Made by a program: the position numbers and the translations under genes | The notes under the pieces: model-generated | The model's database searches: none | What the model was told of the DNA's origin: nothing | Seen by the model: only the letters and a program-made list of their open reading frames with translations | Part shown: positions 1 through 64,000 of the stretch, in pieces | Numbering within the stretch: position 1 is the stretch's first letter | Layout: the number at the start of each line of letters is the position of its first letter | Virus record (IMG/VR): IMGVR_UViG_3300034200_001536 | Location: 39,215 to 103,214 of that record | Strand: one strand, 5' to 3' | Source: a virus | Length of the DNA: 64,000 bases

Positions 1-2
1 GT

Positions 3-503
3 TTTAACGCAGTTAATATGAACCCAGCTGCTGTTAATGCTTCAATTATGATGGGAGAATATACAACTCTTGTCGTAGAAAATGATGCGTACATATCCGG
101 TAACACGTATATAAGTGCTTCATCCCAATTATCTAATATTGGCAATGTCAATTTATTATCTGGTAGCTTTTATAATGTTGATAACGTTTTTACTTCAATA
201 GATTCAAGATTTGCACAGATGGTAACAAATTATAATTCTTTAAGAGAAGTACAGATAGGAAATTTTGAATCCGATGGAAGCAAAACTATACAATTAACTA
301 ATTTTGTTAGTGCAGATATAGATTATTTGAGTTTAGATGTGATGATTAAATACAGCGGCAGTACACAGTATTTAAATGATTTAATAAGTGTAAGAATGTC
401 TGGGGCTTTAAATAATAAAATCAACGTTGAAATCAGTGCTCCTAGTGTAAGTAGTGGAGATTTTTACAGAATTATTGCTGTAAAAGAGTCGGGAAGTTTA
501 TAA
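3..503 (+). CDS. Virion structural protein, probably 5'-truncated; paralog of next gene
   Basis: Frame is open from the window edge to the ATG at 18. C-terminal region (YNVDNVFTSIDS...LDVMIK...NDLISV...YRIIAVKE) aligns by eye with the C-terminus of 541..1638. Confidence 0.6.
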   Translation, partial: FNAVNMNPAAVNASIMMGEYTTLVVENDAYISGNTYISASSQLSNIGNVNLLSGSFYNVDNVFTSIDSRFAQMVTNYNSLREVQIGNFESDGSKTIQLTNFVSADIDYLSLDVMIKYSGSTQYLNDLISVRMSGALNNKINVEISAPSVSSGDFYRIIAVKESGSL

Positions 504-507
504 AGAC

Positions 508-516
508 ACTATTTAT
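508..516 (+). promoter_or_regulatory. Putative late promoter ACTATTTAT
   Basis: Intergenic copy of a motif recurring upstream of structural genes; AGGAG SD follows. Confidence 0.6.
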
Positions 517-540
517 TAAAAACTATAAGGAGAAATTTCA

Positions 541-1638
541 ATGGCAGTTAAACCGTTTAAGATTTTAGCAGATTTGCAATCTAATAAGCAAATCATAAAA
601 TTAGATTCAGCAGCAAATAATGCAGTATTATTTAATGTTTCTGGAACATTAGCTGGTGGTGGTCACGTTAGTTCTTCATTGCCATATACTGGTTCTGGAT
701 TGTATATTGATGGTAATGCAGTAATAGCTGGAAAATTAACCGCTAGAGAATATCATGCTGAAGTAGTTTCCTCTTCGATTATTTATCAAAGTGGTTCAAC
801 TAAATTTGGTGATAGTGCAGATGATTTGCACCAATTTACTGGCAGTGTACAAATTAGTGGCGGCTTTGGCGCACATTACTTAACTGCTTCATTAGGTTTA
901 TTGTCTAACGGCCCAAGCACATTAGTCGGTACTGTAAACGCACAAAATGGACTAACAATAACCAACGCTCCTTTAGACGCTAGTACGGTAGCAGTAAGCG
1001 CTAGTGGCTTAAACGTAACAAATGCTGCAGTTGTTGGTTCTACATTAGCTGCATTAGGAGGTTTAACTTCTTCCGCTGGCTTAAGCGTTGCTGGTACTGC
1101 TAGCGTAGTTGGTCCTATTATTTCTAACACATCAGTTCTTACACCTTTATTGGGAGCTACTAATGCTGGTTTAGTAACAGCTTCTGTAGCAACAACTGCT
1201 AGCTTTAATGCAATTGCAATTGTAACAGCTTCTCAAACTGTTAATGGTGTTTCATATGACATGTATAATGTTGACCAAGCATTCCATGCAATTGATTCTG
1301 CCATGGCAGATAAAACAGCTACACAAAATGCTTACAAACGTTTACGTTATCAAACAAGCGGCTCATTTGACCCAAGTGGCGTACAGCTAGTTGCACTCCC
1401 TACATCTTCACTAGGAGGTGATTCCTTCCCAGTTAGCTCTATCGGTTACATTACCGTAGACGTTTTAACAAAATTTGATATAAATGATAATTGGATGAAC
1501 GATGTTATGGCTATTGAAGTATATGTAACTGGTTCTCCCGGTTCAGAATATATCGAGGTAGCCATCAATGCCGCTGATGTACCACATGAATATCGTTTAA
1601 TAGCAGTTAATGAAGACCCAACTAAATATGTGGTATAA
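541..1638 (+). CDS. Virion fibre/decoration-like protein, Ser/Thr/Gly/Ala-rich
   Basis: Beta-rich composition; SSSIIYQSGSTKFGDSADDLHQFTGS segment; strong SD; late motif upstream. Confidence 0.6.
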   Translation: MAVKPFKILADLQSNKQIIKLDSAANNAVLFNVSGTLAGGGHVSSSLPYTGSGLYIDGNAVIAGKLTAREYHAEVVSSSIIYQSGSTKFGDSADDLHQFTGSVQISGGFGAHYLTASLGLLSNGPSTLVGTVNAQNGLTITNAPLDASTVAVSASGLNVTNAAVVGSTLAALGGLTSSAGLSVAGTASVVGPIISNTSVLTPLLGATNAGLVTASVATTASFNAIAIVTASQTVNGVSYDMYNVDQAFHAIDSAMADKTATQNAYKRLRYQTSGSFDPSGVQLVALPTSSLGGDSFPVSSIGYITVDVLTKFDINDNWMNDVMAIEVYVTGSPGSEYIEVAINAADVPHEYRLIAVNEDPTKYVV

Positions 1639-1647
1639 TAACCGCAT

Positions 1648-2178
1648 ATGATTCTTGGTTTAGACATTTCAACTTCAATTACAGGAATAACCGTCCTTGA
1701 TGATACAGGGGCGGTTGTTCTTTTTGATATGATTGATACTCATTCCAAGAAATTTACTAGCTTTTTTATGAAAGCAGACGCAGTTGAACGGCGGCTGGTA
1801 CAGCTAAAAAGTGAGTATAAAATCGATAAAATCTTCATAGAACAAAGTTTACAAGCGTTTAGACCGGGATTATCCTCTGCAAAAGTCATTTTGACACTAG
1901 GAAAATTTAATGGTATAGTTAGTTGGATTTGTTACAAGATTTTTGGGATTCAACCAGATTATATTGGCGCTTCTACCGCTAGAAAAGCACTTGGGATTAA
2001 GGTAGAGCGTGGTGAAAACGCAAAAGAAATCGTCTTAAAGCGTGTTTTAGAGCTTGAAAAAGGCTTTGTAGTAAAGTATACTCCTAAAGGTAATCCAGTA
2101 GCCGGCACTTATGATAGAGCCGATAGCTATGTTATTGCCAAAGCGGGGTATTTGTCTTGTCAGACACCAAAAAAGTAG
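1648..2178 (+). CDS. RuvC-like Holliday junction resolvase
   Basis: ILGLDIST start, IFIEQ, and C-terminal DRADS acidic residues of the RNase H-fold RuvC family. Confidence 0.8.
   Translation: MILGLDISTSITGITVLDDTGAVVLFDMIDTHSKKFTSFFMKADAVERRLVQLKSEYKIDKIFIEQSLQAFRPGLSSAKVILTLGKFNGIVSWICYKIFGIQPDYIGASTARKALGIKVERGENAKEIVLKRVLELEKGFVVKYTPKGNPVAGTYDRADSYVIAKAGYLSCQTPKK
1685..1725 (+). terminator. Intragenic terminator-like hairpin in ruvC-like gene
   Basis: GAATAACCGTCCTTG-ATGATA-CAGGGGCGGTTGTTC (15 bp with G-U pairs) followed by TTTTT. Confidence 0.55.
2054..2082 (+). promoter_or_regulatory. Sigma70-like promoter for primase, inside ruvC-like gene
   Basis: TTGAAA-17 nt-TATACT. Confidence 0.55.
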
Positions 2179-3098
2179 AAATTCTTAAGCAAATTCTTGG
2201 TGATTATTACACTTCTGGTCATGAAAAGCTGTTTTTCTGTCCAAAATGTAAGCATCACAAGAAGAAATTGTCTGTTAACTTAGATAAAGATGCCTTTAAG
2301 TGTTGGATTTGTGATTTTTCTGGTAAATCTGTTCGTCGCTTGGTGCTAAGGTATGGTAATTATGTCCAACAAAAGACGTGGAATGAGCTTTCTGGTATTG
2401 TTGAAATTACGGAATACGAAAAAATCTTCCTTGCAGAAGATAATGTTGAAGAAAAGATTGAACCAATCAATCTTCCGCCAGAATTCCAGACGCTTTGCAA
2501 CAGGGATTTAGGACTTTCTTCTCTTCCTGCACGTAGATATCTTAAAGACCGTGGTGTAAGCAAAGAAGATATTCTATTTTGGAAGATTGGCTATGCTGTT
2601 TCGGGCGAATATAAGGGTAGAATTATCGTTCCATCATTCAATCTTGACGGTAAAGTAGACTATTTTATTGGTAGAACATATGAAAATGATTGGAAGCGTT
2701 ATCTTAATCCTCCAACGCCAAAAGATATCATTTTTAATGAGCTATATATTGATTGGAGCAGTGATATAACTATCGTTGAAGGTGTTTTTGACGCCATCAA
2801 GGCAAAAAACGCTATACCTATTCTTGGTTCTACTTTAAGGGAAGGTTCAAGAATATTTCGTGAATTAATTCGTAATGACCCACGCATTTATATAGCTCTA
2901 GACCCTGATGCGGAGAAAAAAGCTGATAAATTAATCAATTCGCTATTGACATATGACGCAGAGGTTTACAAAATTGAGATTCCAGAAGGAAAAGATGTTG
3001 GTGATATGTCACATGAAGAATTTTTAGAGCGTAAGAAAGAGGCTAAACTAATTAAAGATAGCGATTACATGCTAATTAAAAAAATAATGAGTCTTTAA
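2157..3098 (+). CDS. DNA primase (Zn ribbon + TOPRIM)
   Basis: CPKC..H..CWIC zinc ribbon; VEGVFD and LDPDA TOPRIM motifs. Confidence 0.9.
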   Translation: MSDTKKVEILKQILGDYYTSGHEKLFFCPKCKHHKKKLSVNLDKDAFKCWICDFSGKSVRRLVLRYGNYVQQKTWNELSGIVEITEYEKIFLAEDNVEEKIEPINLPPEFQTLCNRDLGLSSLPARRYLKDRGVSKEDILFWKIGYAVSGEYKGRIIVPSFNLDGKVDYFIGRTYENDWKRYLNPPTPKDIIFNELYIDWSSDITIVEGVFDAIKAKNAIPILGSTLREGSRIFRELIRNDPRIYIALDPDAEKKADKLINSLLTYDAEVYKIEIPEGKDVGDMSHEEFLERKKEAKLIKDSDYMLIKKIMSL

Positions 3099-3099
3099 T

Positions 3100-3297
3100 A
3101 TGTCTGATAGTCAAAAATATGACGAAAAAACATTAATCTCGCTACTAAAAATAATGTTAGCTGTTCGTTCGGATTTATCAAAAGAAGAAAAAGAATCTGT
3201 TTTGAGATTAGCAGAACAAATAATTAAAAAAGGCAAAAAAGAAGATTATGAAGATAAACAAATCTTTCCTAACACGGATTATAAAAGAAGAAATTAA
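3100..3297 (+). CDS. Hypothetical protein
   Basis: ATG ORF directly after primase. Confidence 0.5.
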   Translation: MSDSQKYDEKTLISLLKIMLAVRSDLSKEEKESVLRLAEQIIKKGKKEDYEDKQIFPNTDYKRRN

Positions 3298-3721
3298 GAA
3301 AGTAATATATGAAGAAGATATTGGTCCCGAAAAGGAACTAATAGATTTGTTTGTACAATATCGTAATTATTTTTCTAAAAATCCAACTAAAAATAAAGAT
3401 GAATTGCCAGACTTTGAAGCAATGATAAAACAAATTGCTCCAAATTATTCTCCTGAAGAAATTATTCATATGCTTCAAGGTAAAATTGACCGTCAACTAT
3501 TTTCATTTATTAAAGATATACTTTTACGTGATAAAAACATGAAAACACAAAGTGATAAACTTGATAATTACGAAATGTCTATAACTCCCGACGAGCAAAA
3601 CGTTTATCAAGTCTATAATAAGCAAGACCCAGACCCCGGCTTTATGCGTGTACCAAAAGACGACGAAGCATATGACCAAGAAGATGTTCGTAAGGACCGT
3701 AAAACTTTAACTCAATCATAG
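3248..3721 (+). CDS. Hypothetical protein with MKINKSFLTRIIKEE leader (candidate internal head protein)
   Basis: Leader resembles those at 3996, 14832 and 19242. Confidence 0.6.
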   Translation: MKINKSFLTRIIKEEIKKVIYEEDIGPEKELIDLFVQYRNYFSKNPTKNKDELPDFEAMIKQIAPNYSPEEIIHMLQGKIDRQLFSFIKDILLRDKNMKTQSDKLDNYEMSITPDEQNVYQVYNKQDPDPGFMRVPKDDEAYDQEDVRKDRKTLTQS

Positions 3722-3733
3722 GAAAATATTTTA

Positions 3734-3928
3734 ATGTCAGAACGTCCAGAAAGCGGTGGAAAAAGTGAAGGCAAAAGATGTGGCGGTGCTTGTAAGCATA
3801 GCAGCACATATCACCAAGTAAAATGGTTTGATAAATTTACAAGCATGTATTATTATGGTTGTGCATATGTAGATTGTAAATGCATGAATTATGTAGCAAC
3901 TGATATTAAAAATACCGATATACGCTAA
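3734..3928 (+). CDS. Small Cys/His-rich hypothetical protein
   Basis: AGGA SD; CGGACKH and CAYVDCKC. Confidence 0.55.
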   Translation: MSERPESGGKSEGKRCGGACKHSSTYHQVKWFDKFTSMYYYGCAYVDCKCMNYVATDIKNTDIR

Positions 3929-3954
3929 TTTTTTTTGTCTTACTGGCAAAAAAA

Positions 3955-3963
3955 ACTATTTAC
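3955..3963 (+). promoter_or_regulatory. Putative late promoter ACTATTTAC
   Basis: Intergenic motif copy before the MKITK gene. Confidence 0.55.
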
Positions 3964-3995
3964 TGTAATTTTGCAGTATCAACAAGGAGAAAAAT

Positions 3996-4250
3996 ATGAA
4001 GATTACAAAAGATGATTTAAAGAAGCTTATTAAAGAAGAATTGACAAAAGAAATGTCTGCTCCAACACCTGTGCAAGAAGCACCTATGCCAGAAGAATTA
4101 AGCGAAGCAAGCTTAAAAAGAGCTGCTGGTGTTATTTCTAAAGTTTTAAAATATCATAAAACAACAATACAAAAATACTATGGTCCAGATGCTGTGCAGG
4201 GGCTTGAAGAGGCATTAGAAGTTTTGCCAAAAATATGGGCAACTATTTAA
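3996..4250 (+). CDS. Hypothetical protein with MKITKDDLKKLIKEEL leader
   Basis: AAGGAG SD; shared leader motif. Confidence 0.7.
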   Translation: MKITKDDLKKLIKEELTKEMSAPTPVQEAPMPEELSEASLKRAAGVISKVLKYHKTTIQKYYGPDAVQGLEEALEVLPKIWATI

Positions 4251-4259
4251 TAAACAAAC

Positions 4260-4288
4260 TTGTAATAGAACAAAACTTGTAGTAACAT
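4260..4288 (+). promoter_or_regulatory. Sigma70-like promoter upstream of sbcD-sbcC fusion
   Basis: TTGTAA-17 nt-TAACAT. Confidence 0.5.
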
Positions 4289-4353
4289 GACCGTTAAGAA
4301 TACCACTTAACGGTCTTTTTGTATCGTGATAGTGTAAAGCATCTGGAGGTAGA

Positions 4354-7300
4354 ATGAAGATAGCGCACGTAGCGGACACACATATAAAAAACTTGAAGTA
4401 CCACGATGAATATCGTGAAATTTTTAATAAGATGTATGAGATTATGCGTGAACAAAAAGTTGACGCTATTGTTCACTGCGGCGATATTGCTCACACAAAA
4501 ACACAAATCAGTCCTGAATTTGTTGATATGACAAGCGAGTTCTTTAAGAATCTTGCTTCTATCGCACCAACTTATATTATTCTAGGCAACCACGATGGAA
4601 ACCTACGTAATGATTCACGTCAAGATGCAATTACGCCAATTGTTTCTGCACTAAATCTTCCTAATCTATTTCTCCTAAAAGACAGCGGAGAAATGGCGAT
4701 TAGCGACGATGTGACATTAAATGTCATGAGTGTGTTTGACCAAGAAAATTGGGTTAAACCAGTTAATCCAGATAAGATTAATATTGCTCTCTTACACGGT
4801 TCTGTGTCTGGTGTTCAAACCGACACAAATTATGTAATGGAGCATGGTGAATTTACTGTAGATATTTTTGAAGGCCATGATTATGCTTTCCTTGGCGATA
4901 TTCACAAGACAAATCAGATTCTTGATTTGGAAGGTCGTGTCCGATATCCCGGCTCTACCGTTCAACAAAACTTTGGCGAAACAGACGATAAGGGTTTCTT
5001 AATTTGGGATATCCAAAGTAAGGAAAGCTTCAGCTGCAAACACTATGCCATTCCTAATCCTCGTCCATTCGTTACATTAGTATTGGACGAAAACGGCGTA
5101 TTGCCCGAGATTGACGTTAAGAAAGGTGCAAGAGTTCGTATCGTTGCTGACAAGAACGTTACGCTAGAAAAGGTTAAAAAGGCTACAGAGGTCGTTAAAA
5201 GCCGTTTCCAGCCTGAGAGTGTAACCTTCGTTAACAAAGCGGTTATCTCTAAGGCATCACAAGATGAAATTAATTCTATTGGTCATGCAGATAATTTACG
5301 CGACCTTGGTGTACAAGAACGTCTTATCCGCGATTATCTAAAAGATTTCAAGGCAGAAGAAGAAGTGGTAAACAAAGTTGTTGACCTAAACAAGAAGCTT
5401 TCTTCTGCTATTGAAGAAGGTGAAGAAATTAATCGTAATGTTCGCTGGTCCCTTAAAGAATTAGAGTGGGATAACCTATTTAATTATGGCGAGGGCAATC
5501 GTGTTAATTTCCAAGACCTATCAGGAATCGTTGGTATTTTCGGCAAGAATTATTCTGGCAAATCTTCTATTGTTGACAGCATGCTTTATACTTTGTTTAA
5601 TACCACTGCCAAAAACAACAGAAAAAACCTAAACGTCATCAACCAAAACAAAGAAAAAGGTCGTGGCAAAGTCAAGATTGAAATTGACGATGGTGAATAC
5701 GTCGTTGAACGCAAGTCTGAAAAGTATATCAAAAAGCTAAAAGGCGTTGAAACAATCGAAGCTAAAACAGATGTAGAATTTACTTCATCCAATGAATCAT
5801 TGAATGGTCTTGCTCGTAACGATACGGACAAGAATATTCGTCGTTTCCTTGGAACAGTTGATGACTTTTTCTTGACAAGCATGGCTAGTCAGTTTGGTTA
5901 TCTTTCATTTATTTCTGAAGGCTCAACTAAGCGTAAAGAAATTCTTGCCAAGTTCCTTGATTTGGAAAACTTTGACAAGAAATTCAAGCTTGCAAAAGAT
6001 GAAAGCGCAGAATTAAAAGGCTTGCTCAAAAAGCTTGAAGGCGTAGATTATAAGCGTGATATTGCCAATGCAGAAACACAACTTTCTGTTCTTGATAGCA
6101 CGCTAGCTGAACAAAAAAGCCTTGTAGAGCAGCTACGTGGAAAAGTTATGGATGCAAATGAAACACTTTGTCAGTTACAAAAGAGTATTGCTAATGTTCC
6201 AAACCTTGTTCTTAATTGGGACGATATCAACAGTCAATTAAATTCATATCGTGCGGATAGAAAGAGAATCGGTGAAGAAAATGTTTCTCTAGAAAGCGAA
6301 ATTGCAAAGCTAGAAACTCTTTCACTAAAGATTGATGAATTCCTTTCTAATCTTGATGAAAAGGAATTGATGTTAAAGGACCAACAGCTTAAGTTTATTA
6401 ACGACCAAGTAAGAATTTTGGAGCGAGATTACGGTCTTGCTACAAACGAAATTGCTGCGTCTGATAAAAAGATTAAGCTACTTGACCAAGTTCCATGCGG
6501 CGATAAATTCCCAACATGTAAATTCATCAAAGATGCGTTTGCTGCAAAAGAATCCTATGATGATTTGGTAAAAAACCAATCATTAATGGATGGTACTTTG
6601 CGTGAAACAAAAGAAAAGTTTAATGTTCTTGATGCCGAAGTATCTGATGGTTTGAAAAAGCTTTCTGATATCAAGAAGAAGCGTCTAGAAACAACCACAA
6701 AACTATCTTCTTGCCAGCTTAAATTGGAGAAGAATAAAAATACAGTTATCAATCTTGATAAAAAGATTGAAGAGGCAGAAGAAAAGCTAAAACTTTACAA
6801 TGATAATCGTGAAGCTATTGAGAATTATGAAAAGCTTTTAGCTAATCGTGAAGATGCAAAGCGTAATGTTGTATTTTATACAAAGAAACTAACTGATATA
6901 GAGCATGAAATTGTAGAACTCTACAAAAATCACGGTTCTGTATCCGCTAAAATAGATATATTCCGTAAACAGGAAGCAGAATTACAAGATTTGCGTAAAC
7001 AATATAGTGCTTATGATTTGTTTTTAACATGTATGCATCCAAGTGGTATATCTTATGAAATCATCAAGAGCAAACTACCGGAGATTAACCAAGAAATTGC
7101 CAAGATTTTGGCAAATGTCGTTGAATTCTCTATTTACCTTGAGAACGACGATGATAAATTGGATATTATGATTAAACATCCTAAGTATGACGCTCGCCCA
7201 CTTGAAATGGGCAGTGGTGCAGAAAAGACTTTAGCCTCTACAGCTATTCGTCTTGCCTTATTAAACGTTACAACCCTACCAAAAGGCGACATATTTATTA

Positions 7301-7482
7301 TGGACGAACCCGGAACTGCTCTAGATGCAGAGAACCTAGATGGTTTTGTACGCATCTTAGAACTAATTAAGGGATATTTCAAAACTGTAATCTTGATTTC
7401 ACATCTAGATAGCTTAAAAGATTGTGTAGATATGCAAATCGTAATCGACCGTAAGGATGGTTTTGCATCCGTTAATCAATAG
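4354..7482 (+). CDS. Fused SbcD/Mre11 nuclease + SbcC/Rad50 ATPase
   Basis: Metallophosphoesterase motifs (ADTH, GDIAH, GNHD, HG, GDIH), then Walker A GKNYSGKSS, coiled coil, GSGAEK signature, IMDEP Walker B, ISH. Confidence 0.92.
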   Translation: MKIAHVADTHIKNLKYHDEYREIFNKMYEIMREQKVDAIVHCGDIAHTKTQISPEFVDMTSEFFKNLASIAPTYIILGNHDGNLRNDSRQDAITPIVSALNLPNLFLLKDSGEMAISDDVTLNVMSVFDQENWVKPVNPDKINIALLHGSVSGVQTDTNYVMEHGEFTVDIFEGHDYAFLGDIHKTNQILDLEGRVRYPGSTVQQNFGETDDKGFLIWDIQSKESFSCKHYAIPNPRPFVTLVLDENGVLPEIDVKKGARVRIVADKNVTLEKVKKATEVVKSRFQPESVTFVNKAVISKASQDEINSIGHADNLRDLGVQERLIRDYLKDFKAEEEVVNKVVDLNKKLSSAIEEGEEINRNVRWSLKELEWDNLFNYGEGNRVNFQDLSGIVGIFGKNYSGKSSIVDSMLYTLFNTTAKNNRKNLNVINQNKEKGRGKVKIEIDDGEYVVERKSEKYIKKLKGVETIEAKTDVEFTSSNESLNGLARNDTDKNIRRFLGTVDDFFLTSMASQFGYLSFISEGSTKRKEILAKFLDLENFDKKFKLAKDESAELKGLLKKLEGVDYKRDIANAETQLSVLDSTLAEQKSLVEQLRGKVMDANETLCQLQKSIANVPNLVLNWDDINSQLNSYRADRKRIGEENVSLESEIAKLETLSLKIDEFLSNLDEKELMLKDQQLKFINDQVRILERDYGLATNEIAASDKKIKLLDQVPCGDKFPTCKFIKDAFAAKESYDDLVKNQSLMDGTLRETKEKFNVLDAEVSDGLKKLSDIKKKRLETTTKLSSCQLKLEKNKNTVINLDKKIEEAEEKLKLYNDNREAIENYEKLLANREDAKRNVVFYTKKLTDIEHEIVELYKNHGSVSAKIDIFRKQEAELQDLRKQYSAYDLFLTCMHPSGISYEIIKSKLPEINQEIAKILANVVEFSIYLENDDDKLDIMIKHPKYDARPLEMGSGAEKTLASTAIRLALLNVTTLPKGDIFIMDEPGTALDAENLDGFVRILELIKGYFKTVILISHLDSLKDCVDMQIVIDRKDGFASVNQ

Positions 7483-7492
7483 GAGAAACGTT

Positions 7493-7780
7493 ATGGCTAA
7501 TATGGGATTAAAAGATGAAGTAAAGGAAGAATTAACAGACTTAGATAAACGTATGGAAGCAGAAAGAAAAAAGTTAGACGGTTCACGCTTAGGATTGGTT
7601 GATTTAGTAACTGAAAAGTTTATTTCCCGTAAATTATTGGTATGGGCTATAGCTACCGGTCTTTTATGGACAGCAAAAATTACTCCTGACGAGTGGACAG
7701 CTATTACGTTAGGTTACGTAGGTATTGAAGGTATGGCAGATTTAGCAGTAAAATGGCGTTCATCGGGAAAAAAGGAATAA
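7493..7780 (+). CDS. Small two-TM membrane protein, holin-like
   Basis: AGGAG SD before ATG 7493; two hydrophobic segments; basic C-terminus. Confidence 0.5.
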   Translation: MANMGLKDEVKEELTDLDKRMEAERKKLDGSRLGLVDLVTEKFISRKLLVWAIATGLLWTAKITPDEWTAITLGYVGIEGMADLAVKWRSSGKKE

Positions 7781-7784
7781 TAAA

Positions 7785-8183
7785 ATGACTAAATTAAAAC
7801 AATTATGGAATAAAATTAAGCTTTGGGTTGGTTTGTTTGTTGCAGGGCTTGTAGTAAGTTTTTTAGTATTCAGAAAAACTGTTGGAGATGGTTTAGAAGA
7901 GCAAAAAGAGCAATTAAAACAAGAAGAAGAGGCGAAATTAGCAGCACAAAAGAAACTAGAAGAAGAAAAAGTAAAACTAGAAGAGGAAAAACAGAAAGAA
8001 ATAGCAAAAGCAGAAGAAGAAAAGAAACAAAAGCTAAAGGAAGCAGTAGAAAAGGCAAAACAAGAAAGAGATAGACTTAAAACTCTTGAAAAGCGTGACG
8101 CACAAGGTTTTATAATGGAAATGGAGCGTGAGTTAAGAGTAAAACCAAAGAAAAAGAAAGGTAAAAATAAGAGAAATGAATAA
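7785..8183 (+). CDS. N-terminal TM + coiled-coil protein (i-spanin-like topology)
   Basis: WVGLFVAGLVVSFLVF then E/K-rich helix. Confidence 0.45.
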   Translation: MTKLKQLWNKIKLWVGLFVAGLVVSFLVFRKTVGDGLEEQKEQLKQEEEAKLAAQKKLEEEKVKLEEEKQKEIAKAEEEKKQKLKEAVEKAKQERDRLKTLEKRDAQGFIMEMERELRVKPKKKKGKNKRNE

Positions 8184-8667
8184 ATTCAAATCTTTAATCA
8201 GTATCTTTATGTTGCTAGTGTTTCTAGCGACACGGACTTCTATTGCCTATGCTTTGCCTCCCTCTTCTAGTCCAGATGCTGGATATATAGAAGGGGAAGA
8301 CGAAGACGGTGACTATTCTATTGTTAAAGCCGGAGAAGAAGTTCCATATGATGGATTTCTTTTTGATTCTGAAGCCTTAATCAAGGTAATGGCCAATAAA
8401 TCATTTGAACTGGATAAATTAAGAATAGAAAAAGACTTTGAAATACAAAAACTCAATATAGAGATTCTTACTTTAAAGAAACAACATGAATTAGAACTTA
8501 AAATTAATAGTGATTTAACAGATAATATAATAAAGATAAAAGATAACAGAATAATACAGTTAGAAGATAGTAAAAAATATGATGATTTAAAACTGTTTGG
8601 TTCAATGTTACTAGGAATGGCTTTATCAGTTACTATATTTTATGCTGCAGTTAAAATAACTAAATAA
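8176..8667 (+). CDS. Signal peptide + coiled coil + C-terminal TM protein
   Basis: N-terminal hydrophobic stretch ending AYA; C-terminal LFGSMLLGMALSVTIFYAAV. Confidence 0.5.
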   Translation: MNKFKSLISIFMLLVFLATRTSIAYALPPSSSPDAGYIEGEDEDGDYSIVKAGEEVPYDGFLFDSEALIKVMANKSFELDKLRIEKDFEIQKLNIEILTLKKQHELELKINSDLTDNIIKIKDNRIIQLEDSKKYDDLKLFGSMLLGMALSVTIFYAAVKITK

Positions 8668-8670
8668 ATT

Positions 8671-9057
8671 ATGAACAAAAAAGACCCTAATTACATAGCC
8701 GCATTAGAAAAAGCAGTAAAAGAAAAGTATGGAGAACAAGCAACAATGCATCCTAAATATTTCTGGAATCAAGAGAAGGAAAGAGAATACGTAGCCGACA
8801 CTAAAGAAACCGTTAAAAAAGAGCTAAGTAATGAACAATCCAGAGAAAAAATCGATTTAGGCGGGATTTTAATACCCAAGAAACTAATTAATAAAAATGA
8901 ACAGAAGTCTTGTTCTGTCTGTAAACAGTATAGTTTTGATAAAAAAGATGATGTTTTTTTAAATAAATTCTCTACCTGCCAACGTTGCTATGTTAAGCAT
9001 ATAGAAGATAGAGAAGAAAGATGGAATTCAGGTTGGCGTCCTAATGGAGATAAATAA
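8671..9057 (+). CDS. Hypothetical zinc-finger protein
   Basis: CSVC...CQRC. Confidence 0.6.
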   Translation: MNKKDPNYIAALEKAVKEKYGEQATMHPKYFWNQEKEREYVADTKETVKKELSNEQSREKIDLGGILIPKKLINKNEQKSCSVCKQYSFDKKDDVFLNKFSTCQRCYVKHIEDREERWNSGWRPNGDK

Positions 9058-9567
9058 ATGGCTAGCATTCTAGAAGTTGTAAATGGAATTTCACAAGCAA
9101 TACACGCTAAGCATCATGGTGGTGCTGAAGTAGGCTTAAAGCGTGAATCAGAAGACCTTGTACAAGGAGTTTCTATTTACGACCCCAGAATGATTGACGG
9201 TTTTGGTATTCAATATCAAGGAAACATGTTGATATTAAAATATCACAGTGAAATGCCTTTAACCAAAGTGCATGATAAGAATTTCGAAACTGATATTCGT
9301 CGTACTATGAAAGACATTATTGCTTTTATCAAATCTGAATACAAAAAAGTAACTAAAAAGTCTTTAGATTTAACTGAACATGGCGATGTTAACGTTTTAG
9401 TACAAAGCGCTAATCGTAGAACTGCTTACGTTAACGCAACCCAATCATATCAAATTGGAAACGTAGAAGGTTATAACAAACAAGACAGTAAACCAGAACA
9501 ATCTTATGCTGATATTGCTAAGCGCTGGTTAATGAATGTTAAACAACCAAAGACATATCTTAAATAG
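9058..9567 (+). CDS. Hypothetical protein upstream of terminase
   Basis: GGAG SD; 169 aa ORF. Confidence 0.6.
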   Translation: MASILEVVNGISQAIHAKHHGGAEVGLKRESEDLVQGVSIYDPRMIDGFGIQYQGNMLILKYHSEMPLTKVHDKNFETDIRRTMKDIIAFIKSEYKKVTKKSLDLTEHGDVNVLVQSANRRTAYVNATQSYQIGNVEGYNKQDSKPEQSYADIAKRWLMNVKQPKTYLK

Positions 9568-9583
9568 GTAATAAGGTAATGGC

Positions 9584-11161
9584 ATGGCGTATAAACTATC
9601 TAAAGAGGAAATTACTAAAGAAATCCTAAAGTGCGGCAAAGACCCAGCCTACTTCTTAGATAATTACGCCAAGATTGTTCATCAAAGTAAAGGTTTAATA
9701 CCATTTAGAACTTTTAAGTTCCAAAAAGAGTTATTAAACGATTTCCATGACCATCGATATAACGTAATTTTGAAATCCCGTCAAATGGGTATTTCAACAA
9801 TTGTATCTGGTTATATTGCTTGGATGCTTTTGTTCCACAAAGAACGCAACGTTCTTGTAATGGCAACTAAATTAAATACTGCTATTGAAATAGTAGAAAA
9901 AGTAAAAGATATTATTGATTCAGTTCCAAGCTATGTCAAAATAGCTGACATAACAATTAATAATAAAACTAAACTTGAATTAAGTAACGGTTCTAAAATT
10001 CAAGGTGTACCAACTTCAAAAGATGCAGGTCGTTCTCAAGCTCTATCATTGTTAGTAATTGACGAAGCTGCACACGTCGAAGATATGGATGATTTATGGA
10101 CCGGTTTATTACCAACAATTTCTACTGGTGGTCGTTGTATCGCACTATCAACTCCTAATGGTGTAGGAAATTGGTTTCATAAAACATATGTTGATTCTGA
10201 AAGTGGTTTAAACAATTTTAAACCTTCTAAATTGCCATGGCATATGCATCCTGAATATACTCAGGAATGGTTTGACAATATGACACGCAATATGAGCAAG
10301 CGTCAAGTAGCTCAAGAATTCGAATGTAATTTCAATGCATCTGGCGAAACGGTAATGCATGCTGACGACATTACTAAATTAAAGAAATTTATTTGCGAAC
10401 CAAAACATAGAACTTGGATTGATAGAAATTATCATATTTGGAAAGAATACGATTCTAACGGCTCTTATTTATTAACTGCCGACGTTGCAAGAGGTGATGG
10501 AAAAGATTATTCTGTTTTTCACGTTTTAGATGTTAAAAACATGGAACAAGTAGCAGAATACCAAGGAAAAGTAGATTTAGATAATTTTGCTAAATTGCTT
10601 TTTGACGCTGGAAAAGAATACGGTAATTGTATGATAGTTGTAGAAAATAATAACGTTGGATTTGCTGTATTAACAAAATTAATTGACATGCGTTATCCAA
10701 ATGTTTATTATTCGCAAAAAGGTTCACAAGATTTTATTGATAGTACTAGTGCTCAATATAGTTCGAATTCAGTTCCCGGTTTTACAACTACGATGAAAAC
10801 TCGTCCATTGATTGTAGCCAAATTAGAAGAATTTATTCGTAATAAAAGTATTAAAATTAATTCTCAACGTGTTATAAATGAATTAGATACTTTCGTTTGG
10901 GTAAATGGTAGGCCAGAAGCACAAAAAGGCTATAACGACGATTTGGTAATGTCTTTAGCAATTGGTTGTTGGGTAAGAGATACAGCTATTATTAACAACG
11001 AAAGAAATTTAGAGTATTCTAAGGCATTCTTAAATTCAATCATTAAAAACGGTAATTATTTAGATACATCAGTGCGTAGTTTTCAAAGTGAAGATAAAGC
11101 TCGTAAAATTCAACAAGCTCAACAACAATATAAAGATTTCTTGTGGCTTATTAAAGGTTAA
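9584..11161 (+). CDS. Terminase large subunit (T4 gp17-like)
   Basis: KSRQMGIST Walker A, LVIDEAA Walker B, STPNG; nuclease motifs ADVARGDGKDYS and DDLVMS. Confidence 0.95.
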   Translation: MAYKLSKEEITKEILKCGKDPAYFLDNYAKIVHQSKGLIPFRTFKFQKELLNDFHDHRYNVILKSRQMGISTIVSGYIAWMLLFHKERNVLVMATKLNTAIEIVEKVKDIIDSVPSYVKIADITINNKTKLELSNGSKIQGVPTSKDAGRSQALSLLVIDEAAHVEDMDDLWTGLLPTISTGGRCIALSTPNGVGNWFHKTYVDSESGLNNFKPSKLPWHMHPEYTQEWFDNMTRNMSKRQVAQEFECNFNASGETVMHADDITKLKKFICEPKHRTWIDRNYHIWKEYDSNGSYLLTADVARGDGKDYSVFHVLDVKNMEQVAEYQGKVDLDNFAKLLFDAGKEYGNCMIVVENNNVGFAVLTKLIDMRYPNVYYSQKGSQDFIDSTSAQYSSNSVPGFTTTMKTRPLIVAKLEEFIRNKSIKINSQRVINELDTFVWVNGRPEAQKGYNDDLVMSLAIGCWVRDTAIINNERNLEYSKAFLNSIIKNGNYLDTSVRSFQSEDKARKIQQAQQQYKDFLWLIKG

Positions 11162-11166
11162 ATAAA

Positions 11167-13122
11167 ATGGCAGATAATAAAAATAAATATAATAGTTTGT
11201 CTAAGAAGAATCCGCGGAATAACCAATCTCCTTTATATACAGGATTAACTAAACTGTTTTCTGGCCCTCTAGCCAGCTTCCGTTCACAAGCACAAATTCG
11301 TTATAAGCGTCGTGATTTAGACCGTTATAAGTTTACTTCCGCCAGTGGTCAAGCCTTTAAGAAAAAGTCCTACAATCCTTTTGAAGCCATTCAAAGTAAC
11401 ATCATGGCTAATCAAAGCCGTGCTGAACGTTATAGTGATTTTGACCAAATGGAATTCATGCCCGAAATCGCATCAGCGTTAGATATTTATGCCGATGAAA
11501 TGACTACGTGTAATGCTTTTAGACAAGTATTAATAATAGACAGTAAAAATGAAGAAATAAAAAATATTCTTTATAATCTCTATTATAATATTCTAAATTT
11601 AGAAACAAATTTATTTTCATGGTGTAGAACCATGTGTAAATTTGGCGACTTCTTCCTTTATTTAGACATCGATGAAAAATTAGGAGTTAAATCTTGTTTA
11701 GGTTTACCTTCACCAGAAGTAGAACGTTTAGAAGGAGAAGACGAAAGTAATCCTAATTATGTCCAATTTCAATGGAACAGCGCAGGATTAACTTTCGAAA
11801 ATTGGCAAATTGCACACTTTAGAGTATTAGGACAGGATAAATATGGTCCATATGGTACCTCTATTCTAGAACCAGCTAGACGTATATGGCGTCAACTACA
11901 ATTGATGGAAGATGCAATGATGGCTTATCGTATCGTACGTGCCCCAGACCGTCGTGTATTTTATATTGATGTTGGTAACGTAGCACCTGCTGAAGTTGAA
12001 CAATTCATGCAAAAAATCATTACTCAGATGAAACGTAATCAAATAGTAGACCCTAATACTGGTCGTGTTGATTTACGTTATAATCCAATGAGTATTGATG
12101 AAGATTATTTCTTGCCAGTAAGAGGTACACAAGGCGGAACAAAGATTGACACACTTCCCGGTGGTCAATTCCAAGGTGATATTGATGACGTACAATACCT
12201 TCGTGATAAATTATTTTCCGCTATTAAAGTTCCTCAAGCATATCTATCCAGTGCTAAGGACAAAGCTCCAGAAGACAAAAGTACATTAGCGCAAAAAGAT
12301 ATTCGTTTTGCTCGTACAGTGCAAAGATTGCAAAGAATTATAACTAGTGAACTAGAAAAGATAGGTATCATCCATCTTTATACTCTTGGTTATCGTAATG
12401 AAGATTTATTAAAGTTTAAGGTTAAGCTTAACAATCCATCAAAAATAAGTGAACTACAAGAGATTGAACATTTTAAGGCTCAACTAGAAGTTGCTGCTGC
12501 AGCTAAAGAAAATGGATTCAGCAAACGTTGGATATACGAAAATGTATTCCGTATGAATGATACAGACTTTTTACGTATTCAACGTGACTTATACTATGAT
12601 AAACAAACAGAGAAAGCTATTGAAGCAGGCGAAGTTAGTGATACCGGTACAGTTGGCGGTGGAACTATAACAGCAGACACAGCTGCAGCAGGCCTAGAAA
12701 CTTCTGAAGAAGGAGGTGTCACAACTCCAGAAGGAGAAGGTCTAGAAGGCACTGAAGCAGCCCCAGAAGCAACAGAGGGCCCAGAAAGTAATCTTTTATC
12801 AGCCCCAGCAAGAAGAGATGATACATCATATACTACAGTAGGAGCAAAAGGCAAAACATATACACCAGTAAAATACGATAGTCGTCCAAGCGGTGCACGC
12901 TCAAGGCATTTAGAAAAAACTCACACGCCAGAATCTACAACTAGTAAATACAGAAATTTGTTTGCTGGTAGCAAATCATTATCACAAGCTAGTAAGGGTA
13001 TATTTAATGAATCATCTGAAGAATTTGAAAGCGATGAAAAAATGTTGATGGACGTAGAAAATAAGCTCCAAATGCTTTCAAAAACACTACTTAAAGAAGA
13101 TAAAGAATCGGAGAATGAATAA
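11167..13122 (+). CDS. Portal protein (T4 gp20-like) with acidic C-terminal extension
   Basis: EDAMMAYRIVRAPDRRVFYIDVG, EDYFLPVRG, IDTLPGG motifs. Confidence 0.95.
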   Translation: MADNKNKYNSLSKKNPRNNQSPLYTGLTKLFSGPLASFRSQAQIRYKRRDLDRYKFTSASGQAFKKKSYNPFEAIQSNIMANQSRAERYSDFDQMEFMPEIASALDIYADEMTTCNAFRQVLIIDSKNEEIKNILYNLYYNILNLETNLFSWCRTMCKFGDFFLYLDIDEKLGVKSCLGLPSPEVERLEGEDESNPNYVQFQWNSAGLTFENWQIAHFRVLGQDKYGPYGTSILEPARRIWRQLQLMEDAMMAYRIVRAPDRRVFYIDVGNVAPAEVEQFMQKIITQMKRNQIVDPNTGRVDLRYNPMSIDEDYFLPVRGTQGGTKIDTLPGGQFQGDIDDVQYLRDKLFSAIKVPQAYLSSAKDKAPEDKSTLAQKDIRFARTVQRLQRIITSELEKIGIIHLYTLGYRNEDLLKFKVKLNNPSKISELQEIEHFKAQLEVAAAAKENGFSKRWIYENVFRMNDTDFLRIQRDLYYDKQTEKAIEAGEVSDTGTVGGGTITADTAAAGLETSEEGGVTTPEGEGLEGTEAAPEATEGPESNLLSAPARRDDTSYTTVGAKGKTYTPVKYDSRPSGARSRHLEKTHTPESTTSKYRNLFAGSKSLSQASKGIFNESSEEFESDEKMLMDVENKLQMLSKTLLKEDKESENE

Positions 13123-13936
13123 AATGAAACATAATAAGAAAAGAAATACCGCTTTTCTTTACGAAATTCTTTTACGTGAAGGCACAAAGGCATCTTTAGA
13201 AAAAGATATTGACCGTTTAAAAACAATTAAAACTTTAATAGTTGAATACTTTCATCCACAAGCAGTATTAGGCTATGAGCTATCTCTTTATAAAGCTCTT
13301 CGTTCTTCAGAAATAGATAAGTCTATTGGTGAAAAGTATTTAACCGAAGTTAAAAACCGTCATAATAATATTGATAAACGCCTATTATTTAATGAACAAA
13401 CAAAATTAATTAACAAGATTAATAAATCTTTAGGTGCAGAAGTATATAACAATTTTGTTCCTTATTATAAAGACTTAGCAACAATAGCGCAAATCTTTAA
13501 TGACACGACTTCAATAAAAGAAAAAATTCTTCTTGAGCAAGCATTATTGAAAGATTTGCAAACTTTAAATGAAAACGGCAAACAAGAATTAAAACCTATA
13601 GATGCTATTGTATATAAAACATTCGTTAAGAAATTTAATGATAAGTATTCTAGTTTGTTATCAGAACAAAAAGATTTACTAACAAAATATGTTAGTTCTT
13701 TTGCTGATAATAATTTAGAACTTAAATTATATTTAAATGAAGAAATAGACAGATTAAAAGCAAGAATTAATTCTGCATTACAACTAGAAGAAATTAAAGT
13801 TGATAATAGAATGCAAGAAAAAACTAAAAAATTGTTATCCGTTCTTCAAGAATTTAAATCTAAAAAAGATTTAACACCTGATATGCTAGAAAATGTATTA
13901 AAAATACAACAATTTGTTCATGAGGTAGAAAGTTAA
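13115..13936 (+). CDS. Head-module hypothetical protein
   Basis: 273 aa helical ORF overlapping the portal stop. Confidence 0.6.
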   Translation: MNKMKHNKKRNTAFLYEILLREGTKASLEKDIDRLKTIKTLIVEYFHPQAVLGYELSLYKALRSSEIDKSIGEKYLTEVKNRHNNIDKRLLFNEQTKLINKINKSLGAEVYNNFVPYYKDLATIAQIFNDTTSIKEKILLEQALLKDLQTLNENGKQELKPIDAIVYKTFVKKFNDKYSSLLSEQKDLLTKYVSSFADNNLELKLYLNEEIDRLKARINSALQLEEIKVDNRMQEKTKKLLSVLQEFKSKKDLTPDMLENVLKIQQFVHEVES

Positions 13937-14457
13937 TGCTTAAAATTATTGTTAAAGGTACAACTGGCGAACAAAAAGAAGTAAATATTCGCAAAACACT
14001 TTCTGGAGATTTAATGTTGAGAGAACATCCAGAAATTGATATTATTGTTATACCTGAAAAACAAAAAGTATTAGTTTTACCAAAAGATGAACAAAATGAC
14101 CACGTATATAAATTACAAGAACTTTTATTTAAATATATGATTCAAAAAGGAGTAATATTACCAGAAAGCGTATTTGCTGGTAACGTTTATGGTTCTTTGC
14201 AAGGTAACTATCCTCAACAAACCCCAGATGGCGTAGACTCTTTACAAGTTGTTATATACAATCTTGCTAATTTTATTGAAGAAGAGCGTCCTAAGTACGA
14301 ATATGAAAAAGCTTACGAAGAACAAATGGAACAAGAACTTCTTGTTCCTGATACAGAAGATTCTACAGAACTAGGCGAAGTACCACAAGAACCATTCAAG
14401 GGTTCTATACCAAAATATGGCTTCCCAACCCGTGGTATTTATCGTTACAATTATTAG
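13936..14457 (+). CDS. Head-module hypothetical protein
   Basis: TAATG-coupled ORF. Confidence 0.6.
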   Translation: MLKIIVKGTTGEQKEVNIRKTLSGDLMLREHPEIDIIVIPEKQKVLVLPKDEQNDHVYKLQELLFKYMIQKGVILPESVFAGNVYGSLQGNYPQQTPDGVDSLQVVIYNLANFIEEERPKYEYEKAYEEQMEQELLVPDTEDSTELGEVPQEPFKGSIPKYGFPTRGIYRYNY

Positions 14458-14468
14458 GATACTTTATA

Positions 14469-15272
14469 ATGAAATTAATAAAAGAAAACTCTCAATTAAT
14501 ATTGGAATATTCTTCCTTACAAGAAGCGTGGTATCACTATTTATCTGGAGTTGGCGGTGCAGTTTCACAAGAAATTAAAGATTTAATTGATAAATCAAAA
14601 TTATTACCTAAAGATGAGCAAGACAAAGTTTTAAATTTTTTAAATAAAGCACATGCCGCAAAAAAAGCAGGTAATAAAGAAGAATATCTTAAATATATAG
14701 GTATGGCCGTGCAGGCAACAAGACAAGAAATGGCTTTGGGAATACAACAACGTCAATCTAAAAAAATCGTTCCCCCGTCCCCACCCCCTGAAGCATACGA
14801 TGATGTTTTAGAATTAAACGAGGAAATAAAAATGAAAATTACACAACAACAATTGAAGCAAATTATCAACGAAGAAATTAACAAAATGTCTGAAGAAGGT
14901 GAATTAGACGAATTTTTAAATTATTTTAAAGGTGCTGGTGGAGCAGCTGTAGGTGACGTTGGCGGTGCAATAAAAAGAGGAGCAGAAAAAGTAGCTGCTA
15001 AAGCTGGCGAGTATCACAAAGCAGGTCAAACCGCCAGCGTTAAAGCAGATGTAGCTAAATCTTTAAGTCGCCTACAAATAAGTATGACTAAAATGAAAAC
15101 AGACATTGATAATTTACAACAACGTGCTGTAAAACTAGGTCTAAATCTAGGATTAGATAAGATTGCTAACCAAATTAAAAACCAAATTGAACCAGCGGTC
15201 GTTGCTGCAGCAAAAAGATTAGGCTCCGCACAATCATCACCAGTTACCGAAAAAATAGATGAAAGCAAATAG
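14469..15272 (+). CDS. Two-module protein with internal in-frame start at 14832 (MKITQQQLKQIINEE)
   Basis: GAGGA SD before the internal ATG; both halves have LxE followed by a G(V/A)GGA motif. Confidence 0.65.
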   Translation: MKLIKENSQLILEYSSLQEAWYHYLSGVGGAVSQEIKDLIDKSKLLPKDEQDKVLNFLNKAHAAKKAGNKEEYLKYIGMAVQATRQEMALGIQQRQSKKIVPPSPPPEAYDDVLELNEEIKMKITQQQLKQIINEEINKMSEEGELDEFLNYFKGAGGAAVGDVGGAIKRGAEKVAAKAGEYHKAGQTASVKADVAKSLSRLQISMTKMKTDIDNLQQRAVKLGLNLGLDKIANQIKNQIEPAVVAAAKRLGSAQSSPVTEKIDESK

Positions 15273-15774
15273 ACAAATACTTTTACAATTAATCTTAGAA
15301 GTATTAAGTGAAGAAGATATCCGTGATAAGTACGGATATCTTATAGCTACAGATGTTCCAAAATTAAAAAAAGATAAATATCAAATTTCTGATAAAGAAA
15401 TAGTTTTTATCTTGCAGCCACTTATTTCGTTTGTTAATCAAGAATACCCTAAAATTTCTAATGAAGTTTTACGAGAAATGATAGAGGATTTAGTAAATAT
15501 AAAAAAACTAAATCCAGAATTAGAAAAAGCAGTAGGAATATTTAATAAAAAATATGATTCTGCTTTTTCTGTCAAACAAATAAAAAACATGATGCTTGTT
15601 TTTAAAGTAGCTGACAATTTAAGAGGCGTGCATAATTTGATAAATTTCTATGAACAAGTTACTAAAAGAGAAAAAATAAATTTATCTTCTTATCAACCTT
15701 CAAAAGAAATTCCTAGAGAACCAACACAAAAACTTAAAGAAAAGAAAGTTAGAGTAAGATATAAATGCAATTAA
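15259..15774 (+). CDS. Hypothetical protein with MKANRQILLQLILE leader
   Basis: Variant of the shared leader. Confidence 0.6.
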   Translation: MKANRQILLQLILEVLSEEDIRDKYGYLIATDVPKLKKDKYQISDKEIVFILQPLISFVNQEYPKISNEVLREMIEDLVNIKKLNPELEKAVGIFNKKYDSAFSVKQIKNMMLVFKVADNLRGVHNLINFYEQVTKREKINLSSYQPSKEIPREPTQKLKEKKVRVRYKCN

Positions 15775-16031
15775 TAACTTTTATATTAGCTTGTTATGGC
15801 ATGACAATGATAGTTGTATATGGAAAAATATTTGAACCTATTAGACCAAATCACTACTTCTTTCGCTGCACAATGTGTATGGGATTTTGGATAGGATTAT
15901 TTAATTGTTTTATGATTGAATTGCCCTTTAACGCTTTTACATCTGGCTGTATAAGTGCAGGAACATCTTATTTTTTAAGCCGCCTTGTTGATGATGATGG
16001 TATACTAATAAAATTGAAGAAAAGCAATTAA
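15765..16031 (+). CDS. Small membrane protein with CxxC (DUF1360-like)
   Basis: Hydrophobic segments; CTMCMGFW. Confidence 0.55.
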   Translation: MQLITFILACYGMTMIVVYGKIFEPIRPNHYFFRCTMCMGFWIGLFNCFMIELPFNAFTSGCISAGTSYFLSRLVDDDGILIKLKKSN

Positions 16032-16035
16032 AACG

Positions 16036-16045
16036 ACTATTTATA
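16036..16045 (+). promoter_or_regulatory. Putative late promoter ACTATTTATA
   Basis: Intergenic motif copy before the micro-ORF and protease. Confidence 0.6.
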
Positions 16046-16065
16046 ATTGATTGGAGGTGTTGCTT

Positions 16066-16137
16066 ATGAGAGAACAGATTATTTACACAAGACGTTACTT
16101 ATTGCAACCCGTTAGACGTTGCTGCAACGGTAGCTGA
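16066..16137 (+). CDS. 23-aa micro-ORF MREQIIYTRRYLLQPVRRCCNGS
   Basis: GGAGGTG SD 6 nt before ATG; below ORF-track size cutoff. Confidence 0.6.
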   Translation: MREQIIYTRRYLLQPVRRCCNGS

Positions 16138-16141
16138 ATTT

Positions 16142-16167
16142 AGCCCCGATGAAATATTCGGGGCTTT
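16142..16167 (+). promoter_or_regulatory. GC-rich hairpin between micro-ORF and protease
   Basis: AGCCCCGA-TGAAATAT-TCGGGGCT followed by a short T run. Confidence 0.55.
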
Positions 16168-16184
16168 AACCTTTATACAAAACT

Positions 16185-16796
16185 ATGTCAAAAGAATTAC
16201 TTAGAGAATGGTACGAATTATGCGAAGGTGGCGTTTGTCAAGACTTATTGACAGAGGCTGAGAAACTTCATGTTAAAAACGGTGGATTGATGCTTACGGG
16301 TGTCATGCAAAGAGCCGATAAAGAAAACGGTAATGGTCGTGTTTACGGCAAAACTATTTTAGAACGTGAAATAGAAAATTATAAAAAGCTTGTTGAAGAC
16401 CGTAGGGCTTTAGGCGAATTAGACCATCCAGAAGATTCCGTAGTTAATCTTAAAAATGTTTCACATATGGTTACAGGTATTTGGTGGGATGGCGATGCAG
16501 TAATGGGAAAAGTTAAGGTTTTAGACACCCCATCAGGAAAAATTCTTCGTTCTCTAGTGGAAAGCGGCGTAAAACTTGGTATTTCTAGCCGTGGTTTAGG
16601 TAGCACACGTAAAGAAATGGGAAAAACCATTGTAGAAGATGATTTTCAGTTAATCTGCTTTGATTTCGTTCAAGAACCAAGCACTCCCGGCGCATTTATG
16701 ATGAGTGAAGGCAAAAAACGCACTCTAGACCCAAAAGTTATTTGGTCAAAAGCTGACCGCTTAAACAGATTACTCAACGATATCGTAAAAGGATAA
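16185..16796 (+). CDS. Prohead maturation protease (T4 gp21-like)
   Basis: NGNGRVY, ALGELDHP, GISSRGLGS, DFVQEPSTPGA. Confidence 0.95.
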   Translation: MSKELLREWYELCEGGVCQDLLTEAEKLHVKNGGLMLTGVMQRADKENGNGRVYGKTILEREIENYKKLVEDRRALGELDHPEDSVVNLKNVSHMVTGIWWDGDAVMGKVKVLDTPSGKILRSLVESGVKLGISSRGLGSTRKEMGKTIVEDDFQLICFDFVQEPSTPGAFMMSEGKKRTLDPKVIWSKADRLNRLLNDIVKG

Positions 16797-16803
16797 AACT
16801 AAA

Positions 16804-17205
16804 ATGTCGGAATTTCAATATAAAGCAGGATTAAATCACGTTGGCAGCTATCAAATAAGTGGAATACCATATGTAACTGGCGGCTTAACAGCGCCAACCG
16901 GTTCTGGAACTCCTATTTCTATTGATTTTCCAAGTGTTACACAATTTATAACCGTTACAAATGGTTCTACAGTTGCTAGTAACGCCTATCTTAGAATTGG
17001 ATATAGCTTAAGCGGTACTCAGGGAACAAACTATACTTTAGTTCCTCCAATGTCTTCTATAACTTATGAAGTAAGAGCAACAAAATTATTTTTGCTAGGT
17101 AACACATCGGCAATTACAGGTCTAGTAAGCGTTGCAGCAGGACTCACAGGAATTACCGGTTATGATTTAGCAACTATTTATTCTGGCAGTAACGGAATCG
17201 GATAA
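16804..17205 (+). CDS. Small beta-rich virion protein (decoration-like)
   Basis: S/T/G-rich; lies in the head module. Confidence 0.5.
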   Translation: MSEFQYKAGLNHVGSYQISGIPYVTGGLTAPTGSGTPISIDFPSVTQFITVTNGSTVASNAYLRIGYSLSGTQGTNYTLVPPMSSITYEVRATKLFLLGNTSAITGLVSVAAGLTGITGYDLATIYSGSNGIG

Positions 17206-17213
17206 CATAAATA

Positions 17214-19079
17214 ATGAGTACCCTTATAGATTGCGCTGATACTTTAAATTGTGCTACGTTATCCGGAAGCGATAACGTTAATGTTGCTTTTCAGGCAGGC
17301 GTTCCAAATAAAATTGTTGTTTCTTTATCACAATCAGTTGTTGGATTATCTAAATTAGAAGTTACCGGAAATGCGATTATATCTAATAATAGTTCTAATG
17401 CGGCACTCCGTATAACACAAACAGGAGCCGGCGAAGCCATACGTGTTGAAGATAGTGCTAATCCCGATAGCACACCATTTGTTGTAAGTTCCGTTGGTAA
17501 TGTTGGTATTGGTACATCATCTCCAAGTGAAAAACTAGAGGTTAGCAATCCAACGGACTATTGTGCAATTCGCGTATCAGCAAACCCAACTGTCAACACG
17601 GCTAATGAAGCACAAGTTCATCTTAATAGTGGCTTAAACGGTTATACAAGACTTTTTTATCGTGAATCAGATAAAGCTTTTGGTATTTACCATAGTGGTA
17701 CCGCAGGTCCAGCAACAAAGTTCCGTATTAATGACAGTGGTATGTCGCTTATGGAAGGAGGCGGAAATGTTGGTGTTGGTGTTCAATCACCGGCACAAAA
17801 ATTAGATATTCGTGGTGGGACAGAAGTAAATGCTCAAGTGTATGCTGATAGTGCTGGTGCAACAAGAGCAGATTTGCGTTTACGTGTTAATAATACCACT
17901 GGTGACAACTATATTACTTTTGGTGATTCAACTGCTTTTGATGTAGGAAGAATACAATATAATCATAATTCTGATTATATGGCCTTTTATGTTAATTCAT
18001 CAGAAGATATGAGAATTACATCAAATGGGAATGTTGGTATTGGAACAGCTACTCCTCAAAGCATACTACACATAGAAGCAAATGGTTATACAAATCAAAC
18101 TATAAGAAGTGCAGGTGCCTTCGCTGGTTCATATATATTAGCTCAACGGTCTAAGGGCACTTTAGAATCTAAAACCGCTTTAGGAATCGATGATTACGCT
18201 GGTGGTTTGTTGTTTTCTGGATATGATGGAACTAATTTTATAAATCTTGCCGGTGTGTATGGAATAGTTAATGGAACTCCCGGCACTAATGATATGCCGG
18301 GTGCTTTAGCATTTTCTACTACAGCCGATGGAAGTAGTACGATTACTGAAAGAATGAGAATTGACAATACGGGTAGTGTTGGTATTGGAACTGCAACCCC
18401 ATCCACGAAGTTGCATGTTAGAGGCGATGTATCTGTTGAAGACACAAATCCAACTGTATCTTTTAAAAACACTTCTGGTAATCAAATAGGCTCTTTGGCG
18501 CACAATGGCTCTGGTGGCCGTATGGATTTAATAAATGAAGAAGCTAATTTATTAAGACTTGGAACTAACGGAGGGCCATTAGTATATATTGCTTCTTCTA
18601 ACGTTGGTATAAATATTGATACGCCAACTCAAACATTAGATATTAATGGAACTTTAAGAATTAGAAACTTAGTAGCAGGTACCAATACTGCTCCCGGTAG
18701 AGCGGCCACTGGTGAAATAACAGCTTTAAGTTCCGATAAAAGATTAAAAAAAGATATTTCAATTCTTTCTGATTCTCTTAATAAAGTTAAAAATTTAAGA
18801 GGTGTTACATTTAAATGGGATAAAACAAATGAACCTGACTTCATTATCGACGATTCAGAAAAAGAAAAAGAACAAATTGGTTTAATAGCGCAAGAAGTGG
18901 AAGCAGTATATCCACAATTAGTTTATTTAAATGGCGTTAAAGATTATAAAGGTGTAAGATACCCAGAACTTACTGCTGTATTAATTGAGGCTGTTAAAGA
19001 ATTATCGTCACTTAACGATGAATTAAAACAAAAATTAGATGATGTAATGACAAGAATATCTGCTTTAGAAAATAAATAG
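17214..19079 (+). CDS. Fibre protein with C-terminal peptidase S74 intramolecular chaperone
   Basis: Repeated GNVGIGT..P..L units; SDKRLKKDI and GLIAQEVE; terminal coiled coil. Confidence 0.85.
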   Translation: MSTLIDCADTLNCATLSGSDNVNVAFQAGVPNKIVVSLSQSVVGLSKLEVTGNAIISNNSSNAALRITQTGAGEAIRVEDSANPDSTPFVVSSVGNVGIGTSSPSEKLEVSNPTDYCAIRVSANPTVNTANEAQVHLNSGLNGYTRLFYRESDKAFGIYHSGTAGPATKFRINDSGMSLMEGGGNVGVGVQSPAQKLDIRGGTEVNAQVYADSAGATRADLRLRVNNTTGDNYITFGDSTAFDVGRIQYNHNSDYMAFYVNSSEDMRITSNGNVGIGTATPQSILHIEANGYTNQTIRSAGAFAGSYILAQRSKGTLESKTALGIDDYAGGLLFSGYDGTNFINLAGVYGIVNGTPGTNDMPGALAFSTTADGSSTITERMRIDNTGSVGIGTATPSTKLHVRGDVSVEDTNPTVSFKNTSGNQIGSLAHNGSGGRMDLINEEANLLRLGTNGGPLVYIASSNVGINIDTPTQTLDINGTLRIRNLVAGTNTAPGRAATGEITALSSDKRLKKDISILSDSLNKVKNLRGVTFKWDKTNEPDFIIDDSEKEKEQIGLIAQEVEAVYPQLVYLNGVKDYKGVRYPELTAVLIEAVKELSSLNDELKQKLDDVMTRISALENK

Positions 19080-19084
19080 ATATC

Positions 19085-19213
19085 ATGAAAATTTTAACAA
19101 CCGTAACAGCATCAGCGGGTTTAGACGTATCTTCGACTAATACGGATACTATAAAATTAGGTAGTTCTAATACAAATTATCAAAATTCATTAAACAATAA
19201 CATTTCTTCATAA
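19085..19213 (+). pseudogene. 42-aa ORF, possible remnant of a fibre-like gene
   Basis: MKILTTVTASAGLDVSST resembles TASxGL segments of 541..1638; ends early. Confidence 0.3.
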
Positions 19214-19219
19214 TAGAAT

Positions 19220-19228
19220 ACTATATAT
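19220..19228 (+). promoter_or_regulatory. Putative late promoter variant ACTATATAT
   Basis: Intergenic variant of the motif. Confidence 0.45.
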
Positions 19229-19241
19229 ATCGTGAGGATAT

Positions 19242-19631
19242 ATGAAAAAAGAACAACTAAAACAAATTATAAAACCATTAATAAAAGAATGCCTTATGGA
19301 AGTTCTTGTAGAAGAAGGTTTTACAAAAATGTTATCAGAGTCTATTAAACAGCCAACTATAGTTCAACAAACAAGAACAATAGAAAAAGATATAAATCAA
19401 CAGTCTGTAACACAAAAAAAATCAATAACAGAATTACAAGAAGCAAAGAAAAAAATGTTAGATGCAATAGGTAATTCTGGCTTTGATGTCTTTGCCGGTA
19501 CTCAACCGTTAAAAGAAGACCAAGAGATTGTTAATAGCGACCCCGGTATAGATATTAGCAAATTATTAGAAAATAAACAAGTTTGGAAACAAACATTAAA
19601 TGCCATGAATGGCAAGAAAGTAAAAGAGTAA
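19242..19631 (+). CDS. Hypothetical protein with MKKEQLKQIIKPLIKE leader
   Basis: GAGGA SD; shared leader. Confidence 0.65.
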   Translation: MKKEQLKQIIKPLIKECLMEVLVEEGFTKMLSESIKQPTIVQQTRTIEKDINQQSVTQKKSITELQEAKKKMLDAIGNSGFDVFAGTQPLKEDQEIVNSDPGIDISKLLENKQVWKQTLNAMNGKKVKE

Positions 19632-19634
19632 CAA

Positions 19635-19940
19635 ATGAGTAAGCGTCCTGTAAATTTAGAAACAAGATTACCAAAAGGTTTACAACCATCATTAGAAAAT
19701 AATGAATTATTGATTAATAGATTTTTAAAAGCTTGCAGCAAAGAATCCCTAACACAGTATCTTTATGATTATTCTGCTTATACAAGACGATTTGACAAGC
19801 CCAGCGTATTAGAACGTCAACGTCAATTACAATATAAGCGTAATGCTAAAAAAGCAAATCAATTATTGATGACTGACCCTGAAGTTTCCACAAAAAAGAA
19901 AAAGAAAAAGCCTGCTAAACGTGCAGAATCAGCACAATAA
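19635..19940 (+). CDS. rpsU: Divergent ribosomal protein bS21 homolog
   Basis: ENNELLINRFLKACSKE...RFDKPS..RQR resembles bS21 (E..D.ALRRFKR.C.K...YEKP..RKR); basic tail. Confidence 0.65.
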   Translation: MSKRPVNLETRLPKGLQPSLENNELLINRFLKACSKESLTQYLYDYSAYTRRFDKPSVLERQRQLQYKRNAKKANQLLMTDPEVSTKKKKKKPAKRAESAQ

Positions 19941-19962
19941 TTGTCATTTCAGTGCAATTAAT

Positions 19963-19971
19963 ACTAATTAA
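19963..19971 (+). promoter_or_regulatory. Putative late promoter ACTAATTAA
   Basis: Upstream of scaffold/capsid; within inverted repeat ATTAATACT/AGTATTAAT. Confidence 0.55.
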
Positions 19972-20011
19972 GTAAAAGTATTAATCTTTTTCCTGCATAC
20001 AGGAGATATTC

Positions 20012-21361
20012 ATGTCAGATTTGTTACAACAAGCGATGATTGATGCTGCCGCTTTAAAAGAAGCAGCCATTAAGAATGCCGAAAACGCATTGATTGAAAA
20101 ATATTCTCAAGAATTCAATCAAACAGTACAAAAATTATTAGAACAAGAAGTAGCGACAGCCCCAGAAGCTGCAGCTGCTTCTTCTCCATCTCCAGAAACT
20201 ATGCAAACAGCCGGTATGTCTGATGCAGAACCTTCTTTAGACCCATCTACATTAGACCCAATGGCTGGCGGCTTAGAAACAGCAGGAGATATTGGCAAAA
20301 AGGATGCATTTTCTAAAGTCCCCGGTGCTTTTTCCAATATTTCTGATGATGAAATGATTACAATTAACTTTGACCAAATACGTGCAACATTAAATGAAAT
20401 GTTGGGTTATCAAACAAATCAAGACCCAACATCAGACGCTTTAGCACAAGGTAAGGCGCCTATTAATGTAACCGAAGAAGAAATTTCTTCACCTTCTAAA
20501 GTAAAAGTGAAAGTTGTTGGTGAAAAAGAATCAGAAGAAGAAAAAGAAGAAGAAAAAGAAGAAGAAGAAATGGAAGAATTGGAACTTGAAGAAGCAGAAT
20601 TAGCTTCTCCTGAAGTTGTATCTGCCGAAAGAGAATTAGCTGATAAACAAGCTGCTGTTGCTAGTGCACAAAAGAAAATAGGTGACGCTAAAGTTAAAGC
20701 TGCCGAAGAAGCTGCTCGTAAAGCTAAAGAAGCTGCTACAACAGCCACCCCTTCTTCTCTAGGAGAAGATATTGAATTGACCGAAGAAGAACTTCAAGAA
20801 CTAGCTGAAGAATTAAAGGTTGATTTAAAGGTTGGTAACTTAAGCGACGGTTATCTCGGTTCCACAGAAACACAAAAACGTGAACAGCGTAATGTTGAGT
20901 TAGCAGCTGCACGTGATGAAGCGGCAGCAAAAGAACGCGAAGCAGAAATGCAAAAAATGAAAGACTTGATGCAAGAAAACGTAAAGTATAAAGATTTAAA
21001 TAGTGAATTATTAAATGCAGTAGAATCATTAAAAGAACAAATGGAAAAAATTAATCTTTCTAATGCAAAATTATTATACACAAACAAAGCTCTAGGAAAT
21101 ATCTCCTTGAATGAGCGACAAAAACAAAATATTGTCGAATCAATTTCCAAAGCAGATAGTGTATTAGCGGCGAAGACAATCTATGAAACACTTCAAAATG
21201 CGGTTGATAGTGTAGCTAAAGAAAAAGAAGCTCCACAATCACTCCGCGAAGCATTAAATAGAGCACCTTCTCCATTCGTAGTAAAGAAGTCCTCTGCTAA
21301 TAATATTAATGACTTAATGGCAGAAAGAATGAAAGCCCTAGCGGGTATCAAAAAACAATAA
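20012..21361 (+). CDS. Prohead core/scaffolding protein
   Basis: Acidic coiled coil with many LxE sites, directly before the capsid gene. Confidence 0.8.
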   Translation: MSDLLQQAMIDAAALKEAAIKNAENALIEKYSQEFNQTVQKLLEQEVATAPEAAAASSPSPETMQTAGMSDAEPSLDPSTLDPMAGGLETAGDIGKKDAFSKVPGAFSNISDDEMITINFDQIRATLNEMLGYQTNQDPTSDALAQGKAPINVTEEEISSPSKVKVKVVGEKESEEEKEEEKEEEEMEELELEEAELASPEVVSAERELADKQAAVASAQKKIGDAKVKAAEEAARKAKEAATTATPSSLGEDIELTEEELQELAEELKVDLKVGNLSDGYLGSTETQKREQRNVELAAARDEAAAKEREAEMQKMKDLMQENVKYKDLNSELLNAVESLKEQMEKINLSNAKLLYTNKALGNISLNERQKQNIVESISKADSVLAAKTIYETLQNAVDSVAKEKEAPQSLREALNRAPSPFVVKKSSANNINDLMAERMKALAGIKKQ

Positions 21362-21381
21362 CTATCTTAAGGAGATATAAA

Positions 21382-23151
21382 ATGAGTAACATCTTGGAAC
21401 GCCTCACAGAAGGCGTAGTAGAAAAAAACATGTTAAATGAAACAAAGGCAGTAGTAGGTAAGTGGGAAAAGTCTGGTCTTTTGGAAGGTTTAAAGACAGA
21501 CCGTGAACGCAGCACCATGGCAGTATTATTAGAAAACCAAGCAAAAGAACTTCTCCGCGAATCAACCACAATGGCAGGAGGTGATGTTCAAGGTTTCGCA
21601 GCTGTAGCTTTCCCAATCGTACGCAGAGTATTCGCTGGCTTAATTGCTAACGACCTCGTATCTGTACAACCAATGAGCTTACCAAGCGGTCTTGTATTCT
21701 TCATGGATTTCCGTCGTGGTACAAACATTGGTAGCACTGGTGACACCGTATTCGCAGTATCTTCTTCACTATTCGGCGACCGTCTTGGTGTACAAATCAC
21801 TGGCGGCGTTCGTGTAGACGGCGTAGATAATGCTGAAAAGGGTTTCTACAATCTTGCTAACGGCTATAACACATCACGCTACAGCAGCGGTGTAGCAACT
21901 GGTAGCGTAACATTACAAGCTGGTCCAATGAACTTGCAAGACGCTGGCGCAAACGCTTCAGCCACTGACTTGTCAGCTATTCGCTATGATGCGGATTTAT
22001 TATCCGACCCAGCATACGTATCAGCTTCCGTACTTAAGATTCCACTTGCTAGCTTGGATTATGGCACTCTATTAGCAGTACAAGACGTATTTGCTACATC
22101 ACTTGTAACAAGCAGCGCAGACGTAAACGCAGCTGGTGATTATACAGGCGGCGGCGCATTAGGTGCCGGTGCAAAAGTTATTCGTCGTTTGAGCAGCATC
22201 TCTGGTTCACACTTGTTATTAGCTGTAGCTACACCAAGCACAAGTCCAACAGTAGCAAACTTGTTCTCTGGTGCTAACTTTGCAGTTGTAACATATCCAA
22301 TCAAGGATAATCTCACCAACGTAGGTACCGACGCTCTTGGTGCATTAGCCGGTGCAACACCTTGGACATTTGAAGGTTCTACTGCAATTCCAGAAATCGA
22401 ATTGAAGGTAGACAGCTTCTCCATCACTGCTCGCACACGTAAGCTCAAGGCTCAATGGACCCCAGAATTAGGTCAAGACTTGAACGCTTACCACAACTTG
22501 GACGCAGAAGTAGAATTAACCTCCATGTTATCTGAACAAATCGGTCTTGAAATCGACCAAGAAATTCTTAACGACTTAGTTAAGGGTGCAACAGCAGGTA
22601 CCAAATATTGGAGCCGTCGTCCCGGTAAGTTCGTAAACCGTGCAACTGGCGCAGAAATCAATGCTGGTTCTCCAACATCACCACCAGACTTCACTGGTAA
22701 CGTAAGCATGTGGTACGAAACACTCGTTGAAACAATCAACGATGTATCTGCCAACATTCACCGTAAGACATTACGCGGTGGTGCAAACTTCCTCGTATGC
22801 TCACCAGAAGTTGCAAACATTCTTGAATTCACCAGCGGTTTCCGTGCATCTGTAACAAACGATGCAGAAAAGGGCACCGTAGGCGCAGTCAAGGTTGGCG
22901 ATATGAACAAGAAGTGGGACGTTATCGTTCACCCATACTTCCTCCGTAACGTAATTCTCGTTGGCCGTAAGGGTGGCAGCTTCTTAGAAAGCGGTTACGT
23001 ATATGCACCATACGTACCACTACAATCCACACCAACCATCTTCTCACCAACCGACTTTACACCACGTAAGGCTGTAATGACCCGTTATGGTAAGGCAATG
23101 GTTCGTCCAGACATGTACGGTCTTGTAGTAGTAGAAGACCTCTTGGGCTAA
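21382..23151 (+). CDS. Major capsid protein (T4 gp23-like)
   Basis: LVSVQPMSLPSGLVF, RKLKAQWTPELGQDL, GYVYAPYVPL, FTPRKAVMTRY. Confidence 0.97.
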   Translation: MSNILERLTEGVVEKNMLNETKAVVGKWEKSGLLEGLKTDRERSTMAVLLENQAKELLRESTTMAGGDVQGFAAVAFPIVRRVFAGLIANDLVSVQPMSLPSGLVFFMDFRRGTNIGSTGDTVFAVSSSLFGDRLGVQITGGVRVDGVDNAEKGFYNLANGYNTSRYSSGVATGSVTLQAGPMNLQDAGANASATDLSAIRYDADLLSDPAYVSASVLKIPLASLDYGTLLAVQDVFATSLVTSSADVNAAGDYTGGGALGAGAKVIRRLSSISGSHLLLAVATPSTSPTVANLFSGANFAVVTYPIKDNLTNVGTDALGALAGATPWTFEGSTAIPEIELKVDSFSITARTRKLKAQWTPELGQDLNAYHNLDAEVELTSMLSEQIGLEIDQEILNDLVKGATAGTKYWSRRPGKFVNRATGAEINAGSPTSPPDFTGNVSMWYETLVETINDVSANIHRKTLRGGANFLVCSPEVANILEFTSGFRASVTNDAEKGTVGAVKVGDMNKKWDVIVHPYFLRNVILVGRKGGSFLESGYVYAPYVPLQSTPTIFSPTDFTPRKAVMTRYGKAMVRPDMYGLVVVEDLLG

Positions 23152-23175
23152 TAATTAAAAGAGGTTAAAATCTCT

Positions 23176-23206
23176 GCCCCGCTACTGAAAGGTAGCGGGG
23201 TTTTTT
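23176..23206 (+). terminator. Rho-independent terminator after capsid gene
   Basis: CCCCGCTAC-TGAAAG-GTAGCGGGG-TTTTTT. Confidence 0.9.
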
Positions 23207-23232
23207 ATTTGTGAAGAAAGAAGATAATTACA

Positions 23233-23241
23233 ACTAATTAC
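23233..23241 (+). promoter_or_regulatory. Putative late promoter ACTAATTAC
   Basis: Between the terminator and the neck gene, where a new promoter is needed. Confidence 0.6.
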
Positions 23242-23266
23242 TATACTATTTCCCGAGGAATAAAAG

Positions 23267-24571
23267 ATGGCACTTCCTAATTTTTCGCCTGCTTCGCAAA
23301 TGAGTAAGGTGATATTACCACCAACTGGCAATGTCGCTAATGTAACTGTTACTAGTTTACCATTTGGTGTTTATGTATCAACAAATTATTGGACAAATGA
23401 ACAAATATCTTCTTATAAATCAGGTTCCGTAGAAGAAGTGGCGTTTGTTTATAAAAAGTTAGGCGGTGACGTAGTAGATATTGAATTAGTTGAAACACAA
23501 GTTCATGCTGCTTATGAAGAAGCTTGTTTAGAATATTCATATCTTATCAATTTACATCAAGCAAAGAATGCTTTGCCATTTATTCTTGGACAAGATACAG
23601 GTTCGTTTAATAACGACGGACAATTAACGGGCAGCAATAGTGGAAGTTTATTAAATGCTAATCTTGCATTTCCAAAAATGCAATTTGTATATGCTAAAAA
23701 CATTGGTATGGCAGTTAATACCTTAGTAGGCTTAAATGGTAATGAACCAATCTATTCTTCTTCTTTTAATATGGTTCCCGGTCAGCAAGATTATGATTTA
23801 CAAGCAGCTGCTTCTGCTTCTGCCTTATCGGGCGGATGGGATTTAAACGATAAGCGCATTAATATACAAAAAGTTTATTATAAAACCGCTGGTGCATCAT
23901 GGAATTTTTATGGCTATTTCGGCGGTCTTAACGTTGTAGGTAACTTGTCAACATACGGTCAATATGCAGATGATAGCACATTTGAAATTATTCCTGCATG
24001 GCAAAATAAATTACAAGCAATGGCGTATGAAGATGCAATTAAAACCCGTGTAAGCGATTGGTCATTCCAGATTCGTAATAACATGTTGAGAATATTTCCA
24101 GTTCCTAACGCATCTTCACCAGAAAAGTTTTGGTTTGATTTTACTGTTAGTTCAAATGCTTGGGAACAAACACCACAAACAGTGGGTATTAGCGGCTCTA
24201 CAGCCCCAGCAGAAAGTGGAATCAATGGTATTAATAATATGAACACAATACCATTTCAAAACTTACCATATGATAAAATAAATAGCATTGGTAAACAATG
24301 GATTCGTCGTTTTGCTTTAGCTTTATGCAAAGAAATGCTTGGTCAAATTCGTAGTAAGTGGGATAAAATTCCTATTCCCGGTGATTCAGTCGTTTTAAAT
24401 GGCGATAAATTAATCAGTGAAGGTAAAGAAGAACAAGATAAACTTCGTGAAGAATTGAAAACACAACTTGCAGACATGACATATGTTAAGTTGGGAGAAG
24501 ATAGCGCTAAAACAATGGAAGATGCTTCAAAAACACAAGCATATGTTCCAAATCTTATCTTTGTTGGTTAG
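23267..24571 (+). CDS. Neck/head-tail adaptor (gp13-like)
   Basis: LGGDVVDIEL N-terminus; WIRRFALALCKEMLGQIRSK...VLNGDKL C-terminus; position after capsid. Confidence 0.75.
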   Translation: MALPNFSPASQMSKVILPPTGNVANVTVTSLPFGVYVSTNYWTNEQISSYKSGSVEEVAFVYKKLGGDVVDIELVETQVHAAYEEACLEYSYLINLHQAKNALPFILGQDTGSFNNDGQLTGSNSGSLLNANLAFPKMQFVYAKNIGMAVNTLVGLNGNEPIYSSSFNMVPGQQDYDLQAAASASALSGGWDLNDKRINIQKVYYKTAGASWNFYGYFGGLNVVGNLSTYGQYADDSTFEIIPAWQNKLQAMAYEDAIKTRVSDWSFQIRNNMLRIFPVPNASSPEKFWFDFTVSSNAWEQTPQTVGISGSTAPAESGINGINNMNTIPFQNLPYDKINSIGKQWIRRFALALCKEMLGQIRSKWDKIPIPGDSVVLNGDKLISEGKEEQDKLREELKTQLADMTYVKLGEDSAKTMEDASKTQAYVPNLIFVG

Positions 24572-24593
24572 TTTTGTCTTTGGAATAATTTAA

Positions 24594-25112
24594 ATGGCAC
24601 GTAAAAAGAAAACAAAAGCTAGTTTAGCTGAAAACATTGCTAGACAACCAGAAGCTCCTCCCCCGCCGTTATTTCTTGGCGAGAAGGAACGTAATCTTGT
24701 TAAGCAAGTAAATGATGAAATTATTGAGCGTGTTATTGGACAAACAGTTACCTACTATCCAATGAGCCGTGAACATACAAACTATCATCCAGTTTATGGC
24801 GAGGCTATACAAAAAACTTTCCTTTCCCCAATTAAAGTTCAAGCATTGGTGGAATGGGAAGGAAGTAAAACAACAACTCAAGTTTTTGGTATAGACCGTG
24901 TTACTTCGATTACAGTTAATTTTCATCGCAGAAGATTAACAGAAGACCAAGATTTATATGTCCGTGAAGGTGATTTCGTATTATACGGCGAAGTATTTTA
25001 TGAAATTGTTACGATAGCGGAACCAAAAAATTTATTTGGTCAAGTAGATTATAAATTTGAAGTTGTTGCAAAGTGCATTAAGGCTAGAGAAAGCGTATTT
25101 AATGCCAAATAA
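24594..25112 (+). CDS. Head closure/neck protein (gp14-like)
   Basis: HPVYGEA and VREGDFVLY motifs; position between neck and sheath. Confidence 0.6.
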   Translation: MARKKKTKASLAENIARQPEAPPPPLFLGEKERNLVKQVNDEIIERVIGQTVTYYPMSREHTNYHPVYGEAIQKTFLSPIKVQALVEWEGSKTTTQVFGIDRVTSITVNFHRRRLTEDQDLYVREGDFVLYGEVFYEIVTIAEPKNLFGQVDYKFEVVAKCIKARESVFNAK

Positions 25113-25146
25113 AACAACAATTTATAGCTTTTTCAAAAAAAGTACT

Positions 25147-25155
25147 ACTATTTAT
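25147..25155 (+). promoter_or_regulatory. Putative late promoter ACTATTTAT
   Basis: Intergenic copy before the sheath gene. Confidence 0.6.
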
Positions 25156-25208
25156 ATTAAGTCAAACGACTATAATTTTTGCCTATACTCCCAAAGGAGA
25201 ATTGAATA

Positions 25209-27899
25209 ATGTCAGTTTCCAAGTTCAGATTTGTATCCCCCGGTGTGTTCGTCAATGAAATAGACAACTCACAATTACCAAGATTACCAGAAGATATGGG
25301 ACCAGTTATCATTGGTCGCTCTCTTCGTGGTCCAATGATGCGTCCAGTACGTATTCAAAGCTTCTCCGATTTCGTAGATGTTTTCGGTGAACCAGTTGCC
25401 GGTGGTGTTGGTGGTGATGTTTGGAGAGATGGAAATCGCTTGACACCTACTTACGCAGCCTATGCAGCACAAGCATATTTGAAAAATTCTTCTCCTATCA
25501 CATTCGTTCGTTTGGGTGGGTTTCAATATCGTGGCGTTTCCGCTACAACAGCAGCAAAAGCAGGTTGGGAAGTGGGCACAACATACGGTTTATTCGTTGC
25601 AACTGCCGTTTCAGAAAGTGGCGGTTGGAAAGTCACTGGCAGCGCTCCTTTGGCTGCAATGATTTATGCTTCTGGTTCATTAGGCTTAGTTGGTAAGAGC
25701 TTAACAGGCTCTGTAGATGACGTATTTAATAAAGAAGCAACTTGGGTACGTGTTGATGGTGCAAATTTAGAATCAAGAATTATTGCCAACGGCGTAACCT
25801 CAAGTTTCAACTTAAACGAAGATTCTAAGAAATATATTAGAAATATATTAAACGTAAATCCAACCGCTTATGACACTAAGAAATATTTCCTTGGTGAATC
25901 ATTCGCTTCATTTGTTGAAGCAAAAGGCATTTCTTTAAATTCAACCGGCAGTGCAGCAATCTTGTTAAAACTAGCTGGTTATCAAAACTTTAAGCAAGAA
26001 GCACAAGATGCGGCAACAGGTTATATCGTAGCACAACACTTAGGAGTAACAAGCTCATATACTCCTAATGCCAGTGGTTCTTACACAGAATTACAGCAAT
26101 TATTTAGATTCGTTGGCTTAACAGAAGGTGAATGGAATAGCCAAAACTTAAAGATTTCTATTGAAGATATTAAATTACCAGCAAACTCTTATGTTAAATA
26201 CGGTACGTTCACTGTATCTGTAAGAAAAGCAGCTGATAACGACGTTCAACCACAATACGTTGAAAGATTTACTGGTTTGAATCTCGACCCTTCTAGTGAA
26301 AACTATATCGCCAAGAGAATTGGTGATAAATATACAGAATGGGATTATGACAAAGCATCATATATTGAATATGGTACTTATGATAATAACTCTAAATTTA
26401 TTAGAGTAGAAATGAATACAGATGTAGACGATGCTAAAATCGACCCCGGTTTATTACCATTTGGTTATTATGGTCCAGTAATGTATGCAGACCTAACATT
26501 GTCTGGTTCTGGCACTTCTGGAACAGCAGCCTCTGCTCAACTAGCAGGTAACAATATTACTGGCGCTTATATCTATTCAGCAAGCTTCTTAATGCCACAA
26601 ATTCCATTATTGGATAGCAAGGCAAATTCTCCTGTTTCTTCATTGTCAGCAGTATATTGGGGCGTAAAATCAACTGTTGATGCAACCAAGACTATTAATG
26701 CAGATTACCCAGATTTTGTTAGAGCAACACCAGCAACATTTACTGCAACTAAATATCAATACATGTTCTCACTTGATGATGTAAGTGCATCAGTAAGTAA
26801 TGGAGCAATAGTAGAATCAGGCGGTGCATCATGGGCACAAGGCAATAGACTTGCGGGCACATCTGTTACAGCAAATAACACAATCGACGTATTATTAAGC
26901 AAGTTTGACCAATTCACAGTACCAATGTACGGTGGTTTTGATGGTGTAGATATTACTGACCGTGACCCGTTCGCAAACTCTGTATTAACTGGTGACCAAA
27001 ATACCAATTATGCTTATAACAGCGTTAAGGTAGCAATCGAAAGCATTGCAGACCCAGAAGTAGTAGAAATGAACCTTGCATGTATGCCCGGTATTACCGT
27101 ATCTGGCTTGAACGGTCAATTAATTGAAAAGTGCGAACTTCGTGGTGATGCATTAGCAATCGTAGATTTAGATGGCGATTATGACCCAGAAACAAGAGCA
27201 AAGCCAAATGTAGATACTGTAATTAATGAAGCAAAAGATAACTATGCAAACACAAGCTATGGTTGCACATTCTTCCCATGGGTATTGGTAAAAGATACCA
27301 TCAATAACAATAAGTTATGGGTTCCACCGTCTGTTGTAGCATTAGGTACTTTCTCTTCTTCACAAAAGAAGACAGAATTATGGTTTGCTCCAGCAGGATT
27401 TAACCGTGGTGGCTTGACAGACGGCGCAGCAGGTTTGCCAGTTCTTCAAACAGCATTACGCTTGAATTCTAAGGACCGTGATGCTCTTTACGAAGCTAAC
27501 ATTAATCCAATTGCTACATTCCCAGCAGAAGGAATTGTAATCTTTGGTCAAAAGACTCTACAAGTAACTCCATCAGCACTTGACCGTATCAACGTTCGTC
27601 GTTTGATGATTTACTTGAAGAAAGAAGTTAGCCGTATGGCAAGCACAGTATTGTTTGACCCAAACGTAGAAGTAACTTGGAAGCGCTTCTTGAACCAAGC
27701 AGAACCATTCCTTGCAAGCGTTCAATCACGTTTTGGTCTTTCTGAATATCGTGTTATCTTGGACAACACAACAACTACACCAGACTTGGTAGATAGAAAT
27801 ATCGTATATGCCAAGATTTTATTGAAACCAACCCGTGCAATCGAATTTATCGCACTTGACTTCGTAATCACAAATACTGGTGCAAGTTTCGCAGATTAA
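25209..27899 (+). CDS. Contractile tail sheath protein
   Basis: SPGVFVNEID, WFAPAGFNRG, GQKTL, DRINVRRL, KPTRAIEFI. Confidence 0.95.
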   Translation: MSVSKFRFVSPGVFVNEIDNSQLPRLPEDMGPVIIGRSLRGPMMRPVRIQSFSDFVDVFGEPVAGGVGGDVWRDGNRLTPTYAAYAAQAYLKNSSPITFVRLGGFQYRGVSATTAAKAGWEVGTTYGLFVATAVSESGGWKVTGSAPLAAMIYASGSLGLVGKSLTGSVDDVFNKEATWVRVDGANLESRIIANGVTSSFNLNEDSKKYIRNILNVNPTAYDTKKYFLGESFASFVEAKGISLNSTGSAAILLKLAGYQNFKQEAQDAATGYIVAQHLGVTSSYTPNASGSYTELQQLFRFVGLTEGEWNSQNLKISIEDIKLPANSYVKYGTFTVSVRKAADNDVQPQYVERFTGLNLDPSSENYIAKRIGDKYTEWDYDKASYIEYGTYDNNSKFIRVEMNTDVDDAKIDPGLLPFGYYGPVMYADLTLSGSGTSGTAASAQLAGNNITGAYIYSASFLMPQIPLLDSKANSPVSSLSAVYWGVKSTVDATKTINADYPDFVRATPATFTATKYQYMFSLDDVSASVSNGAIVESGGASWAQGNRLAGTSVTANNTIDVLLSKFDQFTVPMYGGFDGVDITDRDPFANSVLTGDQNTNYAYNSVKVAIESIADPEVVEMNLACMPGITVSGLNGQLIEKCELRGDALAIVDLDGDYDPETRAKPNVDTVINEAKDNYANTSYGCTFFPWVLVKDTINNNKLWVPPSVVALGTFSSSQKKTELWFAPAGFNRGGLTDGAAGLPVLQTALRLNSKDRDALYEANINPIATFPAEGIVIFGQKTLQVTPSALDRINVRRLMIYLKKEVSRMASTVLFDPNVEVTWKRFLNQAEPFLASVQSRFGLSEYRVILDNTTTTPDLVDRNIVYAKILLKPTRAIEFIALDFVITNTGASFAD

Positions 27900-27912
27900 A
27901 GTAAATAATTAA

Positions 27913-27942
27913 GTTGCCTACTATATAATAATGGTAGGCAAC
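27913..27942 (+). promoter_or_regulatory. Hairpin enclosing late-motif variant ACTATATAA
   Basis: GTTGCCTAC...GTAGGCAAC. Confidence 0.5.
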
Positions 27943-27960
27943 GTTTAGGAGAATAAATAC

Positions 27961-28545
27961 ATGGCATTTTGGAGCGCAGTAGGTACAGAGCCTAAAAGAG
28001 CACACAGATGGGTTGTAACTTTCCCAGCAGCTGGTGTAAATTTGCAACAAATTTCTTATGCTTTAAAGAAGGTTGATAAACCAAAAGCAAAGATTGGTGA
28101 AGTTCCGCACAAATACTTAAATCATACTTTTTACTATCCCGGTCGTTTGGAATGGGAAGCAGTAAATATGACTTTTGCCTCTGTTACTCAAGTAGACGCT
28201 AACCAACTTGTTAATGACGTATTGTTGGCAGCTGGCTACGGCGTACCACAAAATGCAGGAACATCCGTAGAACAACGTGCAACAATCGGCAAAAATAAAT
28301 TTGCTGGTGCATTAGGTAGAAAAATTTATATTCAACAAGTTGACGCAGACGGCGAAAAAATTGAAGAATGGGAATTAAATAATCCTTTCTTCACTAGCGT
28401 ACAATTTGGTGCATTAGATTATAGCAGCGAAGAAATCGTAGAAATTTCATGCACTGTAAGATATGATTGGGCAAAGCTAAACACTCCGATATTAACAACT
28501 GAAGAACCAGAAATTCCCACAGCAGGAAGCCCCGGTATTCCATAG
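27961..28545 (+). CDS. Tail tube protein (gp19-like)
   Basis: Follows sheath; YYPGRLEW and FGALDYSSEEIVEISCTVRYDWA. Confidence 0.85.
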   Translation: MAFWSAVGTEPKRAHRWVVTFPAAGVNLQQISYALKKVDKPKAKIGEVPHKYLNHTFYYPGRLEWEAVNMTFASVTQVDANQLVNDVLLAAGYGVPQNAGTSVEQRATIGKNKFAGALGRKIYIQQVDADGEKIEEWELNNPFFTSVQFGALDYSSEEIVEISCTVRYDWAKLNTPILTTEEPEIPTAGSPGIP

Positions 28546-28578
28546 TAGCTTTTATTTAACGTTTTATATACCACCATT

Positions 28579-29283
28579 ATGGCATTTTGGTCAAACCCAA
28601 ACTTAAGAGAACCATTACGCCAAAATAGGTGGTATATTACTTTTGGTGATAATTTAATTGAGCAATACGTTTTTGCCCTAAAAGAGTGTTCTAAGCCCGA
28701 ATATAAAATTGAAACAACTTCTCATGTTCTTTTAAACCACACTTTTAATTATCCAAAAAATCTCGTTTGGCAACCAATTACAATTAAGATGGTTTCTGCA
28801 AGAGATAAAGCAAATAATTTAGCTTCTGTTCTGCAAGCAAGATTAGATACTAATGGTTATGTTGTCCCATATTCAACACAAGACCAATTAAAAGAACAAA
28901 ATCAATTATCAAAAGAGTTAATGTCTAAAAGTATGGATTTAAGTCTTTATCAAGTTGATGCCAATGGAGCAAGAATAGAAGAATGGAAATTATATAATCC
29001 TATGATTACGAACGTAAATTACGGTTCATTGTCATATGAGAATGATGGGTTTGTAGATATTTCTTTTACAATAACTTATGATTATGCGGAATGGATGGTT
29101 AATGCTGATACTGGTATAAATGCAAATATTAGATATGTTGATAATAATGGTAATATAACTAATTTGAAATTAGAAAATGCCCCAGAAGAACAAGTAAATA
29201 TTGCAGCAAGGGGGCTTTCTAAAGAAAATGAAGAACCAGTAAGAGTAGGAACGCCCGGCTTTCCTTCTAATTCAAGTAAATAA
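28579..29283 (+). CDS. Second tail tube-like paralog
   Basis: Same MAFWS start and LNHTF, QVDA.G..IEEW.L.NP, YG.L.Y motifs. Confidence 0.8.
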   Translation: MAFWSNPNLREPLRQNRWYITFGDNLIEQYVFALKECSKPEYKIETTSHVLLNHTFNYPKNLVWQPITIKMVSARDKANNLASVLQARLDTNGYVVPYSTQDQLKEQNQLSKELMSKSMDLSLYQVDANGARIEEWKLYNPMITNVNYGSLSYENDGFVDISFTITYDYAEWMVNADTGINANIRYVDNNGNITNLKLENAPEEQVNIAARGLSKENEEPVRVGTPGFPSNSSK

Positions 29284-29286
29284 TAA

Positions 29287-29315
29287 TTTAACATTTTTCT
29301 TTTCGTAAGTATAAT
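29287..29315 (+). promoter_or_regulatory. Sigma70-like promoter
   Basis: TTTAAC-17 nt-TATAAT. Confidence 0.45.
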
Positions 29316-29340
29316 TAAAACAAGAAAGCGTAGGTAATCA

Positions 29341-30195
29341 ATGCGAAACAATTTAGAACGTCTTGGTGCTGATATGAGCAATCAAGATGTTACTGTACCA
29401 CAACAATTAGAAGAATCAAATGATGTAAAAGCAGCACCATTAAGCTTCATAGTCCCAACAGAGTTTGTCTCCCTTCCTTCTAAGGGTTTATTCTATCCGC
29501 AAAATCATCCATTATATGGTAAGGATAGTATTGAAATTAAGCAGATGACTGCTAAGGAAGAAGATATTCTTTCATCCCGAAATCTATTAAAAAAGGGGGT
29601 GGCATTAGATAAGCTTATTCAATCATTGGTTGTTGATAAAAGAATCAATACTGATACTTTAACAATAGAAGACCGTAACGCAATTATTGTTACAGCACGT
29701 ATATCTGCTTATGGAGCAGATTATTTAACAACAGTTGCTTGTCCATCTTGTGGAGAGAAAAGCAAGCATACTTTTAACTTATTAGAAAAAGTTGACGCTG
29801 CCGAACAATTGCAGCCAGTATCAGTAGATGAAAATGGCTTATTTACCGTAACCCTTCCAGCAACTAAATGGAACGTAAAATGTCGTGCATTGAATGGCTA
29901 TGACGAAAAAGCTATTATGCGTCTTACGGAAGCAAAAAAGAATTCTTCAGAAGGCGATTCACTTTTGTTAGAACAACTTAAAATGACTGTTATTTCTATC
30001 AATAATGTTAACGATAAAACTATGATTTCAGATGCGTTAAATGCTCTTCCAGCAAGAGATGCTAAATATTTACGTTCTACCTATCAGAACACCATTAAAG
30101 GTGTAGATATGCGTCATACTTTTAACTGTAAGTCTTGCGATACTCAAACCGAGTTGGAGGTGCCACTGTCCGCAGACTTTTTTTGGTTTAAGTAG
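29341..30195 (+). CDS. Tail/baseplate assembly chaperone (gp26-like)
   Basis: LPSKG, MTAKEEDIL, two CxxC, ends DFFW; lies just before tape measure. Confidence 0.75.
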   Translation: MRNNLERLGADMSNQDVTVPQQLEESNDVKAAPLSFIVPTEFVSLPSKGLFYPQNHPLYGKDSIEIKQMTAKEEDILSSRNLLKKGVALDKLIQSLVVDKRINTDTLTIEDRNAIIVTARISAYGADYLTTVACPSCGEKSKHTFNLLEKVDAAEQLQPVSVDENGLFTVTLPATKWNVKCRALNGYDEKAIMRLTEAKKNSSEGDSLLLEQLKMTVISINNVNDKTMISDALNALPARDAKYLRSTYQNTIKGVDMRHTFNCKSCDTQTELEVPLSADFFWFK

Positions 30196-30358
30196 TGATT
30201 ATCAGCAAAGTATCTACGAAACTTTTTTCTATCTTAAATACTATGGCGGATTCTCGCTTTTTGAGAGTTATAATCTGCCAATAGGTTTAAGAAAATGGTT
30301 TGTAGAAAAACTGCTAGACCAATTAAAGCAGGAAAGTGATGCATATAAGAAGAAGTAA
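30185..30358 (+). CDS. Start-less gp51-like frame reached by frameshift from upstream gene
   Basis: 57 codons GLSSDYQQSIYETFFYLKYYGGFSLFESYNLPIGLRKWF...; no ATG/GTG/TTG back to stop at 30104; T7 run at junction. Confidence 0.7.
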   Translation, partial: GLSSDYQQSIYETFFYLKYYGGFSLFESYNLPIGLRKWFVEKLLDQLKQESDAYKKK

Positions 30359-30362
30359 TTCT

Positions 30363-30397
30363 TGAGCGAGAATAATGTTTCTCGCTCATTTTTTTTT
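30363..30397 (+). terminator. Rho-independent terminator
   Basis: TGAGCGAGAA-TAATGT-TTCTCGCTCA-T9. Confidence 0.9.
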
Positions 30398-30401
30398 GTA
30401 T

Positions 30402-30410
30402 ACTATTTAT
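30402..30410 (+). promoter_or_regulatory. Putative late promoter ACTATTTAT
   Basis: Just after the terminator, before tape measure. Confidence 0.65.
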
Positions 30411-30443
30411 TGTGTAAATCCTTGTTTTGAGAGATAAAAATCT

Positions 30444-32870
30444 ATGGCGACAGAAAAAGAATTAGAACTACAAGAACAATTAAGATTAAAAAAAGAAGAA
30501 TATCTTGCTTTATCAGAAGATATGAAAGAATTGGCTCTTGAAGAAATTCGCTCTTTAAATCAAAAATTAGAACTAGAGCAGCAAATTGCTGTTCAAAGAA
30601 AAGAAGGTCTTAAAATACTAGGAGAAACTATAGGTGAATTAATAGAAGAAAGAAGGCTAACACAAGACAGTGAAAAAGCCGCTAGATTAGATTTAGAGAT
30701 AGCTCAAAAGCGTCTTGAATTTAGCAAAAAACTTTTAGAAGATAAGCAAAAGTCTGGTGCAGCTGATGACAAAGAATTAGAAAAAGCAGCTAAAATAGTT
30801 ACAAGAAGAGAAGAAGAATTAAAAAGTTTAAAACTTCAAAATGAACAATTAAATAAGCAAGAAGAAACAACAAAAAAAATTGAACAATCTAAAGAAAAAA
30901 TTCTATCTTTTGTTAATAAAATAACAGGTGGATACAGCGAACAAATTCGTTCTTTGTTTACCATGGATGGTATTTTTTCTTCTATTGGTAATATGGTAAA
31001 AGAAGTAGTTACTGCCAATGAAAACTTTGCAAAAACAACTGGTAAAGTTAGCACGTTAACTGCCGATTTTGGTAAAGGTTTTGAATCATATGGTATTGGT
31101 TATAAGGAAATGAGTGAATCTTTTGGTACACTTTATACCAACATGGCTTCTTTTTCCAATCTCAGTGAACAAACACAAAAAGATTTATCTGCTAATGCTG
31201 CTAAAATGGCTAATCTAGGCGTTGATGCAGGTACTACTGCTCAAAGCTTTAACATATTAACAAAATCGTTAGGCGTTAATGCTAATGAAGTTGCATCAAT
31301 AAATAATAAGTTAGCTGCTTCTGCCATAGGCGCAGGAATAGCGCCAGCAAAGATGTTAAAAGAATTTGGTTCTGCTATGCCACAATTAGCAGCATATGGC
31401 AAACAAGCGGTAAATGTATTTATTGATTTACAAAAGCAAGCTAAATCTCTTGGCATAGAGATGGGAACTTTGATGGGTATTGTTGGTGACGGTTTTGACA
31501 CTTTTGAAGGTGCAGCAGAAAAAGCAGGTAAGTTAAACGCGATATTAGGTGGAGATTATCTCAATTCAGTAGAAATGTTGAATGCTACAGAGAGCGAACG
31601 AGTAGAGATGTTGAAGCGTTCGTTTGAACAATCGGGAAAAAATTTTGATTCATTAGATAAATTTGAAAAGAAAGCAATAGCTACTTCATTAGGCATTAGG
31701 GACATGAATGAAGCTGGTAAATTGTTTGGTAATACTTCTGCTGAAATGCGTGCAGAAATGCAAAAACAAGCAGCGAGTCAAGAAGAATTAGACAAGTCAC
31801 AAAAAGCTGCCGCTGACACAAATAGACAGTTAATGTTAGCAATGAATGAATTGCTGACAGCCGCTAAACCAATTGCAGAAATTATAAAAACAATAGCTAC
31901 CACAATGGCTGAATATCCTAAAGCCACACTCATTGTTGCAACATTGGTGGCAGCATTTTTTGGATTTGTTAAAATCACAGAATTGATGAATGCCTTTAGA
32001 TTATCAACGTTTTTAGCTGGAAAAACAACAATTGTAGCTGGAGGAGAAATAAACGCTGGTTCAAATCTAGCTAGCCAAGGAATAGGTGCATTGGGAACTG
32101 TTGCGACTATGTCTGCAACTCAAATATTAGCTCTTGGAGCAGCTATTACATTAGTGGGTGTTGGTATTGCAGTGGCAGCTTTGGGAATTGCTCAATTAGT
32201 TGAATCATTCTCTAAATTGAGTGGTGAGCAAATTTTGGGCGCCGTAGCGGCAATCGGCGCTTTGTCGCTAGCAATGTATGGTATAACAGTTGCGTTAGCT
32301 GGCGTTGCTACTGCTTCTGCCGCAGCAGGAACTGCTGCTTTAATTGGTGCTCCCGGTTTATTGGCGCTTGGTGCTGCCATAGCGCTAGTAGGAGCTGGTA
32401 TTGGAGTAGCGGCGTATGGTATGTCATTATTAGTTAAATCAATAAGTGAATTAGTAGACAAAACTGCTAATATATCTAATCTAATCGCTATTTCTAGTGC
32501 AATAAAAGATATTTCAGATGCGATTATGGAAATGCCCGACAACAAAGAATTTAATGCGAAAGTAACAACATTAAAGACAGTTGCAGAAACAATTACTGTT
32601 GCTGCTGATAAATCTCCATCATTAAGCGCAGCAACGCAGTTCGTTGCTGCTGCAAAAGATTATCACATCGCTCAAAAAGATTCTAAAGCATCAGACCAAG
32701 ATGCATTGGTAGCAGCAATAAAAGGAATAGCTCCTTCTGGTGGTACTTCTACAACTGGATTAGCTTCAGGAACACCAGTAATAATAAAGATAGAAAATGG
32801 TAAAGACTTAGTTGGCATGGTTATGGGCCGTCAAGCAGGTACATTTAGCCCAGTAGGAAGCTACAAGTAA
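30444..32870 (+). CDS. Tape measure protein
   Basis: Long helical Ala/Gly-rich protein with hydrophobic segments; follows chaperone genes. Confidence 0.85.
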   Translation: MATEKELELQEQLRLKKEEYLALSEDMKELALEEIRSLNQKLELEQQIAVQRKEGLKILGETIGELIEERRLTQDSEKAARLDLEIAQKRLEFSKKLLEDKQKSGAADDKELEKAAKIVTRREEELKSLKLQNEQLNKQEETTKKIEQSKEKILSFVNKITGGYSEQIRSLFTMDGIFSSIGNMVKEVVTANENFAKTTGKVSTLTADFGKGFESYGIGYKEMSESFGTLYTNMASFSNLSEQTQKDLSANAAKMANLGVDAGTTAQSFNILTKSLGVNANEVASINNKLAASAIGAGIAPAKMLKEFGSAMPQLAAYGKQAVNVFIDLQKQAKSLGIEMGTLMGIVGDGFDTFEGAAEKAGKLNAILGGDYLNSVEMLNATESERVEMLKRSFEQSGKNFDSLDKFEKKAIATSLGIRDMNEAGKLFGNTSAEMRAEMQKQAASQEELDKSQKAAADTNRQLMLAMNELLTAAKPIAEIIKTIATTMAEYPKATLIVATLVAAFFGFVKITELMNAFRLSTFLAGKTTIVAGGEINAGSNLASQGIGALGTVATMSATQILALGAAITLVGVGIAVAALGIAQLVESFSKLSGEQILGAVAAIGALSLAMYGITVALAGVATASAAAGTAALIGAPGLLALGAAIALVGAGIGVAAYGMSLLVKSISELVDKTANISNLIAISSAIKDISDAIMEMPDNKEFNAKVTTLKTVAETITVAADKSPSLSAATQFVAAAKDYHIAQKDSKASDQDALVAAIKGIAPSGGTSTTGLASGTPVIIKIENGKDLVGMVMGRQAGTFSPVGSYK

Positions 32871-32887
32871 AGTAGGAAGAAAACATT

Positions 32888-33643
32888 ATGGCACAAGGCT
32901 TAGGGACATTGTTGAGCAACACTAATAAAGTATATAAAATACAGATATATTCTTTTTCGAATGGTTCGTTTTCTGGTGCTACACCTACAATAGAATTTCC
33001 TGCGTTCATAACTGATTTTACAGACTCTTTTAAATCTGATTGGAAAAAGGAATCAGTTTATGGAAGAATGGACCCAATATCTATTTTTAAAAGCACAACT
33101 AGAAACATAAGCATATCATTTGATATTCCAAATGAATCTGTACAGGTAGCCAAAGATAATATGAGAAATATAGATTTTCTTATAAGAGGCTTATACCCAG
33201 TTTATACAAATGGTGCTTTGGGAACAAGAGTTATTTCTTCTCCTCCGATGTTTAGAGTAAAATTTGCTAATTTGATTTCTAATGTTACGGCAACAGGTGA
33301 TGATGTAACATTAAGAACTGGTTTGTTATGCTATATCCCAAGTTTTGATTTTAAGCCAAAGGTTGATAGCGGATTTTTTATTGAAGGTGCAACAATATTA
33401 CCAAAATTAGTTTCTGCAACTTTGAATTTAGAAATCGTTCATGAACATTCACTTGGAAATCAAATAGATTCATCTGGCAAGCTTGTACCAAGAGTGAATA
33501 TTGTTAGTGGCAGCTATCCTCATAATGTCCCAAACGACCCTCCCCCACAACGAATAGAGCCTTCTACTTCAACTACCACTCAAGCTACAACAACTACACA
33601 AGATGCTCAACAGGGAGCAGCTGAAGCTAAAATTACAGCATAG
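32888..33643 (+). CDS. Baseplate/tube-initiator-like protein
   Basis: FTDSFKSDWKKESVYGRMDPI; position after TMP. Confidence 0.6.
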   Translation: MAQGLGTLLSNTNKVYKIQIYSFSNGSFSGATPTIEFPAFITDFTDSFKSDWKKESVYGRMDPISIFKSTTRNISISFDIPNESVQVAKDNMRNIDFLIRGLYPVYTNGALGTRVISSPPMFRVKFANLISNVTATGDDVTLRTGLLCYIPSFDFKPKVDSGFFIEGATILPKLVSATLNLEIVHEHSLGNQIDSSGKLVPRVNIVSGSYPHNVPNDPPPQRIEPSTSTTTQATTTTQDAQQGAAEAKITA

Positions 33644-33653
33644 CTAATTAATT

Positions 33654-33992
33654 ATGATAAACAGATATAAAAATAGAAAAGTCTATAATAACGATTTAGA
33701 TTCTTATAAAGAAGTTTTTAGAAATAGGAATGTAAAATTCATTAATCAATATTCTACTCCAAGATTTGAATTTCCAACAGCAGAAGAGATGGCAAATTTA
33801 AACATCGTTAAGCATATTTGGAAAGAGGGAGATAGATATTATAAATTAGCAGAGAAGTATTATGGCGATTCCCGTGATTGGTGGATTATCGCTAAATTTA
33901 ATCAATTACCTACTGAAAATCATATACAAGTTGGTGATATAATAAACATTCCGTTACCTTTGAATCTTATATTACAATATATGGTAGGTTAA
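33654..33992 (+). CDS. LysM-like baseplate wedge protein (gp53-like)
   Basis: EGDRYYKLAEKYYGDSRDWWIIAKFN...GDIINIP. Confidence 0.8.
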   Translation: MINRYKNRKVYNNDLDSYKEVFRNRNVKFINQYSTPRFEFPTAEEMANLNIVKHIWKEGDRYYKLAEKYYGDSRDWWIIAKFNQLPTENHIQVGDIINIPLPLNLILQYMVG

Positions 33993-33996
33993 AAAC

Positions 33997-36900
33997 ATGG
34001 CTTTGACACCAGAACAAGTTACACAAATTAATAACACGCTTTTAACAAAATTAAATGGTGGCGAGTTTTTAAAAGATTTAAATAATCTTGAAAAAGTAGT
34101 TCAAATTAGAAATGCTTGGCTTGGACAAGCGGGAGGAGAATATACATATGCCATAGTTCCTGACAATATGATAGATTCTCTAACTCCGGAACGAAAAGCA
34201 TTTTACGACGAGGCCGTTAAAAATGCAAATATAATTGTTGATAGATATATAACAAGTATGATAGCGGCAGGTCGTCAAAAAGAAATAACCAAAGCAACAA
34301 ATGAAACCACTTTTAATAGTATTGTAGATAGTGTTGCAAATAGTGTTTCAGATAACACCCTCGCCGCTGCACAAGCTATTGATACAATGGTATTTAGTGG
34401 TTTATTAGGATTAAGCAAAAAACCAGAAGAAACTCCCGAACAAAAAGCAAAGCAAGCAAAAGAAAACCGTCTTAGCGAACAGGCTGCTTTGATACTTACA
34501 ATGGATGATATCCTGCAAGGTATAGTTAAAGGCGGGACAACAAATGAGTCGTCTGAAACCAATAGAGTATCTCAATTAAATAGAGTTTATAAAAATTTCG
34601 CAGTTATACGTTATGAAAAAGATACTCCAACAGGACACTTTTTCTTAACTAACAATTTTACAAGAACAGAAGGGATGAATATATTATTTGAACAACTGCC
34701 CCCACAAGTTCTATCACTATTAGTTCCCTCTATTAAACTTTATAAAACATTCTATCCAGTTGCCCCAGCCTCTTTTGCAGAAGCTCCATCAAAAGATATT
34801 AAAGGTTACGAATGGAGAATACCTTTTGATGATACACCGGTAAGTTATGAAAATGAAACAAGCGAGTTTGTTGTACAGGATATAGATAAAATATTAGATG
34901 GTCACGGCTCTTTTCACGGAGTTGGAATTAAAACATTTTCATATCACTACAAAGGTACAAATCCAGCAGAAATAAATACAAACATCGAAGCAACTCTAGA
35001 ATTATTTTTTCAAAATCCAGAAGAACTAGTTAAAGAAATAGCTATTAATTTTAATGACCCTAGATTTAAAATAAAACCGCCATCTAACAACGGTTTTGAT
35101 AAAGTTAAATTTTCATATCTTGATATAATCAATGGGGCATCAAGAACAATTAAAGACGTTTATGGTGAAAAATTTAATAATGAATATTATAAAATAAAAA
35201 TCGAATGTGGATATACCGATATTAATGTTGATATGTTCAAAGAATTATTGAGAAATACTTCTAAGAGCGATTATTCAAAATTTAGTGAAGCAGAAATACA
35301 ACAATTACTAACTGCCATTAATGCCTCTAAAGTTAATCTTAATTTAACTCCTTATAATTATGATATTAATTTTAATAAAGATGGTACTATCAATTTAAAA
35401 ATCAACTTTGTTGCTTCTATGGACACAACACTTTCTTCTCCAGAAGCAGATTTGTTTTCTATTGCCAAAGAAACAAAAGCTCTTAAAAAGTTTGTAAAAC
35501 AGTTTAATGATTATTTGGACGTAATCCAAAAACAAAAAGTTAATATTAACGGTGAACAGAATCCTTGCAAAAATGTTGATGAGTTGAAAAAAGATTTAGA
35601 AGAATTTAAAAAAACATACGGTAAAGAATTTGCTCATTTAAAACAAGAAGACTTAGAAGAACAACTAAATTTAGCAAGAAAATATGTCTACAATAGTCTC
35701 TTTAATTATCTTGTTGGAAAAGAATTATTAGATGGTAAACATCCTCAATCAATAAATCCTAAAATATATGTTGCATTATTTAAACCAGATATTCTAGGTG
35801 TAAAAAATGCTGATAGTGAAAATTCAACTGAAAAAAGAATAATGGCATTAAAAAACAGTAATCAGCTTTTAGGCGTTGAGCCACTATTTGATGAAAACGA
35901 GATTTCTACTCTTATCGTAAGTAAAGAACAACAAAAAACTAGTTCTCAAGCACCAGAGCAAGCTGATGTTGCCTTAAGTTCTCTAGATGATAGAATAAAT
36001 AAAAATTACGAAACAGCGCAATTTTATAAAGTTAAATTTATTTTATTAGGTGACATATTAGATATTGCTCTAGAATGTTTAAATAACATTTCACCAATTA
36101 CCGAATCGCCAAGAATTGTTATTGGTGGTATTCCGATTGCAATTCCTACTAAAATAGTGGAAAGCTATGGCGCCAGCGTTATTGCTGAATTGGCAGAAAC
36201 ATTTCCCAATCTGGCGGATATCCCAATTTCTTTTAATTTATTCCAAGAATTTATGATTGAGCATATCGTTAGACCTAAAAAAGAACGTTATCCAATCATA
36301 CAGTTTATTAAAGATATAATCTCCGATTTAATTATACCTGCAATTTCTCCAACAGTATTTGGACAATCATCAGCTATTAATGCATCAATTAGATTTTCAT
36401 CAGCATATTTTACATTTGATGCACCAAATGGAACAGACCTAATAAGTGGAAAAGGTCTTACCGACAAACAATATCCAAGAACTATAAATGATGAAGTAAT
36501 AAAAGACATAAATGCTTATGCCAACAATGGAGGTTTAAAAAGTAAACCTTCTGAAAGTAGCAAGGTTGCAACAAAAGAAGATACCACACAAAATGTAGAT
36601 TACATGTTCATTACATGCACCAGTAGGTTTCCTAAAACTTATCAAGGCAATGAAGTAGACGATAAAAATAAAGGTGTGTTACATATTAGAATGGGGACTG
36701 ATAGCGGAATAGTAAAAGAAATTAATTTCAGCAAATCACCAACTCCCTATTTAAGAGAAATGGTTGCTCGTCGAGAAGGTAATGGAAAAGGTACTTCTAT
36801 AAAACAAGTTTATAATGCTACCGTAGAAATGTTTGGAAATAACATATTCCGTCCCGGCGATTATATATATATCCATCCATTATTTACTTTTGGCTCTTCT

Positions 36901-37089
36901 GGAAGAACGTTAGATTTGGAAAATGTTTTAGGAGTTGGTGGTTATTATTTAGTTACCGATGTAAAGACGGATATAAGCGATATGTCTTTTAAGACTTCTA
37001 TAAAGTGTTCTTTTCAAGCGCACGTTGAAAAGGATTCAAAAAACAAACCGGCTAAAGTTGTAAGAATAAACGAACCTTGCGCTACATAA
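33997..37089 (+). CDS. Large baseplate hub-like protein
   Basis: C-terminal VEMFGNNIFRPGDYIYI...GGYYLVTDV resembles hub proteins. Confidence 0.55.
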   Translation: MALTPEQVTQINNTLLTKLNGGEFLKDLNNLEKVVQIRNAWLGQAGGEYTYAIVPDNMIDSLTPERKAFYDEAVKNANIIVDRYITSMIAAGRQKEITKATNETTFNSIVDSVANSVSDNTLAAAQAIDTMVFSGLLGLSKKPEETPEQKAKQAKENRLSEQAALILTMDDILQGIVKGGTTNESSETNRVSQLNRVYKNFAVIRYEKDTPTGHFFLTNNFTRTEGMNILFEQLPPQVLSLLVPSIKLYKTFYPVAPASFAEAPSKDIKGYEWRIPFDDTPVSYENETSEFVVQDIDKILDGHGSFHGVGIKTFSYHYKGTNPAEINTNIEATLELFFQNPEELVKEIAINFNDPRFKIKPPSNNGFDKVKFSYLDIINGASRTIKDVYGEKFNNEYYKIKIECGYTDINVDMFKELLRNTSKSDYSKFSEAEIQQLLTAINASKVNLNLTPYNYDINFNKDGTINLKINFVASMDTTLSSPEADLFSIAKETKALKKFVKQFNDYLDVIQKQKVNINGEQNPCKNVDELKKDLEEFKKTYGKEFAHLKQEDLEEQLNLARKYVYNSLFNYLVGKELLDGKHPQSINPKIYVALFKPDILGVKNADSENSTEKRIMALKNSNQLLGVEPLFDENEISTLIVSKEQQKTSSQAPEQADVALSSLDDRINKNYETAQFYKVKFILLGDILDIALECLNNISPITESPRIVIGGIPIAIPTKIVESYGASVIAELAETFPNLADIPISFNLFQEFMIEHIVRPKKERYPIIQFIKDIISDLIIPAISPTVFGQSSAINASIRFSSAYFTFDAPNGTDLISGKGLTDKQYPRTINDEVIKDINAYANNGGLKSKPSESSKVATKEDTTQNVDYMFITCTSRFPKTYQGNEVDDKNKGVLHIRMGTDSGIVKEINFSKSPTPYLREMVARREGNGKGTSIKQVYNATVEMFGNNIFRPGDYIYIHPLFTFGSSGRTLDLENVLGVGGYYLVTDVKTDISDMSFKTSIKCSFQAHVEKDSKNKPAKVVRINEPCAT

Positions 37090-37095
37090 TATTTT

Positions 37096-38391
37096 ATGAC
37101 CATACCACAAACAAACCAAATTAATAAACCATTAGGCAAAAATTCTGTTTCTTCACTTTATGTTTTATTTGAAGATAGAAATTATTATCATGATTTTGTT
37201 ATTCCTGCTATAATTCAAAATTTTGGTTTTGTACCATTTGGAGATTTAATCAAAGAAAATTCTTTATTTGGCTTAATAGACCAAAACTTAAATGTCATAA
37301 CTCCTGATAGTACCTTCTTAAAACCAATTCCGTCTGCCGATAATGAACAAAGATTAGTTATGGATTTTGTTGCTGACGCTTTTATAGAGATGAATAATTA
37401 TTTAGCATCAGCAGTTGTATTAGGTAAACTATCTAAGAATAGCCCATATTTTAATTTAAAAGCATATAAAAGTTATTTAAATGTCGGAACAGTAGTTATA
37501 GAATCGCAGCTAAGGTCATCAAATAAATTTAATGATTATGCAATTTCTAATAAGTCTTTATATTCTTCTATAACTGATGAAGACGTTTTCAACAAAAAAT
37601 ATATTGATTATATAAAAACACAAATAAAGAACAATTTTGTGATAACAAAAAGTGGTATTGTATTATCAACAAACTTTTTTAATTTTATTAGCGGTTTAGT
37701 TATAGATATCGCCAAAGATAAAGCGGATAACGATACAGTAAAATATGATAAATATTTAAACGTTAATGATTTTGATTGTTTTCGTGATGCCTGTAAGCGA
37801 TTTGGTTTTAAGATAGACGTTAATGTTCCTTGGAGAATATACGCTGATTTAAATTCACCAGCTATGAAAGAAAAAACTGGTAATCACATAGGTTATATGC
37901 AAAGATATAATTTAGGCGGTGTAACGGATTTATTCTCAAAAAGATATTTAGAAACGTATATAGAAGAAATCGAGCATTTAAAAAATTATTTTTATAATTC
38001 ATATTCAAACTTTATGATAAATAACCCATATTATGAATTGGATTATAGTAAATTAGAATCTTGTGATTTCAGAAAAGGCGTTGTAAGAAAAAGAGATTTA
38101 ATTACAAGAGAACAGTATTATCAAAAATTTCCTGATACATATTGGCTACGTCTTTACACCTATTTTAGAAATTACGAGACAAGAAAAGGCTTGACGCAAC
38201 AGCAATTTGAAAATATAGTTCGTGAAGCTAATAATTACGTTAAAGCGGGAAAAAACTTATTTGCCTTAACGTTTATAAATGACTATTTTAAAGAGTTTAA
38301 AGATGTACAATATCTTTCTTCTTTACAGGCTAACAACAAAGTAGTAGAACAGAAAGCGCAAAGTAGATTCTCGCCTGACCTAATATTTTAG
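37096..38391 (+). CDS. Hypothetical protein at end of tail module
   Basis: 431 aa ORF; no recognised motif. Confidence 0.6.
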   Translation: MTIPQTNQINKPLGKNSVSSLYVLFEDRNYYHDFVIPAIIQNFGFVPFGDLIKENSLFGLIDQNLNVITPDSTFLKPIPSADNEQRLVMDFVADAFIEMNNYLASAVVLGKLSKNSPYFNLKAYKSYLNVGTVVIESQLRSSNKFNDYAISNKSLYSSITDEDVFNKKYIDYIKTQIKNNFVITKSGIVLSTNFFNFISGLVIDIAKDKADNDTVKYDKYLNVNDFDCFRDACKRFGFKIDVNVPWRIYADLNSPAMKEKTGNHIGYMQRYNLGGVTDLFSKRYLETYIEEIEHLKNYFYNSYSNFMINNPYYELDYSKLESCDFRKGVVRKRDLITREQYYQKFPDTYWLRLYTYFRNYETRKGLTQQQFENIVREANNYVKAGKNLFALTFINDYFKEFKDVQYLSSLQANNKVVEQKAQSRFSPDLIF

Positions 38392-38399
38392 AGGAAAAC

Positions 38400-39614
38400 T
38401 TGATATTTCAAACTCTTGATGATAAAAACGAATGCGTAGGATTTTACGCAAACGAAAAATTAGAGTTTCACAAGCCTTTACCGATTAATCTTACACATAC
38501 TTGGTCTTATTCTGGCTTTCTTAAGGGAAAAAACCTAGAATATGCCGAGCTTTATTGTGACGGTAAAAAGTTAGATGAAGTTTGCCCTGAATATTTAAAG
38601 AGTGATTGGACAGATATTAATAAGAAGTTAAAAAGCGTTATCGCTTCTTGCTTAGAGGCAAAAGTATCTTTACGAGAGAATTGTTTCTTTGATTTGACTC
38701 CGCAAAGGTTTTTGGTAGAGTATTGTCATCTTCGTAATCAAATTAGCGAGCATGTTTTTAAAAATTATCCTAAGCCTTCTGAATATGAATTTTATAGAAG
38801 GTTTAATGAACTTTTGCATGACATCAAAAGCAGAAATTTAAACATTAATCTTGAAAGCATCCAGAATAAGCTCTGGAAAGAAAATGCTATGGCTTTCTAT
38901 AAGAAAATAGCCAATGGTACCAATCATATTTCTTATGATATGTTTTCATCTATTACAGGACGTTTGACAGTTAATAAAAACAGTTTTCCTATATTGACTT
39001 TTCCAAAACAATATCGTAGTGTCTTAAAACCACAAAATGATTGGTTTATTGTTTTTGATATGAATGCCGCCGAACTACGCACAGCATTGGCTTTAAACGG
39101 TAAAGCGCAACCAGAAGGGGACTTGCACGGCTGGAGTGCAGAAAACGTTTTTAAAGGGCAGCTAGACCGCTCTAAAGCTAAAGAAACGGCAACAGCATGG
39201 CTATATAACTCACATTCTCCGCTTTCTATACAATATGATAAGGAATTGTCTGCTTTATATGACAAGCAGGCATTACTTAATAAGTATTGGATTAACGGCT
39301 ACGTAGAGACTCCATTTAATCGTAAAATGCAAGCAGATGAACATCATGCAATATCTTATCTGAATCAATCTACTTTTATTGATATGTTCCACCGTCAAAT
39401 TATTAAGGTTGACGATTTTTTGCAAGGTAAGAAAAGTTTTGTATCTTTCCTTGTTCACGATGAATTTGTACTGGACGTAACAAGTGATGAGAAAAATGAT
39501 ATAGTCGAGATAATTAAAATATTACAGGATACACCATATGGTAAATTTCCAGTAAATGTAAAAGCTGGAAAAAACTATGGCGAACTAAAGAAATTAAATT
39601 TAAAGGTTGAATAA
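38400..39614 (+). CDS. Short family A DNA polymerase domain protein
   Basis: TGRLT, motif A FDMNAAELR, motif B RSKAK...LY, motif C VHDE; TTG start after GAGGA. Confidence 0.8.
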   Translation: MIFQTLDDKNECVGFYANEKLEFHKPLPINLTHTWSYSGFLKGKNLEYAELYCDGKKLDEVCPEYLKSDWTDINKKLKSVIASCLEAKVSLRENCFFDLTPQRFLVEYCHLRNQISEHVFKNYPKPSEYEFYRRFNELLHDIKSRNLNINLESIQNKLWKENAMAFYKKIANGTNHISYDMFSSITGRLTVNKNSFPILTFPKQYRSVLKPQNDWFIVFDMNAAELRTALALNGKAQPEGDLHGWSAENVFKGQLDRSKAKETATAWLYNSHSPLSIQYDKELSALYDKQALLNKYWINGYVETPFNRKMQADEHHAISYLNQSTFIDMFHRQIIKVDDFLQGKKSFVSFLVHDEFVLDVTSDEKNDIVEIIKILQDTPYGKFPVNVKAGKNYGELKKLNLKVE

Positions 39615-39615
39615 A

Positions 39616-40440
39616 ATGCAAACTGTTATTTGTCTCGGACCAAAAGCGTGTGATATCGGTGAACTCTTCGAAGAAAAAGAAGGGTTCCAAGTTAAGCTTA
39701 TTGATAAAGAAATTGAAGGTGAAAATTGCTATGGTTTACAGAGACAAAAAACACCAGAAGACTACGAAAAAAACGTTCCAGATTTAAGTAGTTTTTTCAA
39801 AGATGCTTGTGATGAAATACTATTTATTACATGCGGTGATGCTGACGTTTTAAGCTGTTCTTTGAAAATTTTAGAACAGGTAAAATATAAAAATATTTCT
39901 GTCATTTATTTACGTCCAGACCCAATGTTTTTTACTAAGCAGGGTGGTTTACAAGATAAATTAGCGTTTAACGTATTTCAAGAATATGCACGCTCTGGTT
40001 TATTTAAACGGGTATATCTTGTTGATGAAACGTTAACAGAATTAATGCTGGAAGATACTCCTATAACAGAAATATACGAAGAATATATAAAATTATTACA
40101 TAATATAATTGTTTATATTAACTCGTTAAGCGATGATTCTTTAATAGACCATTATTCCCCCCCAAGTGATGCAGCTAGAATAAGCACATTTGCTTTTTAT
40201 GATTTAAAGACGGACAGCGAAAGACAAATGTATACAATGGAAATGATAGAGCATAAAGAATATCATTTCTTCTTTACCGAAGAGACAATTAATTCAAATA
40301 AAAAGTTAATGCGGGAAATAAAAGAAAAATTAAAAAACAAGGTTGCAAACGGTACAAAGGCTTGTTACACTATTCGCAGAACAAATAGCAGCACAGATTT
40401 TTGTTTTGTAGTTCATAATAGTAAAGCAATTCAAATATAG
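39616..40440 (+). CDS. Degenerate tubulin/FtsZ-fold protein
   Basis: VICLGPKACDIG resembles the T1 loop; Rossmann-like pattern; canonical GGGTGSG absent. Confidence 0.45.
   Translation: MQTVICLGPKACDIGELFEEKEGFQVKLIDKEIEGENCYGLQRQKTPEDYEKNVPDLSSFFKDACDEILFITCGDADVLSCSLKILEQVKYKNISVIYLRPDPMFFTKQGGLQDKLAFNVFQEYARSGLFKRVYLVDETLTELMLEDTPITEIYEEYIKLLHNIIVYINSLSDDSLIDHYSPPSDAARISTFAFYDLKTDSERQMYTMEMIEHKEYHFFFTEETINSNKKLMREIKEKLKNKVANGTKACYTIRRTNSSTDFCFVVHNSKAIQI
40343..40371 (+). promoter_or_regulatory. Sigma70-like extended -10 promoter
   Basis: TTGCAA-17 nt-TACACT with TGn. Confidence 0.55.
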
Positions 40441-40447
40441 GTGAATA

Positions 40448-40690
40448 ATGAAAAGCTATCGTGCAACTTATGTAAAGAAAAATGGCGATGTGCGAAGTAT
40501 GCATTTTGCAAAATTAAATGATTTGCCAAGCCAGTTTGTTTCTGATAAGATTAAGGGCGGAAATCAGCAGCATAATTTAGATGAAGGCATGGAACTAGTT
40601 TGGGATTTAGAAAATAAAGGATTCCGAATCTTCAACTGGAATACGGTTGAAGGAGAAGTAAAAGAAGAAGAAGCAAAGTTTGTACTTTAA
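40448..40690 (+). CDS. WYL_2/SH3-like small protein
   Basis: YVKKNGDVRSM...VWDLENKGFRIF. Confidence 0.6.
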   Translation: MKSYRATYVKKNGDVRSMHFAKLNDLPSQFVSDKIKGGNQQHNLDEGMELVWDLENKGFRIFNWNTVEGEVKEEEAKFVL

Positions 40691-40714
40691 CTGTAGCACA
40701 GACCGTGGTACAGT
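40686..40714 (+). promoter_or_regulatory. Sigma70-like promoter for SSB gene
   Basis: TTTAAC-17 nt-TACAGT with TGn. Confidence 0.5.
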
Positions 40715-40762
40715 TCATAACAGTTGGCGGGAGATTTACCGACCAACAAGGAGATAAAACAC

Positions 40763-41539
40763 ATGGGTATTGACGTTAAGAAGATGAAGGCAAAACTACA
40801 AGCACTACAAAATAAGGGTGGTTCTGGCAGCAAGACTCTTTTCTGGAGTCCAAAGGAAGGACAAAATTATTCACTCCGTATTGTTCCTACACCAGATGGT
40901 GACCCTTTCAAGGAATACTGGTTTCATTATGAACTAGGCACACAAGGCGGGTTCCTCTGTCCAAAGAAGAACTTTGGTGACCAATGTGCCGCTTGTGATT
41001 TTGCAAGCAAGCTTTATAAGGAAAAGGATGAAGAGTCCACGAAGATGGCTAAGAAATTCCTTCCACGCCAACGTTTCTTTTCTCCTGTACTTGTACGTGG
41101 CGAAGAAAAGGAAGGACTCAAGGTATGGGGTTATGGTAAGAACGCTTATCAAGACCTTATCAATCTTGTGCTCAATCCAGATTACGGCGATATTACTGAC
41201 CCAGAAGCTGGTACAGACCTTTCTATTCACTCAGCAAAGGCTCCCGGCCAATCTTTCCCAACCACAAAGATTACTCCTGCCCGTAAGACCAGCAAGCTTT
41301 GCCAAGGTACTGACGTAGAGTGCAAGGAACTCCTTGAGACTCTTCCAGATTTTGATAAGCTACACACCCGTAAGACTTCACAAGAAGTATCAACCATTCT
41401 TGATGAGTATCTTGCAGGCGCAGATAATGATGCCGATGCAGAAGCTTCTTCAAGTGAAACCAAGAAGTATTCTGCCGCAACACCAGTAAAATCTAAGAGC
41501 GCTGTAGATTCCGCTTTTGAGGAGTTAATGAGTAATTAA
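40763..41539 (+). CDS. Single-stranded DNA-binding protein (gp32-like)
   Basis: LRIVP, HY..CP..CAAC zinc site, DITDPEAGTD, acidic tail; AAGGAG SD. Confidence 0.85.
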   Translation: MGIDVKKMKAKLQALQNKGGSGSKTLFWSPKEGQNYSLRIVPTPDGDPFKEYWFHYELGTQGGFLCPKKNFGDQCAACDFASKLYKEKDEESTKMAKKFLPRQRFFSPVLVRGEEKEGLKVWGYGKNAYQDLINLVLNPDYGDITDPEAGTDLSIHSAKAPGQSFPTTKITPARKTSKLCQGTDVECKELLETLPDFDKLHTRKTSQEVSTILDEYLAGADNDADAEASSSETKKYSAATPVKSKSAVDSAFEELMSN

Positions 41540-41596
41540 TCTTTTCTTCAAAAGCTAAGTTAACAAGGCTTAACATTGTAGAATAGGTATAGTATA

Positions 41597-41630
41597 AAGA
41601 AGGGAACAGGGTAAAACTTGTTCCCTTCTT
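41597..41630 (+). terminator. 14-bp hairpin before recA (terminator or 5' stabiliser)
   Basis: AAGAAGGGAACAGG-GTAAAA-CTTGTTCCCTTCTT. Confidence 0.6.
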
Positions 41631-41649
41631 GTCTTTCTAGGAGATAATA

Positions 41650-42792
41650 ATGTCAATGGCTAAAAACAAAAATAAAGAATCAGCAGGAAAAGTATCTATT
41701 GGACAATTACGTGATTTATTAAACAAGAAAAGCGGTCGTGAAGTTGCATATGATTTGCAAGACGACAATCCAACTGAAGTAACAGATTGGATTCCAACTG
41801 GTTCACGTTGGCTTGATTCAATTATTTGTCGTGGAAAGCTAGCTGGAATCCCAGTAGGCAAGATTAGTGAATTAGCTGGTCTTGAAGGAAGCGGTAAATC
41901 TTATATGGCTGCACAGATTGCCGCTAATGCCCAAAAGATGGGTATTGATGTAATCTATTTTGATTCCGAAAGCGCTATTGACCCAGAATTCATGAAGAAA
42001 GCGGGGTGTGATATGTCTCGTATTCTTTATGTTCAAGCAGAAAATGTTGAATACGTTTTGGAAAGTATTGAAGACCTCCTAAAGAACAACCAAAACCGCA
42101 TGTTATTTATTTGGGATTCAATGGCGTTAACTCCAAGCAAGACCGACCTAGAAGGTGATTTTGACCCACAATCTTCTATGGCTGTTAAGCCACGTATTCT
42201 TGCCAAGGGCTTATCTAAACTTATTCAACCAATTGCAAATAGTCAAAGCACGCTTCTTGTTTTGAACCAATTAAAAACAAACCTACAGGTTCAAAATATC
42301 AAGTATGCAACTGATAGCGAAAAATATACAACGCCGGGAGGCAAGGCGCTATCATATGCATACAGCCTACGTATTTGGCTAACTGGCAGAAAGGCAAAAG
42401 ACAGTTATGTTCTTGATGAACGTGGATATAAGGTTGGCAGCGAAGTTAAGGCACGGCTTGAAAAATCTCGTTTTGGAACAGCAGGAAGAGAATGTCTTTT
42501 CAAAATTATGTGGGGTGGAGCAATCGGTGTTCTTGACAATGAAAGTATCTTTGAAGCAATTAAACCTTTCATTAAACAAACTGGCGCTTGGTATGAAATG
42601 GAAGTTGATGGACAAGCTAAAAAATTTCAGCAATCTTCATGGGAAGATTTAATGAAGGAAGAAGGTTTCAAGAATGCCGTTCTTGGAATTATGGATAGGG
42701 AAGTAGTTGTAAAGTTTGATACCCGTGAGGGTGATGCAAAGAATTTCTATAATATAGAAGGCGAAGAAGCGACAGAACAAGAATTAAATTAA
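41650..42792 (+). CDS. recA: RecA/UvsX recombinase
   Basis: IPTGS, GLEGSGKS, FDSE, IWDS, NQLK, TPGGKAL. Confidence 0.93.
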   Translation: MSMAKNKNKESAGKVSIGQLRDLLNKKSGREVAYDLQDDNPTEVTDWIPTGSRWLDSIICRGKLAGIPVGKISELAGLEGSGKSYMAAQIAANAQKMGIDVIYFDSESAIDPEFMKKAGCDMSRILYVQAENVEYVLESIEDLLKNNQNRMLFIWDSMALTPSKTDLEGDFDPQSSMAVKPRILAKGLSKLIQPIANSQSTLLVLNQLKTNLQVQNIKYATDSEKYTTPGGKALSYAYSLRIWLTGRKAKDSYVLDERGYKVGSEVKARLEKSRFGTAGRECLFKIMWGGAIGVLDNESIFEAIKPFIKQTGAWYEMEVDGQAKKFQQSSWEDLMKEEGFKNAVLGIMDREVVVKFDTREGDAKNFYNIEGEEATEQELN

Positions 42793-42804
42793 TAAAACTA
42801 ATCC

Positions 42805-42849
42805 TTGTATTTAGAGCCGCACCAGTGTAGTATGTGCTGGTGCGGTTTT
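42805..42849 (+). promoter_or_regulatory. Terminator-like hairpin overlapping sigma70-like promoter
   Basis: GCCGCACCAG/CTGGTGCGGT stem then TTTC; TTGTAT-17 nt-TAGTAT with the -10 at the apex. Confidence 0.55.
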
Positions 42850-42863
42850 CTATTGGAGAATAC

Positions 42864-43793
42864 ATGGCTCTAGGATTATGCTGTCAATGGATTGAAGAGA
42901 AGAAAAAGCGTAACGGCTCTGTAGTTACAGAAAATATTATCAATGAAAAGAGCTTGCAGCTTGGAAGCTATAAGTCTGGAAAATATTCAGAGCAGAGAAT
43001 TATTGATACTTATCATAATAATGTAGATGAACATATTAAGATTTTTCCTAAGCTAGTTGAGAACAATGTTAAGTCATTTCGTATTTCTAGTTCCTTATTT
43101 CCTCTTTATGAATTTGCGGGAAATCTAGCCAGAAACGACCAAGCTCTTATTAATAAACTTGCTTATCTTGGTGGTTTGTTTTTCAAGCACGACATTCGTG
43201 TAACTACGCATCCCGGCCAATTTACAATTATTAACAGTAATACAGACCGCATTATTCAAAATTCTATTCGTGAACTAGAATACCATGCATGGATTTTTGA
43301 TATGATGGGATTTGATAAAACACCGCATTATGCTATCAATATTCACGGCGGTAAGCGTGGCAATTTAGAAAAACTTGTAGAAGTAACAAATACATTACCA
43401 GAAAATGTGAAAAGCCGTCTTACTTTTGAGAATGACGAAAGGTGCTTCAATGTTAAACAATTGCTCACAGTCCACGAAAAAACTGGTGTTCCTGTCGTTC
43501 TTGATACTCATCACCATTCTTTTGGAAGTAATGATTTATCTCTCATAGATGCATTTTATGAAACTCTAAAAACATGGGGTAAGATAAAACCATTACAACA
43601 TCTTTCTAATACAGAAGTAGGAAAGCAAAATGGCTCATTCTCCGATAGACGAGCGCATTCAAAGTTTATTCATTATGTGCCAGATATTCAGCTAGCGGCA
43701 ATAAGAGATAATCTTATTGATGTCGATGTTGAGGCTAAAATGAAAAATCTTGCTCTAATTAAAATGAGACAAGATTATGACATTAAATTCTAA
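42864..43793 (+). CDS. uvsE: UV damage endonuclease
   Basis: FRISSSLFP, HPGQF, IHGG, ENDE, DTHHH, HLS, RAHS, EAKMK. Confidence 0.9.
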   Translation: MALGLCCQWIEEKKKRNGSVVTENIINEKSLQLGSYKSGKYSEQRIIDTYHNNVDEHIKIFPKLVENNVKSFRISSSLFPLYEFAGNLARNDQALINKLAYLGGLFFKHDIRVTTHPGQFTIINSNTDRIIQNSIRELEYHAWIFDMMGFDKTPHYAINIHGGKRGNLEKLVEVTNTLPENVKSRLTFENDERCFNVKQLLTVHEKTGVPVVLDTHHHSFGSNDLSLIDAFYETLKTWGKIKPLQHLSNTEVGKQNGSFSDRRAHSKFIHYVPDIQLAAIRDNLIDVDVEAKMKNLALIKMRQDYDIKF

Positions 43794-43998
43794 AGGAAAA
43801 TTTAAACCTAAAATCGGTCAACTTGTTGCTTGGCCTATGCAATATAATTTTTCGGGAGAATTAATAGAACACTTAGGTTTAATAACATATATATTTCCAG
43901 ATGGTTTAGTTGAAGTAACGTTCTTGAAAAATAATTGGATTATTACTTTGCAGACAAAACATTTACGTTTATTAAATGATGTTGCAAGCACAGATTAG
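43777..43998 (+). CDS. Hypothetical protein
   Basis: 73 aa ORF. Confidence 0.5.
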   Translation: MTLNSKGKFKPKIGQLVAWPMQYNFSGELIEHLGLITYIFPDGLVEVTFLKNNWIITLQTKHLRLLNDVASTD

Positions 43999-44009
43999 TG
44001 TGATAGTAT
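43982..44009 (+). promoter_or_regulatory. Sigma70-like promoter for deaminase
   Basis: TTGCAA-16 nt-TAGTAT with TGn. Confidence 0.5.
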
Positions 44010-44040
44010 GTATTCAGTAGTTCCAACCAAGGAGAAAGAA

Positions 44041-44509
44041 ATGGATACCGATGCGACGACGAGCTATGTGAAGAAGCATAACGACATTGAGGATAAGATG
44101 ATTCCCCATGTGGAAGCTTCTAAAAAGGTTCGGAGGTATCTTCCAGCTGGCTAAAAAGCTTGCTGGTAATTCTACTTATGGAAATTTTCGGCATGGTGCT
44201 GTGCTTGTACGGGGTGGTGCAATCGTTGGTTTGGGCATTAATTCAGAAAAATACTGCTCTGTTGGTAGAAACTATCGTCCCGAAGAGAAGGGTAATGCAA
44301 CGTACCATGCAGAAATCAAGGCGCTATTAAATATCCCCAGACACATTTCTAAGGGAGCTGTTATGTATGTTGCACGTTGCTCTAAGAACGGTGAAGATGA
44401 CCGCATGAGCAAACCGTGCACTATGTGTCATGCCGTTATGGAAGAACGAGGCATCCGTAAGGTTTATTACACAGTCGATAATGAAGTTGTTGGTACTTAT
44501 AAGTTTTAA
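44041..44509 (+). CDS. Zn-dependent cytidine/dCMP deaminase-family protein, split across two frames (+1 at ~44142)
   Basis: HGAVLV, HAE, PCTMC motifs in frame 44144..44509; AAGGAG-led ATG at 44041 is in a different frame that stops at 44154. Confidence 0.75.
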
Positions 44510-44520
44510 AGGATTATAAT

Positions 44521-44655
44521 ATGATTATTTATTTGCTTATTGGTTTTAACATTATTACTGCTCTTTTTGCACTAGAGATGTTCTTGCAAAATCGTGCATT
44601 ACGTTCAGGCTTGGTAGAAGAATTTAAAAAAGAAATTTCAAATAAGGAAATTTAG
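44521..44655 (+). CDS. 44-aa single-TM protein
   Basis: AGGA SD; MIIYLLIGFNIITALFAL; not in ORF track. Confidence 0.5.
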   Translation: MIIYLLIGFNIITALFALEMFLQNRALRSGLVEEFKKEISNKEI

Positions 44656-44657
44656 CG

Positions 44658-44867
44658 ATGGATAATAATTTAAATATAATGAAGCTTATTTCTAATCTTG
44701 AAAGCGAGAATGACTTTCTCAAGACACAATTAAAAGTAGCTATAGATGATTTGTCTAATCTACGTAAAGAAGTACAAAATCTTAGGTTAGAATTATTAAC
44801 TATTCATGGGCAATGTCTAGAAGAGCATCACAGGAAAGGAATTTGTCCTAATGAACGACTCTACTAA
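44658..44867 (+). CDS. Small coiled-coil protein
   Basis: Heptad Leu pattern. Confidence 0.55.
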   Translation: MDNNLNIMKLISNLESENDFLKTQLKVAIDDLSNLRKEVQNLRLELLTIHGQCLEEHHRKGICPNERLY

Positions 44868-45825
44868 GAAACGTGTATTAGTTATTGACGGTAATAATCT
44901 TTATATCCGCAATTATGTCATGAATCCTGCCGTATCTACCAAAGGTGACCCTATTGGTGGAATATTTGGTACTATTAAGTCATTACAGAAGCTATGCCGT
45001 GAAATTAAGCCAAATCGTATTGTTATTGCTTGGGATGGAAAAGGCGGCTCTTCAAAACGTAGAGCGGTAAACAAGAATTATAAAGAGGGACGCAAACCGT
45101 TCCGTTTAAACCGAAACATTCGCAACTTAAATGAAAATGAAGAACTAGAAAATAAAATCTGGCAAATGACCAGAGTAGTAGAATATTTAAATAACTTTCC
45201 TATTATTCAGCTACTACTAGATGCAGTAGAAGCTGATGATATTATTTCTGCCATTTGCCAGCATCAACAATTAACAGATTATAATAAAGTAATCGTATCC
45301 AACGATAAGGATTTTATACAACTTTGCAAGCATGATACTATTCTCTATAGACCCGTTCAAGATGAAATTTTAAACACAAAACGGATAGTAGAAGAATATG
45401 GTATTCACCCTACTAATTTTTGCTTGGCAAGAGCCATTTCTGGCGATACAAGCGATAATTTGGTCGGGGTTGGTGGTGCAGGTTTGCCAACAATTGCTAA
45501 AAGATTTCCGCAATTAAGGGAAGATAAATCTTATCGTATTGATGATATCGTTGATGTTTGCAAAAATACAGAAAGCAAAATCAAACTATTCTCTAACATT
45601 GTAGAACATCAAGATTTAATTCGGGAAAACTATAAGATAATGCAATTAGCTATTCCTAACATGTCTATTCAGGATATGCAAAAAATTAATTATGCATTAG
45701 AAAATAGCGAATGCACTTTTAACAAAACTGAATTGGTAACTATGATGTTAAAGGACGGTTTTGGTGAAAGCAATTTTGAAGAATTATATGCACACATGAA
45801 TAAGATTGTTGTGGAGAATTGTTAA
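44851..45825 (+). CDS. 5'-3' exonuclease / T4 RNase H-like flap nuclease
   Basis: IDGNN, WDG, YKEGR, EADD, SNDKD, GDTSDN. Confidence 0.92.
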   Translation: MNDSTKKRVLVIDGNNLYIRNYVMNPAVSTKGDPIGGIFGTIKSLQKLCREIKPNRIVIAWDGKGGSSKRRAVNKNYKEGRKPFRLNRNIRNLNENEELENKIWQMTRVVEYLNNFPIIQLLLDAVEADDIISAICQHQQLTDYNKVIVSNDKDFIQLCKHDTILYRPVQDEILNTKRIVEEYGIHPTNFCLARAISGDTSDNLVGVGGAGLPTIAKRFPQLREDKSYRIDDIVDVCKNTESKIKLFSNIVEHQDLIRENYKIMQLAIPNMSIQDMQKINYALENSECTFNKTELVTMMLKDGFGESNFEELYAHMNKIVVENC

Positions 45826-45826
45826 T

Positions 45827-46726
45827 ATGCCAAAAGGACAAAAATTTACAACTGAAACTTGCGTTAAAGCTGTATTAGAAAAATTTCCACAAAATAAAGA
45901 TAGATATGATTATAGTTTAGTAGATTATAAAAATAATAAAACCCATGTAGACATAATTTGTCTGCTTCATGGTATTTTCCAACAAACACCCGAAAAGCAC
46001 TTAAAAGGGAATGGTTGTTCAAAATGTGCTGTTGAAAAACAAACTAAAACACATCAACAGTTTTTTGAAGATGCACAGAAAATTCATTTCGGTAAATATA
46101 TTTATTTATCGTCTTATGAAACTAAAAAAACAAAAATGAAAATGCTATGTAAGGATTGCCAAAATGTGTTTCTGCAAACACCTGATAGCCATTTAAATGG
46201 TAGTGGCTGTCCAAAATGTGCAAAAGAAAAAAGTATTCTTGGCCTCAAGTTAGCTAGCAAAATTACTGCGAAAATAAATAATAAAAGAGCTAGAATATTT
46301 AGCGATGAAAAAACTGGCTTTTACATCAATAAAGCTATTTGGAATTCCTATAAAAAAGGAGCTTTAGAAAGAAATCTTATTTTTGAAATAAAACCAGAAG
46401 ATATTTTTAATTTATATAAAAAGCAAAATGGTTTATGTGTTTATACAGGTGCAAAATTAAATTGTGATAGTATTGTTTCTAAAAAAATTGATTGGTCTAT
46501 TGATAGAATAGATAATAGTAAAGGTTATACGAAAGATAACATTCTTTTAGTTTCTAAAACAGCAAACATGTTTAGAAACAGAAGTACAATAAAAGAAATG
46601 TTAGAATTTTGTAATATGGTTGTTTCGGTACATAATGGAATGGATAAATATTCTAGTATGTCTCCAGAAGAAAAGGCAGAAATTTTAAAATCACACTCTA
46701 TCCGTTTTAATAAAAAGAAGGATTAG
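45827..46726 (+). CDS. HNH-type homing endonuclease-like protein with two Zn-ribbon repeats
   Basis: Two C..QTP..HL.G.GC..C repeats; SIDRIDNSKGYTKDNI. Confidence 0.7.
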   Translation: MPKGQKFTTETCVKAVLEKFPQNKDRYDYSLVDYKNNKTHVDIICLLHGIFQQTPEKHLKGNGCSKCAVEKQTKTHQQFFEDAQKIHFGKYIYLSSYETKKTKMKMLCKDCQNVFLQTPDSHLNGSGCPKCAKEKSILGLKLASKITAKINNKRARIFSDEKTGFYINKAIWNSYKKGALERNLIFEIKPEDIFNLYKKQNGLCVYTGAKLNCDSIVSKKIDWSIDRIDNSKGYTKDNILLVSKTANMFRNRSTIKEMLEFCNMVVSVHNGMDKYSSMSPEEKAEILKSHSIRFNKKKD

Positions 46727-46729
46727 TTT

Positions 46730-47005
46730 ATGTCAGAACAAAAAAGTTGGTTTAGAGATTACATGGAAGATAGATTTATCTGTCCATATTGTCACGAAAC
46801 ATATGAGGAAGATGAATATCTTTGGCAAAGAATAGATTTTGATGGCGAAAAAGGTGACTCTTATAGAGTTATAAGATGCACTAAATGTGATAATAAATTT
46901 CAACTTTTTATTTGGTCTTCTATACATTATATGACCGAACCGCATTTCTCAAAACCTATTGCAGAAAAGCCTAAACTAACTTTAATTAAAGGCGGAAAAG
47001 AATAG
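46730..47005 (+). CDS. Zinc-ribbon protein
   Basis: CPYC...CTKC. Confidence 0.6.
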   Translation: MSEQKSWFRDYMEDRFICPYCHETYEEDEYLWQRIDFDGEKGDSYRVIRCTKCDNKFQLFIWSSIHYMTEPHFSKPIAEKPKLTLIKGGKE

Positions 47006-47007
47006 GT

Positions 47008-47035
47008 TTGAAACAATCTGTATAGGTGTTATAGT
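47008..47035 (+). promoter_or_regulatory. Sigma70-like promoter for helicase
   Basis: TTGAAA-16 nt-TATAGT with TGn. Confidence 0.5.
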
Positions 47036-47057
47036 ATAGTGAACCTTTGGAGGAACA

Positions 47058-48437
47058 ATGTCGTTTATTAACGAAAAACAATCTTTTGAGCGGTACGGAA
47101 AAACATTCCAAGAAAATCTTGTACAATTAATGCTGGATGACCGTAGTTTTTGCGACCAGATGAATGAGTTGTTGGATACAAATTTCTTTGAACTTAAATA
47201 CCTACGTGTATTCGTAGACAAGATATTTGATTACCGTAAGAAATATGGTACCCATCCATCACGGGATACAATTACAACTATCTTACGTACAGATATTGAT
47301 AAAGAAAACGAACTATTACAAAAGCAAGTTCGTGAATACTTTGCTCGTATATCTTCTAATGAATTCAGCGTAGACGGCGAACAACATATTAAAGACACTT
47401 CTCTTGATTTCTGCAAAAAGCAGAAGTTAAAGGAAGCTATGATTAAAAGCGTAGGTCTTATTCAGAATTCCTCATATGATGAAATTTCTAAAATTATTAA
47501 TGATGCACTCAAGCTTGGAACAGATAATAATCATGGTTATGATTTTATTCTTGACTTTGAAAAACGTTTTGAATTGAAGGCTCGCAATCCAGTTTCAACT
47601 GGTTGGGAGCTTATTGATAACATTTCCAAAGGTGGTCTTGGGCGTGGTGAATTGGGTGTTGTAATTGCTCCAACAGGCGCAGGTAAAAGCATGGCTCTTG
47701 TTCATCTTGGTGCTATGGCTTTACAAGCAGGATTAAACGTAGTGCATTATACTCTTGAATTACAGGATAAAGTAGTAGCCTTACGTTACGATTCCTGTAT
47801 TACTGGCATTTCCCTAGCCGATGTTAAGGAACAAAAAGATATTGTTTGGAATGGCGTAAAGGATGTTAAAGGTAAGCTTATTATTAAAGAATACCCAACG
47901 AAGTCAGCTTCTACCAACACTATTAAGAATCACCTTGAGAAGCTAAAGCGTAAGGATTTCCGAATTGATATGGTCATTGTGGATTACGGTGACCTAATTA
48001 GACCCGTTAGCGCACAAAAGGAGAAACGTATTGAGCTTGAGAGCATCTATGAGGAATTGCGAGGATTAGCACAGGTATATCAATGTTCCCTATGGACAGC
48101 ATCACAAACAAATCGTTCTGGACTAAATGCAGAAGTAATTACGATGGAAAGCATTTCCGAAGCGTTCAACAAATGTTTCGTTGCCGATTTCATCTTCACT
48201 ATTTCCAGAACAATCAAAGATAAAAATATGAATGAAGGCAGACTATTTGTAGCTAAGAATCGCAATGGACCAGATGGATTAGTATTCCCAATTTTTATGG
48301 ATACAAGTAATGTTAAAATAAAGGTTCTTTCTCAAAGTGCAGAAAGTGCAACAGAAATAATTGAGAAGGCAACAAAAAAACAGGAAGAGAATTTAAAGCA
48401 GAAGTACAAAAACTATAAGAAGGAAAAGAAAGGTTAA
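47058..48437 (+). CDS. Replicative DnaB/gp41-like helicase
   Basis: APTGAGKS, TLEL, IVDYGD, TASQTNR, KNRNG. Confidence 0.92.
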   Translation: MSFINEKQSFERYGKTFQENLVQLMLDDRSFCDQMNELLDTNFFELKYLRVFVDKIFDYRKKYGTHPSRDTITTILRTDIDKENELLQKQVREYFARISSNEFSVDGEQHIKDTSLDFCKKQKLKEAMIKSVGLIQNSSYDEISKIINDALKLGTDNNHGYDFILDFEKRFELKARNPVSTGWELIDNISKGGLGRGELGVVIAPTGAGKSMALVHLGAMALQAGLNVVHYTLELQDKVVALRYDSCITGISLADVKEQKDIVWNGVKDVKGKLIIKEYPTKSASTNTIKNHLEKLKRKDFRIDMVIVDYGDLIRPVSAQKEKRIELESIYEELRGLAQVYQCSLWTASQTNRSGLNAEVITMESISEAFNKCFVADFIFTISRTIKDKNMNEGRLFVAKNRNGPDGLVFPIFMDTSNVKIKVLSQSAESATEIIEKATKKQEENLKQKYKNYKKEKKG

Positions 48438-48438
48438 T

Positions 48439-48693
48439 ATGAAAAAAGTTATAATGTTTTCAGCTAGTTGGTGCCGCCCCTGTCAAGCAACAAAACCAAC
48501 ATTTAATGCTTTAAAGGAAGAGTTGAAAGATGTTACTATGGAAGTGGTAGATGTTAATGAACAAGAAGCATTGGCACAAGAACATGAAATTCGTGCGGTT
48601 CCAACTTTCGTACTATTTAATGGCGAGGATGAAGTCGCTCGTATGAGCGGTGGAGCAAGCGCAGAAAAATTAAAAGCATTTATAAATCAATAA
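48439..48693 (+). CDS. Thioredoxin
   Basis: WCRPC and AVPT. Confidence 0.9.
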   Translation: MKKVIMFSASWCRPCQATKPTFNALKEELKDVTMEVVDVNEQEALAQEHEIRAVPTFVLFNGEDEVARMSGGASAEKLKAFINQ

Positions 48694-48706
48694 AGGAAAT
48701 AATAAA

Positions 48707-50578
48707 ATGTCAAACTGGTCCAACCTTGCAAAAGTGGTATATAAGCGTACATATGCTCGTAAAGATTCTGGTCAATTAGAAAATTGGGCAGACACTGTTG
48801 AACGTGTAGTTCGTGGTAATGTTCAAGGTCACAATGTTTCAACAGAAGAGATTGAACGTTTGCGTTATTACTTAATGAATCGCAAGGCGGGTCCAGCTGG
48901 ACGTGGTTGGTGGTACAGCGGTGCACCAAGCCATAAAAAGCTTGGTGGAGTTGCACTTAATAATTGCTGGTTCGTAGCAGGCGACGAATGGAATAATTTC
49001 GTATTAGCACAAGATTTGCTAATGCTTGGTGGCGGTGTAGGTATGAGCGTTGAACACCGCTTTGTAAGCAAGCTACCAAGACTAAAGAAAGATGTAAATA
49101 TAGTCAGCCGTGAAACAAAAGATGCTGACTTTATCGTTCCAGATTCCCGTGAAGGTTGGAATGAATTAACACGTAGAGTATTGGAAGCCTATTTTGTAAC
49201 GGGTAAATCCTTTTCATATTCTACAGTTTGTATCCGCCCAGCAGGAGAACAAATCAAAGGTTTCGGCGGCGTATCCAGCGGTCCAAAACCATTAGTAGTT
49301 TATGTAGAAAAATTAGTAGGACTATTAAAGTCCCGTGAAGGTCGTCATTTACGCCCTGTAGATGCCGCTGATATTCTCTGTTCAATTGGAGAAATGGTTG
49401 TTAGCGGCAACGTTCGTCGTTCTGCAATTATTATCCTTGGCGACCCTTGGGATAAGGAATATCTAAAAGCAAAACGTTGGGACTTAGGCAATATCCCAAC
49501 TCAACGTGCTATGGCTAACTTCTCTGTTGTTGTAGACGATGTAGAAGATTTACATCCCTTATTCTGGAAAACATATGAACAAGGCGAGCCATTTGGTATT
49601 GTAAACCGTAAGAACATCCAGAAATATGCACGCATGGGCGATTTAAAGCCCGATACAGCAGTTGGTGTAAACCCATGTGCAGAAGCTACATTAGAAGATG
49701 GTGAACCATGCAACCTTCAAGAAATTGCGTTACCTAATCTTTTAAACGAAGAAGAATTTATTGAAGCAGCACGTTTAATGCATCGTTGGGGTAAGCGTGT
49801 AACTATGGAAACATATCACCAACCAAAATGTGACGCCGTTGTGAAACGTAATCGCAGAATTGGTACAGGTATTACAGGATGTCTACAAAGTCCGCTATTT
49901 AATCCTGACACATTAGATAGAGCTTATGCGGCAATCCAAAAAGAAAATCGGGACTATTCAAAGGAATTAAACATTCCAGAAAGCATCCGTACCACTGTTA
50001 TTAAGCCTAGTGGAACAATCAGCAAAGTTATGGATTGCTATGAAGGTGTACATCCAGCATACTCACGTCATATCATTCAACGTGTACGTTTTGCTGGTAA
50101 CGACCCGCTACTTCCATTATTACGTGAAGCAGGACATTATATGGAGCCAACTATTCGCTTTGATGGTACATTAGACCACAACACGCAGGTTGTAGACTTT
50201 TATGTTGCAGCACCAGAAAATGCCCCTGTAGCTGACGAGGATTGGACAACATGGAAGCAATTAGATGTTGTTAAAATGGCTCAGAAACATTGGGCAGACC
50301 AAGCAGTAAGCGTTACTGTATATTATAAGCAAAGCGAATTAGAAGAACTAAAGACATGGTTAAAAGATAATCTTAAGTATCTCAAGACTATTTCTTTCCT
50401 TTGCCATAGTGAACACGGGTTTAAACAAGCACCAAAAGAAAAGATTAGCAAAGAACAATATGAAAAGCTATCTGCCAAGATTAAGCCAATTAATATTGAT
50501 GAAAAAGATGTTGGTCAAGCAGATTTGCTTAGTTCTATGGAATGCGCCGATGGAGCAGGAATCTGCCCAGTTAAATAA
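48707..50578 (+). CDS. nrdJ: Class II (B12-dependent) ribonucleotide reductase
   Basis: NNCW, GNVRRSA, NPCAE, CNL, KPSGT, C-terminal Cys pair; no beta subunit adjacent. Confidence 0.88.
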   Translation: MSNWSNLAKVVYKRTYARKDSGQLENWADTVERVVRGNVQGHNVSTEEIERLRYYLMNRKAGPAGRGWWYSGAPSHKKLGGVALNNCWFVAGDEWNNFVLAQDLLMLGGGVGMSVEHRFVSKLPRLKKDVNIVSRETKDADFIVPDSREGWNELTRRVLEAYFVTGKSFSYSTVCIRPAGEQIKGFGGVSSGPKPLVVYVEKLVGLLKSREGRHLRPVDAADILCSIGEMVVSGNVRRSAIIILGDPWDKEYLKAKRWDLGNIPTQRAMANFSVVVDDVEDLHPLFWKTYEQGEPFGIVNRKNIQKYARMGDLKPDTAVGVNPCAEATLEDGEPCNLQEIALPNLLNEEEFIEAARLMHRWGKRVTMETYHQPKCDAVVKRNRRIGTGITGCLQSPLFNPDTLDRAYAAIQKENRDYSKELNIPESIRTTVIKPSGTISKVMDCYEGVHPAYSRHIIQRVRFAGNDPLLPLLREAGHYMEPTIRFDGTLDHNTQVVDFYVAAPENAPVADEDWTTWKQLDVVKMAQKHWADQAVSVTVYYKQSELEELKTWLKDNLKYLKTISFLCHSEHGFKQAPKEKISKEQYEKLSAKIKPINIDEKDVGQADLLSSMECADGAGICPVK

Positions 50579-50592
50579 TCTTTCTTCTTAAC

Positions 50593-50639
50593 AAGGGAGC
50601 GGCACTATGGTACAAAAGACTGTAGTGCCGTTTTCTTTT
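50593..50639 (+). terminator. Long hairpin/terminator after nrdJ
   Basis: AAGGGAGCGGCACTATGGT/ACTGTAGTGCCGTTTTCTT stem with G-U pairs. Confidence 0.65.
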
Positions 50640-50651
50640 GGAGGAATCGCT

Positions 50652-50894
50652 ATGTTTAATATCAAAGTAATTGAAAATGAATTAACAACTCGCTCTAATC
50701 ATGAAGTGCGATTTTCCCATGAGTCATATTATATGTCCGATGATTTTGGTTTCTACCGTAAATTAATCGTGGATAATAAGGACACAGGAATTAAAGTTCG
50801 ATTAGACCAGTTGCAAGAAGCTGAAGAACGTGGTAGATTAGAAGATAAGTACAAAGTCCTGCTAGGACAAATACAGAAGGTCACTAACCAATAG
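50652..50894 (+). CDS. Hypothetical protein
   Basis: GGAGGA SD before ATG 50652. Confidence 0.6.
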   Translation: MFNIKVIENELTTRSNHEVRFSHESYYMSDDFGFYRKLIVDNKDTGIKVRLDQLQEAEERGRLEDKYKVLLGQIQKVTNQ

Positions 50895-50902
50895 GAGAAT
50901 AT

Positions 50903-51163
50903 ATGTCACAATCTGTCGCCAACGTATCTGATAAGCCGAAGTCTAAGGAAGAGCGCATCAAGGATTTTGTTCGTGCGTTAGGGTCTATTGACCAAGCCAT
51001 GCAACCATTTAAAGAACAGCGAGCAGACCTAAAGAAAAACTACGTTGAGAATGATTGGTTGAGCAAGGAAGAGCTAAAATATGTAAGTAAAGCCTATACT
51101 CTTGCCAAGAAGAGCGACTTTGATATCGATAAGTTTGTAGATGCTTTCAACAAGGTAAAGTAA
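50903..51163 (+). CDS. DsbA/GapR-like small DNA-binding protein
   Basis: 86 aa helical IKDFVRAL..I...KEQRADLKK pattern. Confidence 0.5.
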   Translation: MSQSVANVSDKPKSKEERIKDFVRALGSIDQAMQPFKEQRADLKKNYVENDWLSKEELKYVSKAYTLAKKSDFDIDKFVDAFNKVK

Positions 51164-51164
51164 T

Positions 51165-51443
51165 ATGGAATTCAGACCAAAGAATAAATATCTTTTGGTC
51201 GAACAGGTAGAAGATAAGAAGCCAGAGAGTCAAACCTCTGGCTTCATTTTACCTGACGACTATAAGAAAGTAGAAACACATAAGCTAGTTAGATTGCTGA
51301 GCGCACCAAGTGGTTCCTCTTATCACGATTGTCTAGGATGCCTTGTAGTTGTTCCTGCAAACATGGTCGAGGAAATCAAGGTGCATGGAAGAAATTATTA
51401 CGTAGTGCCCGAACAGGGCGTTTATGGCGTATTCTATAACTAG
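51165..51443 (+). CDS. Co-chaperonin GroES-like protein
   Basis: FRPKNKYLLVE...TSGFILPD; YYVVPEQGVYG. Confidence 0.7.
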   Translation: MEFRPKNKYLLVEQVEDKKPESQTSGFILPDDYKKVETHKLVRLLSAPSGSSYHDCLGCLVVVPANMVEEIKVHGRNYYVVPEQGVYGVFYN

Positions 51444-51450
51444 GTGATTA

Positions 51451-52071
51451 ATGAACGATAATACAGTAATCCTCATGGGATATTATGGTAATGATTTAAC
51501 TCACGGTTTGTCTGCTTGGACTAGCACCAATCGAGAGCTTTCAGAAGAAAAGCGTAACCGTCTTCCAAAACTTTTAAATATGCTTGGTTCTGAAGGTCAC
51601 CACACACCCTTTGAAAAGAGCATGTTTCATTTTCTTGTAACTACAGATATTGCTACTCATATTCATATTCTAAAACATCGTGTTGGTGTTTCAGTAAATG
51701 CTGAAAGTGCAAGATATAAGGAATTGAAAGATGATAAGTTTTATGTTCCAAGTGATTGGGATTCAGAAGAACAAGGTAAATACATCGTGTTTATGGAAGA
51801 TGCCCTAAAACAATATCACGATACTCTTAACCGTTTGGTAGCAAAGGGTGTACCACGAAAGCGTGCAAAGGAAAGCGCAAGATTCTATTTACCATACGGC
51901 AATCAGATTACTTCTGATATTTCTTTTAATTTCAGAAGCTTCATGCATTTCCAAGGTTTAAGAAATAGTGAACATGCACAATTAGAGGTGCGTGAGTTAG
52001 CACAAAAGATGTTAGATTTAGTAAGAGCAACTGGTCAATTTGATGAAAGTCTGAAAGCATTTGGTTATTAA
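51451..52071 (+). CDS. thyX: Flavin-dependent thymidylate synthase
   Basis: HHTPFE, KHRVGVSVNAESARY, ARFYLP, HAQLEVR. Confidence 0.9.
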   Translation: MNDNTVILMGYYGNDLTHGLSAWTSTNRELSEEKRNRLPKLLNMLGSEGHHTPFEKSMFHFLVTTDIATHIHILKHRVGVSVNAESARYKELKDDKFYVPSDWDSEEQGKYIVFMEDALKQYHDTLNRLVAKGVPRKRAKESARFYLPYGNQITSDISFNFRSFMHFQGLRNSEHAQLEVRELAQKMLDLVRATGQFDESLKAFGY

Positions 52072-52073
52072 TT

Positions 52074-52625
52074 ATGACTTGCATAATCGGATATCTAAAA
52101 GATAGCGTTGTACATATTGCTGCTGACAGCCAGATAACTTGTGGTACAAGAATAGATGCAAGCGACTATGAAAAAATTCTAATTAATGGCGACATAGTGG
52201 GAGCGTTTTCTGGTAATTTACATTGTGTAAATGCCCTAGAGTCAGAATTTAAAAAAATACAATCTGATAAAGTAACAAGTTTAAAAAATGATTTACATGA
52301 TAATTTTTTAAAACCTGTAAGAGACTTAATTAAACGAAGAGAAATACCAGATAGTTATATAAACTTTAGAGCTTTGATAGCTAAAAAAAACGAATTAATT
52401 GAAACCGATAATCATTATGCTATTTTAGATATTAATGAAAAATTTAGCATAGGTTCTGGTGCATATTATGCTCTAGGAAGTTTAGAAGCTTTGGACAGAG
52501 TGAGTACTCTATCTCTTGAACAAAAATTAAAAACGTCTATTTTAGTTGCTAATAATTATGACACGGGAACAAACGATAATATTAAATATTGCAACACAAA
52601 AGATTTAAAAATTATTAAACTATAG
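52074..52625 (+). CDS. Ntn-hydrolase, HslV/proteasome beta-like
   Basis: N-terminal Thr (TCII), AADSQ, conserved K, IGSGAYYALG. Confidence 0.75.
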   Translation: MTCIIGYLKDSVVHIAADSQITCGTRIDASDYEKILINGDIVGAFSGNLHCVNALESEFKKIQSDKVTSLKNDLHDNFLKPVRDLIKRREIPDSYINFRALIAKKNELIETDNHYAILDINEKFSIGSGAYYALGSLEALDRVSTLSLEQKLKTSILVANNYDTGTNDNIKYCNTKDLKIIKL

Positions 52626-52635
52626 AAAGAGTAAT

Positions 52636-53352
52636 ATGATTAGTTATTTATTTGACATTGACGGAACATTAACACAGCCAAGACAAAAGATAACTCCAGA
52701 ATTTGAGGAATACTTTTTTAATTGGATGCAAGATAGAATGGTATTTCTTGTAACTGGCAGTGACCTAGTTAAAGTAAAAGAACAATTAAGCGAAAGAATA
52801 CTTCTTTCCTGCCAAGGAATCTTTTGTTCTATGGCTAATGAGCTTTATAAGGGAGATAAACAACTATACAAGAATGAGCTAAAGATATCCGATGAATTAA
52901 TCTTTTGGCTTAAGCAGCAATTAGAAAAATCACCTTATCCAGTTAAAAGAACTAACAATCTAGAATTTCGTAGTGGTATGTTAAACTTCTCTGTTGCTGG
53001 TAGAGATTCTACAGTAGAAGAACGTAATGCATATTATGAATGGGATAAGTTAAACGGCGAACGTCAAAGAATTGCGGATTATATTAACAGAACATATCCC
53101 GATATGGAAGCGTGTGTTGGCGGACAGATAAGTATTGATATTCAAAACAAAGGTAAGAATAAAAGCCAAGCCAGTGCATTTGTTCGTATGCACGTTTCTG
53201 AAACAGATATTATATTCTTTGGCGATAAAACAATGGTAGGTGGAAATGATAGAGCTATTGTAGAAGATATAATTAAAAATATGGACGGTTTTAGTGGTTT
53301 CTATCAAGTAGAAGGACCAGAAGATTTAAAAACGATATTAGAGGCAATTTAA
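52636..53352 (+). CDS. HAD-IIB phosphomannomutase-like enzyme
   Basis: FDIDGTLT, VTGSD, EFRSGMLNFS, GGQISIDI, FFGDKTMVGGND. Confidence 0.85.
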   Translation: MISYLFDIDGTLTQPRQKITPEFEEYFFNWMQDRMVFLVTGSDLVKVKEQLSERILLSCQGIFCSMANELYKGDKQLYKNELKISDELIFWLKQQLEKSPYPVKRTNNLEFRSGMLNFSVAGRDSTVEERNAYYEWDKLNGERQRIADYINRTYPDMEACVGGQISIDIQNKGKNKSQASAFVRMHVSETDIIFFGDKTMVGGNDRAIVEDIIKNMDGFSGFYQVEGPEDLKTILEAI

Positions 53353-53886
53353 ATGCATACTTCGTTACCGTATCATTTCTACGTATTTGTAGACAATAAT
53401 TATCTTGGTCCCGAAATGCCATCTGGTTTCACAGAGGGTATTTTACATGGTATATTTTGTAAATCTGGACAATTAATGCTTACGCACGTACAACTCCAAA
53501 CGGGTGCTCATTGGAGTGGTCTGCCTTTATCGGCTTTGTATCATAAAAAAATAAATGACAAACTAAATTATATACAACCATGGGGATGCATGGGAACTGA
53601 AATTACAACTAACTATTTTCCATATCTTGATGGCTTATCTGGTAAAGTCATTAAAGAAAATTGTCTATTTAGACATACTGGTATAATTGTAGACTGGAAT
53701 GACGGTTTTTCTAGATATCCACAAGAACATAAACCTTTGTCTTTATTAGCTTTAGAGCAAGGAAATTTTGCTTTATTGCCGAATAATTATTTTAAAATTT
53801 ATGATAAACATTTTACAGAACAATTAGATGAGGCAAACGTAAATTTAAAAAAATATAAGCGTGGTGAAATGATTTATTGGGAATAA
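53353..53886 (+). CDS. Hypothetical protein
   Basis: 177 aa coupled ORF. Confidence 0.6.
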   Translation: MHTSLPYHFYVFVDNNYLGPEMPSGFTEGILHGIFCKSGQLMLTHVQLQTGAHWSGLPLSALYHKKINDKLNYIQPWGCMGTEITTNYFPYLDGLSGKVIKENCLFRHTGIIVDWNDGFSRYPQEHKPLSLLALEQGNFALLPNNYFKIYDKHFTEQLDEANVNLKKYKRGEMIYWE

Positions 53887-53887
53887 C

Positions 53888-54718
53888 ATGATTCAGCGCA
53901 TTCTTGATTTAGAATACGATAAGTTAGTTGTCGGTTCTGACTTGAGTGCGCTTTCTTATTGTTATGTTAATAAATGTCCAGCTGTTTACTTACGTAACTG
54001 TAGACCGTATCGATATAGCGAAAAAGAAAACTGGCAAGAAGAAATAGCGTTATGGAATGATTTAGCTTTTACACTTTCCATAACAAATTATCTTCCATTT
54101 AGTGATAAAATTATTTCTCTGCGATTAGAAAATAACAAACTCTTGAAAGCTGTTACAAAAAACGGTTTAGTTATTAATATAGCTTTTAATGAATTAATAA
54201 TTAGTGATGATTATAGTTTACAAGGTTTACCGCCAAGTAATTTTAAAACCAGTAATGACAACTGGGTTATAGATTGGTTCAATGTAAACATTGGATGTAT
54301 TCATCCACACGATTTTATCATTGATGAAAATGATAATTTTGTTAAAAAAGTATATTTTTATATTTCTAAAAGACAATATAAGAATGCTACTAAAAAAGAT
54401 TTAGCTGGAGTATCAAAGATAAGTGATGATAATTTAAAATTATTTGACTATTCAGAAACGATGGCTCGTTTTAAAATTTTAAAAATGATGAATAGTATTG
54501 GCATCAAAGGAAATTGGGATAAAACTAATCAAAGATATGTAAAGCCAAGAATTTATTCTACTCACCGTGATGTATACCAATTAGGAAAAAATGTATATGA
54601 AGATTTACCATCTAATATAAAAATGTTGTATGAGTCATATGATAAAATTCTTTCTGGTATCGAAGTAGAAAATGAATATTTTTCTTTTATAAAGAAGCGT
54701 TATGGAATCAATAGATAA
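53888..54718 (+). CDS. Hypothetical protein with degenerate Rossmann-like N-terminus
   Basis: YDKLVVGSDLSAL. Confidence 0.45.
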   Translation: MIQRILDLEYDKLVVGSDLSALSYCYVNKCPAVYLRNCRPYRYSEKENWQEEIALWNDLAFTLSITNYLPFSDKIISLRLENNKLLKAVTKNGLVINIAFNELIISDDYSLQGLPPSNFKTSNDNWVIDWFNVNIGCIHPHDFIIDENDNFVKKVYFYISKRQYKNATKKDLAGVSKISDDNLKLFDYSETMARFKILKMMNSIGIKGNWDKTNQRYVKPRIYSTHRDVYQLGKNVYEDLPSNIKMLYESYDKILSGIEVENEYFSFIKKRYGINR

Positions 54719-55592
54719 AAGTTCTAGAATAGAACACTTAGCAGGAATTGTTCCTGTTGGCGGTCAGAAATTAGATTTTAAAATGCCATGGGAAGATTGT
54801 TTGATGCCTATAGCACAAAACTATTTAGCTGTAGAAAGAGCCGTTTACCAGTGTGTTTTAGCAGGATGCGAGACTATTTGGGTCGTTGGACATTTAGGCA
54901 CACAACCCCTACTCAGAAAAAGAGTCGGAGACACTATAATAGACCCAATTACATTAAATACTAAATATCAGGATAAAACTTTAAGAGAAGTTAGTGTTTA
55001 TTATGTGCCTATTCACCCAAAAGACAGAAGCAAAAGAGATTGTTTAGGATGGAGTGTTTTGTATGGTGCCGACAGCGCTTTTAGAATATCAAGATTTATT
55101 TCTAAATGGATAGCGCCAGAAAGATTTTTTTGTTCTTTCCCATATGGTATCGTTTCTGATGAGAGCTTACGAGAAAATAGACTTTTACTTTCTGGTAAAG
55201 AAAAAATTATATACTCTTATCAAAATAAAACAGTAAAAGATAATTTGCATTTACCTTTTACTTTTGAAGCAGAAGATTATTTCCGTTGTAGAGACATAGT
55301 TAAGCACAAGCAGGCAGAGGAGTGGGGAGAAGCTTCTTCTAGGTTTTATGATTTAAAAACTGTTTTTAAAGGTCTTGCCATAGAACAAGCATCGATGATA
55401 GAATTACCTTGGTTTCACGATATATCATCTTGGGAGGGATATAGAAATTATATTTCTTCTCCAGAGAGCCTATTTTATACAAAACCAACTAATCTGTTTA
55501 AAGGCAATAGAAGAAAACCTTTTGAAAGGAAAAATAATGAGCAAAACAACGGAGAAAATTTACAACCAAATGAGCGCACAATACAAGAATAA
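54702..55592 (+). CDS. Sugar-phosphate nucleotidyltransferase-like (GT-A fold) protein
   Basis: LAGIVPVGG...CLMPI, AGCETIWVV, WFHDISSWEGY resemble NTP transferases; divergent. Confidence 0.55.
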   Translation: MESIDKSSRIEHLAGIVPVGGQKLDFKMPWEDCLMPIAQNYLAVERAVYQCVLAGCETIWVVGHLGTQPLLRKRVGDTIIDPITLNTKYQDKTLREVSVYYVPIHPKDRSKRDCLGWSVLYGADSAFRISRFISKWIAPERFFCSFPYGIVSDESLRENRLLLSGKEKIIYSYQNKTVKDNLHLPFTFEAEDYFRCRDIVKHKQAEEWGEASSRFYDLKTVFKGLAIEQASMIELPWFHDISSWEGYRNYISSPESLFYTKPTNLFKGNRRKPFERKNNEQNNGENLQPNERTIQE

Positions 55593-55782
55593 AATTAAAT
55601 TTCCAACATATTATAACGATTTAACAGTAGACCAACAACTATTCATTGATAATCTTTTAGACGACACGGCGGATGAAAAACTAGAAAAATTGCGTGTTGC
55701 TTATAAAGGAGTTATGGAACATATTAATGGATTTGTAGATAATCTAGAAAAAACAGAATCTATTCTTTTTCCTATAGATTAG
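55537..55782 (+). CDS. Hypothetical protein
   Basis: AGGA SD before ATG 55537. Confidence 0.55.
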   Translation: MSKTTEKIYNQMSAQYKNKIKFPTYYNDLTVDQQLFIDNLLDDTADEKLEKLRVAYKGVMEHINGFVDNLEKTESILFPID

Positions 55783-55789
55783 TTTATTT

Positions 55790-55814
55790 GATGCCTAGTT
55801 AATATGAGGGCATC
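55790..55814 (+). promoter_or_regulatory. RBS-overlapping hairpin enclosing late-motif variant CCTAGTTAA
   Basis: GATGCC...GGCATC; right arm overlaps the GAGGG SD. Confidence 0.45.
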
Positions 55815-55816
55815 TT

Positions 55817-56971
55817 ATGAGAAAGGCACTATTATTATTAATTTTATTATCTTGCGGTAGTCCAAAAATTCAAAAATACAACCTCTGTGGTCAAGTCTGC
55901 CATCCAGACGCTAAAAAAGCTGGTATTGGTGTTTGTACTTTAGGCTATTGGGAATGCGATAATCTACCAGAGCCAGAATGTATTGGATATGGTGCGGCAG
56001 GTAAAGAAATATGTGATGGTTTAGATAATGATTGTGATGGAGCAATAGACGACTCTTTAATTCAAACCTGTCAAACGCAATGTGGTGCTGGATTTGAACT
56101 ATGCGTTAATGGACAATTCATTAATTGCGATGCTCCAAAACCTCAAACCGAAATATGCGATGGAAAAGATAACGATTGTAATGGAAAGGTAGATGATTTC
56201 CAGTTCTTATCACAACCATGTTATACAGGGGACGCTGGAGATTTAATGTATGGCGAATGTCATCCCGGCTCTAGTAGGTGTATAGCAGGAAAAGTACAGT
56301 GCATAAATCAACAATTACCAAAATATGAAAATTGTGATGGTAAAGATAATGACTGTGATGGCGAAATAGATGAAGGTGTAACAAAACCAAATCGCTTAAT
56401 TGATATTGTATTTGTTATAGATGAAAGCGGTTCAATGGAAAACGTTATAAGAAATGTAGCTAATGTTTCTAAAACATGGGTAACAAAATACAATAATAGA
56501 GCAGATTTGAAGTTTGCTGTTGTTGCCGCCCCTTGGTCTAATCCTACATATGATGGGCAAACGTTACTAATACAAGATTTAACAAATGCTAGTATTGCTT
56601 CCGTTGCATTATCCAATCAATATGCTGGTAATTGTGCATATGAACCAACTTGGGATGCAATATATTTATTAAGCAATTCTCTAAATGAATTGGGCTTGAC
56701 GTGGAGAGCGAATTCAGTTAAAGTGATTATCATGTTTACGGATGAAGTAGGTCAGTCTTATGAATATAGTCCACCTTTAATATTACAGGAAGTTGTGGAC
56801 ATGGCAGTACAACAAAATAGACATGTTTATGTTTTCACTATTGCTAATGCTTATTATTCATATCAGCCAATAGCTGATGCAACAGACGGTGGAATGTATA
56901 ATTTATATTTATCACAAGCTGAGATGGAAAGCGTATTAGATTCTATTGTTTCGGAGGAAACGTGCAAATAA
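55817..56971 (+). CDS. Lipoprotein with E.CDG.DNDCDG repeats and vWA domain
   Basis: Lipobox LLSC; three Cys/Asp repeats; IVFVIDESGSM MIDAS; MFTDE. Confidence 0.85.
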   Translation: MRKALLLLILLSCGSPKIQKYNLCGQVCHPDAKKAGIGVCTLGYWECDNLPEPECIGYGAAGKEICDGLDNDCDGAIDDSLIQTCQTQCGAGFELCVNGQFINCDAPKPQTEICDGKDNDCNGKVDDFQFLSQPCYTGDAGDLMYGECHPGSSRCIAGKVQCINQQLPKYENCDGKDNDCDGEIDEGVTKPNRLIDIVFVIDESGSMENVIRNVANVSKTWVTKYNNRADLKFAVVAAPWSNPTYDGQTLLIQDLTNASIASVALSNQYAGNCAYEPTWDAIYLLSNSLNELGLTWRANSVKVIIMFTDEVGQSYEYSPPLILQEVVDMAVQQNRHVYVFTIANAYYSYQPIADATDGGMYNLYLSQAEMESVLDSIVSEETCK

Positions 56972-57195
56972 TCAAGAACGCAGCAAAATGTTTAGTTTGT
57001 AACGAAATTGTAGAAAGTAAGCATCGTCACGATTTTGTTATGTGTAGATGTGGGAATATCGCCGTAGACGGTGGAAAAGATTATTTAAAGCGTTCTGTTC
57101 GTGGCAAAGGAATTAAAGACATGTCAGTAATGGCACACGATAAAGATTGCTATTGGCACAAAGATTGGGTACAGTGTAGCTGCGGTGCTTTCTAA
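56962..57195 (+). CDS. Zinc-binding protein
   Basis: CLVC..ESKHRHDFVMCRCGNIAVDGG. Confidence 0.65.
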   Translation: MQIIKNAAKCLVCNEIVESKHRHDFVMCRCGNIAVDGGKDYLKRSVRGKGIKDMSVMAHDKDCYWHKDWVQCSCGAF

Positions 57196-57602
57196 TGCCA
57201 ATTAAAAAAGATGAAACGTATTTTCGTCAATACGTAAACAAATTATTTTCACTTCCAAGCCGTACCGACAAATATGCGATTGTAGATGTAAAAAAGGTTG
57301 GCAAGATATATTATTTTGTTTATATCGGATTTGAAAATCATAGCAGCGATGAACCAGCTATGGAAGAATGTAAAACATTATTAAAAACAGTTAATATTCT
57401 AGACCTCCCGTATGATTATAAGTGTGAAAGTTGCTTAGACGCATGTGCAATAGTTAAGAATAGCGAACAAAATAATTTGTCTTGTCCAAAATGTTTTCAT
57501 GCATCAAATTGTCAATCTTGTGATGAATGTGGAGTGGATGTTTATTGGGAACACGCAAAGAAAAAAGATGATATGAGAGTTTGCGAGGATTGTTTTGAAT
57601 AA
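57195..57602 (+). CDS. Multi-CxxC hypothetical protein
   Basis: CESC, CPKC, CDEC, CEDC. Confidence 0.6.
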   Translation: MPIKKDETYFRQYVNKLFSLPSRTDKYAIVDVKKVGKIYYFVYIGFENHSSDEPAMEECKTLLKTVNILDLPYDYKCESCLDACAIVKNSEQNNLSCPKCFHASNCQSCDECGVDVYWEHAKKKDDMRVCEDCFE

Positions 57603-57804
57603 TCTTACTATCAATAAAACAAACGTTAAATGTTGTGAAAAGGGAAACCAAGCTCTTCATTATCTCCATAAACGCAAAGAGTTTATGATAATGTATGAAG
57701 GTGAAGAATGGTGGATTATCGTTGACTTCTGCCCGTGGTGTGGTGTAAAGTTAGATACATGGCACGTTGATTACGACAGAACTGAAAGGTTTGAAAAGAT
57801 ATGA
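57595..57804 (+). CDS. Hypothetical protein
   Basis: CC...FCPWCG. Confidence 0.55.
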   Translation: MNNLTINKTNVKCCEKGNQALHYLHKRKEFMIMYEGEEWWIIVDFCPWCGVKLDTWHVDYDRTERFEKI

Positions 57805-58001
57805 GCGGTAATCATAAATCAAAATCTTTAAATAATTTATTAGAATCATTAGAAAAAGCTGGTTGCATCTTAAACGAAACTAAGAACGGGATTAAGATAT
57901 ATGCACCCGATGGTATAAATACATATATTTGTCATAGAACCGAAAAGGCTTTTCACCCTGTTCGTAGGTGGGCTAACCGATTTGTGTTTAAGAATCTGTA
58001 A
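57801..58001 (+). CDS. Small protein, possible HicA-like fold
   Basis: LLESLEKAGC..TKNGIKIYAPDG..CH. Confidence 0.35.
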   Translation: MSGNHKSKSLNNLLESLEKAGCILNETKNGIKIYAPDGINTYICHRTEKAFHPVRRWANRFVFKNL

Positions 58002-58016
58002 AGAAAGAAACTTAAT

Positions 58017-58271
58017 ATGCCTAAGAAATCTAAACTGCAAAAGGTAATTGAAGCAGCGGCAGAAACTCCAGAAGTTCGTACTTTTAAACCTTATACTTGG
58101 ATTAAGTGTAATCGTCCTAGTATGTGGAGTGATAAATTAAAGAAAGACGCTCGTTATCTTTTTATGGGTTGGATTACGAACAATCCTGAATTTGGCGATA
58201 ATGCTGTTTTAATGGATGACCGTGGAGTATTTACTTGCTCAATAAAAGAAGAAGATTTTGAGGTTTACTAA
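58017..58271 (+). CDS. Hypothetical protein
   Basis: Tightly packed ORF. Confidence 0.55.
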   Translation: MPKKSKLQKVIEAAAETPEVRTFKPYTWIKCNRPSMWSDKLKKDARYLFMGWITNNPEFGDNAVLMDDRGVFTCSIKEEDFEVY

Positions 58272-58275
58272 TAAA

Positions 58276-58671
58276 ATGACTGAACATGAAATGCGATTAA
58301 AGATTCAGGAATATGATTGTACTTATGGTGATAATCCATTTTTAATTCATTGTCCTCTTAATAAGCCGTGCATGAAGCACAAGTATGAAAATCTTCACCA
58401 GAAACTTCTTGAAGAAACCCAGACAAAGGGTGTAGAATGTGATAAGTGTGGTTGGGCAATGAAGTTTCCTGACGAACCTTGTCGTTGTGAATTGGAAGAA
58501 AAAGTAAAGTTATTGAGAAGTGCTTTGGATATCTTATTTGACGAAGCTACCAATAGCAGCAATATATATACACACGATGGTTGGAATGTACGTAATCCTT
58601 ATCTTGAATTACCGAAAAAGGTAGAAGAACAGGTACGTGAAGCTTTAAGAGTAACAGAGGATATCCAATGA
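58276..58671 (+). CDS. Hypothetical protein
   Basis: GAGG SD; CDKC..CRC. Confidence 0.55.
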   Translation: MTEHEMRLKIQEYDCTYGDNPFLIHCPLNKPCMKHKYENLHQKLLEETQTKGVECDKCGWAMKFPDEPCRCELEEKVKLLRSALDILFDEATNSSNIYTHDGWNVRNPYLELPKKVEEQVREALRVTEDIQ

Positions 58672-58904
58672 AAATCAGATTAAATAGAGCGCCTTATATT
58701 TGTCCAGTATTAAATGACCATTTAGGCGGTGGTGCAGGACATTATCAATTTGGTACTTCATGGTTAAATGTTCTTGTTGACTTCCAAAAAGAAAAGGAAG
58801 ATGATATGTTTTGGACAGGTAAAATCATCACACGTTATGAAAATACGGATGGTTGGTTACAGGTAGAATTATATAAAGAGTGCTTTGACGTTGTGGAGGA
58901 ATAA
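58668..58904 (+). CDS. Hypothetical protein
   Basis: ATGA overlap; GAGGA SD. Confidence 0.55.
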   Translation: MKIRLNRAPYICPVLNDHLGGGAGHYQFGTSWLNVLVDFQKEKEDDMFWTGKIITRYENTDGWLQVELYKECFDVVEE

Positions 58905-58905
58905 G

Positions 58906-59175
58906 ATGAAGCGCTATTTTGCCAAAAAAGACACATTCTTTAAAGAAGGTTCAGAAGCTTTTAGAGAAGACGAAATGTTTGCTTATGGTACTTTGTTTAA
59001 TGATGATGGGACTCCAACAAGCTCTGCTATTTATCGTGGAATCTATGTAGTTGGTTCAAACGGTGGAAAAGGCACAAATGATGAATATTGGTATGGAAAA
59101 GGTCATAAAGACGGTGATGAAGTATTTATAGGAGAACATTGCACCGATGATGAATTTGAAGTATTGGAGGAATAA
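58906..59175 (+). CDS. Hypothetical protein
   Basis: GGAGGA SD. Confidence 0.6.
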   Translation: MKRYFAKKDTFFKEGSEAFREDEMFAYGTLFNDDGTPTSSAIYRGIYVVGSNGGKGTNDEYWYGKGHKDGDEVFIGEHCTDDEFEVLEE

Positions 59176-59441
59176 TGAAACGCTATCTTCTAACTGCTGG
59201 TGATTGCTACTATCCCCAGAGTGGTGATAATGATTGGGTTGGAATGTTTGACACGGTGGAAGAAGCAGAGAGACTTATACAACGTGAAACTGTGCATGAA
59301 TATTTCAGCCGCGGTCCGCGTAAAGGACAAGTTAAATCTTCTAAAGAAGTATTAAAGATTCGTGATACAGAAATTGATTGGTACGAAATAATTGATTTGC
59401 AAAATTGGAGTGGTGGCTATATGTCAAGGTGGAATCCATGA
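59175..59441 (+). CDS. Hypothetical protein
   Basis: TAATG coupling; GGAGGA SD. Confidence 0.6.
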   Translation: MKRYLLTAGDCYYPQSGDNDWVGMFDTVEEAERLIQRETVHEYFSRGPRKGQVKSSKEVLKIRDTEIDWYEIIDLQNWSGGYMSRWNP

Positions 59442-59635
59442 GCGATAATCCGCTAGCTGGAGAATTATGGTTAGATAAACATAATGATAATTATTTATTT
59501 ATCACCACTCAAAAAATGATGATTTCTTCTTCTCTTGACCAAGAATGGATTTGGTGGCATAATATAAGCTGTAACACAGACGGTAATTCATCGTTAGAAT
59601 ACTTCTTAAACCGTTGCATAAAGGTAAACAAATAA
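59438..59635 (+). CDS. Hypothetical protein
   Basis: ATGA overlap. Confidence 0.5.
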   Translation: MSDNPLAGELWLDKHNDNYLFITTQKMMISSSLDQEWIWWHNISCNTDGNSSLEYFLNRCIKVNK

Positions 59636-59880
59636 TGACAACTGAACAATTTACTTATTGGTTACAAGGTTATTTTGAGTTATCAGGCGCAACTTCATTA
59701 AATGAACAGCAAGTAAAGATTATAAAAGACCATATTTCTCTTGTAATAAACAAACAAACTCCAGTAGGAATTACAATTACTGGTGGTAGTTTATATAATT
59801 ACGATAGAGATGGAATTAGAATAATGGATACCTCTCCAGCTACAAATATTATTGATGTTCCGACTAATTTAACTTGCTAA
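59635..59880 (+). CDS. Hypothetical protein (MTTEQFTYWLQGYFEL)
   Basis: TAATG coupling. Confidence 0.6.
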   Translation: MTTEQFTYWLQGYFELSGATSLNEQQVKIIKDHISLVINKQTPVGITITGGSLYNYDRDGIRIMDTSPATNIIDVPTNLTC

Positions 59881-59883
59881 TTT

Positions 59884-60021
59884 ATGTCTAATGAAGAATT
59901 ATTAGATTTATTAATTCGTGCCGCAGGCAATAATAATGAGTTTGACAATAGAAGAGAATTAGAATACTATAGATTAGAAGTCTTACAAAGGATGAAGAAT
60001 GAGCGAAAACAAAAAGTCTAG
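59884..60021 (+). CDS. 45-aa hypothetical protein
   Basis: Fills the gap between neighbours; not in ORF track. Confidence 0.45.
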   Translation: MSNEELLDLLIRAAGNNNEFDNRRELEYYRLEVLQRMKNERKQKV

Positions 60022-60193
60022 CGACTACGAACGTGGTCGTATTCAAGGATTACGGAAAGCGGTAAAGATTCTGGAAAATCAGTTAAGAAAAAATCAACGT
60101 TTTTATGACCGCACGCTACTTGGAGTTGGAAGTATCGTAGAGATAGAAAAAATCTTACTGCTGTTGAAAAGCGAGCTATCTAATATTAGATAA
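59999..60193 (+). CDS. Hypothetical protein
   Basis: AGGA SD. Confidence 0.55.
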   Translation: MSENKKSSDYERGRIQGLRKAVKILENQLRKNQRFYDRTLLGVGSIVEIEKILLLLKSELSNIR

Positions 60194-60224
60194 AAAAATA
60201 TTAATTAATCTTTCATAGGCATTA

Positions 60225-60266
60225 TCCTTTTACCGATACTATTTATAGTATGACCGTGTAAAAGGA
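60225..60266 (+). promoter_or_regulatory. RBS-sequestering hairpin with late motif ACTATTTAT at apex
   Basis: TCCTTTTAC pairs with GTAAAAGGA (covers SD); inner ATACTA/TAGTAT stem. Confidence 0.7.
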
Positions 60267-60274
60267 GACAAATT

Positions 60275-61066
60275 ATGCGTAAAAACGTAAAAGAAAGAAG
60301 AATAGAAGGTAGACACAAAATATGTCCTAATTGTAAAGCAGAATTTTGTTCTATAACTCCAACTGGTTATAGAACACCAAAATCTGTTTCTTGTTCAGAA
60401 GAATGTGCTAGACTATTTGCTGTTAATAAAAGATATGAAAATGGTACGTATAGTAAAAACGACAAAGCAATAGAAAAGATGCACGCAACAAAACGGTCCA
60501 AGAACCCTGATTATGGTAAGAAATGGGATGCAAGAAAACAAGAGATTAAACAAAGAGGATTGGGCGGTTTTGATAAAACCAAATATAAGCATTGGTCACA
60601 AACCCCAGAGGGTAAAAAAAGAATCAGCGAAATTCATACTGGAAGATTTGTAGAAGAAAGTACGAGAAAGTTAAACTCAGAAAGAATGAAAAAACTTCTT
60701 CATGAACATCCAGAAAAAGTTTATTCTAATGCCAATGGCGGTAGAAGAAAAGATTTAAATGATAAATATTTCAGAAGTAATTGGGAAGCCAATTATGCTC
60801 GCATATTGAATGAGCAAAAGATTTCTTGGGAATATGAACCAGAAACATTTTCTTTATCTAATGGTTTAACATATACTCCAGATTTTAAAATCGCTCCAAA
60901 TAAATATGTTGAAATTAAGGGATGGTATGACAATGATTCTAAAGAAAAGATAAGTCTTTTTTTAAAAGAGTATCCTCATTTAGAGCTTGATTTGATAGGC
61001 GAAACAGAGTATTATAGTCTTCGTAACGTATTCAAGAACAAAATTCCACTTTGGGAAGGTAAATAA
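60275..61066 (+). CDS. Free-standing PD-(D/E)xK endonuclease with NUMOD3-like segment (homing-endonuclease-like)
   Basis: TPEGKKRISE..TGR; FRSNWEANYA, WEYEP, YTPDF, VEIKG. Confidence 0.7.
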   Translation: MRKNVKERRIEGRHKICPNCKAEFCSITPTGYRTPKSVSCSEECARLFAVNKRYENGTYSKNDKAIEKMHATKRSKNPDYGKKWDARKQEIKQRGLGGFDKTKYKHWSQTPEGKKRISEIHTGRFVEESTRKLNSERMKKLLHEHPEKVYSNANGGRRKDLNDKYFRSNWEANYARILNEQKISWEYEPETFSLSNGLTYTPDFKIAPNKYVEIKGWYDNDSKEKISLFLKEYPHLELDLIGETEYYSLRNVFKNKIPLWEGK

Positions 61067-64000
61067 TGTCTGATAGAAAGAAATCATCAATTCCGTTTTT
61101 CTCCATGCATATGCACTCCACTTATTCCATATATGATGGGATTGGCTATCCTGATGATTTTGCTGACTTTTCTTACGATAACGGATTATCGGGAATGGCT
61201 ATGACCGAGCACGGCTCAATGAATTCCTTTAGCCATGCTTTCATGAAAGCCAAAAAAATGAAAGAGCAGGGAATAAACGACTTTAAGATTGCGTATGGAA
61301 TTGAGGCTTATATTCACCCCTCAATCTCTCAGTGGAAGCAAGAACATTTAAAGCACAAGGAAGATGCAAAGCTTGCCAAGCAAGTTGATGATGATATTGG
61401 TCTGGTTGTAGAGAATGAGAGCGAAACCAAGAAGGGTATTCGTTCTTCTCTTAATCGCCGTTCTCATCTTGTGTTGGTGGCGCAGAATCAGAAGGGTCTA
61501 AACAATCTTTTCAAGCTTGTCTCAGATTCATATCGTGGCGATAACTTCTATCGTTTCCCACGTATGGATTATGAACTGCTTAAGAAGCACAATGAAGGTA
61601 TTATTGCTAGTTCCGCTTGTCTTGGCGGTGTACTTGCCAATGACTATTGGGATAACATTGATAAGGGCGATAAGGCTGTTTATGCAGCAATGGAAAAGAC
61701 TGTACAGAACATGATGGATATCTTTGGCGACCGCTTTTACGGTGAATTACAGTGGGCAAACTATAAGGAACAGCACATTGTAAATCAATTTGTTATTAAT
61801 CTTTCCAAGCAATTTGGTTTCAAACTAATTAGCACTTGTGATGCACACTTCCCTAATCCTGATATGTGGAAGGACCGTGAAATCTATAAGATGCTTGGTT
61901 GGGTAGGAAAAGGTGGTAATGACCTCAAAATTGATGCACTTCCACACACGCTGGAAGAAATGGAATATCAGCTTTATCCCAAGAATGGTGACGAACTATT
62001 CGCAACGTATAAGCGTTTTTCAGGCGCTCTTGGATTTAGTTACGATGATAAATTGGTAGAGGAGAGTATCGCTCGTACTGCGGATATTCTTAAGAACCGC
62101 ATTGAAGATTATATGCCTGATACGGCAGTTAAGCTTCCGTCCTTCGTTATTCCTGAAGGAGAAAGCGCTGATAGTGCATTGGCAAAAATTGCCGTTGATG
62201 CATTAAAGAACACTGGTCTGTACAAAGACAACGATTATGTTTCCAGACTTAAGGAAGAACTCCACACCATTAAGGACCGTGGATTCTCTAAGTATTTCCT
62301 TACAATGAAAAAGATTTCCGATAAGTCTAAGGAAGTTCAGCTTTGCGGCGCAGGTCGTGGGTCAGGTGCAGGTTCACTTGTATCTTATCTCCTCAATATT
62401 ACAGAGGTAGACCCAATCAAGTATAAGCTCCAGTTCTCACGTTTTATTCGCCGCAACGCTAAGGACATGCCTGATATTGACTTTGACGTTTCCGACCCGA
62501 TGGAAATCAAGGAAATGTTTATCAAGGAATTCGGTGAAAACACTGTTGTTCCTATCTCAAACTATAACACTCTAAAGGCACGTTCTCTTGTTAAGGATAT
62601 TAGCAAGCTATATGGTATTCCTTTTACAGAGGTAAATGAAGTTACGTCCAAAATGATTCATGAGGCAACTCCTGTCTGTAAGAAGATTCATGGAATTATT
62701 GCGGGTGTGTATGAGCCTACTTGGGAAGAACTAAAGGAACATTCTCCTTCCCTTGTTTCATATCTAAAGAAGTATCCACACGTTGCGACACACGTTGATA
62801 ACTTGCAGAAGCAAGTTCGTTCAATTTCTCGCCATGCTGGTGGTGTATTGTTCGCAGATAATATTGACCAAGTAATGCCGCTAATTAACAGCGGTGGTAT
62901 TATTCAAACTCCTTGGACAGAAGGACAAACTGTTCGTCACTTGGAGCCGCTTGGATTCATCAAGTTCGATATTCTTGGTCTTGCTTCACTCCGCATGATT
63001 GAAGGAGCGATTGAGCATATCTTGAAGCGGCACCACAATATGCCAAATCCGTCATTTGCGGACATCAAGAAGTATTATAACGAAAAGCTACATCCAGAAA
63101 AGATTGACCTTAATGACGAAGGTGTATATAAGCACGTCTTTAATGAAGGCAACTTCTGCGGAACGTTCCAGTTCACCAGCAAGAATGCACAGAAATTCTG
63201 CATGCAAGCAAAGCCAAAGAACATTGTAGATATTGCCGCTATTACGTCAATTTTCCGTCCCGGTCCATTGTCTGCAAACGTTCATGAAAATTATATCACT
63301 GCAAAGAATAATCCTGAGTCTATTCGTTATGCACATCCACTAATTAAAGAAGTAACACAAGAAACATTTGGCTTCCTTGTTTTCCAAGAACAACTAAGCT
63401 TACTCGCTCACAAATTAGGTAAGGATATTTCGCTGGATGAAGGCAACGAACTCAGAAAAGTTCTCACAAAGAAAGGCACTGGAAAAGAAGCTCAAGTTAA
63501 AGAGAAGCTGTACGGCAAGTTCATTGCCGGTTGCACCGAAAAAGGTCTTTCAGAGGATGACGGAATCTCTCTTTGGAAGACTATGGAATTCTTCTCAGGA
63601 TATGGCTTTAACCTTTCTCATGCTATCTGTTATTCTATACTTTCTTATCAGTGTGCTTATCTTTTCTATCATTACCCTGCTGAATGGCTTGCTGCCTTCT
63701 TGGATAAAGAACCAGAAGACAGAAAAGAAGCAGCAATAAGTCTTGCTAAATATTATGGGTTTAACATCAAGGGTCTAGACATTAATTTGTCTGGAACTAA
63801 ATGGGAAGTTGATAGTGATGGTAAAACATTAATCCAACCGTTATCTTCTATTAAGGGTCTTGGTGATACGGCTATGGCGGAAATCATGAAGCATCGTCCA
63901 TTTAGGGATGTAGAGCATTTACTATTCAGTGAAGATATTGTTTACAGCAAACTAAACAAAAAGGCTTTGGACGCATTAACACGCAGCGGTGCAATGAATA
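61066..64000 (+). CDS. dnaE: DNA polymerase III alpha subunit (family C), 3'-truncated
   Basis: Manual translation from ATG 61066: PHP motifs HMHSTYSIYDG and MTEHG; GRGSGAGS, PDIDFD, HAGG, KFDILGL, FQEQ, GYGFNLSHA; open to window end. Confidence 0.95.
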   Translation, partial: MSDRKKSSIPFFSMHMHSTYSIYDGIGYPDDFADFSYDNGLSGMAMTEHGSMNSFSHAFMKAKKMKEQGINDFKIAYGIEAYIHPSISQWKQEHLKHKEDAKLAKQVDDDIGLVVENESETKKGIRSSLNRRSHLVLVAQNQKGLNNLFKLVSDSYRGDNFYRFPRMDYELLKKHNEGIIASSACLGGVLANDYWDNIDKGDKAVYAAMEKTVQNMMDIFGDRFYGELQWANYKEQHIVNQFVINLSKQFGFKLISTCDAHFPNPDMWKDREIYKMLGWVGKGGNDLKIDALPHTLEEMEYQLYPKNGDELFATYKRFSGALGFSYDDKLVEESIARTADILKNRIEDYMPDTAVKLPSFVIPEGESADSALAKIAVDALKNTGLYKDNDYVSRLKEELHTIKDRGFSKYFLTMKKISDKSKEVQLCGAGRGSGAGSLVSYLLNITEVDPIKYKLQFSRFIRRNAKDMPDIDFDVSDPMEIKEMFIKEFGENTVVPISNYNTLKARSLVKDISKLYGIPFTEVNEVTSKMIHEATPVCKKIHGIIAGVYEPTWEELKEHSPSLVSYLKKYPHVATHVDNLQKQVRSISRHAGGVLFADNIDQVMPLINSGGIIQTPWTEGQTVRHLEPLGFIKFDILGLASLRMIEGAIEHILKRHHNMPNPSFADIKKYYNEKLHPEKIDLNDEGVYKHVFNEGNFCGTFQFTSKNAQKFCMQAKPKNIVDIAAITSIFRPGPLSANVHENYITAKNNPESIRYAHPLIKEVTQETFGFLVFQEQLSLLAHKLGKDISLDEGNELRKVLTKKGTGKEAQVKEKLYGKFIAGCTEKGLSEDDGISLWKTMEFFSGYGFNLSHAICYSILSYQCAYLFYHYPAEWLAAFLDKEPEDRKEAAISLAKYYGFNIKGLDINLSGTKWEVDSDGKTLIQPLSSIKGLGDTAMAEIMKHRPFRDVEHLLFSEDIVYSKLNKKALDALTRSGAMN

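Follow-up and report, generated by a model that had tools for sequence, protein, structure and literature searches.

The window, the whole stretch of DNA analysed here (64,000 nucleotides), comes from an IMG/VR virus record from lake water (103 kb, 57% complete, 33.6% GC). The window encodes a Gp23 capsid gene of the T4 type, and its source is an uncultured T4-like phage from a lake. Among cultured phages, protein comparison puts Flavobacterium phage immuto (capsid 50%) and Microcystis phage Mel-JY01 (helicase 38%, capsid 47%) nearest, both of them too distant for a host to be named. The features under study lie on the plus strand. An initiation Shine-Dalgarno (SD) sequence, AAGGAG (44029..44034), is separated by a 6-nt spacer from ATG 44041, which opens frame 0; this frame holds 37 codons and closes with TAA at 44152-54. 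Its first 34 codons (44041..44142) form a leader that has the slip codon as its last codon, and the final 7-8 residues of the leader, SKKVRRYL, open helix 1 of a deaminase. The body of the deaminase is in the +1 frame, which is open from 44102 to TAA at 44507-09. This body (44144..44509) extends from Q35 to F155, followed by the stop codon, and carries the HAE (44306-14) and PCxxC (44414-28) motifs. The junction between the two frames (44131-44146) reads CGG AGG TAT CTT C CAG. Four elements are discerned in it: an SD-like candidate stimulator, CGG AGG (44131..44136), with GGAGG at 44132-36 and, together with T 44137, 6 nt complementary to the 3' end of the 16S rRNA; a 3-nt spacer that would be the E-site codon TAT (Tyr, 44137..44139), identical to the spacer of E. 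coli prfB; the putative shift site CTT_C (44140..44143), comprising the P-site Leu codon CTT (44140-42) and the skipped base C 44143; and the first +1 codon, CAG (44144-46). Decoding of CTTC as one Leu would give a 155-aa protein, ...SKKVRRYL-QLAKKLAG..., while frame 0 continued without a slip reads CCA GCT GGC TAA (44143..44154) and gives a 37-aa product. The deaminase frame also has an ATG of its own (44108..44110), the start chosen by gene callers for a 133-aa ORF. The SD-led ATG, the 37-codon ORF and the deaminase in the +1 frame are all found in the sequence where the first-pass annotation of this DNA had placed them.

Reading of the sequence upstream of the leader suggests a promoter-like element (43982..44009, plus strand), with TTGCAA (43982-87) and TAGTAT (44004-09) separated by 16 nt that include TG (44001-02). 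A sigma-70 consensus scan upstream of 44041 flagged no promoter, the window copy having 8/12 matches. An extended -10-like element (TG-n-TAnnnT) is present 25-37 nt 5' of the leader ATG in 43/56 related loci, and TTGACA often precedes it by 17 nt. In one clade (loci L016, L017 and L050-L058) an inverted repeat, CCTCCTAGTG...CACTAGGAGG, straddles the -10 upstream of the leader ATG. This repeat would cover the leader SD on read-through transcripts only, which resembles the T4-style occlusion of a ribosome-binding site. Directly 3' of the deaminase, two small ORFs occupy 44521-44867: one encodes a peptide of 44 aa that is hydrophobic in its N-terminal segment, the other a coiled-coil-like protein of 69 aa with weak, sub-threshold Pfam matches.

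The protein appears to be a dCMP-deaminase-like enzyme, with dCMP as the putative substrate. The product of the 133-aa ORF from ATG 44108 scores 52.5 bits against PF00383 (cut-off 25) and covers positions 8-101 of the 102 of the Pfam model. PHROG 174, 'dCMP deaminase', matches the deaminase at E = 1e-18. The best PDB profile match, a weak one, is the dCMP deaminase of cyanophage S-TIM5 (4p9c, E = 4e-4, aligned from residue 22), and the single-sequence search of the PDB gave no match. The deoxycytidylate deaminases of Streptomyces phages show 35-38% identity and align from residue 27. The alignments with dCMP deaminases of the PDB and of cultured phages thus begin at residues 22-27, inside the segment encoded in frame 0, and the alignment with PHROG 174 also has its start in that segment. 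Scores for the NCBIfam ComEB and cytidine deaminase models were far under their cut-offs, and no equivalog was reached. The AlphaFold model of the 155-aa protein, calculated with a 10-sequence alignment (mean pLDDT 70.6, pTM 0.72), has low confidence for residues 1-8 and presents a helix at residues 28-41 that is continuous across the junction L34/Q35 (pLDDT 86-88). In Foldseek the model falls within the CDA fold; its matches (TM ~0.5) are the deaminase domain of RibD, dCMP deaminases of human and viral origin, and cytidine deaminases. The small phage dCMP deaminases (S-TIM5 4p9c, PHROG 174) have the same zinc-deaminase fold, the same HAE and PCxxC motifs and a like size, whereas the identity to them is only ~20-38% and the acidic N-terminal leader of 24-35 residues is specific to the lake-phage clade. 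Genes in the neighbourhood encode SSB, a UvsX-like recombinase, a UvdE-like endonuclease, a flap exonuclease, an HNH endonuclease, DnaB, ribonucleotide reductase (RNR) and ThyX. This would be a nucleotide and replication module, in which the conversion of dCMP to dUMP to dTMP would be sensible for a genome of 34% GC. The earlier idea that recoding limits a mutagenic enzyme is not supported, as the protein looks like a nucleotide-pool dCMP deaminase beside RNR and ThyX and unlike a mutagenic DNA deaminase. The ThyX gene (PF02511, E = 1e-35) opens a stretch at 51451-53349, where a proteasome-subunit-like ORF (PF00227, E = 6e-6) and a phosphomannomutase-like HAD hydrolase (PF03332, E = 2e-30) come after it.

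A single-base frame break is the commonest error type in metagenome-assembled genomes, so that the interruption could be a sequencing artefact (an erroneous extra C) or the mark of a decaying gene. Contigs of two further lake-water DNA runs, from other samples and other studies, span 44140-46 with zero differences and zero gaps. Contigs of two metatranscriptome libraries do the same, a result compatible with minor RNA indel variants or with DNA carry-over. These RNA-library contigs have their ends near 43947-43961 and 44464-44477, positions that do not define the ends of a transcript. This independent-run evidence consists of assembled contigs; since those of the four other runs are unchanged at the junction, it rules out a slip in the assembly as well as an RNA indel at the consensus level. 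The frame break is not an assembly error, and the independent contigs retain CTTCCAG, not the CTTCAG expected if the extra C were an error. Besides the identity of the four further runs, the break is common to 54 diverged sequences, both halves of the gene show the third-position variability of purifying selection, and the HAE and PCxxC residues of catalysis do not vary. The reading of the locus as a pseudogene or an artefact is already contradicted by these data, and we consider it extremely improbable.

Scans of viral and metagenome contigs yielded 58 distinct junction regions of relatives, with deaminases 55-93% identical. The same +1 shift is required in 54 of them, so that close relatives, far from being all in frame, mostly keep the break. 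The DNA downstream of these 54 shifted junctions is 47-100% identical (median 69%), and the signal is far more uniform. The SD block is CGGAGG in 51, AGGAGG in 2 and AAGAGG in 1; GGAGG is therefore present in 53/54, the remaining one having AGAGG. The spacer is 3 nt long in 54/54 (TAT 48, TTT 3, TTA 2, CTA 1). CTT is the slip codon in 52 and CTC in 2; as for the skipped base, 28 have T, 26 have C and none has a purine, which gives the shift sites CTT_T (28), CTT_C (24) and CTC_C (2). Both the frame break and, apart from these variants, the string GGAGG-TAT-CTT-C, on which the first-pass annotation had built its comparison with prfB, are conserved in homologs. The A-site codon of frame 0 is CCA, UCA or CAA, and a stop codon in none of the 54. 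Ribosomes that do not slip would meet 2-22 further codons before a stop, which is 3 codons past the slip codon in 34/54 and 7 codons past it in 14/54; this frame-0 tail has no protein-level conservation among the relatives. The first +1 codon is CAG in 49 and AAG in 5. It is never CAA or AAA across the 54, though these are the preferred codons (CAA 86%, AAA 70%), and the invariant G that ends it may be part of the signal. Three contigs (L038, L039 and L040), representing two distinct junctions, carry the variant cassette CGG AGG TTA CTC C. Re-pairing in the +1 frame at CTC_C, on UCC, has a central mismatch, and these three may shift by a somewhat different route.

The distribution of variability along the 54 sequences distinguishes the cassette from its flanks. 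Mean per-column entropy at frame-0 codon positions 1, 2 and 3 upstream (-45 to -13) is 1.01, 0.94 and 1.65 bits, and at +1-frame positions 1, 2 and 3 downstream (+4 to +60) it is 0.33, 0.25 and 1.21 bits, so that each flank has the periodicity of coding sequence in its own frame. For the 12 nt of CGG AGG TAT CTT the values by codon position are 0.11, 0.16 and 0.13 bits, and the third positions of the CGG AGG codons are invariant wherever GGAGG is present. Because even the synonymous positions are frozen, the cassette is under selection at the nucleotide level and not at the protein level. CGG and AGG, already remarked upon as uncommon, indeed account for 15/615 Arg codons each (2%) in the 44 long ORFs of the window, and the chance that an Arg-Arg is encoded as this pair is therefore <0.1%. 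One relative (L033) narrows the location of the shift: its +1 frame opens 8 codons before the junction and its frame 0 closes 2 codons after it, and the shift is therefore bounded to ~30 nt that hold the cassette. The motif [A/C]GGAGG-N3-CTY has a single occurrence in the entire 103-kb record, at the deaminase junction. As a separate observation, the stretch 30156-30195 holds GGAGGTG and, 15 nt later, seven consecutive T (30178-84), shortly ahead of the stop codon of the ORF 29341-30195 in the tail region.

Where translation starts bears on a different explanation, in which two genes overlap: a leader ORF (44041-44154) and an independently started deaminase of 133 aa, initiated at ATG 44108 or by re-initiation past the leader stop. 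This ATG is present, the 133-aa ORF passes the PF00383 threshold alone, and gene callers annotate many relatives as proteins of 131-133 aa. The start is nonetheless not shared. In a search from the preceding in-frame stop to the junction in the 54 frameshift-type relatives, the deaminase frame has no ATG in 31/54 and no ATG, GTG or TTG in 24/54; an ATG with an SD-like sequence is found in 1/54. ATG 44108 itself has no well-spaced SD, the sequence GAGGA (44089-93) being 14 nt off. The SD-led leader ATG is found in 54/54, at 21-35 codons ahead of the slip codon. Because the start at 44108 is not conserved in relatives, it is, as judged from the alignments, a lineage-specific accident used by the gene callers, although in the window this ATG could yield some enzyme without slipping. 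Separate genes are also hard to reconcile with the natural in-frame fusions described below, in which leader and deaminase are one protein, and with the frame-0 residues SKKVRRYL, which fall within helix 1 and can be aligned to other dCMP deaminases. The invariant, rare-codon GGAGG-N3-CTT-Y, and the loss of GGAGG on closure of the frame, would be left unexplained. We regard two separate genes as very unlikely. An SD-like match stands ahead of the ATG in 63% of the phage ORFs vs 14.5% at random positions; SD-led initiation is thus widespread in this phage, and the anti-SD of the host ribosome is therefore available. A practical consequence, if the slip is real, would be the correction of annotation, as gene callers now truncate such deaminases to 116-133 aa or use spurious starts.

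Relatives in which the frame is closed provide a natural comparison. In the databases, eleven proteins (145-149 aa, with two fragments among them) are each encoded by a single ORF with the pattern MD.DGPQ...KK.RRYL[Q/S/K]LAKK.... Their natural in-frame RRYL-[Q/S/K]-LAKK is, by sequence, exactly the product predicted from the slip. Among the 58 close-relative junctions, four DNA loci are in frame. Three of them have lost GGAGG (L021, CGA AGG TAT CTT TCG; L042, CGG AGA TAT CTT CAG; L077, AGA AGA TAC CTT AAG), and the fourth (L060, CGG AGG TAT CTT CAG) looks like a recent one-base deletion. Sixteen distinct and more distant in-frame relatives (40-50% identity) have ...KK.RRY[FI]... at the protein start, encoded with the Arg codons CGT, CGA and AGA, and GGAGG is absent from them. 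Because these distant relatives carry RRY[FI] without GGAGG, RRYL is ancestral in the deaminase and the SD is not forced by the protein. Overall, GGAGG is present in 53/54 shifted vs 1/20 in-frame sequences (Fisher p = 2e-15), and for the close relatives only in 53/54 vs 1/4 (p = 5e-4), with the reservation for both values that kinship among the sequences overstates their independence. Loci of this 40-50% identity range (L034, L035 and L116-L167) are plain in-frame genes without the acidic MD.D leader; in L035 the deaminase lies between UvsX/RecA-like and UvdE-like genes, so that the neighbourhood is partly conserved.

The maximum-likelihood tree nests in-frame forms in frameshift clades at several places, and three of these nestings are strongly supported (L060 beside L071/L072, L021 beside L048, and P0021/P0028 beside L043/L044). 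The frame state has therefore toggled repeatedly, and since in-frame forms arose more than once, the shift is dispensable for the enzyme. Repeated viable reversions to a single frame fit a tuning role better than an essential one. As single-base changes switch the cassette on and off repeatedly in evolution, it might also, more speculatively, be a portable module.

A broken frame and a signal shared by 54 distinct sequences very probably reflect deliberate recoding, judged on the sequence comparisons. Programmed +1 recoding at a prfB-like cassette of SD, 3 nt and CUU, giving ...RRYL-QLAKK..., had been proposed from the window alone; this core now has strong comparative support, and the functional guesses attached to it are unsupported. 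The alignments argue, and we hold with high confidence, that the mechanism is an SD-stimulated +1 slip of peptidyl-tRNA-Leu as in prfB, minus the stop codon and the RF2 feedback. We infer the slip, as well as its efficiency and its purpose. Ribosomes would initiate at the SD-led ATG 44041 and read the 34 leader codons. [quoted passage not shown] The peptidyl-tRNA-Leu would then re-pair one base forward on UUC (on UUU in about half of the relatives). The restriction of the skipped base to C or T would be explained by a G34 anticodon, which pairs with U or C in the re-pairing on UUY. CAG would be read next, and translation through the zinc-deaminase body would produce the 155-aa enzyme. Ribosomes that do not slip would decode CCA GCT GGC, stop, and release the 37-aa peptide. 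Neither the surroundings of the site nor the sequence 3' of it yielded a conserved RNA structure, the alifold energy (-1.26) being within the range of the column shuffles.

The same outcome, with one base unread, could be reached by another route: slippage during transcription, editing of the RNA, or a special tRNA that decodes CUUY as a quadruplet. The record is 57% complete, and its missing part could carry a phage tRNA. Against transcriptional slippage and editing, the site (CTTCCAG or CTTTCAG) has no homopolymer run, and the RNA-library contigs equal the genomic sequence with no gap. A special decoding tRNA is unsupported, since ARAGORN, run on the window and on the whole 103-kb record, finds no tRNA gene. 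Moreover, none of these routes needs an SD exactly 3 nt upstream, yet this is the most constrained feature of the site. Such a route is thus highly unlikely. Separately, the 101-aa ORF at 19635-19940 was considered as a phage bS21 that would act on the anti-SD and was rejected; it has no Pfam, NCBIfam or PHROG support, its best match being a PHROG of unknown function (E = 0.13).

For the SD-stimulated slip, codon usage gives some indication of the efficiency. CCA accounts for 62% of the Pro codons of the phage, CAA for 86% of Gln and UCA for 21% of Ser, and CAG for 14% of Gln. The efficiency may be low, because it is the incoming +1 codon CAG, and none of the A-site codons, that is rare. The cassette has no stop codon and misses the pause that prfB gains from its own. 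The rare, slow A-site codon of a hungry-codon (Ty1-like) site is likewise absent by phage codon usage, which is a proxy for the host tRNA pool. A sensor of proline decoding at CCA, as the first-pass annotation had imagined, is not borne out, as the A-site codon varies among CCA, UCA and CAA and CCA is the commonest Pro codon. The slip is probably of modest efficiency, and its simplest purpose would be to hold the enzyme made from each mRNA at a low and constant level. Most likely, the cassette presets, and probably lowers, the deaminase yield per transcript. More tentatively, and on balance doubtfully, it might be a tunable switch and not a fixed attenuator, that is, a stop-less prfB-type +1 site with an efficiency that follows the ribosome state of the infected cell. 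Free anti-SD, m1G37 modification of tRNA-Leu and A-site competition are examples of what it could respond to. If so, the switch would serve the timing or dosing of dCMP deamination, and hence of the dTTP available to a genome rich in AT (33.6% GC).

Full-text searches of the open-access literature combining frameshifting, deaminase and phage found no description of the deaminase cassette, and a DNA search of the cultured-phage collection found no carrier of it. The SD-stimulated +1 shift at CUU_U in bacteria is textbook knowledge for one gene, prfB, and the explanation given there is that RF2 is sensed through the stop codon. If our reading is true, the 'spring' of rRNA-mRNA pairing and the CUU codon suffice for biological use without a stop. 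Recoding research would also gain a second, independent and evolutionarily dynamic system, with many natural on and off variants to compare.

The bacterial autoregulatory +1 site of prfB consists of an SD-like element, 3 nt, and CUU_UGA_C (PMC5009743; PMC12421855). The likeness to the deaminase cassette is close. An internal SD-like element would pair with the anti-SD in the same register, with a spacer of exactly 3 nt; the spacer codon is TAT in most members; the P-site CUU is followed by a pyrimidine, which makes re-pairing of the tRNA-Leu on UUY possible; and the site is near the start of the gene (codon 34 in the window) with no downstream RNA structure. For SD-stimulated +1 shifts in general, the 3-nt spacing is the rule and CUU_U is by far the best shift site (PMC5009743). 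The differences concern the A site and the gene. Where prfB has UGA, the deaminase has a sense codon in 54/54; because this codon is an ordinary and common one, there would be no release-factor feedback, and the cassette is without release-factor competition and without autoregulation. The product is a phage enzyme of nucleotide metabolism and not RF2. All CUU-stop +1 sites in RECODE are prfB (PMC10885494).

The +1 site of yeast Ty1 and ABP140, CUU_AGG_C (PMC5009743), works by a +1 slip of peptidyl-tRNA-Leu, as the phage site would. Ty1 uses a slow, rare A-site codon and no SD, whereas in the phage the A-site codons are common and the stimulator would be the rRNA-mRNA pairing. A parallel to the decoding situation at the deaminase junction comes from reporters, with the same order of SD, 3 nt, CUU and then a sense codon. 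Curran and Yarus (J Mol Biol, 1989) reportedly replaced the UGA of the RF2 site by sense codons and found that shifting was measurable and tracked the speed at which the sense codon was decoded. Those reporters were laboratory constructs, whereas the deaminase cassette would be a natural and conserved use of the same arrangement.
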